From positions 868,001 to 932,000 of the forward strand of contig MU060486.1 in the NCBI GenBank assembly GCA_013265495.1: a DNA stretch of 64,000 nt, given 5' to 3'. Under the pieces are notes generated by a model, which ran no database searches, was not told the DNA's origin, and was given only the letters and a program-made list of their open reading frames with translations. This stretch comes from Vicugna vicugna (Eukaryota). Each line of letters starts with the position of its first letter. Position 1 is the first letter of the stretch. The translations under genes were made by a program, and so were the position numbers. Below, piece after piece: positions 1-64,000 of this stretch.

Positions 1-1009
1 ACAAAGTCACCTTTTGCGGGGTTGAAAAAACAACGTGTCTGAGATCCTGGGTAGGAAAGGTATGGTTTGGCTGAAGTGCCAGCTAAAGATGCTCTACTTG
101 TAGGAAGTAATTTAAGACAGTACAGAAAACAGTTATCAAAGAAGAAAACAGAACTTCGGGCAACGTTGAAACAGTCTCCCAGAAGCTCGGTGTGAATCCT
201 TGTTACAATTTCAGGCGTCTTACAACTGGAATATGGTGTTGCGCTCAGAGTACCAGACTTCCTGAAGAAATTAGGCGAAAAGGCATGTTTAATGAATATT
301 AATTCAGAAAATTAAAAAAACCCCACAATATATGTGAATTATTGAAGGAATTATCTGCCTCAGCACCCCTTCCAAAACCGAACTGTAAGTGACCCTCCTC
401 CCCACCGCCCCTCCGAGGCCCTTTGACATTTTCTTTATTTTTCGGATCTAAAGGAAATGTCACCTCTTTAATCCTCCCCAGTACACTTCGTGTGAATTCA
501 CTGCATCCGCTTTGATTGTGCCACTGAATTCTGCCTGATTTTCTGGCCAGTCGTGTGTACCTCTGTCTTCCGCCCCCAGATTTAAGCGACATCTGGGCAA
601 GGACTGTGTGTTCTCATCTTTGTCTTTCAGAAATCAGCACATGATCAGTAAATACTGAGCAGACTCAGCTGCACAGACAAACTTGCCCTTCAAACCAGGA
701 CTGTGGAGCTGGGTCTTAGCTGTGTCTCCAGGTTCTCAGAGGAGCCCCGTTTCAAAACTGCTAAGACACGTTCCAGGAGGTGCTCTGTGGCTGAGTTGGC
801 GAGGCATCGGGTTAAAGTCGGCGAGCTGGCTTCTTGACCACAGGGTGCTTTGGAGGGTTTAATATATTAATGTAACGGTGACTCCCCAAAAGCCAGCTCT
901 GCACAGGTCCCACCAGTCATCTGACTGTAGAACGAGCTGTCACACGTCCCTGCTCCATGTTTCATGGAGCACAGTTTGAGAAGTGCTGATCTCAGGGTCC
1001 TTTCAGAGA

Positions 1010-1400
1010 AACGGCACACGACCTGTCCCAGAAGTGCCAGAAATTAAGGTAGAAGCCCCAGAACGGGAAACACAGCTGATGAGGCCAAAGAAGGGGGTGC
1101 CAGACCAGACGCACATTCTAGACGTAGAGACGATTCATCCTGAGAAGCTGGCGGAAGAGCTGGCCGTGACGATGGCTGGGAAAGACTGGGACGCTGCACA
1201 GAGATTGCAGTTTCCTGGGAAAGAGGAAAGTAAGTGAAGCTGCTGGAGAAACCATGGCGGGAGCTCCCCAGGGAGCTCGGCCCCGAGGATGCAGTAGAGA
1301 CGGAAGTGCAGGCTCTGGGTCACACGAGAACGTGGAAGCGGGGTCAGCGCACCGGCCGCACAGCGGGGATGGCCCAGGCAAAGTGGGTGATCTTAGACCG
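1010..1400 (-). mobile_element. Highly degraded LINE-2-like fragment (tentative)
   Basis: Purine-rich stretch with patches resembling the antisense L2 3' region as recalled (e.g. gtagagacgattcatcctgagaagctggcggaagag; gaggatgcagtagagacggaagtgcagg). Recalled similarity only, not aligned. Confidence 0.35.
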
Positions 1401-2089
1401 ATCATCAGTGCGTGAGCTAATTAGCAGGCACCCGGCACCCTTAAGGGCACGTGAGCAACCGGTTTTGAGAGACTGCTTCGCAAGAGCATCACCCAGATTT
1501 TTGATGGAGCCTCTGTTTTCAGTTCTGCCCTGACAAAGCCTTTGACAAAAGCCTTAAATGGCGAGAAGCTGTGATTATCAAACTTGAATTCTGCAGAAAG
1601 CAAAAATCATACAGAATCACACAGTGTGTGAACTTAGCCGTTCCCCCAGAAGCTTCCCCCGCCCCGGGTGGCCCCTCCCCTTGCCCCCTCCTGCTCCCCC
1701 AGGAAACACTGTCACTTTCTACGAGGCTGGACCCCGTCTCCTGGAGTTTTGTGTGGATGGGATCACGCCGGGCGCGTGGTCTGTGTTCAGCTTCTTTTTG
1801 TTGCCGTTGCGGGTGACCGTCCCGAGGGTCGCTCGCACTGTGTGCCTTTGGGCTCCACGGTACGGCGTGCCCAGCTCGCGTATCTGTTCACCTGCCGAGG
1901 GACTGCTGGCTTATGGCCGTTGGGGATTTTACAACCAAGTTTGCCGCGGACGTCTGTGTACGATCTCTGTATAGAGTCTGCTTTGGTTTCTCTTGGGTGG
2001 AGACCCAGGGAGGGCGGTCGCATCACAGAGTACATGTACGTGTATGTTTTCAAATAACAGCACAGCACTTTTATCAGTAAAACATCAGA

Positions 2090-2700
2090 ACTTAAAGTAA
2101 GATGTTAAATGTATTATGATACATGCATGTGACAGAAAACTGTGAAGCCTTTTAGAAGTGATTGTGAATTTGCATTTGAAAGAAAGGATCGCAACACAAG
2201 GGAAACGGCGGGCAATGGGCTGTCGTGTTCGTGGTCACCCAGACGTCAGTGGCATTTGCTTTATGTCGTGTAATTTTGGTAAGATGTGCGTGTGCTTCCA
2301 GGTGTCATTTAATTTGTTTGCAGAGTGAGCAGGAGCATTGCTCACAGTCATCCCCCCCCAAAACTAAGGAAGCTCTCCTAACACTGGAGCTCGGGAAGGA
2401 AGGTCAGACTGGCCCCACTAATCACGCAGGTGCAGGCGGAGAGGCACTGTGTGGAGCGTGAGGGTTTGTGAGGTGGGAAGTGGGCGACACACATCACAAC
2501 TACATTATTGTGGTTTTGTTTTTACTTCTTGAACTCTTTGCTTTTACCTGAAAGAGAAGAACATTACATTTTTTGTTATAGAGGAAGAAAAAAAAAAAGA
2601 AACGAGTGTTAATAATAGCTTGATTATTTTCAAGCCAAACGCCTAAATAAAGTGACAACTAATGTATAACGTATGCAGATCTATGCAAACGATTATTTAA
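2090..2700 (+). mobile_element. Old L1 (L1ME-like) 3' end fossil (tentative)
   Basis: AT-rich segment with tgtattatgatacatgcatgtgacagaaaactgtgaagccttt, resembling old L1 3' ends, followed by T-rich then A-rich tail-like sequence at 2500-2600. Confidence 0.35.
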
Positions 2701-3144
2701 ATTGGAAGCCGAAGATGGAACATTGAGACAGAGACATTTGTGGGACTGCGAATGTGCCAGGCGGGCTCATTGGTGCAAGGCCACGGGAGTGAGGGCTGAA
2801 GGGTGTTTGGCTGTGAGGAGACCCAGCCCGCCATGGTGGGGCGATGCTGAGGGCTTCAAGGTTAACCCAACATAATCATCCTTCACGAGGCGCTTCGCCG
2901 TCTCTCAGACGCGTGCATGTGCGTTAGCTTGCTTAGCTGGTCCCGTGCAGCTCTGTCAGGAGGCAGGAGAGGGTGTTAATTTAATCCCCACCTGATACAG
3001 CAGCAGGGTCAGGTCCGAAGCTGTCCAATAAGCTAGCAGCAGACGCTGGGAGAGCGCCTTAAAGACGCACCGAGAGCTTGCCGGAGCTCGCTGACCCCGC
3101 AGAACCACCTCGGGAGGAAGGGGGTAAGGGTCTGAGTTTCTTCC

Positions 3145-3270
3145 TCCCCACCCATTTTTCAGACGAAGAAATCGAGCTACGTTAGACCGAATAGCTTGAA
3201 TGAAGACACGGAGGGTGAACTGGTTGATACCAGATTTGAATGCCCGACTTCGGTTCTAAAGCCAAGGATC
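3145..3270 (-). mobile_element. MIR fragment
   Basis: cccatttttcagacgaagaaatcgag...ccagatttgaatgccc resembles the antisense MIR core (cccattttacagatgaggaaactgagg...ggattcgaaccc). Confidence 0.55.
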
Positions 3271-4772
3271 CTTAATTCACGCTGTGGCCACGTCGTGCCT
3301 AAAACCACGTGCTGGTGGGCAAGGAGCCAGTGCCGATCTCAGCCTTCCGACTCGGTTTAGTGCTCCTTCCCCAACGCCACGTGGTCAGGGAAGCGTCCGT
3401 GCGTGTCTTCCTTGCCTGTCCCTACTGTTTGGTTTACTGCGGCAGAAAGCTGCAGTGTGTGTGCGCGCGTGTGTGCACGTCGAACGGCAGGAGACTCGGG
3501 ACTCCTTCCAAGCCCACGGAGTCTGGAGTGCGTGGCGTGGCCTTGTGCAATGATGTATCGTTCCATTACAGCTCATGACTCCTGTGCTTTGCGACAGTGT
3601 CTTGCGTCACGATGAAGTATGGTGTGTGTGCTTGGAGAAGTGCAGATATGCCAGCTGGCCCTGCGCTTTGATTCAGTTAGTTACTTCTGCTCTCACCTGG
3701 CTAGAAGGCTTCCTCCGCCGCCGCAGGGCTCCGTCACACTGATGACTTGGCCCCTGCCTTCCTTTGGAAATTCCTTTCCGGGAGCTTTTCCACGCTGACA
3801 AATTTGCGTCTCCCTGTACTGTCGCCTGCTAGGAGTAAAATCATTGGCTTAACATTAAGAGTTTAGTAAAACATTTCTCATTTGCGTTCACTCCGAAGTG
3901 TTCTTCTACAAGGACAAGACACTTGCACGCTGACGTGATGATCCATTTAATTTACGGCATAGCAAACTATTACTCCTGCTACAGGCTGAGCGGGGCCCCT
4001 GCTTCCCCGTTCTTGGAAACGAGAGGGCAGCCGGGTACCCTGGGCGCTGATTTAGTCCTTTCAGTCACTTGAGACTTGGCTGCACCCGATCTGACGGGTC
4101 TGAAGGCTTTGCGAGGGGACCCCCTGGCCTCCTGCCCACGGTTAGGAATGCCTTTGATAGTTAGCTTCTCCCTCCTTCTGAAAATCCGAAGTCCATCCGA
4201 CTGGGTGGCCTTAGTCTGCCCACTGCTTTGCTTTGTAAAGAGCTAATGCCCGTTTTGATCAGTCGCTCATTCTTAATTAATCACGGGCTGCCCGCTGCCT
4301 GACTGTGGCCTTAGCGCCAACGCTGAAAAGAGAGACCGCGGTAATCAGCAGACACGGTCGGTGCAGCAAAGGCACAGTGGGGCTCGGTGCCTGGACCCCA
4401 CGCACTCCTCACCCTGCAAGCGGGAGGCTCACCGGTGGGCGCCCGGAAAACAGAACCAGCAGAGCCCTCCTGACCCCGCGCACCCGGCTCCTGGGCAGGC
4501 ACCGCCGTCGGGGCCGCGGGAAGGCTGGGAAGGAGGTGGCTTTTTGGCTGGGGCTGGGTATTTACTGAACAAGACGGGCAAAGAAGAGGAAGAGCCCAGC
4601 CAGGAGCCGGGTGGGCTGCGGTCCGGGGTGCTCAGGCTGAGGGGGGCCCGGGGGGCCGGAGGGGCGGGGCTGGAGGTGCTTCTCGCCTCTGAGGTGCTAA
4701 GTTCCCTTCGACCCTCGTGGTTGATCCTGGCCCCCAACCCGGTCCTCCCGCTGCCACCCCCCATGCTCAGAA

Positions 4773-4848
4773 CCTCTCTCCCCTCTCCCGTCTGCGTCCC
4801 CTCCCCTGCTTTCTCTCCGGACTAGTAAGAACCAAAGGGATGGTGAGT
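4773..4848 (+). other. Candidate 17-nt microexon (4826-4842) with strong flanking splice signals
   Basis: AG-free pyrimidine tract 4773-4823, TAG acceptor ending 4825, exon TAAGAACCAAAGGGATG, donor GTGAGT at 4843-4848. Confidence 0.35.
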
Positions 4849-7244
4849 GTGAGGATGTTTATCGCTGCTCCCTGCCTGCGGTGACGTCACAGACACCACC
4901 GTGCCGGCCCTGCAGGGGCGCCTGCCTCCACGCACTGCCCAGGGACTTTGCACTAATTCTCGCCTAGGTTGGGGTGGGGGGCGGTGGGAGCGAGTGCAAT
5001 TTCCCATCTTTGCAGCTGGTGAGACAGGCTGCTGGCGCTGCGGACACTCACGCTGGGTCAGGGAACAGGCCCAGTTTGCACCCAAGTGTCCCCGCACTGG
5101 TGCTCAGGCACTGCGCCGCCCCTCCAGACAGGCGGCTAATGGGGCGCTAAGTCAGGAGGCAGAGGTCGCCCTGCGGGGCGCGGAGCGTGTGGAGGCGGTG
5201 GAAGGAGGGCCTGCCAGTCGAGAGAACAGGAAATAACTGGACTTCGGTTCTGCGGCGCTCCTCGGGCAGAACCAGACGGGACCCACGTCTTAACCGAGCT
5301 AATTAGCTGCTTAGCTGGAACCCCTCTTAACTCCGCCACCTTCCCTTCAAAGTGTCAGTTGCCTCAAAAAGCCCGATGGTGTTTCCGTGGCTTTTGGCAG
5401 AGGTAAACTGAATGTGGGCAAAGATGACTAATTTTCATTGTCCGTTTTTTTTTTTTAATGTCAGCTGCTGAAAGAGGCTCCATCTCAGAGAGACAGACGT
5501 GGACCCCGAGGGTGGGGCTCACAAAGGAGTCAGTGAGCTTCGGGTCGGGAAGGGTCACGTCCACCCTCAGCCTCCCTGGATGTGCTGATGGTGGTGGGGC
5601 TGTGTATGCACGTGTGCGTGTCTGTATGTCGGGGGAGCCGGTAACATACACGCTGTGTCCTTAGGTACGGCCGAGCTTTACCTTTGAACCGGAAAGTGCC
5701 TTTCTGACGCGTAGGGGGGTGACTGGCACGCAGCTCGCGCAATGGAGGGTCCTGGCCCTGCTCCTTGTGAGCCGGGGCTGGACGTGCGGTGCGTGGAACC
5801 TAGGAGGGTCGTCGCTTTGTGGTCCTCTCTCAGCCGGGAGCACGTACCTGTGAATGGTGGGAGGGCCAAGCCATCTCCGCACGAGGTTGCTCTGGAAACG
5901 GAACGTCACTTCCAGACGCACGCAGACCTTGTGCGCGCTGGCGCTGTGGAGTCGGGGCCGGGTCTTTCTCGGAGGGCCGCTCCACGGCACACCTGAGCTG
6001 GGAGCCGCGACACCAGCTCTGGAGACGTGTCCATGTCGTCGGGCCCCCGCCTTGCTGGCTCCTGGTCCCTGGTGAGCGGGTGGGGTTGTGCACGGAGGGA
6101 GGAGGAGACCCCTGCCGCCTCCTGATGCCCCGTCCTGGGCTCAGGAGAACCTCGGCCTTTGTCTTGAGATATTCTGTCATGTTCTTCAGATGCACTGAGC
6201 TCTGCCTTCCCCACAGGGAAGGGGTGAGAGGTTCAGCCTCGGCTCGGGCCGCCCTGCCCACCCCCGACCCCTGGACGGAGCCCGATGCCCGTGCTGGCGA
6301 CGCTCAGTCACCACTTGGTCACGCAGCCCCGTCCCAGCCACCCACCTCCCTGCCCTGGGGGCACGGTGGCTGGGCTCCCCGCAGCTCCGGACTCGCCCAG
6401 CAGGGTCGGTGTTTGTGGCCGGATCTACACTTTTTCTTTCCTGCCAATGATTTGTGAGGCATTTGTGGAGAGTGGGCGGGGAGCAGGTGGCACAGTCCTC
6501 AGCCGTGCTCCAAGGTCGGCCCACGTCGAAAGTAAAGTGAAGGGGAGGAAGTGACGGGGTGTGGAGGGAAGGGGGCGGGCGGCTCGGGGCTGCGCAGTGT
6601 CGGGGGCTTCGCCTCGGTCCTCAGTCTCATGCTGGGTCCTGTGGTCTCCTCCCATCTCGGCCTCCTTGACGTCTGCTCTCTGGGCCCCCCCGCCTGAGGC
6701 AGGGTGGGTGTGTGTGACGGACACCAGACGCACGCCCACCCCTCCGGCCCCACTGCGCTCTGTCCCCGCGTCGGCGCTACGTTCGTCTCCATCAGAGGGA
6801 GGGAGTTTTCCCGGGGGGCCACGGCAGCTGGACAAGCTTGCTGTCACGGTTCTATTCTGGGAATAGTCTGCCTCCCCAGGAGACCCAAGCCCACGAGCCC
6901 GACCCTCCCTTGGCGTGTCCGGCTCGCGTCCTGTCTGATGGCCGGCAGGCTCCCAGGGGAGGTGGGGGGGCTTCCTTCCAGCCGTGTGGGCGGGGCCGTG
7001 CGCAGCTCAGAGCACTCCCAGTGCCCTGCCTTCGCGGGCATCCTGGAGGGCGCTCGCCCGGCGCACGGCTGGGGTGAGGCTGAGCAGACACATGTCCTCT
7101 TCTTCCTTCTGCCGTGACCGGCAGGTGGAAGGAGACGTCAGGCCCAGGATGAAGGGCTGGTGGGGGACGAGGCTGTGGGGTTGGTCGCGCGTGCAGTCGG
7201 ATCCCAGCCCTGCTGCTCACTTTCCCCGCGCTTTCAGGGCACAC

Positions 7245-7345
7245 ACTTAACCTTCTCTGGGACTCAGTTTCCTGGTATTGACAGTCCATCCCGGATGGGT
7301 GATTAAACACGAAACAATGTTGTGTTTCAAGCGCAGTCCTTAGCG
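7245..7345 (+). mobile_element. MIR fragment
   Basis: cttaaccttctctgggactcagtttcct...gtgattaaa matches the MIR core (cttaacctctctgtgcctcagtttcctc). Confidence 0.6.
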
Positions 7346-9490
7346 CGCTGTGGTGTGAGTGAATGTCTCCTGGAGGCTGAGATCCCTGGGGTCAGTGCTC
7401 ACAGTGCAAGCTCGCAGCTTCAGGGGTCGGATCACACGGTGTTATGAAACAGACAGACACAGAAATGAGAAACTTCATGACAAATGAGCAAACGAAAAAT
7501 CTCTATGGAAGACGCGTCTGAGGCTGCCACCTGGTTATCTTTCTCAGAGTTTCATTTGATTGGCAAGTAATTATTACCAGCCCTGCACGGAGCGGCCACG
7601 TGTTTATCCCTTCCCTGGCACAGACGGTCGAATGAAATTCAAATATATAACCTGCATTTCTCAGTGTAGCTCGGTGTGGCCATTCAGTGCCCTTTGCTTT
7701 GAGTGGGACTGGCTCCCAGTCTAGTTTGGAGAGAATGAACTCCGAAGATGACAGGGAAGTTTGTTGAGTCCTTCCACAGGGAGGCCCTTTGAGATGAACA
7801 GACTGTCTGCCAAGCCTGGCCAGCAGACGGTTATATGGGTATTTATTAAAAAAAAAAATCTAAACCTGACCTGGATGAGACCGTGAGGTTCCAGGATTAA
7901 TACGTGTCCTGTTCCTGCCGCACCTGCGACACCGTGAATTTGTAACCACACACGGAAACTGCACAGACTCCACGCCAGCCGTGACTGTAATTAAAGCTAT
8001 CAGGAGGGGCTGAAGTCTGGTTTAAAGGTGATTGCTAGACGGGTTTTCTCAAGTCTGAAAGTGCCCGTTTGACAGGTCGTGACAGCGCAGGGCTTGACTG
8101 GCTCGAGGTAAACAAGGGGAAAATCAACAGCAAGAGAGCACACGCTGGTGCCCCCTGTCCCCGCAGGGATGGTCGCCTGAACCCACTGAGGTCCTCTGCC
8201 TGGTGAGAGGAGCAGAGGCCGGCCAGCCCTGCGTGTGGACGGGCGACCGTGCGGAGCCCTTCCAGCCCACTTCTCCTGTTCACGTGTGCGGCGGGACCCG
8301 CCGTAACGCCCCTTGTTAGGAACATTTGGGAATCCGGTAGCTCAGGGCGCGGACTGCGGGAGCTTACGAGCAAACCCCAAACGCCCCTCCACCCGAGTCG
8401 GGTGTTAGTTCTGGGTCCTGATCCGGCATCCAGAGGTGCCCGGTTATGTTTCTTAAGAGAAGAGACTTAACGGTGATGGTAGAGACAGAGCCCCCTGCAG
8501 AATCACACTATGAGAGGAGAGATTCCAGTTGGCCCCGGTCGTTTCTGCTGGTACTGAAACTTGCTTTTTGCTTAGTCGGACAGCCAAATCCTCCCCCCAC
8601 CAGCCTGCAGACTCAGCAGACTCACCAGCAAAATCAGCTCTGAAACACTGGATGTCCACCGATCTCAATCCCCGTGGCCCTTCCTCTGACACTGAGAGAG
8701 GAAGAAAGCTGGTTAGTGGAACCGTTAGGAACGCAGGTCCCATCTGCACAGCTAGATTCTGTAAATTGTAGACTTACTACAGCTGCATATTTCTGTAACC
8801 TTTAGGGACCTGTACCGAATTTGATGGAAATACGTTTTAAATGACAGAAGAGTTGGCCACTTCAGAGTCCTGTATCAGCTGTCATCTTGTTTTGAGGAGG
8901 CAGACTGAACCACTTCAAATATTTCTTGGACCCCAGGAGCTAAGAGAAAGCACCGAGGCCCCATGGCGTGGCGGGAGGGCCCTGGACCGTGGGTCAGCAG
9001 GGTGATGTCCAGCCTGCTCTGCCACCCCCTTAGCTCTGAGTCCTCGCGCTGACTACTTCCCTGGACTCTCAGCCCTTCGGCTGAGTGCGGGCTTGGCTCT
9101 GAATGGTCCTGCCTGTGTTTCTGTAACTCCGGTTCATGGTTGTAAATTTAGCTCGTGGGTGACTTGCATCTAGACTGTGGATTTCCTATCGCAGTGCTCT
9201 CTGCATTCTGCCAGGTAGACATGAGTTATGGCTCCAAGTGTGTTGTTAAACAGGCTAACTGCACAAACAGTTACTGTGGGGCAGGAAAACAGGAAACGTC
9301 TGGCAGAGGAGCCCAGCGGAGGCCTCGCTGGGTCTGGTCAGTTAGAAAATGCACAGAGGCTTCCAAATCTATCCCACGTGGGCAGCTGCTATTAGACCTA
9401 ATTTGAAGAGTCATTGGCATTGACTCTGAATTTGTAGACGCTCTCTGTCAGTTACTCGCAGCCCTTAACCTTGTGTTAAGCACTCATTAC

Positions 9491-9722
9491 CTCTGTCCGG
9501 CAGGGCAGACCTCCTGACCCTCCCTCAGAGGCAGGTGGAACCACGGGCTGGGTGGGCACGTGTGCAGTGCAGTAGCTGGACGTCTTCTTCCAGCCCTCCC
9601 ATCTCTGACTCTGTCCGGCAGGGCAGACCTCCCGACCCTCCCTCACAGGCAGGTGGAACCACGGGCTGGGTGGGCACATGTGCAGTGCAGTAGCTGGACG
9701 TCTTCTTCCAGCCCTCCCATCT
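9491..9722. repeat. Tandem duplication, 118-bp period, 2 copies
   Basis: ctctgtccggcagggcagacc...ccagccctcccatct starts at 9491 and again at 9609. Three substitutions seen between copies. Confidence 0.95.
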
Positions 9723-10049
9723 TGTCCTTCTCTGACTCACTCAGGCTTGTTGCTGGCGCTCTTTAAGAAAACTTGGAGATTTTTCTACTTTTTAAACAAC
9801 TTATTTGAGGAGAAGTTATCTTCCTACAACTCCGTGCTCGGCATGCCTGTCATGCTATTTTTATTGCTAAGCATTTGCAAAGCCGACTTACTGAATTGAG
9901 TCCCTTTCCTTTTGTAAACACACATGTTGTGTCATCCTGCAACCACTGATCCTGGATTTAGAGAGCATGCTGCCCTCTAAAAACATTTCACTGCTGACTG
10001 TGCATCTTTCTTCCATGGTTCTCAAAATACCCTGTACATAGAGAGACAC

Positions 10050-10190
10050 TGCAAGTAGGAGGTGACAATTATTACCACTCTCAATGAAGAAATGACACAT
10101 TAGAGGTACTTGTAAATTTGACCAAAGTTTAAACAGTCTCTTAGTCAGGAGTTGGTATTCTGGTGTGAGAATGAATGGATTGGGATCCAA
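10050..10190 (-). mobile_element. MIR fragment
   Basis: taggaggtgacaattattaccactctcaatgaagaaatgacacattagagg...ttgaccaaagtt resembles antisense MIR. Confidence 0.45.
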
Positions 10191-10357
10191 TAGAACTAAA
10201 ATGCTCGCCAGCCAAGCAAGTTATAGGACATCTCTGTGCCTCTCTATTGTGTCTGCAAAATATGGATAATAATGCCTCCTTCATAGACTTGTTGTGAGAG
10301 TTATGTTTTATTGTGAACATTCTGTATGTGTTGGTTCTTTTCTTCTTCCCTTTATCA

Positions 10358-11109
10358 NNNNNNNNNNNNNNNNNNNNNNNNNNNNNNNNNNNNNNNNNNN
10401 NNNNNNNNNNNNNNNNNNNNNNNNNNNNNNNNNNNNNNNNNNNNNNNNNNNNNNNNNNNNNNNNNNNNNNNNNNNNNNNNNNNNNNNNNNNNNNNNNNNN
10501 NNNNNNNNNNNNNNNNNNNNNNNNNNNNNNNNNNNNNNNNNNNNNNNNNNNNNNNNNNNNNNNNNNNNNNNNNNNNNNNNNNNNNNNNNNNNNNNNNNNN
10601 NNNNNNNNNNNNNNNNNNNNNNNNNNNNNNNNNNNNNNNNNNNNNNNNNNNNNNNNNNNNNNNNNNNNNNNNNNNNNNNNNNNNNNNNNNNNNNNNNNNN
10701 NNNNNNNNNNNNNNNNNNNNNNNNNNNNNNNNNNNNNNNNNNNNNNNNNNNNNNNNNNNNNNNNNNNNNNNNNNNNNNNNNNNNNNNNNNNNNNNNNNNN
10801 NNNNNNNNNNNNNNNNNNNNNNNNNNNNNNNNNNNNNNNNNNNNNNNNNNNNNNNNNNNNNNNNNNNNNNNNNNNNNNNNNNNNNNNNNNNNNNNNNNNN
10901 NNNNNNNNNNNNNNNNNNNNNNNNNNNNNNNNNNNNNNNNNNNNNNNNNNNNNNNNNNNNNNNNNNNNNNNNNNNNNNNNNNNNNNNNNNNNNNNNNNNN
11001 NNNNNNNNNNNNNNNNNNNNNNNNNNNNNNNNNNNNNNNNNNNNNNNNNNNNNNNNNNNNNNNNNNNNNNNNNNNNNNNNNNNNNNNNNNNNNNNNNNNN
11101 NNNNNNNNN
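10358..11109. other. Assembly gap (752 N)
   Basis: Run of N. Confidence 1.
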
Positions 11110-11989
11110 TCAGTGATTGGCAGCAGTGCACATGAGACATATATAACTACTTAAATTTTGAAAAACCAGACTGTGAGTCCTATAGACCTAAATCTGGAAC
11201 ACTCTAGAGACATGGCAGAGACAGACTTTGAGAACAGATTTTGGGCTGCAGCAGAGAGAGACTTTGCTTACACTCTGTGGAAAAAAAGACAATCTGTTCC
11301 ACAGCTGATAGTAAATGGGCAGGAATGCGATACACGGGATGATTTTTAAAATCCTTTCTGGGGGGTAGGGTGGGTGGAGGGTGTCATCTAAGCCACTGTG
11401 CCCACAGGAAGTGTGAAATTCCAATAATAACTTGAACCCTTCCTGGGCTCCTTCCTGGAAAGTTGAGGAAACAGCCGGCATAAAGCCAGTAATTTTGCTT
11501 TATCTGCATCGCCCAAAATTTTGCATCCCCTTGATGCCCTGGGATGAAGTCAGTTGAGAAGGACTCTGGCTTGGCGGCAGAGCAGCCGGAAGCAGGAGCA
11601 GCGCCCGCCTGCCAAACGAGGATCGTGCCAGTTAGACGACAGTGGCAGAACAGATGAGCGAGCTCACTGACTTCCTCGGAGAGGAGGGACCAGAGGATTT
11701 GCACAGCCTGGTTTCTTCCCCCTCGTCTGTCTCCACCACCCCCACCGGCGTGGAGACTAAGCACTTAGAACACGCAGTCAGGCCACATGTTCTCTTCCCT
11801 CCCTAATGAGAACTGGCCAACATGGGGGCCCACAGGACAAAGGCAGGTGCAGTTCTGAGACAGAGTCTATGGAAGAGGGTGAAGCTGCCCCATTCAGACA
11901 TGTTTTTAATACGGGAAAGGTGTTTAGACAAACAGCCCATGAACGAGACAGAGTGTCCCAGTGCCTCTTACAGCATAGAAACTGTGGCC

Positions 11990-12100
11990 ACGAGCACTTA
12001 CCGGGTCCTCACGGTGAGTGTAAGAATTATTACTCTCACTTAAGACGTGAGAAAACCGAAGCCCGTTCTTTCCCCAGATCAAACAGCTTGATGTGAGGTG
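11990..12100 (-). mobile_element. MIR fragment
   Basis: gagcacttacc...gtaagaattattactctcacttaagacgtgagaaaaccgaagccc resembles antisense MIR core. Confidence 0.55.
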
Positions 12101-12232
12101 GGATCCACGATGTCACGGCCACCTCGTCAGGGATCCCTGACTAAGCCCTCGGGAATGGAAGCCGACCCTCCCCAGCCCTCCAGCTCTCCCGTCTCTGTGT
12201 CCAGGGGGGCTGCGTGCATCCACTCCCTCGTT

Positions 12233-13680
12233 TACTCGTTCATTCATTCATCCACTAATGTAGGATCGCCTGCTGCTCTGCAGGCATAGCGAGTGCAAGG
12301 ACGTGACCATGTGGAAGACCAAGTCCTTACCCTCGCAGGGGGCCTCCCGTGTTCACTGATGTGAAGGATGCAACAGACACGCAGACCACGTGCCGAGATG
12401 ACCTCCTGTGAAGGAGGCAGTGGTAGCAAGAGTCCCTGGCGATGGGCCTCAGCGCCCAGCTCGGGTGGCCAGAGGAGCCCAGTGAGGCCACTCGGAGGGG
12501 GAGACAGCTGCGTCGCAGCGTGGTCGTGGTGGAGATGCCGACAGGTGCGAGCAGGGGCAGGAGGCAGGGGTGGCGCTGAGCGTTGCCTGACTTGGAGGAA
12601 CAGAAAGGAAGCCGTGAGGTGGAAACATGGTGACAACGGGGAAGCTTTAGGAGGTGGGGGCCCCACAACTGACGCGAACCAGGTCACCTAAGGCCTTGTG
12701 AGGCCCTGCGGGAGATTTGACGTTTATTCTAAATTCAGTAGAAAGATATTGAAGGTTTCAAGCACCAGACTGAAGGGATGTGCTCTGAATGTTAAAATGG
12801 CCCCTGACTGATCGATGGCGAACTGATTTCAGGAGGGAAAGAGGGAGGTGGGTGAGAAGGCTGTTTAGATAATGCAGGTGAGCGACCGCCACAGAAAACA
12901 GAGTGGCAGCCATTTCGACAGGAGAAGATGAGGAACTGTGGTGGTTTTCGGAGGTAGAATGGTGAAGACCGACCAGGGGTTGGCATACAGGATGAGAGGG
13001 GAGGGGGGAGGCCGCAGACAATCCCTCGTTTCAGGCCAGCACGTTGGTCGGAGGTGACGGTGCCACTTGCTGGGATGGGAGCATCTCAGGGAAGGAGGGG
13101 GTGGGAGGCAGGTGCAGCCGGCGTGGGATTCCATCCTGCGTGCGTGTGTGAAGACTGAGAAGCCTGCTGTGGGCTCTTAGAGGTACGCATCTTGTGCTCT
13201 GGAACCTGGACCAGGTCAAGGATATGGGCCTGGGCGCAGGTAGGAGACAACGCATCTGAAACCAGGCTGTTGCACGAGGCCCGTCCCGGGGGACAGTGTG
13301 AGGACGGGAGAGTTGAGGACTGAGGACGGAGCCTGGGGACTCCTTTCAGAGGTCAGGAAGGTGACCAAGGAGGAGCGACGGCCTGGAGAACACAGGCATG
13401 TCTCTGTGGGTCATCTCACTGCCTCCCTGGTGGACAAGAAAGGAACCAGCAAGCGCGCGGGGGCGGGAGGCGTCACGGACGCCTGACGAGGAGAGCGCTT
13501 CCGTTACAGGCTGCGGGGAGAGGGGACACGGCGACTTGGGCCGTTTGGTCGGATGGGGCAGCTGATGACCTTGATGAGCCGCTTTGCGGGATGATGAATC
13601 TGAGAGCTCAGTTGTGGTGGGTCGAGGGCAAACGGGAGAAAAGGGGGCGATGGGAGTGCAGACAACGCTTCCGAGTCCAG
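12233..13680 (-). mobile_element. LINE-2 element, about 1.45 kb of the 3' portion
   Basis: Starts with the antisense L2 tail (cgttcattcattcatccac...) and continues through typical L2 antisense motifs (ggaggaacagaaaggaagcc, ggccttgtgaggccctgcgggagatttgacgtttattctaa, gctgatgaccttgatgag, gtgcagacaacgcttcc). Confidence 0.75.
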
Positions 13681-15789
13681 TCCTAATTACACGCCGCCCG
13701 CACCACAAAAGCTGGATATCGACAGAGCTTTGAAAGGCCATTTGCTGTTCCTAAAATAGCCGTGGCCGGTGGGGGAAGCTGGTTTCTGTGGTGCTTGTTT
13801 GAAACTCGATCCGCTTTTAAACAACTTTCACCATCAGCAAGGTACTCCATCTGCTGACCTGAGAGGCTTTTTATCTGGTTTAATTTTACGGAGATGGAGA
13901 CGTACTAAGAGCGTTCACACCCCGCGCCCACTCGGGGCCCTGCAGCCTTTCCGTATCTCCGTTGTCTCCCAGACTCTCCGTGACTCTCTCTGCATGACCC
14001 CGGGGTGGTCTCCAGACCTGCCGGGTGCCCGTGCCCATCCGCCGGGCTCTCCCTTACGGGTCTGCCCAGAGGGAAGGGGACCTGCTCTCAGGTGGGTGTG
14101 CCGGGTGCACAGGAGGGGCCCCGTTTTCATTAATTAACTGATTTTGAGTAATTTATCTTTAATCTGCATTCATTTGCTTAATTCTTTAGTTAGAACAACG
14201 GTGCTCTGAGCCACTGAGCGTGGAGTCCGTGATACTTCACATAAAACAGCAGTTTGGGGAGGAGACCGACGGTCTCTCCATCCCCCCCAAGTTCCCTGAC
14301 CCAGCTCGGACTCCGGCGGGTGGTCCTCCAAGGCTGTCCTTTGCTCTCCTGTCACATTGTGACGCTCCATTTCTGGAAAAAAGAGAGATGCTGATTTTTT
14401 TTTTTTTTTACAAATACCTTGCTTTCTCACGTCCTACGGATGTTGTCAACCTAAAAAGAGCTGGGGGTGGGGTGGGTGATCTACGTGATTCTCCACTAAA
14501 AGTGTGCTATTAAAATTGTCAATTTCCTGAACTACATGGTTGAAAAACCATCATTTTTCCCCCACTGTGTGTTACCCCAAACTATAGGCCTGTCACCAGG
14601 TAGTGTTCTGCCGTTTGGGTACAGAAGATCCAAGTGGCACTTAAATTACATTCTCCCTCTGATTTTGAAGACATTTAGTGCCATTTCATAGAATTCCCAT
14701 GCCGTTGGTTCCACGGAGGAAGGAGCTGTCCCTTTTAGAAGTGTCACCATTGCAGTGATGGAGGAAAAGAAACGAAGCCATCAAAACAGCAGGATTGGCT
14801 TTTACATCCAGATCTTCATGGAATTAAAAGGACGGAGCCATTCTGCCGGCTCCGCAGTGGTGGTCACAGCTTCACACCGGCCCCGGCTCCGGGTAGACCA
14901 GTCAGCCCGCATCGTGCAGCCCACCATTCAGGCGCCACGAGTGTCCCAGTGGGAAGTTGCTTCTTCAAGATCAGTGTGGAGGGAAGACATGGATTTGGGG
15001 CAGAAAAATTGTTCCATCTCTCTGATAGCTTCTAGAGGAGTGTGCTCTGTGTATAAGTCAAAATATTTTTCCTGACTACTTACATGTTCTGTTTGCATTT
15101 GGGGTCGGAAAGCACAGCTGTGCTCTTCCTGCCTCAGTCCTCACCTTCAGAAGGAAAACTCCAAGGGGAATGTGGCCACAGGCTGCACAAAGAACCGAGG
15201 CAAGGGAGGCCCCGCGCCTGGCCGCCCAGGCGTCGCAGAGAGATTCTGCAGAGATCACGGAGGTGTGGGCCGTGCCCCTGCGTGAGGAGGGCTCGCTGGC
15301 GTGTCTCCGGCTGGCAGCAGCTTCCACCTGTGATGGGGGTGTCTCACTCGGGGGAGGCCAAGCTCAGAGCCCGTCAGAGGACGGGTTTTGTTTGCCTGCA
15401 CCCCAAATACCGCTCACGGTTTCTGAACCACCTGGTCCAGACGCTCCGATCGCAATACCTGAAGGAGTTCTTTCTTCATAACTGAGAGAATGAACCAGGA
15501 CTCAAAAAGTGAAACCTGTCCTCGAAACCGCAGACGGCTGAGTAAACAGTTGACCATCTAACGTGCATGCCCGCTTTGCAGACCCGCTGGCGTTAATTTC
15601 CAGTCCTCCCTCGAGAGGGAGCTGAGAGCCGCTCACCCGGCTGTGGCGAAGGGGACACGGCCTGGGCCCCCTGTCTTCGTCTTATCCTCTCGTCAGAGCA
15701 AGCACTCATGCTTACTGAGTGGCCGCCATTCCCTTGCCCTGCTCAAAGGCTCGACGTTCATCAAGTGCGAAGTGGACTCTGACGTGCTA

Positions 15790-15900
15790 TTTTAGGTGTT
15801 AGAAAGTGGAGCTTGGAGAAGCCAGGCCACTTGCTCAAGTGTCTGGGTCACTGAGGTGCCCACGTGAGATTCGAACCCAACGCCCTGCCTTCAAGGTCCC
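15790..15900 (-). mobile_element. MIR fragment
   Basis: agaaagtggagcttggagaagccaggccacttgctcaag...gagattcgaacccaa resembles antisense MIR. Confidence 0.6.
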
Positions 15901-17581
15901 CGTGGTGAAGCTTCCTGCTCTCGCGTGTCCTGCTGGCCCTGATTCTCTCTCACTGGACTGTGAATTCTTTGACGGTCACACCCATGTCTTCTTCCTCTGC
16001 GTCCGGCTCGAGGTGGGTGCCTTCTAATTCAGCTCGGATGATGAGAGGCCCTGCCCCCCACGGTCTGCTTCCCTGGGATGTGGTCTGACTCATCGTCCCC
16101 CTGAATCAGGGCTGTTCTACTAACTGAAAAGGGTTTGTGATTTCTTTATCAGGAAACACACACAGGTCGGGTTGGAAAATGGCTTTTTTCTATCAGTTAC
16201 TATTGCCATTAATGCTGCATCCACCACTCATCCTTAGAGCTTGGCGGCGAAGCTCTCCGGCCTCTCGGAGACGGTGCGCTGGCCTGTTTGTAAGTGGCTG
16301 GCTCAGTAGCAGCAGGGAGGGCGGGGGAGGAGGAGGCCTCTGGCAGGTTGAGGGCCTCCTGAACACAGCTGCTAAATGCTCCCCTGGAGTGGCCTCGTGG
16401 GCTATGTTGCCAAATGCCTCCCTCCAGTGTGCAAGCCGTGCCCCGTCAGGCGCTGCCCGGCACCTGCTCCACGCGCAGCATCGGGCTGGTGCTGCGGGGA
16501 CTGGCGTCCAGCCTAGTCCCTGCCCACAGGCAGCTCCCAGCTGGCACGCACGGCAGGAGCCTTGGTGGCATCTAGGCTCTGGAGAATCGGCAGGTCTCTT
16601 CTGCAGTCAGGGATCCTTCCGTGAATGACACTGAGCACACACTGCAGTGACAGACTTCTGTCACGGTGACGCATCGAAGACGACGAATTCTATGGCCTTC
16701 CCTGCCCTGAGGCCTCCCTCCCTCCCAGGGAAAGGATAGCTCTTGTCCACTGAGCGTCAGAGCCCACGTACGACTGGCCATTTCATCAGATACAAAGGGC
16801 GGCATTTATGTGCGTTTCATCAAGCTTTGTGCACTCGGCTTTAAATGTAGGTTGGCCAACCCCCCACGGTGTTTTCAGGGTTCTCCTCTCTCCATCGTTC
16901 CTCTGAGCTCGTCTCTGTGTTTTACGGACACCCACACACTGAGACCATAATACTTCAAGTGATCTGAGGGTCATTCTTTCTTGTCTTGCCCTGGATTTCT
17001 CCCCCAAGTGCATCTACTGCTGAAATGAATGCAACTCCAGCTCCAACAAGACAAGAGGAATTTGGCTAGCAGGAGCTCTCCTCTCCCCGTCGAGATAATC
17101 TTTCTGCTAATTTGGAAACAAAATTAATAGCTTGTTGCTGTGTCCAAATGCAGACGGGGTCTTTGTCTACTGGGGGCCCCTGGTTCCCATCTGTAGCCTG
17201 GATCTCAGAGGTCGCCCTGCATGTGGCCGCAGTGCACAGCGAGTCAGGCACTGCACACAGGATGGCGTTTCCATGAGGGCATGTGAGTGCTTCATCCTGT
17301 TTTGCTGCTTTTCATCGAAGCCTGCCTTGGGTTTCCAAAGTCCTTTTGGTCCTGTGATCTTCAGAGGGTGTGTCCAGGCAAAGCCACTGGTTGCAGTGGC
17401 CTCCAGAGAGCTGTATTTACGATTCTCACACGTCAGAACAAAGGAGGAGCAGCTCCCAGGAGAATGGCTGTGGACGGGCAGGGTGAAGAGGGTGGCCACG
17501 TGCCCCCCACCCCAGCCGCAGGTGCTTCCTAAGGGCCTTAAAGCTGGAGCTCAGGTGCGAGCGGGCGATGAGCGCTGAGGA

Positions 17582-17586
17582 ACACG

Positions 17587-17617
<31 letters not shown>
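17582..17617. repeat. (CA)n microsatellite with CG interruptions
   Basis: acacgcacgcacacacacacacacacacacacac. Confidence 0.95.
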
Positions 17618-20600
17618 GGCACAAGGCACGTGGTCCTGGTGACAGCAGCGACTCATGTAAACAGAGAACACCACGGCGCTGTGCCCCCCACGGTGGGACT
17701 TGAGCTGAGTGTGTCCTCTCTGTCGCCCCCGCACGCCGTGCACCCCCGAATCCTGCTGAGACAGTGTGGAGCCGTTCCCTGTGGAGGACTGGCGGACTGC
17801 AGGAAGGACGGTCTTCTGGAGGAGGGACCAGGACAAATCACAGGACAGCTGCACCAGAAAGACCTCAGCTGGCAGCTAGCGCAGAACTCTGATGTTACAG
17901 ATGAGTTTTTCGAGAGCTTAAGTGAATTACCAGAGCTCACAGCGAGTAAGTGGCAAAACGCAGGCTGAAAGCAGGCTTTTGGATGCACGTTTTCACGTTC
18001 TTTCTGCTGCCATGATTTTGTTTTGAATTCTCTTTATGCCCACTTGAAGATGGATGTGGTGAAGTACCTGTCCAGCCCGCCACGGCCACGGCCATCCCGT
18101 AAAGCAGACGGGGGCCCGCAGAGACCAGATACCCGCGGCCGCGTGTCTTCCTCATTGCCTTGGTGTGTTCCGGGAACTGTTCCGTGGGGTGCGTTTCCAA
18201 AACCGTATTTGCATTTCCATTCTTCTGTATTTATTCCTCCAGCACTAATCACGTCTCAGAATATTGGCCTGTGTTCTCTCTTCTGCATTTGGAAGCGAGA
18301 ATTGCCCAGCAGAATGATGGCGGTTGCCTCTCGCCTGAGGCTGAGTTTCCGGCGGGGTTTGGCGGACTCCAGAGCACCCTCCTGGCATTCGGGGCGCTGT
18401 ACCTGCTGAGTGTGGGGGAGGGACCCTCCTGGACAGACCCCTCAGCTCCCATTAGGACGCTGGCTCCTCGCCCGCGACGGCGGTGACACTGACAAGCCCA
18501 GTGCGTCCCAGCGGGGCCTAAATCACGCCTCGTGCTCTCTGGGTCTGTACACATCGTCCAGGGTCTGCACTTAGGTCACCCTTCTCGGGGAAGAAACCAA
18601 ATTTCATTTGTCTGGATGAGCTACATAACCTCACCTCTGGGTCCCGAGCGACTGTAAAGTAGGTAAAATGCCAGGTTGTTCTGGTAGCACCTCCCAGCTT
18701 CTTACTGGTAGCCGGTGCCCAGGGCTGAGGAAGCGGTAGTCTTGCTTGGGTTCAGATGTCTGACCAGCTGTACAGGGTGTGTTCGCCGCAGTGTCTGCAC
18801 CTTATGAGCAGTACTGCCAACTGAAGAGAACGGAGCAGAAGGGCCAGGCTGGCGCTGGAGCGCGGCGTGCCGTCCCTGTCATCACGGCAGGCCTGGCCGG
18901 CTGTTAGCCTGGGGCTGTGATTAGAAGAACCCTGGGGACTTTCTTCACGTATTTGAGGGGTGACGAGATTGCTCCATGTGCCCTAGAGGACAAACCAGAA
19001 AGTCCAAGGAGGAAGTTACAAAGCGGCACATTTTGTGTCCGTGCAGCCGAGCGCACGGTGGCGGGTAAATCACACAAGCGGCAAATTCTCTTGCAGGAGG
19101 AGACGCTCGGGGACCAGCTGTGAGCCTGGGGTGATGCTGTGGGGGAGATACAGCGTCTGACGAAGGGTCAGGGCCGCGTGATTCCAGAGGAGCCCGCCTC
19201 GTGGAGCTGCGGGAGCGGAGGCTGGACACACACGTTTGGGGAATAAACATATGGCATTTATTCCTGCAGACACATGGTCAATATTAGGTTAGAAACAGAC
19301 AAGGCAGTTGTTTAATTAGCTTATTCTGGCAAATGCGTTTGGTTACTGTGACCGGCTGTTTTTTAAAGTAACCCCTAGTTACACCCTTTGAGTGATGTAA
19401 GGGGACTTTGAACACCTCCCTACGAGCTGGCTTCCTGCCCTGAGAGTTCAGGTATCAAGAGACCCCAGTTCTTCACAGCGGGCGTGACTTCGAGGTAACA
19501 CGGCGCGTCTAGATGGTGTGTTTCCAGGAAGAACCGTTTGCTGCTCAGGGCATGGGGGTTGGCGGGGGGCGGCTTGTCGATGTTATTTGAGATAATCTGA
19601 TTGTCTAGATTAATTTGGAAGAGATGGTGGTGGCAAGGAAGAACGCAGGTTTTAAGAACTGATCTGTTCGAGGACCTCAGCTTGGGGCGCCCTGGGCAAG
19701 CCCAGCCACCTGCCAGCAGCATCTCTTTGAGTGCTGACCGGCGCGGCACGGCCCCGGAGGCCGTCCACGGGCCCCCACACACGCCTCCCTCCGCGTGCTG
19801 AGGGCTGCGACCCGAGGCCCCGACGACACTCGTGGACGGAGGTGGCACGGTCTGCGGTTTTTCTCTCGGCTGGATCCTCCACATTTTCACTCCAGCGAAT
19901 AACAGCAACGCTTCCTGTTTTCTGGTGAATTCTGCTGTGCCGAGCACCCCTCTCCATACGGTCGGAGTGTAGAAGGAGGTCCGCACAGAGAGAGGAAGGG
20001 GTTAGGTCTAAGGTAATGGCCACGTGGGCAGGTGCGTTTGCTCAGTCTGAGGCACGCTGTCCCGGGCACAGTGCGCGGGGTGCTGGTGACACTGAGACGG
20101 GGGGCAGGGGGGTCCTGACTATCCGAGCGAACTGGGGTTCGTCCTACCGTGTAGGACAAGGTGTGGTGCACAAAGGTTATTTGGGACATTAGGTGGAAAA
20201 GACAGGGCTGAGAGAGAGGAGAGCTGGAACAGTCCGCCAAAGCGTGCACCCCTCTCCACGCCAGAGACCAGGGCTCGGGGGCTCAGCAGGAGCGGGGCAC
20301 CGGGGCTGCGGGTCCTGTCCGCTCTCCCGCCTGCGCGGTGGGGGTGGGCCCACACCGAGCTTGGGGGAGGGCAGGCTGCTGGCCGCCGAGCCCGCGGGCC
20401 CTGACTCCCAGAGCAGCAGGCGGGTGGGACCCAGAGCCGGCAGCCCACCTTCTACGCATGTTTCCTCACGGGGTTTAACCTTCCGTCGTGAGGCCATTAG
20501 GGGTTTCACCACGTGCTGCTCTGGCAGTTAATTCAGAGTAGACTGAGAAACCTGCCGGGACGTGGCTGGGGAGACCTTCACCTTTGCTTTCCAGCAGTTT

Positions 20601-23600
20601 TTTTTAAGTGAACTAATGTCTGTGTTTAAACTGTACAGGGATATTTATAAAAAATGACAAAGCCTCAGGCTGTTCTGAGCAGACGCCGTGCGGGAGGGGA
20701 GAAGGGAAGACACGCCAGCTCCCCGACATCAGCCCCTTTATTCCGTTTGTGGAGATACTGGGTTTTATTTAGACATGCGTGGTTTCTGTTAAGTCCGCTA
20801 CAATGCTAGGCAGAGGCTGAAAATAAGTCAATGAATCTGCACATGCCGGTGAAGTTTAATCCCACCGCTCCCCATTTTGAGGTGACTCTGCTGGCTGCCA
20901 GCAGTGGAGAACCCACCCCCGCTCAGGAGGGACCCCCAGGGCCCGGCCGGCCGCCTGCTCTGACCTCAGCACCAGGACACTGCAGTGGGAGGCTTGGCTC
21001 TGTTTCAGTACGCCGTGCGGCCTGATCAGGGTAATTGATTTCCATTACCTTAATTAACAAAATTTAATTTTTTATCTCATGAGGGAGACAGATGTGAAGT
21101 GGGTAGCTAGCAAGGGGGCAAGGCCTGGTCCCATGGTTACAGGGGAGCGAGGGGTGAGGGGCTGCACAGAGGACGCTGAGCCACGAGTCCCTGGGGACAG
21201 GTGAGGACACTGGTGAGCAGGGCCCGCCGGCTCTGAGAGCTTCCCCAACCTCACTGGAGAGGACTTGGGGTTCCTTACCCTTGGCGATGGTGGATGTCAG
21301 ACATCCACCCCTCCTTCCCCTGAGACCCCAAACTAGTGACTTGGCAGAAGTTCCAGGAAGGCCTGAGGTGCCCCTCCAAGCTCCCCGACCTGAGCTCCAG
21401 ACCCTAACCCCTCTCACCGCCACCTGCCTTCTCCGAAGCCAGCATCAGAGAGCCAGGCCCGGCGCGGCTGCAGGAGGCTCGGCCTGCGGCCTCTGTCTTG
21501 GCAAACGCAGGGCAGGGGCCCTGAGCTGTCCTGTCCTCTGAAATGGCCCCTCTCCCCTCCCTGTCACAGCCACAGGCTCCCGAGTCCGCCCGTCCTCCCG
21601 TCCTCCTGGGGTGGTGCGCGTCTGGCCGGGGGGCGGCGGAGAGGGCCACGCCGCATTGGTTTGACCCAGCTTTCTGCCGTTGAGGCGTCTCGTTGGGCAG
21701 AGATCCCCGTGCCTGCGCAGGAAGCTGCAGACGTCTTCAGTCTCTGACAAGCGGAAACGCAGAGGCCGGGCCGCAGGGATGGGGAGCCGGCGCCACGGTC
21801 CCAGCCCCGTGTGGTGGGCTCCGCGCAAGAGCCCCACGGCTCCTCAGCGCCTTCGTTCTCTCCCTCGGGGTCTCTGAGATCGGAGGCCTCGCGGGACGGT
21901 TGAAAGGAGAGCAGTGAGACCCAGTGATTAGTTCTGACGCCTTAGCGCTCAGCCAGGAGGTGTCACGGGAGCCGACTCTGTCTGCCTGGAGGCGCATTTC
22001 CACGCTCCTTAAATTCGGTTCAGACGACTTCTGGGTTCTTCTCCGTGACACCCAAGAGGGAGCCCGACTCTCGGCTGCAGCGCATTAGCTGCAGGTTCCG
22101 TTCATAAAAATAACTTGGCAAAGCCCTTGCAGGGAGGCCACTCTTCCCCCTGCAAAACGAGAGGACAGGACCCGGGGGCGTCTGCCAGCAGGCGTTGGGC
22201 CAGCCTCTCCCCGGGCGGGTTGCTTCCACCCCGACCTCGTGGGGCGGGGACACAGCGTCCCCCAGGCCACCTGAAAGTCCCTGGGGGGGGCAGGACCCCA
22301 GCTCTCTCGTTCACGTCAAGGGATTCAGGCCGACGTGGGCACGTTGGTGGTCTTGTGCAGGGAGCGGCCTCGCTTTCCAGATGCAGAGGGAGGGGCCTGT
22401 GGAGAGGAGGTCACGGCCTGAGGCCCCAGGTTCTGCTCCCACTCGGGTAAGATTAGCTCCAAGACCCCTGTTTGCTGGTCGTTAGGGTTCACTCGTGTTG
22501 TTTAACGGGTTAGACTGACCACCGAGCACTCATGACGGGCCAGGCAGGCAGAGGTCCTGGGCGTCCAGAAACGCCTGAGATAGACGGGATCTCTGCGCCC
22601 ATGAACCTTGCACTCTGGGATCTGCATGAAGGCAGAGAGGCCAGTAGTGAATCCCGATGGAGCCAGTAGAGTCAGCCGTGAGAAGGCGGCCGGAGGGCCC
22701 TTGCGCAGGGGGCGCTGGGGCAATCTCTCCAACACCGCGTTTGGCAGCACCGGGCAGACGTGGGGCAGCCCTGTGGTCCTCTGGGGGGAGGGACTGCAAC
22801 TGAAGAGGTCCTGAATTCATGACTGTTTTTTTGACCCTTCATCACAGAAACAGGTTCTTAGAATTTATATATTTTCTTGTGCACATACTCCGCCTCTTTC
22901 TTCTCCCCGCCCTTCTTGCACACAGATATACACAGGCGTATGGTTGGTTAGTGGGCTGGTTGGTTACAGAGGGATCTGTTATTTAAAAAGGGGGGTGAGT
23001 GGGTGGAAATGTGCAGGGTTTGCAGACAGTCAGTGGGCCTGGGGTGGGCCTGCTTCTCACATCCCCCTTGTAGCCCCCCCCACCAGCTTGGGGGTGGGCC
23101 GGCCTGCAAGGAGACTGACACGGGGTTTCTAATGGCTGGACTTGGCCCGAATCCCACTGTGTGCTTCCGGATCCTCTGAAGAGTAAGTGATGCTCTTTGG
23201 GGCCTGGAAGCTGGTTTGCAATGTCTGTTCCTCACGTGCCCCGAGACCAGGGACCGCAGACTGGGGGAGAGGTGCCCCAGTGTCGCACTGCGACCCCCAG
23301 ACTTCCCACCGCCTCGTGGGCAGCGCAGCGCTTACTGGCACACGGGGGTGCTTCGAGTTAGGAAAGAAAGCCACCTTTTCTAGATGCAAACAGAGCCCCG
23401 ACTGTTCGAGGGAGCAGAGGTGCGTGTGGTTTGATGCAGCCGTGAGAGGCTCTAAAGCACAGGATGTGTGGCCAACCTACTCATTCCTCCTGCAGCTTCT
23501 GTGAGCTGTGGTGGGGGGTTCTCAGGGGCCCACCCTCTGCTGATCTAAGTCAGCTGGGCTTCTGTCACGTTCCTCGTGTTGGCGAGATTCCACAAGGGGA

Positions 23601-23945
23601 CAAAATATTAGACGGCTCCCCCCCACCCTCAATGGCTCAGAGTCTCTCCTACCAAGGCAGGGGCCACACAGTGCCTGGGGTGGTGCCCGGGGCCCAGGGA
23701 GAGAAGAGGCCGGGGTCCCTGGGGCACGTGGTAGGAAAGGCTGGACTCGAGCACGTTGGACGAGTGGGCCAGGTTCAACTGAGCGAAGGCAGAGCAGGCC
23801 CCGTGGGGCGGGGTGACTCTGAGCCTGTCTGTTCTATAGGACAGTGAGGAGGGTGGCCTGAGGGGGCCAGGGCTCTCTGGCACAGAGGGAGCCCGGGTGG
23901 AAAGGCTAGGGGGTTGGGAGAACCGGGCAGAGGTTCAGTGTCCAG

Positions 23946-24200
23946 TGGAATGTTTGGTCGTTAAGAGCAGGGCTGTGGGATCAACCAGGTGGTTTCGCAT
24001 TGTGCCTCCGAGACTTATGCGTAGGACCTTGCCAAACTCTGTATCCCTTCGGAAAATCTTTTCTCTTTTTTCATTTTTAAAATGAAGAAAGTGATAACAG
24101 GTAATTTAGAAGGTTGTTGTGGGAATTAAGTAAATTAATACACGTGAAGTACAGGCACTCAGCACTGGCACACAGTAAGTCAATAAAGAGTCGTTATGTC
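23946..24200 (+). mobile_element. Near full-length MIR SINE
   Basis: ggtcgttaagagcagggctgtgg...aaggttgttgtgggaattaagtaaattaatacacgtgaag...ggcacacagtaagtcaataaa follows the MIR consensus end to end. Confidence 0.85.
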
Positions 24201-26255
24201 AGTAGTAAAATCAGATTTTGCTCACGGTGAGGACAGGAGGCACCGCAGGTGGAGGAACAGGGTGGAGGTCAGGGCAGGGGCAGAAGGGGGTCTCAGTGTC
24301 TGAGAAGGAGCCGGCAACCCCTTGGACACCGTCCCCAGCTGGAAGACTCACTGGAGGGGCGGGGACACGCTGAGGACACGCGCGCTCCTCACTGCAGGCC
24401 GGCCCAGCCACGGGGCCCCGACCGGGCGGGGACACTTCTCTCCAGAGCCGCTTCCCTGCCCCCCGAAGGGACAGCATCCCTGCAGGACTCTCCCCGAGGC
24501 CCAGCCCAGAGCAGCCCTGCGGCGCGGGGTGGTCCCAGAGGCGGGAGGGGCCCCCTGTGGGGCCTCATTATGGGGAAACCTCGGAGCAGAGTTCAGGAGG
24601 GCAGGCAGCGTCACCCTGCAGCCCCGATCCCGTCCAGTCTGTGTCACGATGCCCAGTGGACACAGTGTCGCCCGGCTGGGTTCTCCCCCGGGGCCCAGGG
24701 TGACTGGAGCTGGGGCTTCTATAGGCAGAGAGCGGTGGCAGGCACCTGCCGTTGTCCACGTCACCTCTGAGATGAGCGCAGTGTCTGAGGACCCGCAAAC
24801 GCAGCCCTCAGAGGCTCTCATCCCAGCAGCCGCCCTGCACTCGGGGGGAGAGCGGACTCCAGGCCCCGGCGGCTACCGTGTGGCTTTGCAGGGGCGGGGG
24901 CTCAGCTCACGGAGACGGGAGAGCACGGAGGCCCTCTCCCCGGTAACCGGGGGCCACCCAGACTGGGCCCTCGCCCGGCACAGGTGGGCCGCCGTGGCCC
25001 CAGCGGGACCCGGCGAAGCAGCTGAAAGCTTTCTGGTGGGAGACAGAAAAGGCTTCCGACACCTGCGGGTCTGGATGTGGCTGGTGGGGAAGCGTGTGTG
25101 GGGCTTGGCGGTTTCAGAAGAAAACCTAGATATTTTTACCATCTTAAATCGATTGAACGTTCTCCCCTTTTTGTTGAAACCCAGTGTTTGCAAAATTCTA
25201 GAGCGACGCTGGGGCCTCCCGTGCACGGGCTTTTGCTGCAGGCTGAACCTCACCCGGGTGGCCTTCCTCTGAGTTCTGTTAGGAGGCCACTTGGACATGG
25301 AACTTTCGATGAAGAACGGCTGGACAAGGGGTGGTGAGGCGAGAAGTGGGACTTAACGGAAGCGAGAGCCAGCTTCCTCCCCCAGAAGCCAGCTGACTGC
25401 AGGCCAGGGGAGGCCTCTTCCCGCGGCAGACACGGGTGCCAGGGTGACGCTGACGTCCCCAAAAAGCTCAGGAAGCCACGTCACGCATCGCAAGCTTAGG
25501 GCCACGGGTCTTTCCACCCCGTTGTCCTCTGGGCCCCGAAGGTGGACCCGCCAGCCTCCTGTGTGGACCCTCGGTTCCCCAGGCAGCTGGGCTGCTGTTT
25601 CCAGTGTTTGTAAGACCAGACAGCCTTTGAGGGGGTGCTTTTGTCAGCACCGCGGTGGGAGAGAGGGCTGGGGTGGGGGCATTCGGAGACCAGGGGAGTC
25701 TTTGCAGCTCTGAGGCTGGCAGACAGGCCCACGCAGGTGACAGGTGTGCAGGAAAGCACCGCGGGGTGGCTGACTCAGGAAGCACACAGGGGTCACGGCC
25801 GTCACGTCTTGTTCTCACGTCTCAGGAGAGTGGTCTCACCCCGACCGCCGGGGCTGCCGGAGAGCAGCTTCGCGGGGGCGCGAGGGCTGTGCGTGCCTCG
25901 CTCTGCCTCCGTGATGCTTCGCCCGTGTGAGGGCGTCCCGTGTCACACGTGCACTTGGTTCTGTTGAGCTTAGGGGTGTCACAGCCTGAGGAACTGGGTG
26001 CTTCCCACTGGCTCTGTAATGAAGCAGCGCTTTGTCTCCAGACCCGAATCCAGGTGTGGCTGTGCTGACCTGACGCCCGGCCTTGAGCATCTGGAGAACA
26101 GTAAATATCTCCAGGTGCACGGAACCCTTGGATGACACCAAAAGAGGTTAAAAAAAAAGGTCTTTTAATAGCGCGAGGAGGTGTGAGGAAGTGAGGAGGT
26201 GAGGGAGGGAGAGCGAGGACGCTGACTAAGATAGAACCTCTGACAGCGAGAGCAC

Positions 26256-26290
26256 GCCGCCCCCGCCCATCTGCCCCGCCCCCGCCCCGC
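26256..26290. promoter_or_regulatory. Cluster of GC boxes (SP/KLF motifs)
   Basis: gccgcccccgcccatctgccccgcccccgccccgc contains three CCCGCCC cores in 35 bp. Confidence 0.35.
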
Positions 26291-27939
26291 GGGGCCCGCA
26301 GTGAGGCTGGGACGCGGTGTGTTCTCTTTCAAGTGGCTGTTCACTGAGTTTTCGCTCCGTGTCAGGCACTGGCTTTTCTGTTTCTACCTCCTCATTTGAA
26401 TTTCCCGACCCTGAGAAGGAGATGCTGTTTTGACCTCCACCCTAGACGGGGAGGCCCCGCGTCTCAGCGACATCCCAGCCCAGCATGTCAACAGCGCACG
26501 CTGACGAGTGAACTCGTTAAATCTGTTCAGAGCTAGGGTCCAGCCTCACCCAGGCTGCACCCTGCTCTGCGGGGCCTGGGTCAGCGCAGACAGCAGGTCG
26601 TGGGCAGATGGTTCCCTCCGCTCCCCCGAGGCCCCACCCCCAGGCACCCTGAGCCCTCTCCCCGGAGACTGGGAGGACGCGGGCCACCCTCACCCAAGCC
26701 CCGAGTCTCTGAACAGCACAGGGGACACTTGTGACTTACTGGGGCGTGTGCTGCAGGCCACCCCGGTCTCTGACCTCTGCACCCCGGGATTGAGGAGACG
26801 CCCCTCCCTCCAGGAGGTTGGGGCTGAGTCCGAGCCCTGCCCCCAACCAGCTACCCCAAGACGGGCAAGTTGTCTGTCCTGAGCCCCGGGCAGAAGACAC
26901 ACTGTCCAGTGGGGCCCCTGATGGATTGGAGCTGAGTGGGAGCAGGAGTTAAAGTCACTGGTTTTACTGTTACTGGCTATGCTAGCACCGTTTTCATCCC
27001 CGCTGTGAACTGGTATCGTTTTACCTGCTCGAAGGGAGGCCAGACGTCCAGGGCTTCTCCGTGCTGCACATGTCATAGAACCTCCTGGAAATCTCTTTAA
27101 AATACGATCCCCCAGTCCCTGCCCAGTCAGCTGCTTCCCTGGAGGGCTGGCCGGGCGCAGGCCCTTTCTGCCTTGGTTTCACTAAAGCTCTGTGGGTGAC
27201 CTGGATTGAAACGGATTGTTCTATGCCGTAACCCTGGCCTGACCTCCCCGGGAGCCCTGGCGGCGTTGAACGTTCCGATGGACACAGGGCAGGGGTGGGG
27301 GGTCTCTTCTGAGGTTCCGGGACTTTCCACACCAGCAAACTCGCAGGAGGCCCCAGTCGGTGCGCAGCGCCCCGCGGCCCGGCCCCTCCTTATCAGAGGA
27401 AGGTTAGAGCTGGTCCAGCAGCTGGAGCCCGTCCAGCTGCCGTGGTTACCGTGACTTACTAACAAGATGCTCCGGGTGTGCAGAGCTTTATCGATTACTC
27501 CCTTCACGCTTCTCAATTTACTTAATGAGTGAGTGGTCTGAAGTCACGTGTGCCAGTGAATCAAAAGGTCCCCTGCGGAGAGTTAGGGCTTTGGCGAGGA
27601 CTGACCTGAGGCCTCTCCGTCTCTGGAGCAGAGGGTGAGTGGAGGCCGGTCTTCAGCTGGTTTGGGAGGAGCCTGGAGGAGCCGTGGGAACAGCTGTGTG
27701 ATGACGTGGCTCCCTCTCTGCTCTGACCCCTGGTTAGGCCCCGTGAGAGCACGGCTCGGTCTGCTTCCTCTGGCCTCTGACAGCTGGAAAGAGCCTGACA
27801 AAATTAAAAAAAAAAAAAACCATTACCACTATCACCATGCTTGGTTTGGTTGGTTATTGTAAGTACGAATCAGACATAGGAGAAGTTCAGGAAACAAGGA
27901 AAGGGAAAATGTTTTTACACACATGTGTGTGTGTGAAAA

Positions 27940-28210
27940 AAGTAGGGAAATAGGGGGTTCTCTGCAAGTGCTAAAATTGCAAAGAGAAATGAAGCAGAAC
28001 TTTAAAATAGCAGAGCCCCAGTCACAACAGAAATAAAAGGTGAGAGTCACGTAGCACCACGAGGTCTGCGGACGGAGGCTTCAGCAGCCAGCGCGGCGCG
28101 ACAGTAAAGGGTTAAGACAAACGGCCAAACGCGCAACAGAAAAACTCAGAAGCGAATTGTACAGGATTAAGAAGATGAAATAGTTTACAAAGACAGTAAA
28201 GTTTTTTAAA
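27940..28210 (+). mobile_element. A-rich old L1-like fragment (tentative, ORF1-region character)
   Basis: Strong A skew with patches such as gaaatgaagcagaactttaaaatagcagag and aaaaactcagaagcgaattgtacaggattaagaagatgaaatag. Recalled similarity only. Confidence 0.3.
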
Positions 28211-28749
28211 TGATAGAAACAATTGTAGTAGTTTTTTAAATCAGATGTTTAGTTTGGTTTTCTTTTCTTTTTTTTTTAAGGAACTAGGCTAGTACATGAA
28301 AATTAGAATGAGGAGGGAAAAAGGCAGACATGGGGCGAAGGCTGTGACTGAGGCGGTGGGTCTGGCCGTCCAGTGGAGACGCGGCATCCCTCCTGGGCCG
28401 GAGGCCGCCGGGCCCTGCTTTCCCCTGCACAGCCCGCAGGCTGCCGCCACGTCCGTTACCCAAATCAGGCCTGCAGTGAGGCGCGGAGAGATGGGGTCAA
28501 GCCAGAGCCCGTGGAGGGCACCAGCTTGCCAAGGGCCGGCGGGGTGACGGGGCTCCAGGCGCTCTGGCCCCACGTGCCCCGTTCTGCTGCGTCTGCTCTG
28601 CGTGGCTGCCTTGCTCATTCTCGAGCCTTCCGTGAGAGCGAGCTGAAGTCTCAGGAGCCCCCAGACCCCGCTCTCTTCTGCTGCCCTTCCTGCCTCCTCA
28701 CTTCTGCTACACTAACTGCTGTGGGAGGCAGGCAGGGGATGCCTGCAAC

Positions 28750-28880
28750 AGCTTGGACTTGGGGTCGAATCCTAGCTTGTCAGTCCTGGCTGTGTAACTT
28801 TCGAACAAATTCATGACCTTTGAACCCCAGTTGCCTTATTTGGAAGGAAAAAAGGAGAATAAGGAATGTCTCTCTCCTAA
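28750..28880 (+). mobile_element. MIR fragment
   Basis: ggggtcgaatcctagct...ctgtgtaactttcgaacaaattcatgacctttgaaccccagttgcctta matches the MIR 5'/core. Confidence 0.7.
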
Positions 28881-28894
28881 GGATGCACAGGAGC

Positions 28895-29010
28895 TGTTTC
28901 CTAGATTGCGAGCTCGTCAAGGCCTGGTCCGTGTCTGATGTGCCTTTGTGTCCTCAGTGTCTGGTACCCTCCCCGGCGCACGTTGAGTGCTCAGTGCCTG
29001 TCTGGTGGTA
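28895..29010 (+). mobile_element. LINE-2 3' end
   Basis: ctagattgcgagctcgtcaagg...tgtgtcctcagtgtctgg...gagtgctcagtg resembles the L2a 3' terminus. Confidence 0.55.
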
Positions 29011-29039
29011 ATGATATCAAAGCTGATTTAATGACATCA

Positions 29040-29250
29040 ATAGCTGATCATTGCTATCTGCCAGGAATTACGCCGTGTGTTTTACTCTGTATCGGTCTTT
29101 ATAACTCACACACGCACGCACACACACACAGATTTGTAAAGTTAATATCCCGTTCTGCACATTGGGCTTCAAAGTTAAGTAAGTCGCCCAAGGCCACCTG
29201 CCTAGTTGTGAGTTTCTGGCCCTAATCTAATGAATGTCCAGGCTTTCAGT
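29040..29250 (-). mobile_element. MIR fragment containing a short CA repeat
   Basis: ctatctgccagg...gttaagtaagtcgcccaaggccacctgcctagttg matches antisense MIR. Confidence 0.65.
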
Positions 29251-29988
29251 AAGCGTGGAGCTAAGGCAAGGTCAGCGGGCAGTGAAGGATGCTGAGAACA
29301 CCTGGAACACCCTCATCGTCGACAGGGCTCCTTGGCTGTGTCCCCAGAGCCTCAGACCGCCTTCCCGACACTCATGGTCACAGCCCTGAAGGGCAGCATC
29401 CCAGCTTGAGCCCTGAGCTGGATTCATCCGGACCCAGAAGACGTGATTCTGTCTGGGGCAGACGGGAGCTGTGCCCGTGGGTCCCGGGCCCTCCCCGCCG
29501 CCTTCTTCTCCAGCCAGTGTAGAGGCTGTTCCCTGTCTGTCTCCCCGGGGATGTGGAGCATCAGTGAAGCTCTGAGAGTCTGGAAGGATGAAATTCAGGT
29601 CCTTGGCATCCCCACGTCCACTTGGCCCCGGAGGAGAAGTCCAGTGGACGAGATGATCGGGAGTCAGAAGGGCCGTGAGTGTACATTGAGGAGGGGGCAG
29701 ACAGCTGTGTGGGGGTGGGTTTATTGGAGCCTCAGAGCTCCTGTCTTGGGGAGTCCAAGGCTGACCCTGCACGTTCCTTCTCCCACCTCCCTGTCTCGGG
29801 GTCTGACCCAGGAGGGCTGCCCTGAGCTGCCACCGCTTCCGATGGAACTGTAAGGCCATCTGATCCCTGCAGGTCATGTCAGTTGAAGCATAAGCACAGA
29901 CCTGAGCGTCTGGGCACAGGCCTCCTGCCAAACAGGCCAAGCGGACCTTCCAGCGCGCTGGGACTTTGTGAAGTGAGACACCTGTCTT

Positions 29989-30173
29989 NNNNNNNNNNNN
30001 NNNNNNNNNNNNNNNNNNNNNNNNNNNNNNNNNNNNNNNNNNNNNNNNNNNNNNNNNNNNNNNNNNNNNNNNNNNNNNNNNNNNNNNNNNNNNNNNNNNN
30101 NNNNNNNNNNNNNNNNNNNNNNNNNNNNNNNNNNNNNNNNNNNNNNNNNNNNNNNNNNNNNNNNNNNNNNNNN
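29989..30173. other. Assembly gap (185 N)
   Basis: Run of N, flanked on the right by a CA-rich repeat. Confidence 1.
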
Positions 30174-30179
30174 ACCAGC

Positions 30180-30255
30180 GCGCACACACAAGCACACACA
30201 TGCACACATGTATGCACACACACACACACGTGCGCACACAGACACACACACACAC
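30180..30255. repeat. Imperfect (CA)n repeat
   Basis: gcgcacacacaagcacacacatgcacacatgtatgcacacacacacacacgtgcgcacacagacacacacacacac. Confidence 0.9.
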
Positions 30256-31106
30256 CCCGTCTTCTCCTCGGTTGCCCGCAGAAGGGAGGGTCCCAGTCGC
30301 TGGAACACAGCTATCCTGTTTTTTGAGGAAAAGAGACGTAGTTAGGAAACGACAGGAGCTGGAGCTGCGAGAACAGGTTTGGGATTGCGCTCAGTTGTGC
30401 TGAGGAAAACAGGAAAAGTTGAGAAAGAAATGAGACTTAATTTTAATGAAGGGAAATTTGCTGCTGAGTAAAGAGATTGCAGGAGGTGGGGGGGGGCGGG
30501 CTTCCGCGGGGAGCAGGGCTCGGGATCTGTGGGGACGGACAACATCTGACTCTTCAAGAAACAGCCTTAGCGCACAAAAGCCTGAGAGACGGAAAATGCC
30601 GGGTGTAGACGACAAAACAGAAGTCTGCGCTGCAGGCGAGAAGGGACCCGCTTCCTTCCCAGATGAGCTCTGGGGGGTCGCTTCAGGACACGCCTTCCTG
30701 CCTGGGCGATGCCTGCTTCTCTCACGCGAGGCCTGCGCGCATGGGGAGACGCTGCGGAGCCTGGCAAGGAGCCTCTGCCTCTCCTCCCTGGAGCAGCTTG
30801 ATTAGACTTTCGCATCTCGGGTTTCCGGGGCATCGTAGAAACTTCATGACCGTTTGTTAACTAGTAATAGAATTTTTAAAATTACGTATAAATACATACG
30901 TATTCTGATGTACTGAAAGTAGGAAATAGATGTACACGCATATGTATACATATGTGTATATATAATGTCTCACTGTTTTTTGGTTCTTTCTGCATGTTGA
31001 TAGCTGTTACAATTACTTCAGTGGGAATGGAGTTTTGTTGGAGTAAAAAGACAAAGGTGAATTTTCTCCATTTGCTAGTTCAAATTAGTAAGCTAACGTC
31101 CAAGCA

Positions 31107-31466
31107 CGATTGACCGCTCGCAACTGCCGGGGTCCGCGCCCGCAGAGGGTCGGGGTCGGCAGGGAGTCGGCGTCCGCAGGGGGTCAGGGTCCACAGGGGG
31201 CCGGAATCCGCAGGGGGTCAGGGTCCACAGGGGGCCGGAATCCGCAGGGGGCTGGTGTCTGCAGGGGGTCGGGGTCTGCAGGGGTCCGCATCCCCGATGC
31301 AGCTGACAGGCAGGCATGTGCTGTGTCCGCAGTTTGCCTTTGGTCGAATCCGCGGGTGCGGACCCCAGGGACGCTGGGGGACCGCCTCTGAGACTCGAGC
31401 ATCCGTGGTGTCGGTACCAGGGGCGGGTCCTGGAACCAACCCGCCGCCGATACCAAGGGATGACGG
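31107..31466 (-). mobile_element. MER2-type (TcMar-Tigger) MITE fossil
   Basis: Right end gagactcgagcatccgtgg...gggtcctggaaccaacccgccgccgataccaagggatgacgg followed by TA matches the reverse of the MER2-family terminus. Internal ttggtcgaatccgcgggtgcggaccc is also MER2-like. Subfamily not assignable. Confidence 0.7.
31139..31285. repeat. G-rich minisatellite, 17-bp monomer with 34-bp higher-order unit
   Basis: About 8-9 monomers (tccgcagggggtcaggg / tccacagggggccggaa). The 34-mer at 31173-31206 is repeated exactly at 31207-31240. Confidence 0.9.
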
Positions 31467-33600
31467 TAATGACGTTCGTAGGTATTTAAGCAGAATTGGC
31501 CTGTTGAGAGAGAGCTGCGGATGGAATGACTTCCTCCCCTCACACCCCCAGATAACACCGCCCAGTAACCTGATGCTCGGATGGGCGAATACAGAGGGCG
31601 GAAAAGCTGCTTCGGTGTGTATTCAGCCAGGTCAGGGTTTCTGTTGTTTCCCACCGGAAGCAGCCCAGAGTGGAAACCTCTGGTGCTTGTAATACTGGAA
31701 ATCCCAGGACGTGAGGAGGCACGGACGGAGAGGGGATGTCGCCCTGCGTGCAGAATGTGTGTGCTTACGTCTGTAACACTGTATACTCCATGTGTATCTA
31801 TGATGCTAGATGTGACTTGATACATAGGTTGAACACATGTGTTAAATACACACATTTACAAATATGTATCTAAACTAAAATTTGATATTTTGTGAGCAAG
31901 AAAGGGTTAGCATTTAGTGCCCTGCTGAAGAGTTCGCCCTGGTTTGGGGCGGCCGCTGCGCACCCACCACTGCAGAGGCGGGGAGGAAGGCGGCCCGGGA
32001 GGCTGGGCCTGGAGCCGTGGGGCAGCCCAGCGGGGAGAGGCCAGCCGGCTGGGGTGGGGTCGGCTCGTGCCAGCTTCCGAGCGGTTCCTTCTGAAAATGA
32101 CTTCGTCTCTTCCAGAGCAGTAGTGTTCCGTGCACACCCAGAATCCTGTGTTCCCTTAGAAGTCCTACAGAACTTCAGACGGCAAAGTTTTCTTCATCTC
32201 GATTCCAGCCCTGCGTTCTTAGATAATTGACTTTCTTCTCCTTGGCTGAGCATAGGCAGCACCGTGGTGACTGCAGAGGGGTGGCCTGCCATCCTGAAAT
32301 TCTTTCTTTCTTTTAAAATTCTCCCGGAAGTGGCTCACACCTTGGATTTGAGCGACGTGGAGGCAGTGTCTGCAGACTGTGGGACAGGCAGGGATCAGAC
32401 AGCGTCTGCAGTAAACGGGGGGAGAAAAAGGACCCTCTTCAGATATGCAGGGAGAGCCACAAAATGCTGAAGTAAATCCGTATCAGGAATTTTAATGAGC
32501 AAAATAAAATATGAAATCTGTGTGATTAAAATCAAATCTTCCCCCTTCTGCTCTGCTGGAACAGGCTGCCAAACGCCGGCGCAAGGATGGCGCTGGGAGC
32601 CCTTTTGTGCTTAATTACTGCCAGGGCTGCTTGGAGGCTCGAAGCGCCCCCCAGGCCCCGGCGGGGTGGTGGAGCGCTCCAGAGGGCTCCCCTCCGAGTG
32701 ATTTAAATCCTGGACAACAGACAGCACACGTGTTAGCTGAACTGGAGAGAGCCAGGCCAGTTTGGCTTAACATATGTGTCCCTGTTGTGGGGGGTACAGG
32801 TAACTGTGTGGGAAGCTGAAAGGTGGACCCCCTGTCGTCTGTGCCAGGACCACCCCTCAGCGGCCCCTCCGCTCTTGTTGCTCTGTCTCCTCCTTTGATC
32901 ACTCCGTCGTCTCTTTATGGACCTCAACCCCCCAGGCTTGGGCGGTGGGTGGGGGAGGCATCCATCCACGAGCCGGGACAGCTGGACCGTCCTGTCTCCC
33001 TCCCCTGCCAAGTGGCGTGGTCGGTGCCCCACACGTGGGGCGGAGCTGCGCCTGTGAGCTCACCTCCTCAGCTCCGGTGCTGCCTCCACGGAAGGACAGC
33101 CTCGACCCTGGGGCCTGCTCCTCTCGGCGGTCACAGCGGCTGCCTTTCCTGGGTGCCTTCTGGGGGCATGTGAACTTGAGACGCTGTGTCTGCCTTGGGG
33201 TTCAGACCACGTTACCTTTCCATCTACATTCAGAGTTATTTCACTTCACTTGTGACTTCATCACCTTTGTCCTTGGCCAGGAACAAGGCTGTTGTGCGTA
33301 GCCTTCGAACTGATGGGGACACAGAGGACTGTGGGGACCCCTCGGAAGTCCGCTCTTCTGCTTCTCAGGGAGGGACGTGATAATTGGTGTTTTGCCACCA
33401 GGCACCCCTGCTGGTCCAGCGCCGGCACACGTGTTTCCCCGGCTGATTGTAAGTAAGCGTGGACGGGGGGCTGGTGGGCTGGACCACGGGTGTGCACGTC
33501 TCCGGGCACTCGAGGGGCCGCGGTGCCACTGAAACAGTTCTCGTCACTCGTTTTCAGTCCAGCCCGGGCTGTTTGTCTTATAATTAGACATGCTGTGAGC

Positions 33601-34470
33601 CTTCATCTCTATAAACTGAAGTGTAGTTGGTTCACAATGTGTTACTTGCTGGCGTAGAGCACAGTGGCTCACTTATGCACATACATGGATTCTTTTCAGA
33701 TTCTTTTCATTATGGTTTATTACTGTTTCTGAACGTAGTTCCCTGTGCCGTATCGTAGGACCGCACTGTTTATTTTATACATAGTTGTGTGTTTTTGCTC
33801 ATCCCAAACTCCTAATTTATCCCCCGTTTTCCCCTCTGGTAACCATAAGTTTGTTTTCTGTGTCTGTGAGTCTGTTTCTGTTTTGTAAATAAGTTCATTT
33901 GTGTCGTTTTCTTACATTCCACATAGAAGTGATACCGTGTGATATTTGTCCTTCTCTGTCCAACTTACTTCNNNNNNNNNNNNNNNNNNNNNNNNNNNNN
34001 NNNNNNNNNNNNNNNNNNNNNNNNNNNNNNNNNNNNNNNNNNNNNNNNNNNNNNNNNNNNNNNNNNNNNNNNNNNNNNNNNNNNNNNNNNNNNNNNNNNN
34101 NNNNNNNNNNNNNNNNNNNNNNNNNNNNNNNNNNNNNNNNNNNNNNNNNNNNNNNNNNNNNNNNTGTCTGTTTGAATTAGAGTTTTCTCTGGATAGATGC
34201 CTGGGAGTGGGATTGCTGGATCATATGGTAAGTCTGTTTTTAGTTTTCTAAGAAACCTCCATACCCTCCTCCACAGTGGCTGCACCAAACTGCATTCCCA
34301 CTGCAGTTCAGGAGGCTCCCTTTTCTCCACACCCTCTCCAGCACTTGTCATTTGTGGACGTTTTGATGGTGGCCCTTCTGCCTGGTGTGAGGCGATATCT
34401 CGCTATGGTTTTGATGTGGATTTCTCTGATTATTAGCGGTGCTGAGCATCTTCTCATGTTCGTCAGCCTT
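33601..34470 (-). mobile_element. 5'-truncated L1 (3' UTR plus ORF2 C-terminus), cetartiodactyl-type, spanning a gap
   Basis: Minus-strand translation [10 protein letters not shown]...[28 protein letters not shown] is the L1 ORF2 C-terminal region. The 3' UTR motif cccaaactcctaatttatcc...ggtaaccataagtttgttttctgtgtctgtgagtctgtttctgttttgtaaataagttcatttgtg is typical of laurasiatherian/cetartiodactyl L1. Confidence 0.92.
33972..34164. other. Assembly gap (193 N) inside the L1
   Basis: Run of N. Confidence 1.
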
Positions 34471-34844
34471 CCTTTTGCTTCCTGTTAGCTCACTTTTGTG
34501 TGTAGCAGCCATTGTGCAAGTCATTATTGAAAAATACCCTGCTTGTGGCTGCTCAGCTGTTTGCTTTCCTGCAGCAGCTGCCTGCTGGGCAGGTGTGGTG
34601 TGGCCGGCGCTGTGCCGTCTCCCGGAGCCTCGGGGAGGTGGGGAGATGGCAGCTTGGACTAAGGTGGTGGCGGTGACGTGGGGAAAACACAGATGCAGCT
34701 GAGAAGTGTTCTGGAGATGGAGCCAGGAGCACGGAGTGACGGTTGGTTGAGAAAAGTCAAGAGGCAAGGGTTTTCTCTGTGTCGCTGGCGTTAGCAGTTG
34801 GGTCAGCAGTGGTCCCCGCTGGCCTACGCTTGGGAAAGACAGGG

Positions 34845-35082
34845 CTCTTCTCAAGTTTCTGAACAGCTGACATTTACAACGCATTTGTCTTTAATGCAGT
34901 AGCTTAACTAGTGCCTCTAAGAATTAACTGCTAAGGTTAAAAAACGTGTTTTAATTGCAATTGCAGGGGACCCACCCCAGTCTTACTCATCAGATTATTT
35001 GGATAGCGGGACCTAAGCTTCTGTGTTTGAAAAAGATCCCCAATTGATTTTTTGCATAAATTCCCAGTTTAAGAAGTTACTG
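34845..35082. mobile_element. MER5-type hAT-Charlie MITE fossil
   Basis: ctcttctcaagttt...ggggacccaccccagtcttactcatcaga...ctgtgtttgaaaaagatccccaattgatt...agtttaagaagttactg parallels the MER5A consensus. Confidence 0.6.
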
Positions 35083-35934
35083 CTGAGACGTTCACAGTCA
35101 ACAGATGTGGGGATTATGTGTTTGCGGGCGTGATGCGCACGCGTGTCTGTAGAGTTCGGCTGTGATATATTTTTAATCTCAAACTGAGTTCTCCCGATCC
35201 CTGCCTTTAATTAATCCCTGCCCAGTTACCATCCGTCAGTGGCTGTTTAGAGAATGAAAACTGATTTCCGTGTTGGTCCGAGCAGAGTGTAAATAAGTGA
35301 AGGATGTGCTGAGAGCGGGAGACGCCGGGCGCACCTGAGAGCCATCGGCCTTCTTTCAAGAGTTTGGACGAGTTTTCTCTTTATCTCTTGTTTTTTTGAT
35401 TAGCAGATGACTTTCATTCAAATAAATAATTGAACATCGATGATCTGTGTTATTATAAAACCACATGTATCATGTTGAGTCCTTTTCCGCAGAAGGCTTC
35501 TGTTTGGTGCTGTAGGTTTTAAGATCCGTGGTTTTGGAAATGCCACTGTTTGCACTCCGTGGTCACGAGCACTCACACCGACCTGCGTGTTTGAAACAGG
35601 CAGGGATTTTCCACAATCACCACCACCCTGGGAATCCAGGGAATCGAACGTGAGTCCCTGAAAGGCAGCTGGCACGTGGCATGTATGTCCATTGCTATGT
35701 ATTCCAACTAAGCTCGGGTCAGAAGCTAACCTGCACTAATATAGGGTGACGAGACGGGTGGGGATCTCCCGCGCAGGAGACCGGGAGCGGGGCCGGGAGC
35801 CTGGCTTCATGCTTTGACGAGACTGAAAGCACAGAATCACACTCCCGTCCAGAAAATGTCTTTTCAGTCCCCTTTAGAGGCCAGATCCCACGGAACTATA
35901 AATAGAGGAATTTGGGACCGCACGCACATGTGTG

Positions 35935-35958
35935 CTCACACACACACACACACACACA
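35935..35958. repeat. (CA)n microsatellite
   Basis: ctcacacacacacacacacacaca. Confidence 0.95.
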
Positions 35959-36389
35959 GGAGGGGCCTGCGCTCCCCGCCTCTCTGTGCTGACAGCCCGA
36001 TGCAATCTACCTTCTGAGCACACCATCCAAACCAGCTATGAATAAAATCAATTTAACCAAAATCGATGCTCTCTTGTAGAGCTGCTTAAAGCCTGAGTGG
36101 AGGAACTGACACTCGCTGAGCCTCCCGCGGCCGCCGGCGCCTGTGGGCTCTTCCAGGTCCGGCAGGGCCACACCTCCGTCCCAGGGGCCGGCGAGGAGCT
36201 GGGGAACGGGCAGAAAATGGACAAACCGTCTATGGGTCTGTCTCCTCACCACGCGTGTCCTCCTCCGCAGTCCGAGCCAGCCCGGGGCGGCCGTCGCGGG
36301 AGTCTGCGTGTCTGGATGTTGAGAAGATGTTACCGTTTTGGAGTCGGTGGGAGTACGAACCTGTTTAGCGTGTGGAGGAGGGCGACGCT

Positions 36390-36590
36390 GACGAGAACTA
36401 GCATTTCTAGGTGCTTCTCATGTGCTAGGCACGCGGTGAGGCTTTGTGCAAATGACCTGATTTAACCACAGCAGGAAACTCTGAGTCAGGTGGGGCCAAG
36501 AGTCCCATTTTACGTGTAAGAAGCAGATAATGAATGTCTCAAAAAGTCACGGAATGAGTGGGAAAGCCAGGAATCTAACCCAGTTCCATC
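36390..36590 (-). mobile_element. MIR fragment
   Basis: tagcatttctaggtgcttctcatgtgctaggcacg...cccattttacgtgtaagaa...gccaggaatctaacccag matches antisense MIR. Confidence 0.7.
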
Positions 36591-37979
36591 AACCTGGGAT
36601 CAAGAAAGGAAGGTAGCTCCCGTTGAAAGGGAGGAGGTGGGCGGGGAGGGGGAGGGGGCAGAAGGAGGCGAGAATAGAGGAAATGCCCAGATTCTCTTTT
36701 CAAGCAGATTGTCTCTGTCGATTAAATTAACCACGTAACTGGTCCAGTTATAAAACCAAGTGTGTCATTCGGTGGGTCTCGGTACGTGTTAGGGGCGAGG
36801 ACAGCCTGTCTGGGGTCAAGCGCATCCAAAACGACCAGGGGCCGTGAGGAGCCCCCTCTGCGGTGAGCGCTCTGCCCGCCGGGTGTTCGCTCCCTTCAAG
36901 GACCCAGCAGATTCAAAACCAGGCTCCGCGGGGCGTTTCCTGGCGAGCTTTGAACCCGGGAGAAGGTGGTCCCACCAACCTGACGCAAACGCCTTGGAAG
37001 TTCAGAAAATGCAGTTTGCTCTGAACACCTGGCAGATGACTTCTGTCAGCACAGAGGAGTCACACGGCCATTTGGTCGCAGCCCCACCCCCAGGGCTGGG
37101 GGCCCTGTGACAGGGGCAGCTCTGTGTTTCCTGCTGTGTGTTTTAATCTTGTGGGACCGTGGCGTTTAGCGCAGGCCAGACACACAGTGGTGGGAGCTGT
37201 GGCAGAGGGCGGTCCGGGGTGAAAGCAGACAAGAGTTGTTTTCTTTCTTTGTTTTTTTTGTCTAGTGATTCGAGCACCCAGACAGTAAGGGCTGGGGTGA
37301 TGCTGGCTGCCGGTGGGTGACGTTTTAATTCGTGGGTGATCTTCCCTTTTGGGAGATCACAGCAGGGTTGCCACCAAGTGCAACAAATTCCAAGCAGTTT
37401 TGAGCAAAGAATTTTCACCCCACCGGGAGCTCAGAAGAAGCCTCTGGCTCTTGGAAGGGCGGTTAGGGAGCAGCGGGGTGGCCTGGGGATGGTGCTGGGA
37501 GCCCCTTCTGGGCGGTGCTGCTGAGAAAGGCTCTCTGATTTCCCATCCACACGCTTCTCACCCGGGCTTGCAACCAGCCGGGCAGCTTGACTGTCTTGAC
37601 TTGTCAACATGATGTGCTGTGAATTTTAAAGAGAAGGCGCTGCTGGAAAGGACAGACTCTGATTGCTGTTCTGGGTAAAATGATCAGGTCTGAAGTGCGT
37701 CTTAGACGCGCGGCATCACCGAGACGGTGACAAGCAAGTCTGTGCCTACAGCACACCTAGCTCGGCTGTCTGGTGCCGTGAGCTTGCAGGCCATGCGCTT
37801 CGTCCGTGCCTGTCCTGGGTGGGGCCGGGGTCCTGCAGGTGTGTATGTGGGGGGTTGTTCCGTGCTGATGCTCACAAAACAGCTAGAGCGAAGCGTGTGA
37901 TAGAAAGTGTGGAGCCGCTGACCCCCACGACAGGCGGGCTGTGAACGTGGGATTTTAGTCCATCGACAGATAACCCAGC

Positions 37980-38110
37980 CGGTCTGTGCTTCAGTTTTCC
38001 TGTCTGTAAATGGGAATAATAATGATAGAATCTAACTCATAGGGCAGCCCTGAAGCTTGAATGCAGGCGAAGTGCTTAGAAACAGGCTTGTTACACCAGC
38101 AATTAACTTG
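37980..38110 (+). mobile_element. MIR fragment
   Basis: ctgtgcttcagttttcctgtctgtaaatgggaataataatgatagaatctaactcataggg is the MIR core. Confidence 0.8.
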
Positions 38111-40199
38111 TAGCAAAGGGTTACGTGGAGCTGTCTGCTCTCCCACGAGTTTGCGGTTTCAGACTAACACACCGGCACCGGCGCGCGTACGCCCTGCACA
38201 CGCGAGAGGTGCTGAGGGCACAGGGTTTGGATATTCAGCTCGAAGCTACTGATGTGGACATGAAATAAAGAGGACAGTGCAGGCACGGTTATGCCGTGCT
38301 GGCTGCGGTCGACCCCTCTCATCCAATTCCAAACTTCCACGTGAAGTGTGGTCAGGCAGAGGCAAGGGGCGGAGACAGCGTAAATGCCCCATAAATACGC
38401 GGCAGGTCCTGTCACTGATATGATGCTCATTTCTAGCTTCACTGCCGCTACTCTGGCTAATCGCCGCTCCTGCTGATGATAAGGAAGACCGCCGAGACCA
38501 AGCGACGCGGGGGCTAAACGCGCTCTGTCTCCCACCTAATTGGGCCAAAGGAAAGGAGATACAGATGCAGCGTCTTGCTTTGAGTCAAGGTTAACAAACA
38601 AAACTTGTAAAAGCGGTGCACCAGAATGAGTCCACGTGCTGCACTTTGGAGGTCAGGAGAGGAGTGAACGCGCCGTGATCGGTTCATTCACAAGTCTGCA
38701 AATTGAGCGGCACCCCTGAAATCGTGACAGGCCTTTGGTGGCGTAGTGCAGGTTAGTTGGAAGTTTTCTGTTGTTTCTTAGAGGACTGTAAACTGGTGGA
38801 GTTCTCAGGATGCATCTTGATTCCATTAAGTACAGTGATTGAGCTGAGTTTAGGAGAAATAGCAATTGAACATCGAAAAAATGTTCGCGTGAGTCTGGGT
38901 GGTCAAGGCATTACTTCTCTAATGCGTCTTGCTTTGCTACTGACCCCTTGTGGGCAGGACACACGTGCCCACACTTGTGCTGTGTTACACCCCACGCATA
39001 TTGCAATAAACAAAAACGACAGGAAGCTGGGTGTTCAAGGCCGACGGGCAGAATCAGGAGACACAGTTGTGGCTTCCTGCTTTCTCGCCCCCTGGTCGAG
39101 ATAACAAGGGCTCCTTCTGTGTCTCCTGTGATGCGCGTGCTTCCACGAGGAGGGCCGTGGGCAAGGACGCTCTCGCTGCCTCCGCCCTCCTGTCTCTCCG
39201 CCCGGCCTGCCTGGACACCTGCGTCCTGCCCTGGCCGCCCCGGCCCTGCACACGTTTCCTCCGAGGGACCCTAGACCTCCTGCTGGGGGCGCTCTTCCCG
39301 ATCAAGTGGTCCCTCCCTCCCTGCCCCCCCGCCCGCACTTAGTTTTCTCTGTTCGGTGTTTGTCGACGCCAAGAACGTTGTCGACAGCACTGATCAGAGG
39401 GCTCAGACGAGAACGAAACATCTGGAACATTGTGTTCTCACTCGCCCCCCAAACCCAAGACGGAGACGCCATGCGTGTTTGTTGGATTCGATCACTGATG
39501 GCTGAAGACAGCGGCTCTGTGCTTGTTTGTGAAACAGGAAGACGAGGCGGGAGACAGAGCCGTCCTAAAGTCTCTGCTCTGAGGGGACCTCAGACACGAG
39601 TGTCGCCCTGGGGGGCTCTGGAAAGGAAGAGGCTTCCCGGCTCAGTGTTGGCGGGTTCTGCCGGGTACCGGTCTAGCCCCTGTGCCAGGGCGTCCCCTCT
39701 GAAAGCGAGTCTTTTCCGTGGGCAAGGGGATTTTATGAGCAAGTGGGTCTGGCGGCATTCAAGTTAGCATAATAACCCGAGAGCGACGGGTCCAGCGCCG
39801 GCTGGGCCGCTTGACTTCACTGCCGTCGGATTCCGCTTTAGAAGCTGCACATGCGTTAGGGTCGTGTTCTAGGAGAGGAAAGGCAGACGCATGGCTTTTC
39901 CGGACTCCTTTGAAGCCTTCATTTTTTAAGGGTAATAAATACGAAGTGAAATAGTGCTACAAAAAGGCTCAGGAGACAAGCATCCAATTTATTTTTAATG
40001 AACTTGCAAGGCTCCACATTCTGCCTTATTCAGCTAGTTTCTGCTTGATTTAGTCTTTAATTCTGTGGACTACCCGACACACATGGTCTCTCAGCAAAAA
40101 CACGCGTGCGCACCCCGAGGTGTGGTTTTCAAGGTCCGATCGTGTTTAACCAATACTTCAGACGCGCTCATCTGTTCCGCTGATTGCCAGGAGCCCCGC

Positions 40200-40450
40200 A
40201 CGACAACAGCAGCTCTTGAGGGATGGCGGCTGGGACGACAGCCGCTCTGCCGTCTGCAGCGGCGTTCGGGTGCACGTGGATCTTCTGCAGGGACGCCGGG
40301 CTCTCGGGAGCTCAGGCCCCCAGGCCCTGGCGTCGGAGCCGCCAGGCGGCGGCTGGGAGTGGAGGCGGAAGACCCGGGGGCCCTCGGGAGGCGCCGGGCG
40401 CGGCCGGGGAGGCGCGAGCAGTCAGCGCGGGGAGTGCGGAGTCGCGTGAG
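40200..40450. promoter_or_regulatory. CpG-dense GC-rich patch (small CpG-island-like)
   Basis: Very high CG density (ggcgccgggcgcggccggggaggcgcgagc) between two AT-rich non-repeat islands. Confidence 0.3.
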
Positions 40451-40840
40451 ATGGTGGCAGCATGAACTGTCTTTTCCTTTTTGCTTGTCATGGAAGGCAG
40501 CATGGGAAGTGGCAGCCGAGGACGATTTTGGCTCCAGAAAAATTCTGCTTCCCACTGCTTAATGAATAGTGTGTGGAAGGCAGCCCACATTCCTGGAACA
40601 AGGAAAATCAATGGAGGTTTCAAGGTTTTCTTGTGAGCGCATGTTGAGAAAACAAAGAAAGAAACTTTTACAGCTGGCCCCGAGTTTTAAATCGTCTAAT
40701 CTTGGCCTTAAGTTTCGGGGGCTGTTTAGAAGGTGGTTTATTGAATCCAATTTTGTTTTTTTTTTAATTTGAGGGCAAGTTTCTTTTGATGTCTGAAGCC
40801 AGACTCTGGTGGCAAAAGCAGTGAACTTCATCAGACTCAC

Positions 40841-41338
40841 AGCTGGTTTCTGTCGCTGCCAGAGCGTTACCGTGAGCTTTGTGGCTTCACACTGCACGGA
40901 CTCGCCGCCCTGTGGTTCTGTGGTTCAGACGTCTGACTTGGGCCTCCTAGGCTGAAATCAGGGCTTTGGCAGGGCTGCGCTCCTTCCTGGAGTTCTAGGA
41001 GGAAACCCTTTTCCAGGCCTTTCCCCCACCTTCCAGCGGTGCCTGCATTCCTCGGCCCACGGCACCCTTCCTCCACCCGCAGAACCAACAGCGCGGCATC
41101 GCCCCAACCGGCCTCACTCCCACACCTCTGTCTCTGACCGCAGCCTCGAGAGGGTCTCTGCTTTTGAGGACCCGCATGGGCGAGCTGGGCCGCTGGGCAA
41201 CCTGGCACAGCCTCCCCGTGTTTCTGCTCCAGACTGAGTCACACCTGCAGTGTCCTTCTGGTGATGTAAAGAGATGCACCCTCAGGTCCCGGGAGCTGGG
41301 GTGTGGGCGTGCTTGGGGCAGTTCTGTCTGCCAGACCC
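40841..41338 (-). mobile_element. MLT1 (ERVL-MaLR) solo LTR, MLT1C/D-like
   Basis: ggtttctgtcgctgcc...ggctgaaatcagggctttggcagggctgcgctccttcctggagttctaggagg...tgcattcctcggc...cacacctgcagtgtcctt follows the reverse MLT1 consensus. Confidence 0.8.
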
Positions 41339-41389
41339 GGGGCACTGTTGGCGCACGTCTGCTCCATCGTCTCGGGGGTCCATTCGTGC

Positions 41390-41660
41390 TTGAGGAGTCA
41401 GTGTGGCTTCGTGGTCAAGGCGCGGGCTCTGGAGTGTGGCAGATCTGGGTTCAAAACCTTCCTGCCTCATCCATCCGTCCATCCATCCATGTCGCCCACG
41501 TTCGCTGAATGTCTGACAAATGTAAGCTTTGTCCTGGTCCCGGGGAAATGGCAGTGAACAAGGCCAACTTGCTGCCCAGGGGACATTTGTATCTTAGTAG
41601 GGAAAGCAGATAGTGTGTAAGTAAAGAAACGTGTAAAGTCGGGTGGTGATTGAACACGGC
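41390..41660. mobile_element. MIR 5' fragment (+) abutting an L2 3' end (-)
   Basis: gtggtcaaggcgcgggctctggagtgtggcagatctgggttcaaaacct (MIR) then ccatccgtccatccatccat...ggcagtgaacaagg (antisense L2 tail). Confidence 0.6.
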
Positions 41661-41729
41661 GAAGGCGAAAGGCAGGCTCGTGTGGTCCACGTGCAGAGGC
41701 TCCTCAGGCAGGGTCGCCGTGCGTCCAGT

Positions 41730-41915
41730 CATTCGTTCATTCATCCTCTTGCGTCAGCGTCGCGTGTGTTGTTGGGGTACTTCCTGTGTAGGAGGAGTTT
41801 AAATGCACATCTCGCCCTTTTATCAACATAAACCTGAGAGAAAGATGGTGTTTCCTGACTTTGCGCTGAGAAAATTGAGGCTCAGAGAAGTTAAATGACT
41901 GCTGGGCACGTGGTC
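41730..41915 (-). mobile_element. MIR fragment
   Basis: gagaaaattgaggctcagagaagttaaatgact is the antisense MIR core. Confidence 0.7.
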
Positions 41916-44329
41916 GAACGTCCTGTGGACCGAGTTCCAGCTGCCGTCAGTCTTGAAGCGCGTGTGTTTATTCTCCCCCTTCTCTGTCTAATCAAGGAGC
42001 GGCCCCTCGTGGACGACAGACTGATGGGCGGGAGAGGAGAGCCTGGGCTGGGGTCTGAAAGCGTTACTTCCCTCCCAGCCTGAGATGATACGGTTTCTTT
42101 GAGCTCGCCTGGTTTTCTTTTGATCGTTACGTGGCTGCTCCACCTTTGATCAATCATTCATTCTGTGTTTGCGCAGGCTGAGCAAAGGGAAGGTCTAGAC
42201 AATCGCCCAGGCCTCCGAACTAATTTCAACAGCCTGTTCAGGGCTCAGCTCGGTCTGTTACGTCATTCTCTCTGCTCGGATTCAGCCGCCAGTCCAGACA
42301 GGGGGCGGGTGGGCGAGACGGGAGGGAGCAGAGAACCCTCACAGGACAGGAGTCTTTCTAGGAGGTGCTCTGTGGTTGCTGACATGGTGGGCGGCTTGCG
42401 GGGTGGTCTCCGCCAGGTTCACTAGGTGGGCCTCGTTAGCTGCACATGTGTGTTACTCGAACGCACTTGCTGTAACATTTGGGGAAGGATTTGGCTATGA
42501 ATGCGTTCTCGGTCTCTGCTGAACAGAGGGCGGGTAAAGATCTCCAGCACGTGCGTGTCCAGCTGGCCTCCTGCCTCGCGCCGTCCCCTCCTGTGATCTG
42601 ACGCATGGACATCTGAGAGGTCACGGCCTGGCCGGGCCCCGAGCACGGGGTGGGACTCTGCGGTGGGGAGCAGTGGATCCGCGCCGTGAATTGCCCGTTT
42701 CCGCCCAGCCCCACTTCTGCACCTGTCCTGCTCCGACCGCTGCCCAGCCCTGGTGGGGAAGCATCGTGATGTTTCTGTCACAAGTGTCCAGCTGTCACAC
42801 TGTCCTCCGTCTGTCCTGCCCGGTTCTGTGCCCGAATGCCTGCTTTAATGCTCTAGCGGCTCTGAAGCTTGGCCGTGGCCCTGACTGGCCCCCGACGCTG
42901 AACCCCACTCCCGTGGAGGGGCCCCACCGCTCTGCTGCCTGGCCGCACTGCAAATCCCATCCCAGCTCCTCAGCTCCTTCTGGATCAGGCTGCTTTCGGC
43001 CAGCATGACCTGGCTCCCTCCTGAGAGCTCCTTTCACCTCCCATGGCTGGTGCGGCCCCCAGCGCCCATTGAGCAAGGCTGGGCCCTTTGCTCTCAGAAC
43101 CCGGACGCCACACGTGATGCCGCGTCCTCGCTGACAAGCTCTGGAAAGTCTGGGCCAAACGCTCAGTGCACGCTCTGTAATGAGAACTGAAGTGCCCAGA
43201 ACCCTTTCTTCTGGTTTTGTGTCTCCCCCTTCCCCGCTGGCCACCCTCCCTCCCTGATGTCCACCCCTGGAAGAGCTTCAAGGAAAAAGCAGTGAGGGCA
43301 GAGGTGATGGATTAACGATCTGCAGCAGTATTTCAAATGATTTTTTTTCCCTTAAAACGTTAGCACGAGAAAATAAACCTGAAAGAGGGGAGGGAAGAAC
43401 CAACCCCGCAGGGACAGAACCGGATTCTGCGCGGGGTCCGCTGCACGGCACACGGAAGGGGCTGGAGCTCACATTGCCGTTTGTATTGCTGCCTGCCATC
43501 TGGTCGGCAATTGTGAAGCCTAAAATATTCAGGTAAACGCGATTTTCCCAAATAGTGCGAGGATATGAGAATTGCAGCAGCCACTTGTCTTTTTAAATAT
43601 CATTATATTTTACTGTTTTCCAGAACAAACTGTGTTAGTGGTACATTTGCATAGCACACGGGGAGTTTTCCGAAGGCGCCGGGGAGCGGAGGCGGGGACT
43701 CTGCGCTGAGGGGACGTGCGGAGGGGAGTGGGTCCTGCGTTCGGTTTGAGGCTGGAGGTCAGGTGGAGAATTCTCAGTTGGTGTGGACTGAGTCCTTCCC
43801 CCCGAATCGTGGCTGGAAACAGTCCACTCAGGGAAGAATGACTTTTCCTCATTCAGCAAGGAAGGTTGGAGTGCAGTGAGCGCCTGTGTGCTAGACAGGA
43901 CCCCCGCAGAGCAGAGGGCTCCAGGCCGTGCATTTCCTACTTAAAAAAAAAAAAAAAACCTAAGACTGTTTCTCGATGGTTTTGCTGTCCTATTAACGTG
44001 GTCAGGGAGATAAATAGATCCGATGTAACCTGATTTTACGCCGTATTTGAGGGATCCGTTCTGCCAGTTACCTGCAGTTTCAAACTAGGGAGATGCCTTT
44101 TAAATAACACCTGAGATGCAAAGAGGGTGAATAAGACACACTCAGCGAGAGGTGTGAACGTCTGTGGACTCCTGGTCTCCAGGGAGGAGGCACTTTCCCC
44201 TCCGTCCGTTTACGGAAACGGCATCCACCCTGCACAACCTAAGCGGTGACAACACAGAAATGAGTAAGCCGTGTCCCCTGATCCACAAGGACGGGTAAAG
44301 GAAGCCGACTGTGGACAAGAGGGACATTT

Positions 44330-44690
44330 GACTCCATGCTGCAGACCCTGTGTCTTCACCCTCCGTGCTGCTCCTCTGTGACCCAGCCCTTCTCACGCCT
44401 CTGAGGAGCCCGGAGATGCTGACTGCTCCGCAGTGATGGCTTCTCTCCCTCAGACTCTGGACACGCTCATCCAGCCGTCTACCTGGCGTGTCCACCCGAT
44501 GTCCCAGGAGCACCTCAAACTCAGTGCGCCTCAAGGTGAGGTCCTCGCTGCCCCCCACACCTGCGTCCCCAGGTCACCTCCCCGGTGGCAGGCGACGCCA
44601 CCCAGCCCGAAGCCTCTTCTCCCTGACCCTCCGCTGGTCATGTACGCTCTGCCTCCTGTCTCTCCATCTCCAGTCCACTGCCTAGAATTG
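44330..44690 (+). mobile_element. LINE-2 fragment, 5' part of an interrupted copy
   Basis: acctggcgtgtccacccgatgtcccaggagcacctcaaactcagtgcgcctcaaggtgaggtcctc is a typical L2 3'-region motif. Confidence 0.7.
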
Positions 44691-45760
44691 CTTAACTTTT
44701 CTCTTAGAAATAAATTTAAGTTCAGAAAAGTTGCAGCAGAAGTACAGAGCATTCCAAATACCCCGCCCCCAGTTTCCTCTCCTGTCAGCATCCTGCACCG
44801 TCAGAAGCTAATTATCGAACCTAACCAGTTCAGGGCTCTGTTAACTAGTACACAGAGCATGCTCAGGTTTCACCAGTTTTCCCAGTAATGCCAGTTTCCC
44901 GTTCCACGATCCACTCCAGGACCCTGGGTTGCGTTCAGTGTTGTCTTGGTCTCCTGCTGCCTGTGACGGTTCCTCAGTCTCTTTACCCTTGGTAACCTTG
45001 ACACTTTCAAAGAACACTGTTCATTACTTTGTAAACGGCCCACAACTTAGGTTCTACTGATGTTTTCTCACGACTAGTCCGAGTCGCTGGGGAAGATCCC
45101 AGAGCGTCGCGAGCTGCTCCCAGGTCTTGGTGACAGGCAGGTGCCTGATACTGACCCGTGTCAGTGGCCGGCAACATGGCCGCTGGTGCTGTGAGGGTTG
45201 TGTCTGCTAGAAGTCCCCTTTGGAAAGTTGTTTCTAAATATTTGGAGGGAAAAACATCCCCTGTTTCTGCCTAAACTTTTGCCCATGAATTTTAGCCCTG
45301 ATTGGTGGCTCTTGCAGGAGCAATGATCACTGTCGGCTTCCAACAGTGATTTTGCTGTTTCTCTATTTTTTTCTATGTTTGCTAATTGGAATTCTTCTGA
45401 AAGGAAGACCCGTCTCCTCTGTGTATGCATTCGGTTACTTATGTCACTAGGGACTCGTGGCTGTTTCTTCCATCTGTGTTACTTATTTTGTTTCTCAAGT
45501 TGTTCCAGCTTGAGTCCTTGGCTGTTGGTGGAGGTCAAGTTGGCGCCTCTAACTTTTCAGTCCAGACACATCCCTCTCTCTCCTTTAGAGCCCTTTCTTA
45601 CTTGCTGGCACTGGGGAACGCTGCAGACGCATGTGATGTTTTCCCTTGAGCCTGCCTGTTCAAGGAGCCCAGGTGTTCTCACCGGAGAAGCCAGGGTCTC
45701 GGGGCTCGGTGTGCTCGGCGCTGCTGTGGGGTGACTGCACCTGGTCCTGCCCAGCAGGTG
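44691..45760 (-). mobile_element. Old L1 (L1MC/L1ME-like) 3' end inserted into the L2
   Basis: ttaagttcagaaaagttgcagcagaagtacagag...ggtaaccttgacactttcaaagaacactg...ttctaaatatttggaggg...aattggaattcttctg matches antisense L1MC-type 3' UTR. Confidence 0.7.
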
Positions 45761-45821
45761 GGGCCGGGAAGGAGAGGGGCGTGCGAACTCCTGCGCGGGA
45801 CACTCATCGCTCTATGTCTGT

Positions 45822-45850
45822 GCGTGCGTGCGTGTGTGTGTGTGTGTGTG
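45822..45850. repeat. (GCGT)n/(GT)n compound microsatellite
   Basis: gcgtgcgtgcgtgtgtgtgtgtgtgtgtg. Confidence 0.9.
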
Positions 45851-46094
45851 AGGACCCCATGGGCCCATAATGGTACCCCCAACACTAACAACAACATCTC
45901 CCTTTCTTTGTCTGCAACCTCTTCCTCCAACGGTGAGAACCTGGCTGTCTTTGCCCACAGTTTATTTACTTACTCATTCAACCCTAGTGCTCGAGTAAAA
46001 TTACTGCAGACTTGCTAATCCATGCCCTTAGGAGAAAAAAGTGCCACCTAGATGGAGTATCGTATTTGGGTCTAGTTCTTTTGTTTTCATTCTT

Positions 46095-46345
46095 ACAATC
46101 GTCCGCTGCCTAAACTGAGCCTTCCTCATTTCTCCGCAGCTAGACCCCTGACACTGGAATTCCTAGAGGTTTTTTTCCACCTCTGATCCATTATTCACAT
46201 GGAAGTCAGACTGATTCACCTAAAATAAAAATCAGATTATACCACTCCGCTGCTTAAAATTCTTCAATATCTCCCTTTAGCCCATAAGATAAGGCTCACG
46301 TTGCTGGTGCGGCATAGAGAGTGCTTCCCAACGTGCTTCTTATCT
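46095..46345 (+). mobile_element. LINE-2 fragment, 3' continuation of 44330-44690
   Basis: tgatccattattcac...aaaaatcagattataccactccgctgcttaaaattcttcaat continues the L2 consensus near where the upstream piece stops. Confidence 0.7.
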
Positions 46346-49300
46346 CATCATTGGGTTATTAGTTCGTGAGCTCCTCGCACTGAACCTAATTCGGAATTCT
46401 ATATATGTTCACTGACTGAGAAAAAAAAACCTATTAAGTCTTTTGATTAATAAAAACACTCTGAGAGCAGTAAGTCCACGATGATTTTCCTGGGAGACAA
46501 AACAGAAGCGGGAACTTGGGAGTGAGAGAAGAGAAATAAGGGTGAGCGGGTGTCTCCGGCGGCCCCAGCACTTCCTGAGGGCGCCTCCTTCAGCCTCGCT
46601 GGTCACGCTGAAGGCGGCACAGCCAACAGTGCGGGCGTTGGAATCAAAGCAGACCTGAGTTCAGTCCCCGTCCGTCCGCCGTCTGCTGCCTGCCTCTGAA
46701 ACCAAAGTCGACATTACCGCCTTTTCACCACGCCCCCTCCTTGGATGGGGTTAAGGTGGGGGCTCAGAGGAGGGGACACGTGACCCAAGTCGGGGAGGAT
46801 AACGGAGCCTGCTCCGTGGGTGCGTGAGCAGCTGAAGGGAGGCTCAGGAAAGGGCGAGTGGACGACCCACGAGCAGGCTCTGTGTTTCAGCCTTCTCCCA
46901 GCTGCTCCCGTGTGCGTGTGTTCTGCCCTGCATGCCGCGTGGAAGGAGACTGCGTGATGTGATGCAGCGGAAAGGGCACAGAAACCAAAACTGGAAGTTC
47001 CACTCCAGGCTCGTCCGCGTCCCGGATGAGCTGTGTGATCTCGGTCACGGCCTCTCCTGGCCTCAGTCTCAGGGCCTTCCCGCCCGAAACCCTGACGGCC
47101 GGGGTCGACGCCCTCACCTCCTCTCGGCTGTGGGAGCGTCACGCGCTTCCTCCCGCCGTGGCTGCCACTGCTCACACTGCTTTGCTGCCTCTGCGCTTGT
47201 TTGCTTTTACTTTCAAAATGGGCTTCGACGCGCTGTGAGATGCCGCGCCGGTGGACTCGGCGACGGAGGGGTGGTGGGCGGGGGAGCGAGATGCCAGAGG
47301 GCAGAGCTGTGGCCGCCTGGTGACGTGGCCAGTGGCCTCGCTTCACGTCTGCGTGATCTCCAAGCTGCCGAGCATCGGAAGGGGCTGCCCGGCGTGTCCA
47401 CAGTACAGGGGTGCAGGGGTCTCACTCTCTTAGCCACACAAGTACTGCCCTGAAGTTGGCCAGTTTTCAGTTATAGGACAACCCATCGCGTGGTCAGTTG
47501 TGTGTGTCTCTATTAAGGATAAAACTGGAAGAATTAGAAGGCCTTTGTGGCAGGACAAACCCGTGCTGACCGTAAGGAGGCACTGACGTCAGGCGGATGG
47601 TGAACCAGCATCGAACTGTGGAACCTGCTTCTCCTTGCCCTTTCGTCCTTTAGCCGAACTGCCAGGAGGGAGATGGGCTAGGTCTCCCCCGAGGCCTCTG
47701 ATCCCATTTCATCAGATCAGACTCTTCTGCAATTATGTAACATTCACACTTTGGCCATTGTGTGTTCACAAAAGCCCCCGACAGCTCTCACAGCGAAGGG
47801 GGACCGCAGCTCGCAGGTGCGCTGCGCATCTGGCAGGCTGTTCTGTGTACCTAAACCTCACGTTTTATAGCAATTCCACGACAAGAAGATTTTCCTTATA
47901 AACTGAAGTCGAAGTCGGCTCTGGAGTGGCTGAGTCAAGTCATCGTCAGACGTAAGCACCGTCGTCATTCTCCCGAAGTGATTCTGTTTCGGAGTGGGCC
48001 TCGTTTTTTGATACTTTGCATTGGTTTTCGTTTCGATCTGTGGCCCTTCTGAGCCACTTCTCTGTGGTACTCATCGTGGACCCGGGCACTGTTTACTGAC
48101 TCATGAAAGGATCTGCAGAGAGACACGCAGACGGAATTTCAGGACCAAGAGCAGCTCCCATGGGCCGTTCTGCGGCTGCTCGGGTTGCCCTTACGCTGGC
48201 TGTGACACTGTGACACATCCTGCTGCGCACACGGCTCGGCTGCTGCGTTTCAGAGAGCAGGAGGGTGCTTCCACTGTGATGCACGGAGCAGCACCCTCTC
48301 TGCTCTGAGAGGCCCCTCAGGCACGCGCTGGTGCTCTTGCCGGTGAAATGAAGACGTGAAGGTCCTTATTATTTAAGACTTCTAAATAAGCCAGATTACC
48401 AATGTCAAATTACTGGCGAGCCATTTGACCCCGTATTTATTTCTGATTTCCACAAGCTGTTGGTAAGAGCGGCTGTAAATCAGCTCGCCATTGATCTTGG
48501 CTCCTGCTCCTGTAATTCTAGGACGAACTGTTTATGATCAACAGAAAAAGGCCCTGGCTCTGAAGAGAGCGCCTGCAGGCGTTCCCAGGACGCCCTGGAG
48601 ACGCGTGGGTGCGCCTCTCCAGGGGACACACCTGGGGGTGGAGGGGGACCGCGAGTGGTGGGATTTGGCCTTAGGGGACGATTAGGGAAGATGATCCGCG
48701 TGGTGTAATAGACATCGCTTACCGTGATTGATTTAATTAACAGGGACTGCGGACCCATGGGTGAGGCACTGAAATGCTCGCAGGCAGCCTCTGGGCCTCC
48801 TGGAAGCTGAGTTCTCCGCTTTCTCAGCTGGAGGGAAGGGAAGGCTCTTCAGCTCCCGGTTCATGCGCAGAGAAACGATTTCTGAGCCCGCCAGCCCCCC
48901 ACCGTCCCGCTCCCCGTGCCGCGTGGCCCTCCGTGAGGGGCGGGGAGCCCGCAGGACTGGAGAGCAGAGGGGCGTCATGCTCCTTGAACCCCTGTGAGGC
49001 AGGCGCTGTGCCTTTGGCTTCATGTCTCTTACTTTACTTGGTTCTCACAAGGAGGGTTTTCCTCTTCGGATGGGAACAGGAGCAAGGGGACGAGGGGGGA
49101 GGGCAGATTTAGGAATGAGGTTCTGGGTGAGACGCTCCAGGGGGAGGGGTGTTACCCACCTGAGCCCCAGGGCCTCCACGTGGTGACATTTATGGCCCAG
49201 GTCTTGGCGTCAGGGGTCTCCTCCCACAGAAGACAGAGTTCAGGAAATTTGGTTACAAAGCAAATTGCCTTAAGTGGGTTCCGTTTTCCTGTCAATCTCC

Positions 49301-50864
49301 ATTATGTCGTTTAAGATGCTTTCTTGCTAGGAAAGACTCCCCACGGGTACCCTGGGGAGGAGGAGCTGGCCGGGGGGTCAGGACTGTGCTTCAGGGGACC
49401 CCTTGTTTACTTTCACGGCAATGTCTGTGCCCTTCGTCCGCTCTGCTGCAGCAGTGGATTCAGGGACGGGGGCTGTTCATCCTTCTAGGAAGCCTGAGCG
49501 TTGGCGTAATGGCCGCGTCAGCGGAATCCAAGTGCACGTTGTGACTTAGAGATGCGCACTCCGGGGGCGGCTGCTGCTTCTGTGAGGTGGGAACCCACCA
49601 GCTCCGAGCTTGCGGCCTGCTGTGAAGTGTTCAATGTCGCGTCTGTTGCTTGCTGAGTTGATTCTGTGAGTTCTGTGGCTTCTTGATCTTCGCTGTTCCT
49701 TCAAGGAGAGGGGCCAGGGCACTGGGTCTCGTGAGTGTCACGCGTTAATTCCCAGCTGGTTTCCTCCCCGCTTCTTGCGATCTTAGTGCTGAAGGGCTGA
49801 GGGCAGAGTGAATGGCGGCTCCATTTCCCAGCAGACATTTGCCGCACGGATGAGTCCAGACGTGTCCTACCTGCCGGCTGCAGGATCGTACCTCGCGGGC
49901 GGATTCAGCCATCTCACCCCGTCCTTCCTCGCGTGAGCGTCTCCAATTTTCAGAGAGCTTTGTAAGATGCAAAGGAAAGCCCTCGAATCTGCCGCCTCCA
50001 TCAGTTAACAATTTTACACCTAAACCTGACTGAGAAAGAGCCGTGTTCACACGAAGCTTCCTGGTAGTTACGGAAGTTTAGGTCTACACCAGGAGCACAG
50101 CGGGGGAACCCTGAAGTTTCCAGTCTCCCTGGTTCACTTTGACTCCGGGGGTAATGCAGAGGGACTTGCCACAAGCAGTAGTCTCCTTGGACACCCTATC
50201 CTGCAACTTTCCTTCTCCTCAGAATGCCCTCTTCCTGTGGTTGTTTCTTCATACCTTCTAGAGCTCTTCTCTCCCCCAAATTCCAAGCTGCTCTCTGACC
50301 ACTAATTTATGCTAAGTTGTAAATGACTGATAGCAGCCCGTGGGTAACGCACCAGCAGTGACAGGTCAGGGTCACTCCCAGAACTAGAGTGGTGCCACGT
50401 CTTCTGAAGGTCCCGTCCCACGTCCCATGGGACTCACACATCCTTCGTGATGCTCTTATTAACAGGGCCCAGGTCTTCTTTGTTTTCTTGAGTGACGTTC
50501 TAGCTCTCTTACTGAGTGAAACTCTGAAGAACCCACCGGCCACCAGCCGTGATGTGCAGACTCGGGGATCAGCAGCTGGAGACCAGCAGCTTGTCTGTAT
50601 GTTCTGTGTGCCGTGGGCTGTTGGAAGGGGGGTCCGTGTGGGAGGCACGTTTCTGAGCATTTTCTCTTCTCGTCCCGCACGTGGGATTGCCTCCCAGTCG
50701 TGAAATCATTGTACGCGATTAAGTACTTCCCACCCGCCACCCTCCCTGGTGCTGGGGAGTTGTCCTCCCTGTGCACCCGAGGGCCTCGCTGCCTCCCTTT
50801 GCCCCAACTCCCTTATCCAGAAGCAGACAGCAGTGCGTTGGCTTTTGGGTTGCATTTTCTTTAT

Positions 50865-50925
50865 TTCTCTCTCTCTCTCATCTATCTGTCTATCTATCTA
50901 TAATTTTTATATTGTATATATATAT

Positions 50926-50959
<34 letters not shown>

Positions 50960-50965
50960 GTATAT
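50865..50965. repeat. Compound microsatellite (CT)n-(TATC)n-(TA)n-(CA)n
   Basis: ttctctctctctctcatctatctgtctatctatctata...tatatatacacacacacacacacacacacg. Confidence 0.9.
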
Positions 50966-52475
50966 GTATTTTTTGCTTTCTTCCAAATGTTTGCTTACTG
51001 GTGAATGCTTCATAACCAAGATGAGACCAGACCATCCGATGTTCAGGTACCTTGAATGGTAACCAGTATCCAAGCACGCTGCTTTCATGAGGAATGTTGT
51101 TCAGTGGAGGGGCTGGCGACTCCAGTGTGCTCACAAATTATCTGATCCTTCCTGAGTTGCTTATAGTTCAGCAGTAATAGAGGAAAGGAAGGGCTCTGGG
51201 TGATCTTTCCTAATTAACTTTATTTGAATGAATTTCCATTGCTCCATCCCAGTGTGTGTAAACGCACATCCCTTTAACTTGTGAGAATTTCATCGAGTCA
51301 GCTCAGCTCATAAGAATTTCGTTTCAGAGGATAAGTTGAAATCTTCATATTAGACCAAGGAATAGTGAGAGTGGGGAGTTTTAAGTTCCACGGGATTTCA
51401 GAAATCTGACAACACACCCTCTAACCCAGGGTTGGCAGTTATGGGGCAAGACAGAGGTGGCCCTGCCGGCCCTTCCGCCCGGCCCGTGGGCGTTCCGGTG
51501 GCGTCCTGTTCCCCTGGGTCGGGCCTGTGCACCCTCCATCCTGGCCCTCTAAGCGGCGATGCGGATCCGTCACTGTGTTCAAACTCCAGCTCAAACCACA
51601 CGTTGATGGAGCAGTTAGCCATGATCTTAGCTCGCAAAGGACTGTCCCTTCTCCTCATGTTTCTATAGTCAGTATTGTACGCTTTAGAGAAGTAGAGCCT
51701 TGCTTTGTCCTCTGGTTGGTTGAGGCCATCACGTCTTTCCCAGCCTTCCATATCCCCGTGGAATTCTGTGCGTGGAAGGGATCTTCTGTCTTTCTCCAGC
51801 GCCTGGTGCGGAGGGACTCACGTTCACGCGTGTTCGCTGCTTGATCCTCGTGGCCCCGGCTGCAGATCCTGCGGGTATTGTTGGCCGGATGATTGACTTT
51901 TGTTTTTAAAAGCATAGCCTCCTGCTGTTTCATTTACACTCAGCATCCAGACGAATTGTTTTCCCGCCAGCCCCTCCCATGAACTTGCACAAACAAGGAG
52001 CTGCTTCCTCTCGAGGAGTCCAGGGGACTAAGCTGTGTGTCACGTCATGAGCAGAGGCCGCCAGCCCTCCTCCAGTCTCATCACGTAAGGTCAGGTGGAC
52101 ATTTCCTCTGAAGCGACACCAAGAGGGGCTTAAAGCCACCTTTACCTAAACACGTGGAACGTGCCCCTCATGCTGTTGCCGGGGACCAGGCTCTTGTCCC
52201 GCCGCAGAAAGACTTCAGAGACGGGACGCGGGGGTTAGGAAAGTGAAGTGGGGATTTGTTAAGGGCTGGACGGCACACTCTCAAGGGGAGGGCGGGCAGG
52301 CTCAGGCGAGTGGCTGCCCTGAGTCCCTCTGGCATGGTGGTTACACAGGGTGTAGAAATGAGTGGGCGGAGCAGTCACTGGGGAGGGAAGGGCCTGGGGT
52401 CGCATCCCCTGATTTTCCTCCCAGCTCCCCCTTCCCGAGGGGAGGAGGGATTTCTGTCCTTATTTAGTCTGGATC

Positions 52476-52541
52476 NNNNNNNNNNNNNNNNNNNNNNNNN
52501 NNNNNNNNNNNNNNNNNNNNNNNNNNNNNNNNNNNNNNNNN
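52476..52541. other. Assembly gap (66 N)
   Basis: Run of N. Confidence 1.
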
Positions 52542-52819
52542 CAGAATGAGCCGAGGTTACAGTCAGGCACTGGAGATTCCTGCCTTTTCCCACCTTTCTT
52601 TGTCGGCCTCCAGGGCACTTGTCACCCCAAAATGTGTGATTTCCTATCCTCCCAGAGGTTCCGGCTTTTCTTTCTCTGCCCGGGGACCGCTGGTGCTCAC
52701 ATGATGCAGGGTTTCCTGCATGTGGCTGGGGCCCCTCCTTCCTGCCCCGTTCCTGCCGTGTGTCCTGCGTCCCCGGTTCTCTGCTCGCACCTGGCTGTCT
52801 GCCTGCACTAACCATACCT

Positions 52820-52938
52820 ACCAGAGGTTCTCAGTGTTACTGATATTGGAAATCCGGGCTAGGATTAAGACTTTTATTCACTTCAAGACCAACCCCAGAT
52901 CAGCATTTTTTGGGGGAAGCCAGTTGGAGAAACCTCAT
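52820..52938. mobile_element. Short hAT-Charlie (MER5/MER3-like) fragment (tentative)
   Basis: cagaggttctca...cagttggagaaacc gives terminal-inverted-repeat-like ends of the MER5 family. Confidence 0.35.
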
Positions 52939-53288
52939 CTTTCAGCGACAGGCATCTCTGGGCATGTTCTCTGCTTAGCCAAACAGGGCGGCTCCTTATT
53001 TCCAAAATTTGGACAGAAGATTGTCAGCACAGTATTTCTAATATGACGGAGAATTTCTCCTCTTCACCTCGGATACTCTGCTGCTTGCCTGCGGTAAGCA
53101 TGGCCTTGCACTACCTGTACTGAGGACAAAGCAACAGAGACTTAGTACCACCCATGTCTAGCGACCACGTGACTCGCGGCCAACCTAGACGCTGAGGGAG
53201 TGAAAGGAGCTGCCGCAGTCCTGCCGGGACGAGGGGCGTAGGCGGGGACTTCCCAGGGACGCTCTGGGCGGACGGTCACCCCACACAC

Positions 53289-53767
53289 TGTGTTAGTTTC
53301 TCACGCCAGCTGTAACTGACTGCCATCAACCTGGTGGCTTGAAACAAGAGGAACGTCTTGTCTCCCACTCCAGAGGCGGGAGGCCCACCGTCAGCAATGC
53401 TGGGCCGAGGTCTGCGGGTTGGCAGGACTGCTCTCCAGCGACAGCCGTGGAGGGTCTGTTTCCTGCCTGGCCGTCCAGCTTCTGGTGCCCACCGGCGCCC
53501 CCGGGCCTGGGACTGCTCCTCTCCGGTCTCTGCGTCTGGTCACAGAGCTTCCTCCTTTCCATCTTTTTTTTAGGAAAGCTCCCTCTGCCTTCCCTGTGTA
53601 AAGGAAACCGGTGAGGGCAGGTAGGGCCCCCAGGATAACCCAAGCTAATTGCTCAATTTTAACTTAATCGCATCTGCGAAGACCCTCCACCTTTATTTTT
53701 TAATGTAAAGTGGTATTTACAACCCCCAGGCATTAGGACCAGAAGCCACTGTTCTGTCTGCTCACCA
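53289..53767 (-). mobile_element. MLT1 (ERVL-MaLR) solo LTR, MLT1C/D-like
   Basis: tgtgttagtttctc...ggtggcttgaaacaagagg...ccagcttctggtg...ttaacttaatcgcatctgcgaagaccct...cattaggacc follows the reverse MLT1 consensus. Confidence 0.85.
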
Positions 53768-53770
53768 CCC

Positions 53771-53784
53771 CTGCCCTCTAGTGT
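53771..53784 (-). promoter_or_regulatory. Candidate CTCF motif
   Basis: Minus strand ACACTAGAGGGCAG differs from the CCASYAGRKGGCRS core only at the first position. Confidence 0.35.
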
Positions 53785-55899
53785 TCACGATGTTACTCGG
53801 GGTGCAGGTACACCCTCGGGGATTAGAGCCGCGTCAGGAGGTACACAGGCTCCGTGCCTCCTGCGGGCACCGGCCGCAGGATGGGGCTGGGGCAGCCTTG
53901 CCCTTAAAGAAGAGACGGAGTTTGGAGGGCTGAGAATACGCTGCAGACAGACACGGCCGAGCAGAGGTCTGGGGAGGGGCGAGCGGGATGTCCGGGCGGC
54001 ATAAAGGAGCCCACTGCCTCGAAAGCAGAGTGTGCGTGTGGAGTAGCGGGATGCGTGTGGGGCCCGGCCGACGTCGGAGCGTCGGTCTCTCCTGAGGCCG
54101 AGCTCCCCACACTCCCCTGCGGGGTACAGGGAGGCTCCGTCAGTTCATCCCCTTGGCATTTCCACGGTTCATCTTTCCTGTTTCCCTTTGATCACTTCTG
54201 CAACTTTGCTTCGCGTCCCATCCGGTCCACCCACCCTGTCTGGCAGGGTGTCTGCATCGCTGCGTCTCTGCACCTCTGCTCTTCTGGCTTGCTTGGCAGG
54301 CTGCTCTGAAGAAGGGACGGTGGTGTTTGTCTGTGTCTCCAGGACGATCAGCGCAGGGAGTGACCTGCGGGAGAGGCTCCCCGAGCACTTCCCGAGTGAG
54401 CAGAGCCTTAGACCTGCCCCAGGGACCCCGAGACTCGGTCGGGGATCGTCGGGGATTGGAGTCGCGCTGGTGGTACCTGGTCTTCGTCAGGTCCTCACCT
54501 GCCAAGGACGAGTTTGCAACGCCTTCGGCTCCAGCTGGGCCAGCCCTAGGTTCACCCCTCGTTGGCTTGGGGGCAAGTACCGAAAGCATCCGTGTTGGAA
54601 GCTGTACACGGTGTGTTCTTTCTGGAGCTGTTCGTAGGTGGTGATTCTCCTTTGTCAATTTCAAGTATATTTTCTCACTAAGAAGTGAGAAATTCGTATT
54701 AACCCACTTTCACAATCTACCCATTTTCTCTCGTTGTGCCTTCAGGCTGTTGGGAGGCACGGGGTGGCTCCCTTGATCCTGACGGCCTGTGCGTGATGTT
54801 GGCTTCTGGTGGATGTAATTAAAGGCAACTTAAGGAGAAGAAATTAGGCGTCTGCCTGTTAATAATCAAAGTGATGTTCGTAAGTGGCTCCGCCACCCCC
54901 GGCGCCCAGACCCGACCCCGAGGGCTGTCCATCAGAGCAGGACAGACCGTCAGCGCCGCACAGCGGAGGGGGCCGGGGCAGCCGCTCCGTGGGCCCCGAC
55001 AACAGATTACTTCCGAGTCAGACCTCTGACGATGGCTGCAGAGCTGTGTCTCTGCTCTGCGTAACGAAGCTGCATGCAGTGTTACCATTAGGAGCCTTGC
55101 CATCTCCCAGGCAGGAGCAGCCAGCATGGGGCTGGCCGGCAGCGCCGGGCAGCGCGGGGTGGTGACAAACAGGCACTCATAAGGGGAAGAGGTGAATTCC
55201 GGGCCATCAGTGGAATAAGGCTGTAATTACCTCCCGCTCAAAGGCCATAAACACGATGACCCCACGCTGCTTCCCCCAGGCCTCTTGTGTTTCCTCCTGC
55301 TGACGCGGCTCAGAGACCTCCCTTCCCGCCGCCTGAAGCCGCGGCCTGAGACGCGCGGAGACCAGCGCGGAGCAGGGCGGCTCTGCTCCCCAAGCCTCCA
55401 GGGTGTAGCTTGTTTTACGCCGTTTACGACGGCTGCGTCTGTCAGACGTGCGACGCAGACGTCGGGTGAGCTTCAGACCCTGGAAGTACCCGGGAAGGAA
55501 GCCAGGATGCCGCCAGGGGAGCGGGCACCGCAGAGCACAGCCGGCTTCGTGGTCGGGGCGCAGGCCAGGAGTTAACCGCCCGCCAGCGCCAGGGCTGAGA
55601 CGTTACATGTGACCAGCAGAGTTCCTCGTACAGGTCTTCTTCCCTTTCCCCTGTAGAGTGACATTCCTCTGACCCAGTCACCCCCTTGACCAGCAATATT
55701 TAGATGTTAGGGCAGAGGGGCCCACAGTGGCCGCCATGGGGAGGGGGTCTGGCTCCGATCACATTTCTCTTTGATCAACAGCCGTAGAGGAAGGAATAGT
55801 GGCAACTCGTCCCGGGGAGACCTTGAGCGTCAGGGTCTGACGCGGACACGTGCACGTCTGTTTAAGGAAGAACTTGCCGCGGGACGTGCGCTCGGCTTC

Positions 55900-56030
55900 C
55901 CCTTCTCCTGCCGTTCTTACTCCTCCGTCTCCTTCCCTCTTCCCCAGTTTGCTCATCCCTCCCTCTGCCTCCTCCTCCTCCTGCTCTTCTCTGCGTTTCT
56001 TCCTCGCTGCCTCTCTGCTCCGTCTGAGAC
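55900..56030 (+). repeat. Long polypyrimidine (CT-rich) low-complexity tract
   Basis: About 130 nt of mostly C/T, including (CCT)n runs. Confidence 0.85.
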
Positions 56031-56395
56031 TCGATCCAGAGTGAACAGTGGGAAGCCAGGAGAACTGAGCTCAAGTCCCGAAGCTGTCATTGCCCGCAAG
56101 TGTGATGCGGGGCAAGCTGACTAATTAAACTGGGCCCTAGGTTACTCACTAAAATTGGAGGAAGGAGGAGGGAAGAGGGGAGGGGCCCACGGGGGGCAGG
56201 AGGGGGCGGGGAGGAGGTGATAATAACACCCGTTCCGCTACAGTAATAAAGTGTGGCCGTCGTGAGAATCTGGGGAGATTGGGTCTACGAAGGCCTCTGT
56301 GAGCTGTGTAGAACTCTACGAACGTGACTTGTTTTTTCTAACCTCCTAATAAATGTTTTCAGGAATTTTTCTAGGATTTAGAGCGAGGCACGTTA

Positions 56396-56416
56396 AAAAA
56401 GAAAGAAAGAAAGAAA
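56396..56416. repeat. (GAAA)n short repeat
   Basis: aaaaagaaagaaagaaagaaa. Confidence 0.85.
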
Positions 56417-56936
56417 CCACAGGCCATGCTCTAAACAAACTGGGTTTCTCATTTTGCACTTACCAGGAGGAAGAGGCTGCCACTCCTTGCTAATAGCCCA
56501 TTTGTCTTGCAAATTTCTAGAATGAACAGATTTTGGAATAAACGCCACATAATCTGTGATGACAGGCCTCTCATCTCTTTTTTATTAGCTCAGTCTTCCC
56601 AGCGTCTGAGCCACGCAGCGCCAGCACCACTTTGATCACTCAGGCGGCGGGGCCGCGTGCGTCTCCCCCGCTCACGGGCACGGAGCCGGGTCCCCCGCCA
56701 GGCTCTCGTTACGTACGGAGCCCGGGTTCTGGCCGCCAAATGCACCTGGCTGGTCGGAAAAGAAAACCAACAGGAACCACACGGCCTCTGCGCCTGCGTG
56801 TCCTTCTCCCCACTGACCTCCACCTGCTCATGTTTAACGCCTGAATTTGACTCGGAGCTTGTGGGGAACTTGACTTGCGTGAAACACCCCTTTGCTTAAA
56901 ACAGGTGGTCTCCGTGGGGCAGTGTGACGCGGTCAG

Positions 56937-56986
56937 CACTAACCTCTCTCTCCGCCCTCCTCCCTTTTGTCTTCCCCTAGGTAAGT
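56937..56986 (+). other. Candidate recursive splice site (3'ss immediately followed by consensus 5'ss)
   Basis: CACTAAC (56937-56943), 36-nt tract with 34 pyrimidines and no AG, TAG (56978-56980), then GTAAGT (56981-56986). Confidence 0.6.
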
Positions 56987-59900
56987 GACGTTTGATTATT
57001 GTTTTGAGCATCTTCGAGAGAGAGCTCAGAGGCTGACCCAAGTCTCGGTTCCCATGGAAGGAAGTTTTTGGCCGGTCACTGGCCACCCGCCCAGGTGTCC
57101 CCGCGGCGTGAAGGGGCGCACGGAGGTATGGCCGTTCACTGCTTCTGGGGTTGCGTCTGCTCGTGCTGAAGGAGCTGTGAGCGCTGGGTCGGTGTCGGGG
57201 ATGCAAACAGGGAAGTTGCTGGGAGGTGGTGCCGAGAGGCGGGCGCGTCGCCTCTGTGCGTACGGGGCTCCTGAATTCTGTTGCTCTCCTCACTGAAAAT
57301 GGACTTCATAAAGCATCTAACTGTAGTTCTGCTGAGGACTCCACAGATAGCGTCTGCCTGTTGTTGGAAGAACACAGGTTCACGTATATTTTGTGTGTGC
57401 ACCAGCTGGGGCCGCGACTCGGTCTGAGAAAAATCACTCAGTTCCGTCTTCCCAGATGGTGGCCTTTGGCAGGCTTGAGCATATGGTCGAAACGCCGCAT
57501 AAAACATGAGGAGAAGTGCAGGGGGCCGTGGCTGATGCGGTCCCGGGGACGATGGTGCTCCGTGCTGCTGTGTCTGTAGCTTCTGCTGCCCTGAGTCAGT
57601 GCAGGGCTGTTCTGTCAGTGCTGGGCTCAGACGCCTCAGTGGACCGTCAAGGGGCCGTGTGGGTTGTGAGTCCCGCCCTAGAGCCTGGAGGGTCTTCTCC
57701 GCAGGTCGTGAGGGTCAGACGAGGGCTGGGTGACAAGGGCTGAGTCTGCACCAGGAGAGGCCACGACGGTATTGTAAACAGGCAACCCCCGACCTCGATC
57801 TATACACAAGGCAGGTGCAGCTGCAGTGCATTTTGAGAATTTCCCCTGGACACCCCTCGGCCCGCTGAAGTGGTGGGAACCTGAGCAGGTGTGGCTGAGG
57901 GAAATCTCTCGCTCTGACTTGAGGGGAAGGCAGACTCTTCCTCATGTCCCTGCGTCTCCGCCGTTCGCTGACACCGGTTCACGTTCTAGGATCGTCTGTT
58001 ACTCCCTTTATTGGGCTAAACTCGTGGAGCATCCCTGTCTACTTGTTAAAAGACAAAAACAGTAAAATGATGGTTCACGCACAGGTAGAGAACGAGCAGT
58101 TTCATTTAACTCGCCGTCATTCAGAAGGAAACCGGCCGATGGCGCGTGTGCTTCGAAGCGGAAGTCAAGCAAGTGCAGACGCACATGGGACGAAGGGAAC
58201 TGAAACCAGTTTCCAAATGGACACGAAACTGGCCTTCTCGCGACGTTGGGGGCGGGGGAGGGGTCTGACAGACCTGCACCTGATGGAACTCACCTCCTTG
58301 TCTGCAGACAGAACTACTTTGCATTGCCACCAATTACCCGTGATTTACAGAGTCATGAAAGAACTCAGAAGCAGGGGAAGTCCGGAACGGGGCAGCCCAG
58401 CAGGCGATGTGCTGTTTTCCATGAGAGGCACCTGGGGGTCTTTTTGGCTTATTTCTAATTTCCTCACAGACCCAAGAGTGTAGGTTTTTGAACAGGAGTT
58501 CGTCGTGCACCTTATTTTCAGATTCTATCTGGTGTCCCTATTGACTCAAGGTCAGGTCTGCGCCAAGTCTGGGACGTCAGACGGTACAGCCTCCCTCTGA
58601 CGGAAGCACGCCTACTGCCATGTTCTGTGACTTCCCTGGAATGCCCGGTTTTACCGCTGCTGTAAAAGAAACTTTAGTATTTCCCCGAAAAAGTACAGAT
58701 TCTTAAGAGACATTTGTTCAATGAACGGGATCTTTAAAGCTGAGCATTAGCTAGGACGTCCTTTTTTCATTGGTTATTGGTTCAAGGACCTCGTCAAAGG
58801 GCCCCCCCAGTGGAAGAAGCTGGATTTGGAACTGCCCGTTTGCAGTCAGCCCCTCTGCCCTTGACACACGTCTTGTCCACGTGAATTCACCTGCCTAAGC
58901 AGGGCGGTGTCCGCAGGCCTCATGCCGGGTTAAGGTCAGGGGGACTGTTCCTCGGCCGTGGCACGTTGCATCTCAGCTCCGTGACGGCCTCTGCCAGATG
59001 TGGACATGCTTTAAGGTGTCTCATTCACCTGCCTGGGGGCACCTCCCAGCTCCCAGCGGGAGCAGGGGCCAGCGGGGAAGGTGCTCGGTCTGAAGGGGCA
59101 GAGAGGTCGGACTGGCTGGACGCCTCCTCCGTGCAGCACCGTGGTGGCAGCCCCAGTCACAAGCTCTGGGCCGTGGGTGCGACTGCCTCTGGCAGACGTG
59201 AGCGGGGGCTCCCTGCGGCCCGTTTGCCTCTGCAGACTCTGCCTCGCGCTGTCGTCACGGATGCGGACCCGGCGTGGTCCGTCCGGAGCTGGGCCCCACG
59301 TGGACCCACGGTGACGGCCCTGCTCCCCCACCCACAGCCTCCCAGGAAGTCGGGTCGTTCCCCAGTTAGCAGCTCCCTGAGGTCTCCCCGCCTCCTCTCA
59401 CATAGGAGGCCCAGCTGTGCTCCTGAGGGAAGTCTGAAAGGCCTGTTCCAGTATTTTTCTTGCTCATAAACCATCTGGAGTTTTTTGGGTTTTTTTTTTT
59501 TTGTCTCTTTCTGAGGTTTTTTCTTTGAGGGCGTAAGGAGGAAGCGCCCACCGAGAGCAGACTCAGCGGAGACGTCCCGCGGGGCCCTGCTCGGTGGGCG
59601 CCTGGGTGCCACCGGAGTCGCCGGGCGGGTCTCTCCCGGAGGACTTGGGAACCGCCCTGACACAGCTCAGCCTGAGCTCCTCTCCTTCGGGGTAAACTGG
59701 AACCGGAAGGTTCCGCTGACTCAGGCGATGCAGTTGGCCAGCGGTGCCGCTGAGCCAGGCTGTTTGCGCTGTCTCCTCTTCCCTCGCGTCTCCACGGCGG
59801 GTGCGATGTGAGGGGAGAGCCTGACTGCTGGTCGTGAACTGGTTAGGAGCTGGTTTGTGCTGCCCGTTGCATGAAGGACCCCAGATCTCGAGGGCGAGCA

Positions 59901-61899
59901 ATCAGGCATACCCCGGACCAGGCCCCGCCAGCCTGGCGTCTGGTCACTCTCCCGAGGGCTCACCACGTCTGAGATAATCCACTTTCTGGCTTTAAATTCT
60001 AAAACACAAGCATGTTTTGTAGATTGAAACACAAAAACATGACAGGAGATGCTGCCTTCTTCCTCTGGGTCGCAGAGGGCGTGTCTCTGGGACGATGAGA
60101 AAGAAGCAGGGGTTGAAAGAAGGGGGCGAAGGAGAGAAGCCCGGGGTGTTTGTTGAGACTGTCGTTCCTGCGTGTTTGCTGGTCCTTCCTTCCGCGTCCA
60201 CCAGCTCTCCCCAGACCTGGAAGCCGCCGGGTCTCTGTCAGACGTGGTGATGGAGCAGGTGGTCCCCCGCCCACCTCCCATGCGCCTATCCTTCCTCCCT
60301 CCTCTGCCCTCTAGGTACCACGTCATGCCCTCCCCCAGCCTGCAGCCTGGAGAAGAGCATCTGGCGTGCAGATTTTAGCTGCAGACTGAGGTCTAGAGCT
60401 GGGATGAGGAGGCGCACGCGGTCAGTGGCAGGTGAGGGGTGGGACCCAGGTCCCGCTATGACCCTCTGTGGCTTGTTCACTGAACCTCCCTCTCCCTGGA
60501 GCCCACGTACCGTGTCCCTCTGGAGGATGCAGTGAGGCAGGGGGACGGGCATCTGGAATGCAGATTACTACGACACGTTTGGGGCCCGTTGCAGGGACTT
60601 TGGCCGAAAATGTCCGTCCGAGTAACGGGGGCTGTCTTGACCGCTTCCTCTCGCCCCTGCACTGGGTGCCGGGCTGCTGGCACCCCCGTCCCACCGTGAT
60701 TGTGCTGATGGTCCCCCTCCCTGCACGTGCGGCAAGCTGTCCCTTTTTTATTTATTGGGAAACCAACAAAATAATATTGAAGGGACCATAGCACACGTCA
60801 CAATGTCATACGTGGAGTGAAGACAGGGGCTCCTGGAGGGAGGGAGGGCCCCTTGTGAACCTCCAGGAGGTTTTCTGGGTGCTGGGAAGGAGCTGAGAAG
60901 CCACAACAGGAAAAAAAGCGACATCTACCCACCTCGCAATGAGCTTTTCTGGGAGCTGCAAACGGCATTTTTACTCTCGGAGAAAAGGGCTCTTTTCTCC
61001 CCGCCCTTTTGATTTAGACTTCTGTGAGCCGAAGCGTCCCGGTGTTTAATGGTCGGTTTTAAAATGGAAAGGGCCCGTCTGTGTCAGAACACAGGCCCGG
61101 CCCAGCCAGCACGGCGCTTTGTTTGATTCTGAGGCTTGTTTGGGATAGACGGTATTTTTATAGCTTCTGCTTTGCTTCAGTGACGGCCGTGCGGACGTGG
61201 CCCCCCAGGACGGGCTTAACAGTGGACACAACCGGAGGCCGTTCTCTGGGGGAAAGTTGCCGCTGTGCCTGCACCGACTGGGAGCTGCACGTCCAGGCCG
61301 AGCTGGCTCCTCACGGCCGGCCTCAGGCCACGGGGAGGGGTTCTGGGGGGGGTGTGTGGGCGGGGGGCCTTCAAAAGAGCCAGCTCGATTTTCCTGTGAA
61401 CATTTCAGAGGAGCAGCAGCGAGTGAAATGCTGAGATGGGCGTTTCATCAGCGTGGTTCAGTCTCTGCTCAGATGTGGCCGCGGGGAGGGCTGGGGCTTG
61501 GGAGAGCAGGGGAGAAACCTCCCAGGGCAGTTCCAGCCTCTGTGATCTCACCTTTTGCCAGATGAGTCCAGAAGGAGAGGAAGGCAGCGTGGTGAGAGGG
61601 ACTGGCTGGCACCTGGGGCAGAGGTGGTGGGGGGAGGCAATGCAGAGCCCAGTGGGGCCTTTCAGGTGCCGCTTTGGAAGTTGGTAGATGCCAGCACTGC
61701 AGGGAAGGATGGGGCTGTGCCCGCCAGGGTGCCCAGGGCAGCAGCACCCCGAGGACCAGGGGCACGGGCGGGTGAAGACACGGGGACAGTAGATGAACAC
61801 GGACGGAGGAGGGGGGCTCTGGGGTCTGGGAGGCACGAGGCTCAGCCCTGAGGGTCGTGGACCACTGCACCGGGGCGGTGACCGTCAGCAGCTCCGCGT

Positions 61900-61936
61900 C
61901 AGCGTCTGTCTTGTCTAAACAGCGTCTGTCTTGTCT
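61900..61936. repeat. Small tandem duplication (17 bp x2, 20-bp period)
   Basis: cagcgtctgtcttgtct-aaa-cagcgtctgtcttgtct. Confidence 0.9.
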
Positions 61937-64000
61937 TGTATTATCACGATTCTGTAGATGAAGCGGTGCTGTCAGAGAGGATTACAGAACAAACAAGAAC
62001 ACGGAAGAATAACAACAAATCCCTAAAACTTGCGTCCCGGGGGCGGCGCAGCTGGTTAGGGCAGAGCACGGCCCTGCCCTGGGGCTCTGTGCCCGGGGGC
62101 TCTGTGTGGTACGACCGATGTGCTGTCGACTCACCTATGAGACGCGATCTTTAAACTGGGGGCCGCACCCTTGCCCCAAACCCTCACCGTCCAAACACCG
62201 GAGCCTTGCAGGCTGACGGCTGAAAGCACACCTCTCGTTTGAGGGTTTGAGATTTATTAAAACTCAAGGGTCCCCAAGAGCGAGAGCACCTTGAGCTGCT
62301 GTTTATTCTGAAAACACCACCCCTTGGTCACAATAGCAGTTTAAACCAGGCTCTCTCAAGTCCTGAGCGTGGGAACGCTTCCAGAGCCCACCAGAGGGTC
62401 CTGGGAACCCAGGGCAAGTCGCGTGTGCCCCGTGGAGCAGGCTCTGGGCCTCTGGGGTGTCCCCTGCGGTGCCCACCTGCTCCCACACGACGGAGGGGGG
62501 AAGCCGTGTAGACGCCGCAGTGAAACGCAGAGAAGCTGCAGGCGGCGGGTTTCCCGAGGCCCCCGTTCTAGGAGCGGCCGTCCCCGTGGTGTGAGTGGAG
62601 GTACTGCATGCAGGCTGCCCCGGTGGGTAGGAAGGTTCTGGAAGCTGGAGTCCTGGGAAGGGGGCCTCTGAGGGTTGCCACGGCCACGTCTTGCCGGGGC
62701 CTCCCCCACCGGCCCAGGCCTGGGTGGTCTGGTCTGGGCAGCACGGAGGGTGAGTGGGGGGCAGCGCCCAGAGCCTGTGCAGAGCCCGAGTCCTCCGCCG
62801 TTGTAGGCTTCCGTGGACCCTAGAACTTGAATGGCCGAGGACGAGGAAACAGGAGCGTCAGCGCTTGTCCAGCTGGCGCGTTGGCTACTGCGAGGCCTGG
62901 GGGACGGCAGCCCGCCTCCCCTGTACCTGTGCCTAGAGGGCAGCGGCCCTGCCCCTGCCCCTGCCCCTGAGACGGACTCGCTGGTAAGTGTGGGAATGAG
63001 GGGCATCACTTAGAGTCAATCTGCCGCCAAAACACGAAGGACGATGAAGCTTGGACCCGTCAGGTATCTGGTCGCTCATGAAAATTTCGTACATCAGGGT
63101 CCATCGTCCAAACGGGCGCAGAAACAAACTGTGAACCTCGCCCTCTGCTCGTCACACCCTCATCTCGACAAGCAGACGCCGCTGTCCAGGGTGGTTCTGG
63201 TCCTCGCTGTTTCTTACCTGTCGCTGCGGGGTGTCCTCGCCGGCCGGGCACACCTCCCACTCGTCTGTGATGGGGTCAGGGGCGGTGGTGGGCCCGGCCT
63301 GTGCCGGCCCAGCTGCGGGGAACACGCAGCTAAGCCCTCCACGTGCGCAGTGTCCGAAGGCTGCTCTCCTGCCTTTTATCCCAAGAGAAAGGGCCGAGGG
63401 GCCGAAGCCGGCAAACGCACCCCTTCACCCTGAGTCTGGCCTGAACCCCGTCCCGTGCGGTCAGGCCCCTGCGGGCTGGCTGGCTGGTCCAGGGCGCAGG
63501 TTCCGACTCTGGCTGTTTGTGAGGCTCACGGGGAGGATGGGAAAATCAAGACCGAACATGAACAGCGGCTCTCAGGGCTGGCTCCACGGGCTGAGGTTTA
63601 GCCGGCCTGGGCAGAGCCCGGGCGTCCCATGTGACAGAAGGCCCCGCGTGGCTCTGCCGTGCCCGGGTGAGCGCCGCGTGGGGAGGGTCTCTGCACCGGC
63701 CGTGCCGGGGTTGGCCCCAGGCCATCCTGGCTTCCTGCTTCTCCCAGGCCGTGGCCGAGCCGGTCTCCTCTGTGTCTGGAGAACTTGGCTTGAGAGGACG
63801 TCACCACCCTGGGGGCAGGACTGCCGGGGGACCTGCCGCCTGGTGGCCTGTGGGGTCTGCCCAGGGCTCAGGGCCTGGCTTCAGGGCAGGGTGGCCACGT
63901 ACCCTCACCCCACCCTCACACCTGGTTCAGTCCAGCATCAGAACTGAACCGTGGGAATCAAGTGAAACCGCGCTCCCCTCTCAGGTGGTGTCTGGTCCTT

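What the first reader, a model, noticed from the sequence alone, without database searches (positions are those of the whole stretch)
56937..57131. Near-textbook recursive splice site (AG|GTAAGT 'zero-length exon') deep in a GC-rich intron
Seen in sequence: branch point CACTAAC with the branch A at 56942, 38 nt before the junction; an AG-free tract of 34/36 pyrimidines; TAG; and with no spacer a perfect donor hexamer GTAAGT. The following sequence has stops in all three frames (TAA 56982-84, TGA 56986-88, TGA 56993-95). Possible downstream donors are CAG|GTGTCC (exon end 57094) and GAG|GTATGG (exon end 57125), giving a 114- or 145-nt RS-exon. It lies outside any repeat I recognise. Established: vertebrate recursive splicing uses YAG|GURAG sites with a downstream RS-exon, often with premature stops, in very long first introns such as CADM1/2, NCAM1, NTM, OPCML, ROBO2, ANK3, PDE4D and HS6ST3. 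Inference: this is a recursive or poison-exon switch of an unidentified + strand host gene, unusual for sitting in GC-rich sequence. Alternatives are an alternative last exon encoding only x-K-stop, or the scar of a precisely deleted exon.
Basis: partly seen in the sequence, partly recalled or inferred. Interest (0 to 1): 0.72.

Follow-up and report, generated by a model that had tools for sequence, protein, structure and literature searches.

The report
Candidate recursive splice site, acceptor used
A very strong splice acceptor sits directly against a perfect splice donor in non-coding camelid DNA, and one RNA contig from a related camelid shows the acceptor in use, so this is a credible but unproven recursive-splicing exon of an already known kind.

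Summary
The nonamer YAGGTAAGT alone is no more than chance. The combination is rare: it joins the best-scoring donor of 6,939 GTs in the window to one of its 4 best acceptors.

RNA contigs from four runs of a related camelid (about 3-6% diverged) cover 55.2-60 kb patchily. Coverage is at least ten times what DNA contamination could give, so the region is transcribed. One contig in run X3 carries 26 foreign letters (...GAGCTAGAGCTGA), then matches the window from 56979 to about 57125. That is an upstream exon, absent from this window, spliced to the AG at 56980. The junction would read AAG|GTAAGT, a consensus donor. Only the + strand gives canonical splice signals, and window-wide G>C and T>A skews also mark + as the sense strand.

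The acceptor and the 145-nt stop-laden exon are therefore supported. Use of GTAAGT as a donor, which is what recursion means, is not tested. The host gene is unidentified, and conservation is seen only within camelids. Recursive-splicing exons are common in vertebrates, so this is a new member of a known kind, of modest interest.

The parts
56937..56943 (+). Candidate branch point CACTAAC (branch A at 56942, 38 nt upstream of the AG)
   Evidence: Read directly. It lies at the upstream edge of the 42-nt AG-free zone. Its use as a branch point is not tested.
56943..56977 (+). Polypyrimidine tract (33/35 pyrimidines; 19/20 in the 20 nt nearest the AG)
   Evidence: Only 7 of 9,268 AGs in the window have >=19/20 pyrimidines upstream, and only 4 also have an AG-free zone of >=42 nt.
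56978..56980 (+). 3' splice site TAG; the intron ends at 56980
   Evidence: a contig in run X3 (word depth 4.39) has 26 letters foreign to the window, then matches from 56979 onward. Of the three possible cut positions, only 56980|56981 gives a canonical AG. Minus-strand readings would give CT, TA or AG as the intron start.
56981..56986 (+). GTAAGT: the first six bases of the exon and a potential recursive 5' splice site (the junction would read AAG|GTAAGT)
   Evidence: It is the best of 6,939 GT sites on both strands of the window by my own approximate donor matrix. Its use as a donor is not tested.
56981..57125 (+). Putative 145-nt RS-exon or cryptic exon, with stops in all three frames within 15 nt
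   Evidence: From the bin depths, the X3 junction contig covers 56979 to about 57123-57127. A 4-nt GGAA indel at 57056 between the two species shifts the frame of the ATG-57054 reading frame and brings it to an early stop, so the exon is non-coding.
57126..57131 (+). Candidate downstream donor GAG|GTATGG that would define the RS-exon
   Evidence: 98th percentile of GT sites in the window. The X3 contig ends about here. A contig in run X2 (57089-57320) reads through it unspliced.
57095..57100 (+). Weaker alternative donor CAG|GTGTCC
   Evidence: 85th percentile only. The X3 contig runs past it, so it was not used in that RNA.

Best explanation
This is a cryptic recursive-splicing exon (RS-exon) inside a long + strand transcription unit of a camelid, most likely a long intron of an unidentified gene or long non-coding RNA.

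Proposed mechanism:
1. The strong 3' splice site is recognised (CACTAAC branch point, 35-nt pyrimidine tract, TAG).
2. An upstream exon lying more than 57 kb away, and ending ...CTGAAG, is spliced to base 56981.
3. The junction then reads AAG|GTAAGT, a consensus 5' splice site.
4. That site competes with the weaker donor GAG|GTATGG at 57125.
5. If the re-formed site wins, the 145 nt are removed with the rest of the intron and leave no trace. This is recursive, 'zero-length exon' splicing.
6. If the downstream donor wins, a 145-nt non-coding exon with stops in every frame is included, giving a poison-exon or minor isoform.

Shown: the motif, its rarity, transcription of the region, and one spliced junction at the predicted acceptor in a related camelid.

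Inferred: the identity of the foreign letters as an upstream exon, the competition between the two donors, and recursion itself.
For: - **Motif and signal strength:**. The best donor in the window abuts one of its 4 best acceptors.
- **Junction:** the X3 contig has 26 letters (TAATGGCGGGACAGAGCTAGAGCTGA) found nowhere in the window on either strand at <=3 mismatches. They are followed by 56979 to about 57125. Only five loose ends were reported in the 6,000 bases laid, so one landing within 2 nt of a site predicted in advance has a chance of roughly 0.4%.
- **Contig start fits a graph branch (inference):** 26 loose letters plus AG make 28 upstream-exon bases, and adding GTA gives 31, the Logan word length. 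The contig therefore starts at the first word unique to the spliced form, provided the upstream exon's own intron begins GT followed by a base other than A. That is what an assembly-graph branch at a real 5' splice site would produce.
- **Spliced and unspliced forms coexist:** contigs in X2, X3 and X22 follow the genomic sequence up to 56974, 56930 and 56940. The relative therefore has the ordinary upstream sequence as well.
- **Depth:** the junction contig (4.39) is at the level of neighbouring intronic contigs (3.3-5.4). This fits a splicing intermediate or minor isoform, not a constitutive exon.
- **The coverage is RNA:** word depth of 3-8 in runs of 0.5-0.9 Gbases cannot come from DNA of a 2-Gb genome, which would give at most about 0.4x.
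- **Strand:** G>C by 4.2% and T>A by 6.0% across the window, each in 48 of 63 1-kb bins. This is the non-template-strand and intron signature (PMC10030826).
- **Stops:** present in all frames.
- **Fit to the published model:** strong RS-5ss sites outcompete the downstream donor of cryptic RS-exons (PMC6224609, PMC5126111).
Against: - The junction rests on a single short assembled contig from one run of a different, though related, species. The raw reads were not seen.
- No joint was reported, and the upstream exon could not be located.
- No evidence of any kind exists for the second step. There are no lariats and no saw-tooth, and contig depths upstream and downstream of the site are similar.
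- X1 covers only the upstream side of the site.
- The host gene is unknown, so the intron length and the position in the gene are unverified.
- Conservation outside camelids is unknown.
- The 3' end of the contig (about 57123-57127) is my arithmetic from bin depths, not a listed coordinate.
- Exons that happen to begin with a donor-like sequence are common: 1.7-4.9% of human exons (PMC6224609).
Confidence: 0.5

Rival explanations
1. It is an ordinary low-abundance alternative or cryptic exon (56981 to about 57125) of a long non-coding RNA or 5' UTR. The acceptor is real, but the GTAAGT at the exon start is just exon sequence. It is never, or negligibly, used as a donor, for example because the exon junction complex represses it.
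For: The same junction contig fits this reading equally well. Between 1.7% and 4.9% of annotated human exons re-form a donor-like junction, and most are kept in the mRNA through repression by the exon junction complex (PMC6224609). The 4-nt indel at 57056 shows the exon is non-coding, as lncRNA or UTR exons are.
Against: The re-formed site AAG|GTAAGT is the strongest possible class of donor and is far stronger than GAG|GTATGG (13.1 against 7.4 bits). Experiments cited in PMC6224609 show that raising RS-5ss strength forces skipping even when the exon junction complex is present. The exon's depth is no higher than that of the surrounding intron, so it is not well included.
Confidence: 0.27
2. 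It is a chance juxtaposition with no function. The X3 contig would then be an assembly chimera, a template-switch artefact, or a structural difference between the two species' genomes.
For: The nonamer alone is at the chance level. A few to about 20 such composite motifs are expected by chance in a whole genome. The support is one contig in one of four runs. No 'joint' was called.
Against: The break falls within 2 nt of a site predicted before any RNA was examined, and only the canonical AG reading fits. Word depth of 4.39 means several reads carry the junction. Contigs from the same study follow the genomic sequence up to 56974, so the relative's genome is collinear there. The contig start matches a k=31 graph branch at an exon|GT boundary.
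Confidence: 0.15
3. It is an alternative last exon. The acceptor is used and the transcript then runs on unspliced to a nearby poly(A) site, ending the protein after one to four extra codons.
For: Stops follow immediately in every frame. RNA coverage continues downstream without joints to about 59.1 kb. The X2 contig reads through the 57125 donor.
Against: There is no AATAAA or ATTAAA on the + strand between 56981 and 62255. Coverage is just as deep upstream of the site, so there is no step up at the exon start.
Confidence: 0.06
4. It is a minus-strand feature. The reverse complement of CACTAAC is GTTAGTG, so GAGAGAG|GTTAGT could be a minus-strand donor following a purine-rich exon.
For: This can be read directly from the sequence. 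A 194-codon open frame spans the site on the minus strand.
Against: That open frame has no homologues and no Pfam match. The observed break at 56979-56981 gives non-canonical intron ends on the minus strand. The window-wide skews point to + as the sense strand.
Confidence: 0.02

Closest known systems
Cryptic RS-exons at vertebrate recursive splice sites (Sibley et al. 2015, as described in PMC5126111 and PMC6224609; e.g. CADM1/2, NTM, OPCML, ROBO2, ANK3, PDE4D, HS6ST3)
   Same: It has the YAG|GTAAGT junction and a strong acceptor. A downstream donor could define an exon of about 100-150 nt. Premature stops lie in that exon, the upstream partner is far away, and the exon is present at only a low level in RNA.
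   Different: The host gene is unknown. The setting is GC- and CpG-rich (56% GC) rather than the AT-rich long neuronal genes. The RNA evidence comes from reproductive-tract libraries, not brain. No saw-tooth, lariat or second-step evidence exists. Conservation is seen only between two camelid lineages.
Annotated RS-exons repressed by the exon junction complex (Blazquez et al. 2018, PMC6224609)
   Same: It meets that paper's working definition of a putative RS-exon, an exon whose junction with the preceding exon re-forms a 5' splice site.
   Different: Those exons are mostly constitutive and well included. This one is no more abundant than the flanking intron. Its re-formed site is at the top of the strength range, where repression is expected to fail.
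Drosophila ratchet points (Duff et al. 2015; PMC8605326, PMC6110457)
   Same: A long pyrimidine tract, AG|GTAAGT, and the 'zero-length exon' outcome.
   Different: The animal is a mammal. By the vertebrate model the site needs exon definition through a downstream donor. The fly consensus and the intron context differ.
Poison (NMD-triggering) cassette exons
   Same: A short exon with stops in all frames would truncate any reading frame that enters it.
   Different: It is unknown whether the host transcript is coding. NMD sensitivity is untested. Poison exons are usually highly conserved, which could not be assessed here.

Membership tests
Vertebrate recursive splice site with RS-exon | A 3' splice site immediately followed by a 5' splice-site consensus (YAG|GTRAGT) | tested here: met
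   TAG|GTAAGT at 56978-56986. It is the top donor of 6,939 GTs, and the acceptor is among the 4 best of 9,268 AGs.
Vertebrate recursive splice site with RS-exon | RNA junction joining the upstream exon to the first base after the AG | tested here: met
   One contig in run X3 of a related camelid, word depth 4.39: 26 foreign letters, then 56979 onward. The foreign letters are absent from the window. This is a single contig from one run and a different species, so the support is weak.
Vertebrate recursive splice site with RS-exon | The junction re-forms a strong 5' splice site | tested here: met
   The upstream letters end ...CTGA plus the shared AG, giving AAG|GTAAGT. This scores 13.1 bits on my own approximate matrix, higher than every GT in the window. 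MaxEntScan was not available.
Vertebrate recursive splice site with RS-exon | The re-formed donor is actually used (lariat with its 5' end at the RS site, saw-tooth read density, or loss on mutation) | not testable with these tools
   Only assembled contigs of mostly low-depth libraries were available, and the single read-laying run was already used.
Vertebrate recursive splice site with RS-exon | A downstream 5' splice site that defines the RS-exon | tested here: inconclusive
   GAG|GTATGG at 57125 is at the 98th percentile. The X3 contig ends at about 57123-57127 by depth arithmetic. No junction from 57125 was seen, and X2 reads through it.
Vertebrate recursive splice site with RS-exon | Location in a very long intron of a long gene | tested here: inconclusive
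   The upstream exon is not within the 56.9 kb upstream. No coding signal was found in the ORFs examined across the 64 kb. Sense-strand skews hold throughout. The host gene and the intron length are unknown.
Vertebrate recursive splice site with RS-exon | Premature stop codons in the RS-exon | tested here: met
   Stops at 56982, 56986 and 56993, one in each frame.
Vertebrate recursive splice site with RS-exon | Conservation of the site above the intronic background | tested here: inconclusive
   Contigs from the relative align through the tract region without indels (56565-56974: 12 differences in 408 letters, about 3%, against about 3-8% for most of the other contigs listed) and from 56979 on. 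Per-base differences at the motif were not listed, and no other mammals could be compared.
Annotated, EJC-protected RS-exon | High inclusion in mature RNA | tested here: not met
   Exon contig depth is 4.39 against 3.3-5.4 for the flanking intronic contigs in the same run.
Alternative last exon | A polyadenylation signal shortly downstream | tested here: not met
   No AATAAA or ATTAAA on the + strand from 56981 to 62255.
Poison exon (NMD switch) | Inclusion rises when NMD is blocked, and the host is protein-coding | not testable with these tools
   The host gene is unknown and no NMD-inhibition data exist.

The most novel reading that the evidence does not exclude
A functional, conserved recursive-splicing switch operates in a GC- and CpG-rich long intron and is active in non-neural (reproductive-tract) tissue. 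That is outside the AT-rich long neuronal genes where vertebrate recursive sites were defined, and would suggest the mechanism also serves long introns in GC-rich isochores.
Probability: 0.25. Interest if true: 0.45.

Novelty: new member of a known kind. Interest (0 to 1): 0.3.

Why it matters
If real, the site adds a textbook-quality recursive-splicing exon in an unusual setting: GC-rich DNA, non-neural tissue and a little-studied mammal. It would also flag an unannotated long transcription unit in this camelid. It would not change the understanding of splicing, because hundreds of YAG|GT recursive junctions and thousands of putative RS-exons are already described in vertebrates. Practically, it shows that a sequence-only prediction of a splice acceptor was borne out by an independent RNA junction at the predicted base.

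Tried and rejected
- **Rfam scan of the whole window:** no RNA family, so this is not a snoRNA-host or TOP-gene first exon.
- **TOP-type first exon ending at 56980:** rejected. In the RNA the pyrimidine tract is absent and the sequence after the AG is present.
- **Host gene:** Pfam on 20 ORFs, both the longest and those with the best GC3-GC2 contrast, gave nothing credible. A scan of 801 open frames showed no coding-like GC3 excess.
- **N runs as hidden exons:** their flanks are L1-like or microsatellite sequence, so no. I did not try to fill them.
- **Orthologous DNA through the spurious 194-codon minus-strand frame:** no homologues.
- **Two exact-match scans of metagenome contigs:** one for the site and one for the upstream-exon letters, both with zero hits.
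- **Upstream-exon letters inside the window:** absent on both strands. This also rules out a back-splice from within the window.
- **Repeat origin:** 56600-57400 is unique in the window.
- **Earlier scan notes:** none near this place.
- **Sibley et al. 2015:** not held in the library. I used PMC5126111 and PMC6224609 instead.
- **MaxEntScan:** not available. I used an approximate donor matrix from recalled textbook frequencies, for ranking only.

Full report
**1. The observation**

One search confirms every element on the + strand.
- CACTAAC is at 56937-56943, with the branch A at 56942, 38 nt before the last intron base.
- The tract 56943-56978 has 34 of 36 pyrimidines.
- No AG occurs in the 42 nt upstream of the acceptor.
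- TAG ends at 56980 and GTAAGT occupies 56981-56986.
- Stops fall at 56982, 56986 and 56993, one in each frame.
- The two proposed downstream donors exist. CAG|GTGTCC (exon end 57094) is weak and GAG|GTATGG (exon end 57125) is decent.

**2. Is it more than chance?**

YAGGTAAGT alone is not. It occurs once against 0.48 expected, and 39 of 100 shuffles have at least one.

The composite is rare.
- Only 3 of 125,256 positions on both strands have >=34/36 pyrimidines upstream.
- Only 4 of 9,268 AGs equal this acceptor in both tract and AG-free length.
- The GTAAGT is the best-scoring of 6,939 GT sites. That ranking uses my own matrix from recalled textbook frequencies and is a ranking only.
- Of the 17 AGGTRAG sites in the window, none of the others has more than 25/36 pyrimidines upstream.

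The joint expectation is about 1e-5 to 5e-4 per window, or a handful to about 20 chance cases per genome. The motif is therefore unusual but cannot prove function by itself. The segment is unique within the window.

**3. Surroundings**

Earlier scan notes identify the genome as a camelid. I did not check this independently.

The whole 64 kb is 56% GC and rich in CpG. I found no coding signal.
- No open frame among 801 shows the GC3 excess expected of exons in GC-rich DNA.
- 20 ORFs gave no credible Pfam match.
- Rfam found nothing.
- The four N runs are flanked by L1-like, AT-rich, non-coding or microsatellite sequence with no sign of exon boundaries. I did not try to fill them.

The + strand carries G>C by 4.2% and T>A by 6.0%, each in 48 of 63 1-kb bins. 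[quoted passage not shown] Replication-associated skew could contribute, so I treat it as supporting evidence. It fits the window lying inside a + strand transcription unit.

**4. RNA evidence**

The runs that hold this sequence are RNA libraries labelled reproductive-system metagenome. Their contigs differ from the window by about 3-6%, so they come from a related camelid rather than this animal.

In four runs, contigs cover 55.2-60 kb patchily at word depth 2-8 with no joints. These runs hold only 0.5-0.9 Gbases. DNA of a 2-Gb genome could give at most about 0.4x, so the region is transcribed. That step is an inference.

The key datum is one contig in run X3, at depth 4.39.
- It carries 26 letters, TAATGGCGGGACAGAGCTAGAGCTGA, that lie on nothing in the stretch, then matches from 56979 onward.
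- Those letters occur nowhere in the window on either strand at up to 3 mismatches.
- From the bin depths, the contig ends at about 57123-57127, next to the 57125 donor and past the 57094 one.
- The shared AG leaves three possible cut points. Only 56980|56981 gives a canonical AG intron end on the + strand.
- On the minus strand the intron would begin CT, TA or AG, none of which is canonical.

Contigs from the same study follow the genomic sequence up to 56974 (X2), 56940 (X22) and 56930 (X3). The relative's genome is therefore collinear upstream, and two forms coexist, as expected for pre-mRNA plus spliced RNA.

Only five loose ends were reported across the 6,000 bases. One falling within 2 nt of a pre-stated position has a chance of about 0.4%.

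A further consistency is an inference. The 26 loose letters plus AG plus GTA make 31, the Logan word length. The contig thus begins at the first word unique to the spliced form, provided the upstream exon's own intron starts GT followed by a base other than A. That is what an assembly-graph branch at a real exon|GT boundary would produce.

**5. What the RNA does and does not show**

It supports use of the acceptor, and it shows RNA that contains 56981 to about 57125.

The junction would read AAG|GTAAGT, a consensus donor at 13.1 bits. The downstream donor GAG|GTATGG scores 7.4 bits.

The exon's depth equals that of the surrounding intronic contigs (3.3-5.4). It is therefore not a well-included exon of an abundant mature RNA. 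It looks like a splicing intermediate or a minor isoform.

A 4-nt GGAA indel at 57056 between the species shifts the frame of the reading frame that starts at ATG 57054 and brings it to an early stop. The exon is therefore non-coding.

Nothing shows the second step. I have no lariats and no saw-tooth. X2 reads through 57125 unspliced. X1 covers only the upstream side of the site.

**6. Mechanism**

In the vertebrate model, an RS-exon is defined and spliced to the preceding exon, and the re-formed 5' splice site then competes with the exon's own donor. Strong re-formed sites win, and the RS-exon, which usually contains a stop, is skipped (PMC6224609, PMC5126111).

This site has every sequence requirement in near-ideal form, and its first step is supported. 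I therefore favour a cryptic RS-exon, with confidence 0.5.

The rivals are:
- an ordinary minor exon whose GTAAGT is never used as a donor (0.27);
- a chance motif plus a contig artefact or structural difference (0.15);
- an alternative last exon (0.06), disfavoured because no AATAAA or ATTAAA occurs from 56981 to 62255;
- a minus-strand feature (0.02).

**7. Comparison and novelty**

By the working definition in PMC6224609, any exon whose upstream junction re-forms a 5' splice site is a putative RS-exon, and 1.7-4.9% of human exons qualify. According to the review PMC5126111, Sibley et al. (2015) examined about 400 YAG|GT junctions.

This is therefore a new member of a known kind. Its unusual aspects are the GC-rich context, the non-neural source of the RNA and the near-perfect signals.

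I could not name the host gene, find the upstream exon, or test conservation outside camelids. Attempts through homologue search and metagenome scans failed.

Noticed in passing
window:1-64000: The whole window shows + strand skews: G>C by 4.2% and T>A by 6.0%, each in 48 of 63 1-kb bins. It has 44 CpG-island-like segments and no detectable coding exon. This looks like one long + strand intron or non-coding transcription unit in a GC-rich isochore.
   Followed up: partly
window:55190-56137: Contigs from three RNA runs all stop at 56130-56137, a few bases after an ATTAAA at 56124 and just before a purine-rich low-complexity run (56150-56215). All four runs have zero coverage at 56200-56399. This may be a transcript end or merely an assembly or filter break.
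   Followed up: no
window:57663-57821: One contig in run X2 matches these 159 bases with no difference, while neighbouring contigs from the same related species differ by 3-8%. It could be a conserved element or a polymorphism.
   Followed up: no
window:57052-57063: A tandem GGAA GGAA in this animal is a single GGAA in the related camelid (4 nt left out at 57056). This shifts the frame of the only ATG-initiated reading frame in the putative exon and brings it to an early stop.
   Followed up: partly
window:33850-34290 and 30174-30260: The N run at 33972-34164 lies inside an L1 3'-end-like fragment in + orientation. The N run at 29989-30173 is followed by a (CA)n microsatellite. The 752-nt N run at 10358-11109 lies in AT-rich (29% GC) sequence.
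   Followed up: no
window:56709-57293 (-): A 194-codon open frame spans the site on the minus strand. It has no Pfam match and no homologue among 5.8 billion proteins, so it is a chance open frame in GC-rich DNA.
   Followed up: yes
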